DNA of 6,595 bases, taken from the NCBI GenBank assembly GCA_036845085.1, contig DAIUEN010000030.1, positions 1 through 6,595 on the forward strand, in the 5' to 3' direction. Positions 1 to 6,595 of this stretch are shown here, piece by piece. Source of the stretch: Candidatus Nanopusillus sp. (GTDB lineage Archaea; Nanobdellota; Nanobdellia; Nanobdellales; Nanobdellaceae). The notes under the pieces were generated by a model. That model was not told the origin of the DNA and did not search any database. It saw only the letters and a list, made by a program, of their open reading frames with translations. Made by a program: the position numbers and the translations under genes. Position 1 is the stretch's first letter, and the number at the start of each line of letters is the position of its first letter.

Positions 1-128
1 AATATACACTAGATAAATATTCTGAAGAATTGAAGTTTAAATATAAAATATTAGATATAAAAAAAGTTGGAGATATATCACCTAGAACTTATAGAGTTTG
101 TATAGATTTTGAAGTAATAAAAGAATAA
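1..128 (+). CDS. 3' end of a CDS entering from the left edge (C-terminal ~41 aa, function unknown)
   Basis: The frame starting at nt 3 is open from the edge to TAA at 126-128: YTLDKYSEELKFKYKILDIKKVGDISPRTYRVCIDFEVIKE*. Forty-one stop-free codons is non-trivial in DNA this AT-rich, and the K/I/E/Y-rich composition matches the neighbouring CDSs. No family recognised. Confidence 0.35.
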   Translation, partial: YTLDKYSEELKFKYKILDIKKVGDISPRTYRVCIDFEVIKE

Positions 129-137
129 CATTTTATG

Positions 138-146
138 TTTTTAAAT
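138..146 (+). promoter_or_regulatory. TATA-like box (TTTTTAAAT) upstream of the GalT-like CDS
   Basis: It lies in the 39-nt gap after the upstream stop, with 21 nt between the box and ATG 168. That spacing fits an archaeal TATA at about -26 and a leaderless or near-leaderless mRNA. Specificity is low because the whole window is AT-rich. Confidence 0.3.
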
Positions 147-167
147 CAAAAGATACATTAATAAACT

Positions 168-1157
168 ATGAAAATATCTTATAATGAAGAATTGTATATA
201 GAAAAAGAAGAATTATATATAAAAACAAGATTTAATAACGAAATTTACACAAGTATATTAGAAATTAGAAAAGATCCTATAACAGGATTTAAGGTAAGAA
301 TCAATAGAAACATAAAAAATAAGCCAAGAAATATAATAAATGAAAATATAGAAAATAATGAATGTATTTTTTGTAATCATGAAAAATATGTTACATCTTT
401 CTTTGATTTTGAAAAAATTTATAATAGCAATAGTGTTTTATTTGCCAATAAATACCCTTATAGTGAATATCATGGAGTTGTTTTGTTAAATTATAATAAA
501 CATAATGAAAATTTTTCAGATATAAGTTTGCTTGATTTATATAATTCTTTAGAATTAATAAGAGAATTTTATAATAAAATATTTGAGAAAAATAATGAAT
601 ATAATATTTTATTTATCAATTTAAATAAAGGTTTTTCTGCTGGTGCATCTCAAAGACATTTACATTTCCAAATATTAGTTGAAAAAGAACCAACAAATTA
701 TTATAAAATATATTTAAATAAATGCAAAAGATATTTTGAAAAATATAGGAAATTTTTCATAGAAGATTATTTTTTATTTGAAAAGAAATTAAATGAAAGA
801 ATTATATATGATGATATAATAAAATTATGGAGTAATTTTGCTCCTTTTAGAAATAATGAGATTATAGGGTATTTTGATACATTTGGTTTATTCTTTTTAA
901 ATCAAAACAAATTTGAAGATTTGGTAAGTAAATTGTATAAGATACTAGTTCTATACGAAAAATTATATAACGAATTTAATTTAACAATATTGGATACTAC
1001 AAATCTAAAAGAATCCAGAACATTCCCATTTATTAGAATTGCTCAAAGAAATAAAAATGATATTGGATATATGGAAATATTTCATATTGAACCGGTGATA
1101 TCTTCAATACCTGAAGAAACTTCTAAAGAAATAAAAGAAAAATTGTCTAATCAATAA
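168..1157 (+). CDS. Galactose-1-phosphate uridylyltransferase-like nucleotidyltransferase (HIT superfamily, GalT branch)
   Basis: 329-aa ORF. It has an N-terminal CxxC (ECIFCNHEK) like the GalT zinc site CPFC. NKYPYSEYHGVVLL resembles the GalT/HIT 'NK(F/Y)P...H-hydrophobic' strand. NLNKGFSAGASQRHLHFQIL matches the GalT active-site block 'ENKG...G.S..HxHxQ'. Length is typical of GalT-family enzymes. Substrate cannot be inferred (UDP-hexose, ADP-glucose phosphorylase or ApnA phosphorylase types share these motifs). Confidence 0.75.
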   Translation: MKISYNEELYIEKEELYIKTRFNNEIYTSILEIRKDPITGFKVRINRNIKNKPRNIINENIENNECIFCNHEKYVTSFFDFEKIYNSNSVLFANKYPYSEYHGVVLLNYNKHNENFSDISLLDLYNSLELIREFYNKIFEKNNEYNILFINLNKGFSAGASQRHLHFQILVEKEPTNYYKIYLNKCKRYFEKYRKFFIEDYFLFEKKLNERIIYDDIIKLWSNFAPFRNNEIIGYFDTFGLFFLNQNKFEDLVSKLYKILVLYEKLYNEFNLTILDTTNLKESRTFPFIRIAQRNKNDIGYMEIFHIEPVISSIPEETSKEIKEKLSNQ

Positions 1158-1168
1158 AAACATTTATA

Positions 1169-1537
1169 ATGAATGAAAAATCCTTTATCCATATGGCATT
1201 ACTAGTTGCAAGAAAATATACGTTAATATTTATTTTAAATGGGAAAATTATTAAAGATGAAAAAGAATTTATAAATTATTTAAAAAAAGAATTTGCTGGA
1301 AAGAATCCAAAGGTCATAAAAATAGTTATTGATAAATTGAGATTATTAGAGGAAAACCCATTTAAATATTCTAGGGAAAAGCTTAAAGAATATGACAAAT
1401 ATATTATATGTTCTATAGAAGTAACTGGAGATTTGAGAATATTATATGCAATAGATAAAAAAATGCCAATTGTTTATATATTAGGAGTTGGAAATCATAA
1501 AGAAATTTATGGAAAAATTCTGAAAAAAATAATATAA
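1169..1537 (+). CDS. RelE/ParE-superfamily toxin-like protein with an atypically long N-terminus
   Basis: The C-terminal half, KVIKIVIDKLRLLEENPFKYSREKLKEYDKYIICSIEVTGDLRILYAIDKKMPIVYILGVGNHKEIYGK, follows the RelE/ParE pattern: helix ending 'ENPF', '...G(D)(Y/L)RI(I/L)Y.I....' strand, '(I/V).IL.(I/V)G.H(R/K)..(I/V)Y'. At 122 aa it exceeds the usual ~85-95 aa. An in-frame ATG at 1193 (114 aa) lies ~24 nt downstream of a TATA-like TTTATAAT (1163-1170), so it could be a leaderless start. It begins 11 nt after the GalT-like stop. Confidence 0.55.
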   Translation: MNEKSFIHMALLVARKYTLIFILNGKIIKDEKEFINYLKKEFAGKNPKVIKIVIDKLRLLEENPFKYSREKLKEYDKYIICSIEVTGDLRILYAIDKKMPIVYILGVGNHKEIYGKILKKII

Positions 1538-1540
1538 TAA

Positions 1541-2881
1541 CTAAGGATATAACCAACTACCCCTTAACCTAGGGAATGGTTGTGTATCTCTAATGTGATC
1601 TAATTTACATATCCACCTTAAAAATCTTTCAATACCCAAACCCATGCCAGAATGTGGAACTGATCCATATTTTCTTAAATCTTCATACCATTCATATGCA
1701 TTTATTTCTTCATTTCCTATTTTAACCTTTAATTTATCTAATCCCCATTCTTCAATCTTTTTATGCAATATATCATATCTCCATTCTCTTTCCGATCCAC
1801 CAATTATTTCCCCATATCCTTCTGGCGCAAGAAGATCAAAATTTTTTACTGTTCCATCTCCATATTCATACATATAAAATGCTTTTACTTCTCTGGGATA
1901 GTATGTAACAAATATTGGTACATCAAATTGTTGGGTTAACATTCTTTCTTCATCAGATCCTAAATCATCTCCATATTTTATATTTACTCCAAGATCTTGC
2001 AATATTTTTATTGCATCTTTATATTTAATAACTTTCCATGGTTTCTCAACCAATTGCTTCAACTCAGATATATCTCTTCCCGTAATATTTTTTAATTCTT
2101 CAAATTCTCTTTTTCTTTCTTCAATTGTCTTTTCTATAGTATATTTCAAAGATTCTTCCATAACTTTTATTATATCTTCTAAATAATACCATGCAGCTTC
2201 TATTTCAAAATGCCAATATTCATGTAAGTGTCTCTTTGTCCTGGACATCTCTGCTCTAAATGATGGTGTTAAAGAATATACTTTCTCTAATGAAAATATT
2301 AAAGCTTCCAGATATAGTTGTGCTGATTGTGATAAATATGCTTTTTCTTCAAAATATTTAACTTCAAATAATTCAGTAGTATTCTCTGCCGCATTACCAA
2401 CCAATATTGGAGGTGTTACTTCATACCATCCATCCTTTATGAACCAATCTCTGAGATTTACAATTAAACTATGTTTTATTTTTAATACATTTGTAAACCA
2501 TCTAGTTCTTATCCATAAATGTCTATATTTTTGTATTGTATCTACATCTTCATCCCCTTTCAATGGAAATGGTTTTCCATAGTCATATATTTTTATTTCC
2601 CTTACTTCTATTTCATATCCGCCAGGTGCCCTTTCATCCTTTTTTAATATACCCTTTACTTCTAAAGACCCTTCAATCTGAAACTTTAGAGAATCTTCCC
2701 AGGTTTTTTGATCTACTATGTCCTTCTTAACAACAGCTTGTATTATACCTGTAGAGTCTCTTATAACAAAAAATACCTTGTCTTTCATATCTCTCATCCT
2801 ATATACCCATCCACTTACTCTAACTTCCTTATTTACAAAATTTTCATTCAGTATATCCTTTATAAATACGGTCTTCATCAT
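1541..2881 (-). CDS. asnS: Asparaginyl-tRNA synthetase (class IIb aaRS; AspRS not fully excluded)
   Basis: 446 aa. N-terminal OB-fold anticodon-binding block (VRVSGWVYRMRDMKDKVFFVIRDSTGIIQAVV). Class II motif 2 is FRAEMSRTKRHLHEYWHFEIEAAW, which resembles the AsnRS form 'FRAE.S.T.RHL.E(F/Y)W..E.E.A'. Motif 3 is GMGLGIERFLRWI, and the C-terminal ...IRDTQPFPR... is typical of AsnRS/AspRS. Size fits archaeal AsnRS (~430-445 aa). The start is ATGATG (2881 or 2878). Confidence 0.85.
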   Translation of the reverse strand: MMKTVFIKDILNENFVNKEVRVSGWVYRMRDMKDKVFFVIRDSTGIIQAVVKKDIVDQKTWEDSLKFQIEGSLEVKGILKKDERAPGGYEIEVREIKIYDYGKPFPLKGDEDVDTIQKYRHLWIRTRWFTNVLKIKHSLIVNLRDWFIKDGWYEVTPPILVGNAAENTTELFEVKYFEEKAYLSQSAQLYLEALIFSLEKVYSLTPSFRAEMSRTKRHLHEYWHFEIEAAWYYLEDIIKVMEESLKYTIEKTIEERKREFEELKNITGRDISELKQLVEKPWKVIKYKDAIKILQDLGVNIKYGDDLGSDEERMLTQQFDVPIFVTYYPREVKAFYMYEYGDGTVKNFDLLAPEGYGEIIGGSEREWRYDILHKKIEEWGLDKLKVKIGNEEINAYEWYEDLRKYGSVPHSGMGLGIERFLRWICKLDHIRDTQPFPRLRGSWLYP

Positions 2882-2907
2882 AAATTCGGTAATTCCGATC
2901 TTTCATC

Positions 2908-2915
2908 TTTAATAA
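2908..2915 (-). promoter_or_regulatory. TATA-like box (TTATTAAA on the minus strand) upstream of asnS
   Basis: Sits in the 85-nt divergent intergenic region, with 26 nt between the box and the asnS ATG (2881). Low specificity in AT-rich DNA. Confidence 0.25.
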
Positions 2916-2930
2916 GTATTGTTACTAATA

Positions 2931-2940
2931 TTTATAAATA
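2931..2940 (+). promoter_or_regulatory. TATA box (TTTATAAATA) for the tRNA gene
   Basis: This is the best TATA consensus in the intergenic region, and 26 nt separate its 3' end from tRNA position +1 (G2967). That predicts a transcription start at or only a few nt upstream of the mature 5' end. Confidence 0.45.
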
Positions 2941-2966
2941 GTGTTAGATGATTATCTGATAATAAA

Positions 2967-3038
2967 GGGACCGTAGTCTAGGGGTATGATGCCGCCCTGA
3001 CTAGGCGGAGGTCCGGGGTTCGAATCCCCGCGGTCCCA
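2967..3038 (+). tRNA. tRNA-Val (anticodon GAC), no encoded CCA, no intron
   Basis: Hand-folded cloverleaf. Acceptor GGGACCG/CGGTCCC (7 bp). D-arm GTCT-AGGGGTA-TGAT with A14, G18G19 and A21. Anticodon stem CCGCC/GGCGG with loop C-T-GAC-T-A (U33 present, anticodon at 2999-3001). Variable loop AGGTC. T-arm CGGGG-TTCGAAT-CCCCG. Discriminator A73. 72 nt and 48/72 G+C, against an AT-rich background. Confidence 0.88.
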
Positions 3039-3040
3039 TC

Positions 3041-3048
3041 TTTATATG
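3041..3048 (+). promoter_or_regulatory. TATA-like box (TTTATATG) for the 3071 CDS
   Basis: It starts 3 nt after the tRNA 3' end, with 22 nt between the box and ATG 3071. This is the same spacing as the other putative leaderless units in the window. Confidence 0.35.
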
Positions 3049-3053
3049 TTTTC

Positions 3054-3067
3054 CTACTAATTAGTAG
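3054..3067. promoter_or_regulatory. Perfect 14-nt palindrome CTACTAATTAGTAG (candidate operator over the predicted transcription start)
   Basis: The sequence equals its own reverse complement (7+7, no spacer). It lies between the TATA-like box (3041-3048) and ATG 3071, the classic position for an archaeal repressor site. The genes immediately downstream encode winged-helix-like proteins. Confidence 0.4.
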
Positions 3068-3070
3068 TTT

Positions 3071-3826
3071 ATGAGCAAAAATTTAGATTCAATTATCATA
3101 AAATCTTTAATAGAATCTTATAATGAAAAAAAGCCCATACTTGAAAAAATTGTTGAACAAGACTCGGCTTTAAGTTTAATTTATAATAGAGGTAATTCTA
3201 ATTTTCCAAATGTATTGAGATGTATGTATAAATTGGGAATTATTAAATCTACAAATTTAGGTATTATTTTAACAGATTTAGGACATAAAATTAGAGATAA
3301 ATTATATAAAGAAATAGAAATATTAAGATCTAATATTTATCATGTTGAAAATAAAAGTTTTAATCCTATAGAAGTTGAAAGATATTTATACAAAGTAATA
3401 AGAGCAACAAAATTTGTAGAAAATTATGAAAATTATGCTCCACCATGTAGGTTACCTATTTCTTTTAAAGTAATATATAAGACAATTTCTGATAATGAAT
3501 ACAGAGATCCTTTGACATATTTATTTATTGGTAGAAGTGGATGTATATTATTGTTATTATATTATGCGGAATTAGAATGTACACGTTGTATAAACTGGAA
3601 GTTTAGTAAAAAATATATGAATGAATTATTGAAAGTTTATGGAGATATTGAAATAATTAAAAGACCTTATGAAGATAACTTATTATCCTATGGATTGATA
3701 TCTAAATATTCAAGAAAAAATATTAGAAATAGAAAAGTAAAATATACATTGACTTCATTTGGAAGAGAGATAGCTAAATGGATTCTATATAATTTTAGAG
3801 CCTTAGATTATGGTAAAAAGATATAA
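3071..3826 (+). CDS. Uncharacterised protein with two winged-helix-like segments (paralog A)
   Basis: 251-aa ORF with an ATG start. Two segments show the wHTH-like pattern 'hydrophobic helix - G(L/I)I - basic turn - (K)YxLTxxGxxI': VLRCMYKLGIIKSTNLGIILTDLGHKIRDKL, and LLSYGLISKYSRKNIRNRKVKYTLTSFGREIAKWI. It shares several colinear motifs with the next ORF. No named family recognised. Confidence 0.7.
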   Translation: MSKNLDSIIIKSLIESYNEKKPILEKIVEQDSALSLIYNRGNSNFPNVLRCMYKLGIIKSTNLGIILTDLGHKIRDKLYKEIEILRSNIYHVENKSFNPIEVERYLYKVIRATKFVENYENYAPPCRLPISFKVIYKTISDNEYRDPLTYLFIGRSGCILLLLYYAELECTRCINWKFSKKYMNELLKVYGDIEIIKRPYEDNLLSYGLISKYSRKNIRNRKVKYTLTSFGREIAKWILYNFRALDYGKKI

Positions 3827-3831
3827 TATAA

Positions 3832-3850
3832 AAGTTTTTTAAGTTTTTTT
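3832..3850 (+). terminator. Tandem AAGTTTTTT / AAGTTTTTTT motif (oligo-T tracts) between the two paralogs
   Basis: Two adjacent copies sit 6 nt after the 3071-3826 stop. T6 and T7 runs on the coding strand are the usual archaeal intrinsic termination or pause signal. They could equally be plain AT-rich spacer. Confidence 0.3.
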
Positions 3851-3866
3851 GTTACATAACAGTAGT

Positions 3867-4481
3867 ATGGCTATTAAAAAAAGAAACTTGCTAGAACAAT
3901 TAATAGAATCTGCAATAATTGGTGAACCAGTAGTATCTGTAATACATAATAATCCTAGATACAAATTTATTAATAAGGATATAAAAAATCTAGATAAAGA
4001 AATTGAAACTGTTACTGAATTTTTAGAATTTGGTAAAAAACTAAGAATAGAAGATAAATTACAAATTGCTTATTATTCTCTTAAATCTTTTTCAGAATAC
4101 TTATTAAGATCAGAAAATTATAGAAGATTAAGTTTATCAGATATTTTAAATAGAGAAGGTCCATTTACAGTTAAAATTCTTTCATTATATGGAAAGTATA
4201 TAGCTATTCTACTACCTATGTATATAATAGATTTGGAATGCCAATTAAGTAGGAAATGTATAAACTATTGTCCAACTTCTAGCAGAATAAGAAACGAATT
4301 AAAAAATTACGGTTTTAAAGATTTCCATTTATCAAAAGGTAACTTAAAATTGTTAATGGAATATAAATTTATTAAAAGATGTAATGATAGTTCTAATCCA
4401 AAATATACATTAACAAATCTTGGTAGAATTGTTTCAGAAAGTATTTCTGAACAAATATATGCATCTATACATGGTATCTAA
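3867..4481 (+). CDS. Uncharacterised winged-helix-like protein (paralog B)
   Basis: The ORF-track start at 3849 is a TTG. The first ATG is 3867 (MAIKKRN...), giving 204 aa. Motifs colinear with paralog A (A vs B): KSLIESYNEKKPILEKI vs EQLIESAIIGEPVVSVI; ENY; AELECTRCINW vs IDLECQLSRKCINY; MNELLKVYG vs RNELKNYG; VKYTLTSFGREIA vs PKYTLTNLGRIVS. Confidence 0.7.
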   Translation: MAIKKRNLLEQLIESAIIGEPVVSVIHNNPRYKFINKDIKNLDKEIETVTEFLEFGKKLRIEDKLQIAYYSLKSFSEYLLRSENYRRLSLSDILNREGPFTVKILSLYGKYIAILLPMYIIDLECQLSRKCINYCPTSSRIRNELKNYGFKDFHLSKGNLKLLMEYKFIKRCNDSSNPKYTLTNLGRIVSESISEQIYASIHGI

Positions 4482-4950
4482 TAATTTACTAGATGAAAAA
4501 TATTTGGAAAATTATCTTAAGCAAAAGGGTATAAAATTCGAAATTATAAAATATGATAAACCAGTAATGTCTGCAAATGATGCTGAAGAATATACAGATG
4601 GTATTGTAGCCAAAAGTATTTTATTAATCTGTGATGATAAACCTTTATTATGTTTTTTACTCGGGAAAGATAAGATTGACCTAGAAAAAATTAAGAAATA
4701 TTTTGGATGTAATAATGTTAGATTAGCCAAGGCTAAAGAAGTAAAAAATATTACAGGATATGATATAGGAGCTGTTCCACCAATAGGACACAAACAAAGC
4801 ATTAAAACAATTGTTGATAAAAAAGTTCTTGAATTAAAAGATGATAAAATAATTTATTGTGGTGGAGGATCTCATTATCACTTATTAAAAATATCTAAAA
4901 AAGATCTATTAAGTATTATGGAATATGATATATATGACATTACCCTCTAA
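4471..4950 (+). CDS. YbaK/ProX/EbsC-family aminoacyl-tRNA trans-editing deacylase
   Basis: The ORF-track start at 4420 is a TTG. ATGs at 4459 and 4471 are more likely; 4471 gives 159 aa (MVSNNLLDEKYLENYLKQ...). Family pattern: N-terminal 'L...gi.fe...' substrate-domain start, the conserved Lys context (VAKSILL), 'ITGYDIGAVPPIGH' (YbaK 'tG...GgvsP.G' loop), and a C-terminal 'GGGS....L'. Size is typical (~155-165 aa). Substrate specificity not assignable. Confidence 0.8.
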   Translation: MVSNNLLDEKYLENYLKQKGIKFEIIKYDKPVMSANDAEEYTDGIVAKSILLICDDKPLLCFLLGKDKIDLEKIKKYFGCNNVRLAKAKEVKNITGYDIGAVPPIGHKQSIKTIVDKKVLELKDDKIIYCGGGSHYHLLKISKKDLLSIMEYDIYDITL

Positions 4951-5128
4951 ATTTAGCAACTAATGGTAAAACTCCCCTTTCATATTCTATCATTGCTATT
5001 TTTATAGGATCATATCTTATTTTTTCTAGCTCTTCTTTTGATAGCTTTACCATTAATGGTGCACCCATAGAAATTTGCAATGCTCTAGCAGCTATTAATC
5101 TTGCAATAGCAAATCTAGATTCATTCAT
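4940..5128 (-). CDS. rpoK: DNA-directed RNA polymerase subunit K (Rpo6, omega/RPB6 homolog)
   Basis: 62 aa. SRFAIARLIAARALQISMGAPLMV is the signature RPB6/RpoK block ('(T)RFE.AR(I/L)I(G/A)ARALQIS.GAP'), followed by DPIKIAMIEYERGVLPL ('DP..IA..E...G.(I/L)P'). The start ATG overlaps the rrp42 stop (ATGA, 5125-5128). Confidence 0.88.
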   Translation of the reverse strand: MNESRFAIARLIAARALQISMGAPLMVKLSKEELEKIRYDPIKIAMIEYERGVLPLVAKFRG

Positions 5129-5913
5129 CTTATTTTTTCTAATAAATAATTTTTAAATCTTTCAGCTTGTTCTGTCAAAAACATAAATTCTTCTAAAGAT
5201 ATTTTACCAGATCTCCTAGTTTGTAATGCATGTATTTTATCTGTAATTCCTATATGTATAATCATATCTGCAGCATCTTCTTCATATTTATTTGGATCAA
5301 CTATAAATTTATCATCAATTTTTGCGAAAGTAACCATGACTGGTATATTTTTATTTAGAGGTATATTTTCTGTCTTAACTTTTGGATCTATTTTGTATTT
5401 ATCTACAACTTTTTCCAACTTTGGTAATTTTGCATTTAATAGAGAACATACTGCTGCTAATACAGATGCATCAATTATATTTCCATCATCATCTAAAACA
5501 TATATATCTATAAATGTAGTCCATACATATTTTCCAGGTTCTATTACCAATTTTTTTAAGTCTATAAAACGAGATTCTCTTATAATTCTATCAACAATTC
5601 TAGAATATTCTATAGATAAATCAGATGGTCCTGGATCTATTGTTGGAAATGCCATAGGAGATAATTCAACATTTGTTATAAATATTCCTTCATCAGGTTT
5701 GTCTTCAAATGGTTCTCCAATCTCAAATTTTATCCCAGCTAAAACCTTAGTATTACCAAACTCTACATAGCAAGAACCTTCAGCATTTTTTATAAAATTT
5801 TTTATTATCTTTATTGGTCTATATTCCATTAGTTTCCTCCGATCAATTCTTAACTCATCTTTTATTATTTCTCTTACATAGTTTATAATACTATCTCTTA
5901 CACCAAGATCCAT
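5125..5913 (-). CDS. rrp42: Exosome complex component Rrp42 (RNase PH-like, non-catalytic subunit)
   Basis: 262 aa. It is colinear with archaeal Rrp42 as recalled from Sulfolobus/Pyrococcus: R(I)D(R)RKLMEYRPIKI..., AEGSCYVEFGNTKVLAGIKFEIGEPFEDKPDEGIFITNVELSPMAFPTIDPGPSD...IEYSRIVDRIIRES...DLKKLVIEPGKYVWTTFIDIYVLDDDGNIIDASVLAAV. The 'EIGEPF.D.PDEG' and 'EPGP(P/S)D' blocks distinguish Rrp42 from Rrp41. Confidence 0.88.
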   Translation of the reverse strand: MDLGVRDSIINYVREIIKDELRIDRRKLMEYRPIKIIKNFIKNAEGSCYVEFGNTKVLAGIKFEIGEPFEDKPDEGIFITNVELSPMAFPTIDPGPSDLSIEYSRIVDRIIRESRFIDLKKLVIEPGKYVWTTFIDIYVLDDDGNIIDASVLAAVCSLLNAKLPKLEKVVDKYKIDPKVKTENIPLNKNIPVMVTFAKIDDKFIVDPNKYEEDAADMIIHIGITDKIHALQTRRSGKISLEEFMFLTEQAERFKNYLLEKIR

Positions 5914-5934
5914 TGATTAGAATATCTAAAAAAA

Positions 5935-5942
5935 TTTTATAA
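5935..5942 (-). promoter_or_regulatory. TATA-like box (TTATAAAA on the minus strand) upstream of rrp42
   Basis: 21 nt separate the box from the rrp42 ATG (5913), within a 120-nt intergenic region. Same geometry as the other unit heads in the window. Low specificity. Confidence 0.3.
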
Positions 5943-5993
5943 CTGTGTAAGATAGATTGCAATTAAAATAAGAATAAAACTAAAAATTAATTT

Positions 5994-6008
5994 AAAAAGA
6001 TCAAAAAA
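5994..6008 (-). terminator. Oligo-T tracts (minus strand) downstream of the S-layer-like gene
   Basis: Plus-strand AAAAA (5994-5998) and AAAAAA (6003-6008) read as T5 and T6 on the minus strand, 25-40 nt after the stop at 6034-6036. This is the usual archaeal termination signal, but the context is AT-rich. Confidence 0.25.
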
Positions 6009-6033
6009 TAATTCTCTTATTTCACTATCCAAA

Positions 6034-6595
6034 TTACTGGACTTTTACTAAGCTTGGTGCAGATGTTTTAACTCCTTTTATTTGTACTACTGCAGCATTA
6101 TCTAATTGTGCTGCATTTAATCCTGTTAATAGATATTGTGCAAATAATACTGTTGCTTGTGTTGTATCATCTCCCTCCCATCCGAATATTACTAGTGAAT
6201 TTGGATATACATTTGTTCTCATTATTACTGCATTACCACTTCCAAAGTCTTGTCCTGTAACACTTCTCCATACTGGTGCTATTTGACTTCCATATAGATA
6301 TCCATTTTGTTGTGCTTTTAATGCTGCTAATTCTTGTGAGTTCAAGAATGATACTACAGCTTCAGCTGCTAATTTGTTTATTGCTGGTCCACCAACAATT
6401 ATTAAGTTACTCATTCCTGATGTTACTTGAGAATCCAATATTACTTTTCCAACCAATGATACTGGTCTATCTTGTTGTACTGTTACAGTTACTGTTTGTT
6501 GAGATGTTGTTGTTTGTTGTGGTCTGTATTCTCTTGGTGCTAGTCCAACATCAATTCTTAATGCTTCTGCTGGTGCATATACAGATAATGTCTTT
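6034..6595 (-). CDS. S-layer-type surface protein, C-terminal part (5'-truncated by the window edge)
   Basis: The ORF-track start (6456) is a TTG. I translated the frame upstream by hand and it stays open to nt 6594 (...KTLSVYAPAEALRIDVGLAPREYRPQQTTTSQQTVTVTVQQDRPVS-LVGKVILD...). NLIIVGGPAINKLAAEAV and SLVIFGWEGDDTTQATVLFAQYL resemble the archaeal S-layer C-terminal domain blocks as I recall them ('N(L)I(L)VGGP.(V)N.L(T/A)' and '(V)(V)AG(W/Y)...DT..A...(L)A'). Composition is A/V/Q/T/S/G/N-rich and K/E/I-poor, very unlike the other CDSs. Confidence 0.55.
   Translation of the reverse strand, partial: KTLSVYAPAEALRIDVGLAPREYRPQQTTTSQQTVTVTVQQDRPVSLVGKVILDSQVTSGMSNLIIVGGPAINKLAAEAVVSFLNSQELAALKAQQNGYLYGSQIAPVWRSVTGQDFGSGNAVIMRTNVYPNSLVIFGWEGDDTTQATVLFAQYLLTGLNAAQLDNAAVVQIKGVKTSAPSLVKVQ

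What the first reader, a model, noticed from the sequence alone, without database searches (positions are those of the whole stretch)
3071..4481. Tandem pair of divergent paralogs (winged-helix-like, Cys-motif) with no recognisable family, directly 3' of a tRNA gene
Two adjacent same-strand ORFs (251 aa and 204 aa) share at least five colinear motifs. These are LIES-x-(E/G)(K/E)P near the N-terminus, ENY, LEC-x(2-6)-CIN(W/Y), NEL(L)K-x-YG, and KYTLT-x-(F/L)GR-x-(I/V). The rest is highly diverged, so this is an old tandem duplication that has been retained. The C-terminal 'G(L)I...KYTLTxxGRxI' block looks like a winged-helix recognition helix plus wing. Paralog A carries an extra N-terminal copy of that fold signature. 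Paralog B has four clustered Cys (ECQLSRKCINYC ... RC) where paralog A has C-x2-C, hinting at a metal site retained in only one copy. I recognise no named family. The N-terminal 'LIE(S/A)...(G)EP(V)' faintly recalls the start of ScpB-type tandem winged-helix proteins, but that is a weak impression. A paired, asymmetric paralog set suggests a heterodimeric DNA- or RNA-binding module specific to this lineage.
Basis: partly seen in the sequence, partly recalled or inferred. Interest (0 to 1): 0.7.

Follow-up and report, generated by a model that had tools for sequence, protein, structure and literature searches.

The report
Fast-evolving double winged-helix gene array
Two neighbouring genes in a hot-spring nanoarchaeon (close to Candidatus Nanobsidianus) are real, diverged copies of one small family of probable DNA-binding proteins that occurs only in this genus, always at this spot, and changes far faster than the genes around it; this is moderately interesting, because the building blocks are ordinary winged-helix domains.

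Summary
A (3071-3826, 251 aa) and B (3867-4481, 204 aa) are true paralogs: BLASTP E 7e-6, and none of 2000 shuffles reached their Smith-Waterman score. A starts 32 nt after tRNA-Val(GAC). No curated Pfam, NCBIfam, PADLOC or PDB family is reached. A full HMMER scan of 1.8 billion cluster representatives found only four further clusters.

All 17 other contigs I recovered are Nanobsidianus-like and share one locus: tRNA-Val | array | YbaK-like deacylase | RpoK. The array holds 0, 1, 2 or 3 paralogs, which fall into three subtypes here called A-, B- and C-type. It also carries deletion remnants, a fragmented extra copy and frameshifts. This is birth-and-death evolution, not a fixed obligate pair.

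The AlphaFold2 model of A (pLDDT 81, pTM 0.84) shows two winged helix-turn-helix modules joined by a helical linker. Each module is followed by a long helix. The nearest relatives, all weak, are Sso10a/HTH_45, PadR/RosR, MarR and SSV1 F-93. Window B has lost the first module.

Flanking proteins are 65-91% identical between strains. A is 26-31% identical and B about 32-36%. dN/dS is 0.3-1.0 against 0.05-0.3 for the flanks.

Most likely these are dimeric DNA-binding regulators or architectural proteins, expressed in a leaderless operon with the deacylase, possibly autoregulated through a conserved CTAC-N6-GTAG palindrome. It is a new variant of a known kind.

The parts
2967..3038 (+). tRNA-Val(GAC). 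It forms the fixed left border of the variable array in every Nanobsidianus-like locus.
   Evidence: ARAGORN and Rfam RF00005 at 62.9 bits. The same tRNA lies upstream of the array in L004, L005, L030-L034, L037 and L038-L049.
3041..3047 (+). TATA-like box (TTTATAT), about 27 nt upstream of A's ATG. This is the spacing of a promoter for a leaderless mRNA. That it is a promoter is inferred.
   Evidence: The sequence was read. TTTATAA/T lies directly after the tRNA in all 20 loci, always about 24-27 nt before an ATG. Promoter function was not tested.
3054..3067 (+). Perfect 14-bp palindrome CTACTAATTAGTAG between the TATA-like box and A's start codon. It is a candidate operator.
   Evidence: It is the only CTAC-N6-GTAG in the window (0.01 expected). 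The same arms occur at the same position, once per locus, in 15 of 20 loci. They are absent in the array-free L005, in Nst1, and in L034, L043 and L044.
3071..3826 (+). Paralog A (A-type, 251 aa, pI 9.5). It has two winged-helix modules joined by a helical linker.
   Evidence: ORF. AlphaFold2 model with pLDDT 80.7 and pTM 0.84. A-type homologs are 26-31% identical.
3137..3346 (+). A, first winged-helix module (residues 23-67) and the long helix after it (69-92). It is Sso10a/HTH_45-like.
   Evidence: Secondary structure. Pfam HTH_45 is sub-threshold at residues 43-82 and is found in 9 of 10 family members. The N-half profile hits Sso10a (1r7j) at E 0.0038.
3578..3589 (+). A, Cys pair C170-x2-C173 at the end of the conserved hydrophobic helix, followed by invariant N175.
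   Evidence: These are invariant or near-invariant columns. In L037_3 both Cys are missing, and in L037_1 the first is missing.
3608..3823 (+). A, second winged-helix module (residues 180-227, wing ending in KYTLT) and the long C-terminal helix (229-250).
   Evidence: Secondary structure. The C-half profile hits RosR (a PadR-like protein) at E 0.027, plus QsrR, Sso10a-2 and MarR. hhalign of the N-half against the C-half gives E 1.7e-5.
3867..4481 (+). Paralog B (B-type, 204 aa). This copy has lost the first winged-helix module by an internal deletion.
   Evidence: ORF. Alignment to full-length B-type proteins. In the model, residues 1-46 fall below pLDDT 50, while residues 108-204 score about 80-87.
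4239..4259 (+). B, Cys pair C125-x5-C131. C135 lies 4 residues further on.
   Evidence: C125, C131 and N133 are invariant columns.
4278..4478 (+). B, winged-helix module (residues 138-182) and the long C-terminal helix (184-202).
   Evidence: Model. Foldseek hits SSV1 F-93, AF1382, a MarR-like protein (3lfk), STIV F93, Sso10a-2 and AspA with probability 0.96-1.0 but E of 0.1 or more.
4471..4950 (+). YbaK/ProX-type trans-editing deacylase. Its start overlaps B's last 11 nt, so it is probably co-transcribed with A and B.
   Evidence: Pfam tRNA_edit at E 1.4e-24 and NCBIfam YbaK_EbsC at E 5e-17, below the curated cut-off. The gene call is and the overlap was read. It follows the array in every locus.

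Best explanation
A and B belong to a small, genus-restricted family of double winged-helix proteins that is evolving by birth and death.

Architecture. Each full-length member carries:
- an N-terminal Sso10a/HTH_45-like winged helix-turn-helix with a long helix after it;
- a helical linker ending in a conserved hydrophobic helix and a Cys pair;
- a second PadR/MarR/F-93-like winged helix-turn-helix with a long C-terminal helix.

Proposed function (inferred). The proteins bind DNA through the winged-helix modules. They dimerise, with themselves or with a paralog, through the terminal helices, as Sso10a, F-93 and PadR do. They act as transcription regulators or small architectural DNA-binding proteins.

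Expression (inferred). The array sits behind a TATA-like box placed directly after tRNA-Val, at leaderless-mRNA spacing. It is packed tightly against the YbaK-like deacylase, and B overlaps that gene by 11 nt, so A, B and the deacylase probably form one transcription unit. The CTAC-N6-GTAG palindrome between the TATA-like box and the start codon is the most likely binding site, which would make the operon autorepressed.

What is shown and what is inferred. Shown: paralogy, fold content, restricted distribution, fixed locus, copy-number variation, decay remnants and the rate excess. Inferred: DNA binding, dimerisation, operon structure and operator use.

Dispensability. The array is absent in one strain. 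It is diverging under weak constraint or diversifying pressure, and whole alleles have been replaced.
For: Paralogy:
- BLASTP E 7e-6.
- Smith-Waterman z 6.9, and none of 2000 shuffles reached the score.

Fold:
- Model of A has pLDDT 80.7 and pTM 0.84, with two helix-helix-helix-hairpin units, each followed by a helix of more than 20 residues.
- Model of B is confident only for the C-terminal unit.
- Foldseek finds no whole-chain match. It finds local matches with probability up to 1.0 to ZitR, MepR, PadR and LmrR, and to SSV1 F-93, AF1382, Sso10a-2, AspA and a MarR-like protein.
- Profile searches: N-half against Sso10a E 0.0038; C-half against RosR E 0.027.
- HTH_45 is sub-threshold in 9 of 10 members. 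DUF4364, EarA and HVO_A0261_N hit the second module.
- hhalign of the N-half against the C-half gives E 1.7e-5.

Distribution:
- Only four further 50%-identity clusters among 1.84 billion representatives.
- No relative found in IMG/VR by pattern scan. No tblastn match in the phage or plasmid collections.
- The first genome-collection scan, a pattern scan with protein A, found no relative. A second scan with the neighbouring aaRS brought in the Nst1 locus (L004), which does carry an A-type gene.

Synteny and copy number:
-.
- Decay remnants: the C-type 5' remnant and the B-type C-terminus 'LQTYIAHYLI*' in Nst1.

Rates:
- Window against L031, protein identity: aaRS 91%, deacylase 78%, A 31%, B 32%.
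- L030 against L031, dN/dS: flanks 0.05-0.14, A 0.29, B 0.75.
- L031 against L034, protein identity: aaRS 97.6%, A 61%, B 43%.
- Codon differences at identical residues, Nst1 against L031: A 0.38, flanks 0.05-0.19.

Promoter and palindrome.
Against: - No winged-helix HMM reaches its curated cut-off. All Foldseek E-values are 0.017 or higher, so the assignment to particular winged-helix families is weak.
- Winged helices also bind RNA and proteins. Nothing here demonstrates DNA binding.
- The wing of several B-type proteins is acidic (GEFGDG), and B-type pI ranges from 5.8 to 9.5. That is unusual for a DNA-contacting wing.
- The palindrome is only 4+4 bp in most strains. It lies in a segment conserved as a whole among close strains. 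It is missing in L034, L043 and L044, which still carry A and B.
- dN/dS of 0.66-1.0 for B, and for the most diverged A pairs, is compatible with near-neutral decay.
- Frameshifts and a complete deletion show the genes are dispensable.
- Operon structure rests on gene spacing only.
Confidence: 0.55

Rival explanations
1. The array is cargo left by an integrated virus, plasmid or other mobile element that targeted the 3' side of tRNA-Val. On this view A and B are element-derived winged-helix regulators, like SSV1 F-93 or the pNOB8 protein AspA, now decaying in the host chromosome.
For: - The array lies directly 3' of a tRNA gene.
- It varies between 0 and 3 copies among close strains.
- The A alleles are older than their flanks, which implies replacement.
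- The best local fold matches include proteins of archaeal viruses and plasmids: F-93, STIV F93 and AspA, plus SSV and rod-shaped-virus winged-helix proteins.
- Other Nanopusillaceae carry different small lineage-specific ORFs in the same interval.
Against: - No integrase, no duplicated tRNA 3' end and no att-like direct repeat.
- No relative found in IMG/VR by pattern scan, and no tblastn match in the phage collection or the plasmid collection.
- Every occurrence is at this one chromosomal locus, with identical flanks.
- Base composition does not differ from the neighbouring genes.
- Copy-number differences are explained by internal deletions that leave in-place remnants, not by clean excision.
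Confidence: 0.15
2. The proteins are not DNA-binding regulators. They would be winged-helix scaffolds that bind RNA or protein, for example accessory subunits that present tRNA to, or regulate, the YbaK-like deacylase encoded directly downstream.
For: - The link to the deacylase is invariant, and B overlaps it by 11 nt.
- The family and this deacylase are both missing from this interval in YN1, Nanobdella and the KM4331 MAGs.
- The deacylase nearly reaches Pfam AprA_N (26.9 bits against a cut-off of 27). One family member weakly touches WH_AprA (E 0.07). This hints at a protein family that fuses a YbaK-like domain with a winged-helix domain.
- Some B-type wings are acidic.
Against: - L005 keeps an intact deacylase fused directly to the promoter with no array, so the deacylase does not need these proteins.
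- A conserved enzyme (75-80% identical) is unlikely to need partners that are only 26-36% identical.
- The WH_AprA hit is not significant.
- The closest profile and fold matches are DNA binders.
Confidence: 0.12
3. The array is functionless. It would be a set of decaying duplicate genes on their way to loss in a shrinking symbiont genome, and the fast evolution would simply be neutral drift.
For: - dN/dS is 0.66-1.0 for B and for the most diverged A pairs.
- There is a complete deletion in L005, a B remnant in Nst1, C-type remnants, a fragmented third copy in L040 and L041, and frameshifts in L030, L046 and L049.
- The window's B has lost a domain.
Against: - ORFs of 245-275 codons stay intact in more than 12 lineages at about 23% GC, where roughly 1 codon in 11 would be a stop by chance, even though protein divergence reaches 40-70%.
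- dN/dS for A in the closest pair is 0.29.
- A set of core positions is invariant across all three subtypes.
- AlphaFold2 gives a confident fold from only 10 sequences.
Confidence: 0.1

Closest known systems
Sso10a / Pfam HTH_45 (PF14947): small archaeal winged-helix proteins with a C-terminal coiled-coil helix (PDB 1r7j, 4hw0)
   Same: - The first module of the family gives HTH_45 hits in 9 of 10 members, at 17-23 bits.
- The N-half profile finds Sso10a at E 0.0038.
- Sso10a-2 is among the Foldseek hits for the C-terminal module, with TM-target 0.63 and probability 0.97.
- The layout is the same: a winged helix followed by one long helix, which in Sso10a forms the dimer.
   Different: - All scores are below the Pfam cut-off of 25.5 bits.
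- Sso10a is about 95 aa with one module. This family is about 250 aa with two modules, a roughly 90-residue helical linker and a Cys pair.
- The family is restricted to one genus and evolves very fast, unlike a chromatin protein.
PadR-like regulators (for example RosR of Halobacterium, PDB 6qfd/6ez1; Pfam DUF4364)
   Same: - The second module carries the PadR-type signature: a recognition helix ending in G-L-I/V, then a wing with (R/K)-Y-x-L-T-x-x-G.
- The C-half profile hits RosR at E 0.027.
- Foldseek hits PadR proteins 4esb, 5zi8 and LmrR at probability 0.92-0.97.
   Different: - No PadR or DUF4364 HMM passes its threshold.
- PadR proteins have one N-terminal module and a C-terminal dimerisation helix. 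Here the PadR-like module is C-terminal and preceded by another winged helix.
MarR family and MarR-like viral proteins (ZitR, MepR; SSV1 F-93, STIV F93)
   Same: These are the best local structural matches: ZitR, MepR and MarR at probability 0.8-0.99, and F-93, AF1382 and 3lfk at probability 0.99-1.0. All share helices flanking a winged helix.
   Different: - Foldseek E-values are 0.1-0.7, and TM-scores normalised to the query are about 0.3, so only one module matches.
- No MarR HMM hit.
- MarR proteins are homodimers with one module per chain.
   Same: Both have two winged-helix domains in one chain and a short N-terminal helix with a hydrophobic-Glu-Ser/Ala pattern.
   Different: - No SMC_ScpB HMM hit at E of 1 or less in any member.
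- Foldseek to ScpB gives probability 0.23-0.33 at rmsd 14-18 Å.
- In ScpB the two domains are adjacent. Here they are about 110 residues apart.
- No ScpA or SMC gene lies nearby.

Membership tests
ScpB (PF04079) | Match to the SMC_ScpB profile | tested here: not met
   No hit at E of 1 or less for A, B or the 10 other members scanned.
ScpB (PF04079) | Two directly adjacent winged-helix domains superposable on ScpB structures | tested here: not met
   Foldseek against 4i98_C gives probability 0.33 and rmsd 14.5 Å. Against 6juv_A it gives probability 0.23 and rmsd 18 Å. The two modules are separated by residues 93-179.
ScpB (PF04079) | Genomic or physical partnership with ScpA and SMC | tested here: not met
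   No ScpA or SMC gene occurs in the window or in any of the 17 related contigs. Physical interaction could not be tested.
Sso10a / HTH_45 (PF14947) | Score at or above the Pfam gathering cut-off (25.5 bits) | tested here: not met
   The best score is 23.1 bits (P0010). A scores 17.7 bits. Nine of 10 members hit below threshold.
Sso10a / HTH_45 (PF14947) | A winged helix followed by a long helix, with detectable sequence relationship to Sso10a | tested here: inconclusive
   The N-half profile hits 1r7j at E 0.0038. The topology agrees. The evidence is weak and covers one module only.
PadR family | Match to the PadR or PadR-like profiles | tested here: not met
   No PadR hit. DUF4364 reaches 14.6-20.8 bits against a cut-off of 26.9.
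PadR family | Recognition helix and wing signature, with structural similarity | tested here: inconclusive
   The C-half profile hits RosR at E 0.027. Foldseek to PadR structures gives probability 0.92-0.97 but E of about 0.5.
MarR family | Match to the MarR, MarR_2 or HTH_27 profiles and a single-module chain of about 140-150 aa | tested here: not met
   No MarR-type HMM hit. The chain is 250 aa with two modules. Only local fold similarity is seen.
Known anti-phage defence proteins (PADLOC) | Significant match to a defence-system component | tested here: not met
   A and B have no hits. Other members touch only the winged-helix parts of the CARF3, LmuC and WH_III-A models (best E 1.2e-6, covering 50 of 222 model positions).
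Integrated mobile element at a tRNA gene | Integrase gene, a duplicated tRNA 3' segment (att), and relatives on viruses or plasmids | tested here: not met
   No integrase ORF. No tRNA-derived direct repeat. No relative found in IMG/VR by pattern scan, and no tblastn match in the phage or plasmid collections.
Winged helix-turn-helix DNA-binding proteins (fold class) | Three-helix bundle plus beta-hairpin wing | tested here: met
   The AlphaFold2 model of A shows this twice: H23-30, H32-39, H46-54, E58-61, E64-67; and H180-189, H194-197, H201-206, E210-213, E224-227. The model of B shows it once. Foldseek probability is up to 1.0 to solved winged-helix proteins.
Winged helix-turn-helix DNA-binding proteins (fold class) | Actual DNA binding | not testable with these tools
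   This needs EMSA, footprinting or ChIP.

The most novel reading that the evidence does not exclude
The array would be a strain-specific, cassette-swapping specificity module of an obligate ectosymbiont. Its rapidly diversifying double winged-helix proteins would recognise foreign or partner DNA, for example to exclude viruses or competing nanoarchaeal strains, or to act on the host after transfer. The extreme divergence, ancient alleles and copy-number turnover would then reflect an arms race rather than decay.
Probability: 0.08. Interest if true: 0.75.

Novelty: new variant of a known kind. Interest (0 to 1): 0.42.

Why it matters
Nanoarchaeota have some of the smallest cellular genomes and very few recognisable regulators. 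This finding defines an unannotated protein family that combines four features:
- a new two-module winged-helix architecture;
- restriction to one genus and one chromosomal site;
- tandem birth-and-death turnover (0 to 3 copies, remnants, fragments);
- divergence several-fold beyond that of the flanking genes, with alleles older than the surrounding genome.

That marks a recombination and turnover hotspot next to tRNA-Val in a genome usually described as streamlined and static. It also gives a concrete, testable candidate for strain-level regulatory or interaction differences among co-occurring hot-spring nanoarchaea. If the proteins are ordinary autoregulators, the interest is mainly evolutionary: how fast lineage-specific regulators turn over in reduced genomes.

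Tried and rejected
- Direct family assignment. Pfam, NCBIfam, PADLOC, PHROGs and PDB sequence searches gave nothing above threshold. The WKF hit and the GET3 hits to A residues 166-207 are short, compositionally driven and not shared by other members, so I rejected them.
- k-mer indexed homolog searches with A and B found only the proteins themselves. Pattern-based genome scanning with A found nothing. Relatives came only from the full HMMER scan, from synteny via the aaRS and from a profile search.
- Mobile-element signatures. No att-like repeat. No viral or plasmid relatives.
- Alignment A3 was too diverse for locus scanning. A B-type-only alignment worked.
- Literature. The Jarett 2018 single-cell study (PMC6142677) reports elevated non-synonymous SNP density in hypothetical and surface proteins, but my term search of its text found no mention of this family. 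The strain it shares with my comparison, AB-777-F03, lacks the array.
- Searches for 'AprA', to understand the Pfam AprA_N and WH_AprA models, returned only unrelated uses of the word.
- ScpB, ORC/Cdc6, Pol III C82 and TFIIH p52 appear among the Foldseek hits, but with probability 0.33 or less and rmsd above 14 Å. I rejected them.
- A Zn or Fe-S site as a defining feature is rejected. The Cys pair is absent in L037_3 and incomplete in L037_1.
Full report
**Setting.** The window is very AT-rich (18-33% GC). It encodes, in order:
- a HIT/GalT-like protein (168-1157, +);
- a RelE/ParE-like ORF (1169-1537, +);
- a class IIb Asp/Asn-type aminoacyl-tRNA synthetase (aaRS; 1541-2881, -);
- tRNA-Val(GAC) (2967-3038, +);
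- the two ORFs of the finding, A (3071-3826, +) and B (3867-4481, +);
- a YbaK/ProX-type deacylase (4471-4950, +);
- RpoK (4940-5128, -);
- an RNase PH-type exosome subunit (Rrp42-like; 5125-5913, -);
- the C-terminal part of an S-layer protein.

The synthetase is 90-92% identical to those of two Candidatus Nanobsidianus stetteri assemblies and 76-84% identical to those of other Nanopusillaceae. The organism is therefore a nanoarchaeon near Nanobsidianus. The same contig occurs in three further assemblies.

- A and B align at BLASTP E 7e-6, with 29% identity over the C-terminal 103 residues.
- Their Smith-Waterman score of 83 was not reached by any of 2000 shuffles (mean 38.8, sd 6.4).
- The motifs ENY, LEC...CIN(W/Y), NEL(L)K.YG and KYTLT..GR are colinear.
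- The N-terminal 'LIES' match is uncertain, because the family alignment pairs B's copy with a different helix.
- No Pfam, NCBIfam, PADLOC or PDB-sequence family is reached at curated or significant thresholds.

**Finding relatives.**
- Word-indexed searches found only the proteins themselves.
- A full HMMER scan of 1.84 billion cluster representatives with the A+B profile found four more clusters. A profile search added four more proteins.
- Synteny gave the key result. In Nst1 (L004) a single 250-aa relative, 26% identical to A, sits between tRNA-Val and the deacylase. In strain AB-777_F03 (L005) the deacylase follows the tRNA directly, with no such gene.
- Contig look-ups and one metagenome scan gave 15 more contigs. 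All share the layout: coiled-coil ORF | tRNA-Val | array | deacylase | RpoK.
- YN1, Nanobdella aerobiophila and two KM4331 MAGs lack both the family and the deacylase in this interval. They carry other small ORFs there.
- No relative was found in IMG/VR by pattern scan. tblastn found no match in the phage and plasmid collections.

**Subtypes and turnover.** The family splits into three subtypes.
- A-type has C-x2-C-x-N-W. Members are window A, Nst1, P0004 and the first gene of most arrays.
- B-type has C-x5-6-C-x-N-Y and the C-terminal motif Q.YIAS.I. Members are window B, P0003 and P0005-P0010.
- C-type is the first gene of the three-gene array in L037.

The array carries many signs of decay.
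- Behind the promoter, most strains carry a short remnant of the C-type gene. In L032 this remnant is a 57-codon mini-ORF that keeps both ends of the gene.
- Nst1 carries the remnant 'LQTYIAHYLI*' of a B-type C-terminus.
- L040 and L041 hold a third B-like copy broken into two ORFs.
- L030, L046 and L049 show frameshifts.

The ancestral array therefore probably had at least three genes. It is being duplicated, fragmented and deleted independently in different strains. The A+B pair is common (15 of the 17 other contigs) but not obligate.

**Structure.**
- AlphaFold2 on a 10-sequence alignment gave a confident model of A (pLDDT 80.7, pTM 0.84).
- Its order of elements is: an N-terminal helix; winged helix 1 (residues 23-67); a 24-residue helix; a helical linker (99-169) ending in the conserved hydrophobic helix and the Cys pair C170/C173; winged helix 2 (180-227); and a 22-residue C-terminal helix.
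- Foldseek finds no whole-chain match in the PDB or BFVD (best E 0.3 and 0.017). It finds local matches to MarR, PadR and ZitR and to archaeal-virus winged-helix proteins.
- The model of B is confident only for residues 108-204. Its first 46 residues are disordered. Alignment shows that B lacks the first winged helix, which all other B-type proteins have.
- B's C-terminal module resembles SSV1 F-93, AF1382, STIV F93, Sso10a-2, AspA and a MarR-like protein, with probability 0.96-1.0, TM-target 0.54-0.75 and E of 0.1 or more.
- Half-protein profiles hit Sso10a (N-half, E 0.0038) and RosR, QsrR, Sso10a-2 and MarR (C-half, E 0.03-0.5).
- The two halves resemble each other over the recognition helix, the wing and the following helix (hhalign E 1.7e-5).
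- HTH_45 scores just below threshold in 9 of 10 members.
- ScpB is not supported.

**Cysteines.** The pair after the hydrophobic helix is near-universal, but it is fully absent in L037_3 and incomplete in L037_1. Full-length B-type proteins have a second pair that staples the wing of module 1 (KCSNNNYCKV). Window B's C135 and C172 are private to it. The cysteines are more likely structural staples (disulfide or metal) than a defining functional site.

**Rates.**
- Window against L031, protein identity: aaRS 91%, deacylase 78%, RpoK 71%, Rrp42-like 67%, A 31%, B 32%.
- Closest pair (L030 against L031, dS about 0.1), dN/dS: housekeeping flanks 0.05-0.14, A 0.29, B 0.75.
- L031 against L034: aaRS is 97.6% identical, A 61% and B 43%, with dN/dS 0.50 and 0.66.
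- Codon differences restricted to identical residues avoid alignment error. Between Nst1 and L031 they are 0.38 in A against 0.05-0.19 in five flanking genes. That is as high as between the window and L031.
- The A alleles are therefore older than the genomes around them. This implies differential retention of old paralogs or replacement by recombination, on top of weak constraint.
- Long intact ORFs in more than 12 lineages at this GC content, together with invariant core positions, argue against pure pseudogene decay.

**Expression signals (inferred).**
- Directly after the tRNA, all loci share TTTATAA/T, and about 24-27 nt further on an ATG. This is the spacing of a leaderless archaeal mRNA.
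- That ATG belongs to A in the window, to the C-type gene in L037, to its remnant in most strains, and to the deacylase itself in the array-free L005.
- Between the TATA-like box and the ATG lies CTAC-N6-GTAG. It is a perfect 14-bp palindrome in the window (3054-3067) and unique there (0.01 expected).
- The motif is present once, at this position, in 15 of 20 loci. It is lost in L004, L005, L034, L043 and L044. L043 and L044 have a different small palindrome at the same place.
- B overlaps the deacylase start by 11 nt.
- Together this suggests one transcription unit, with an operator at the transcription start.

**Conclusion.** The finding is real. It is a new, genus-restricted, fast-turning-over family of double winged-helix proteins, most likely dimeric DNA binders that regulate their own operon. 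The building blocks are ordinary. The architecture, the confinement to one locus and the evolutionary dynamics are the unusual parts. Function remains inferred.

Noticed in passing
window 1169-1537 (+): A RelE/ParE-type toxin-like ORF (Pfam ParE_toxin, E 6e-7). It starts 12 nt after the HIT/GalT-like gene and has no recognisable antitoxin ORF next to it. The related loci L030, L031 and L034 carry two other genes in this position instead: a 200-218 aa ORF and a 143-aa ORF that hits DUF7337 in L030 and L031.
   Followed up: partly
window 2882-2966, compared with L004 6243-6934, L031 5209-5900 and L034 8311-8978: Every other Nanobsidianus-like locus that spans the interval has an acylphosphatase gene and a fast-evolving K/E-rich coiled-coil ORF (121-136 aa) between the aaRS and tRNA-Val. 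The window has neither, only 85 nt of spacer.
   Followed up: partly
window 4471-4950 (+): The YbaK-like deacylase scores 26.9 bits on Pfam AprA_N (cut-off 27). One family member (P0005) weakly touches WH_AprA (E 0.07). This may hint at a protein family fusing a YbaK-like domain with a winged-helix domain. I could not find what AprA is.
   Followed up: partly
L040 2031-2393 and 2537-2803 (same arrangement in L041): A third B-like paralog lies between the A-type and B-type genes, broken into two ORFs. One carries winged helix 1 (120 aa) and the other winged helix 2 (88 aa). It is either a pseudogene or a split gene.
   Followed up: partly
L032 123-296 (also L045, L047, L048): A 57-codon mini-ORF lies behind the tRNA-proximal promoter. 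It keeps the N-terminus (MDNLD...) and the C-terminus (...YNITNEGKKFIL) of the C-type paralog, so it is an internal-deletion remnant.
   Followed up: partly
L004 4484-4950 (Nst1): The deacylase of Nst1 is split by a frameshift (tblastn gives two segments, and the ORF ends at 103 aa). This could be a real pseudogene or an assembly error.
   Followed up: no
L006 1932-2499, L009 2034-2360, L008 5929-6525: In other Nanopusillaceae, the interval between tRNA-Val and RpoK holds unrelated small lysine- and glutamate-rich ORFs. The 3' side of tRNA-Val looks like a general hotspot for lineage-specific genes.
   Followed up: partly
window 168-1157 (+); the 200-218 aa ORF at L031 2668-3288 and L034 5786-6388: Other genes nearby also evolve fast. 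The HIT/GalT-like protein is only 62% identical between the window and L031, against 91% for the aaRS. The 200-218 aa ORF is 55% identical between L031 and L034, with dN/dS 0.58.
   Followed up: partly
window 6034-6595 (-): This is the C-terminal part of a large S-layer protein; the reading frame continues upstream past the listed TTG start at 6456, beyond the window end. It has the highest GC in the window (0.33) and a Thr/Ser/Gln/Val-rich composition unlike the other genes.
   Followed up: no
window 3849-3866: Just upstream of B's ATG lies a small near-palindrome, GTTACATAAC, followed by AGTAGTATG. The AGTAGT-N-ATG string resembles the sequence before A's ATG (TTAGTAGTTTATG), so the duplication may have included the 5' region.
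   Followed up: no
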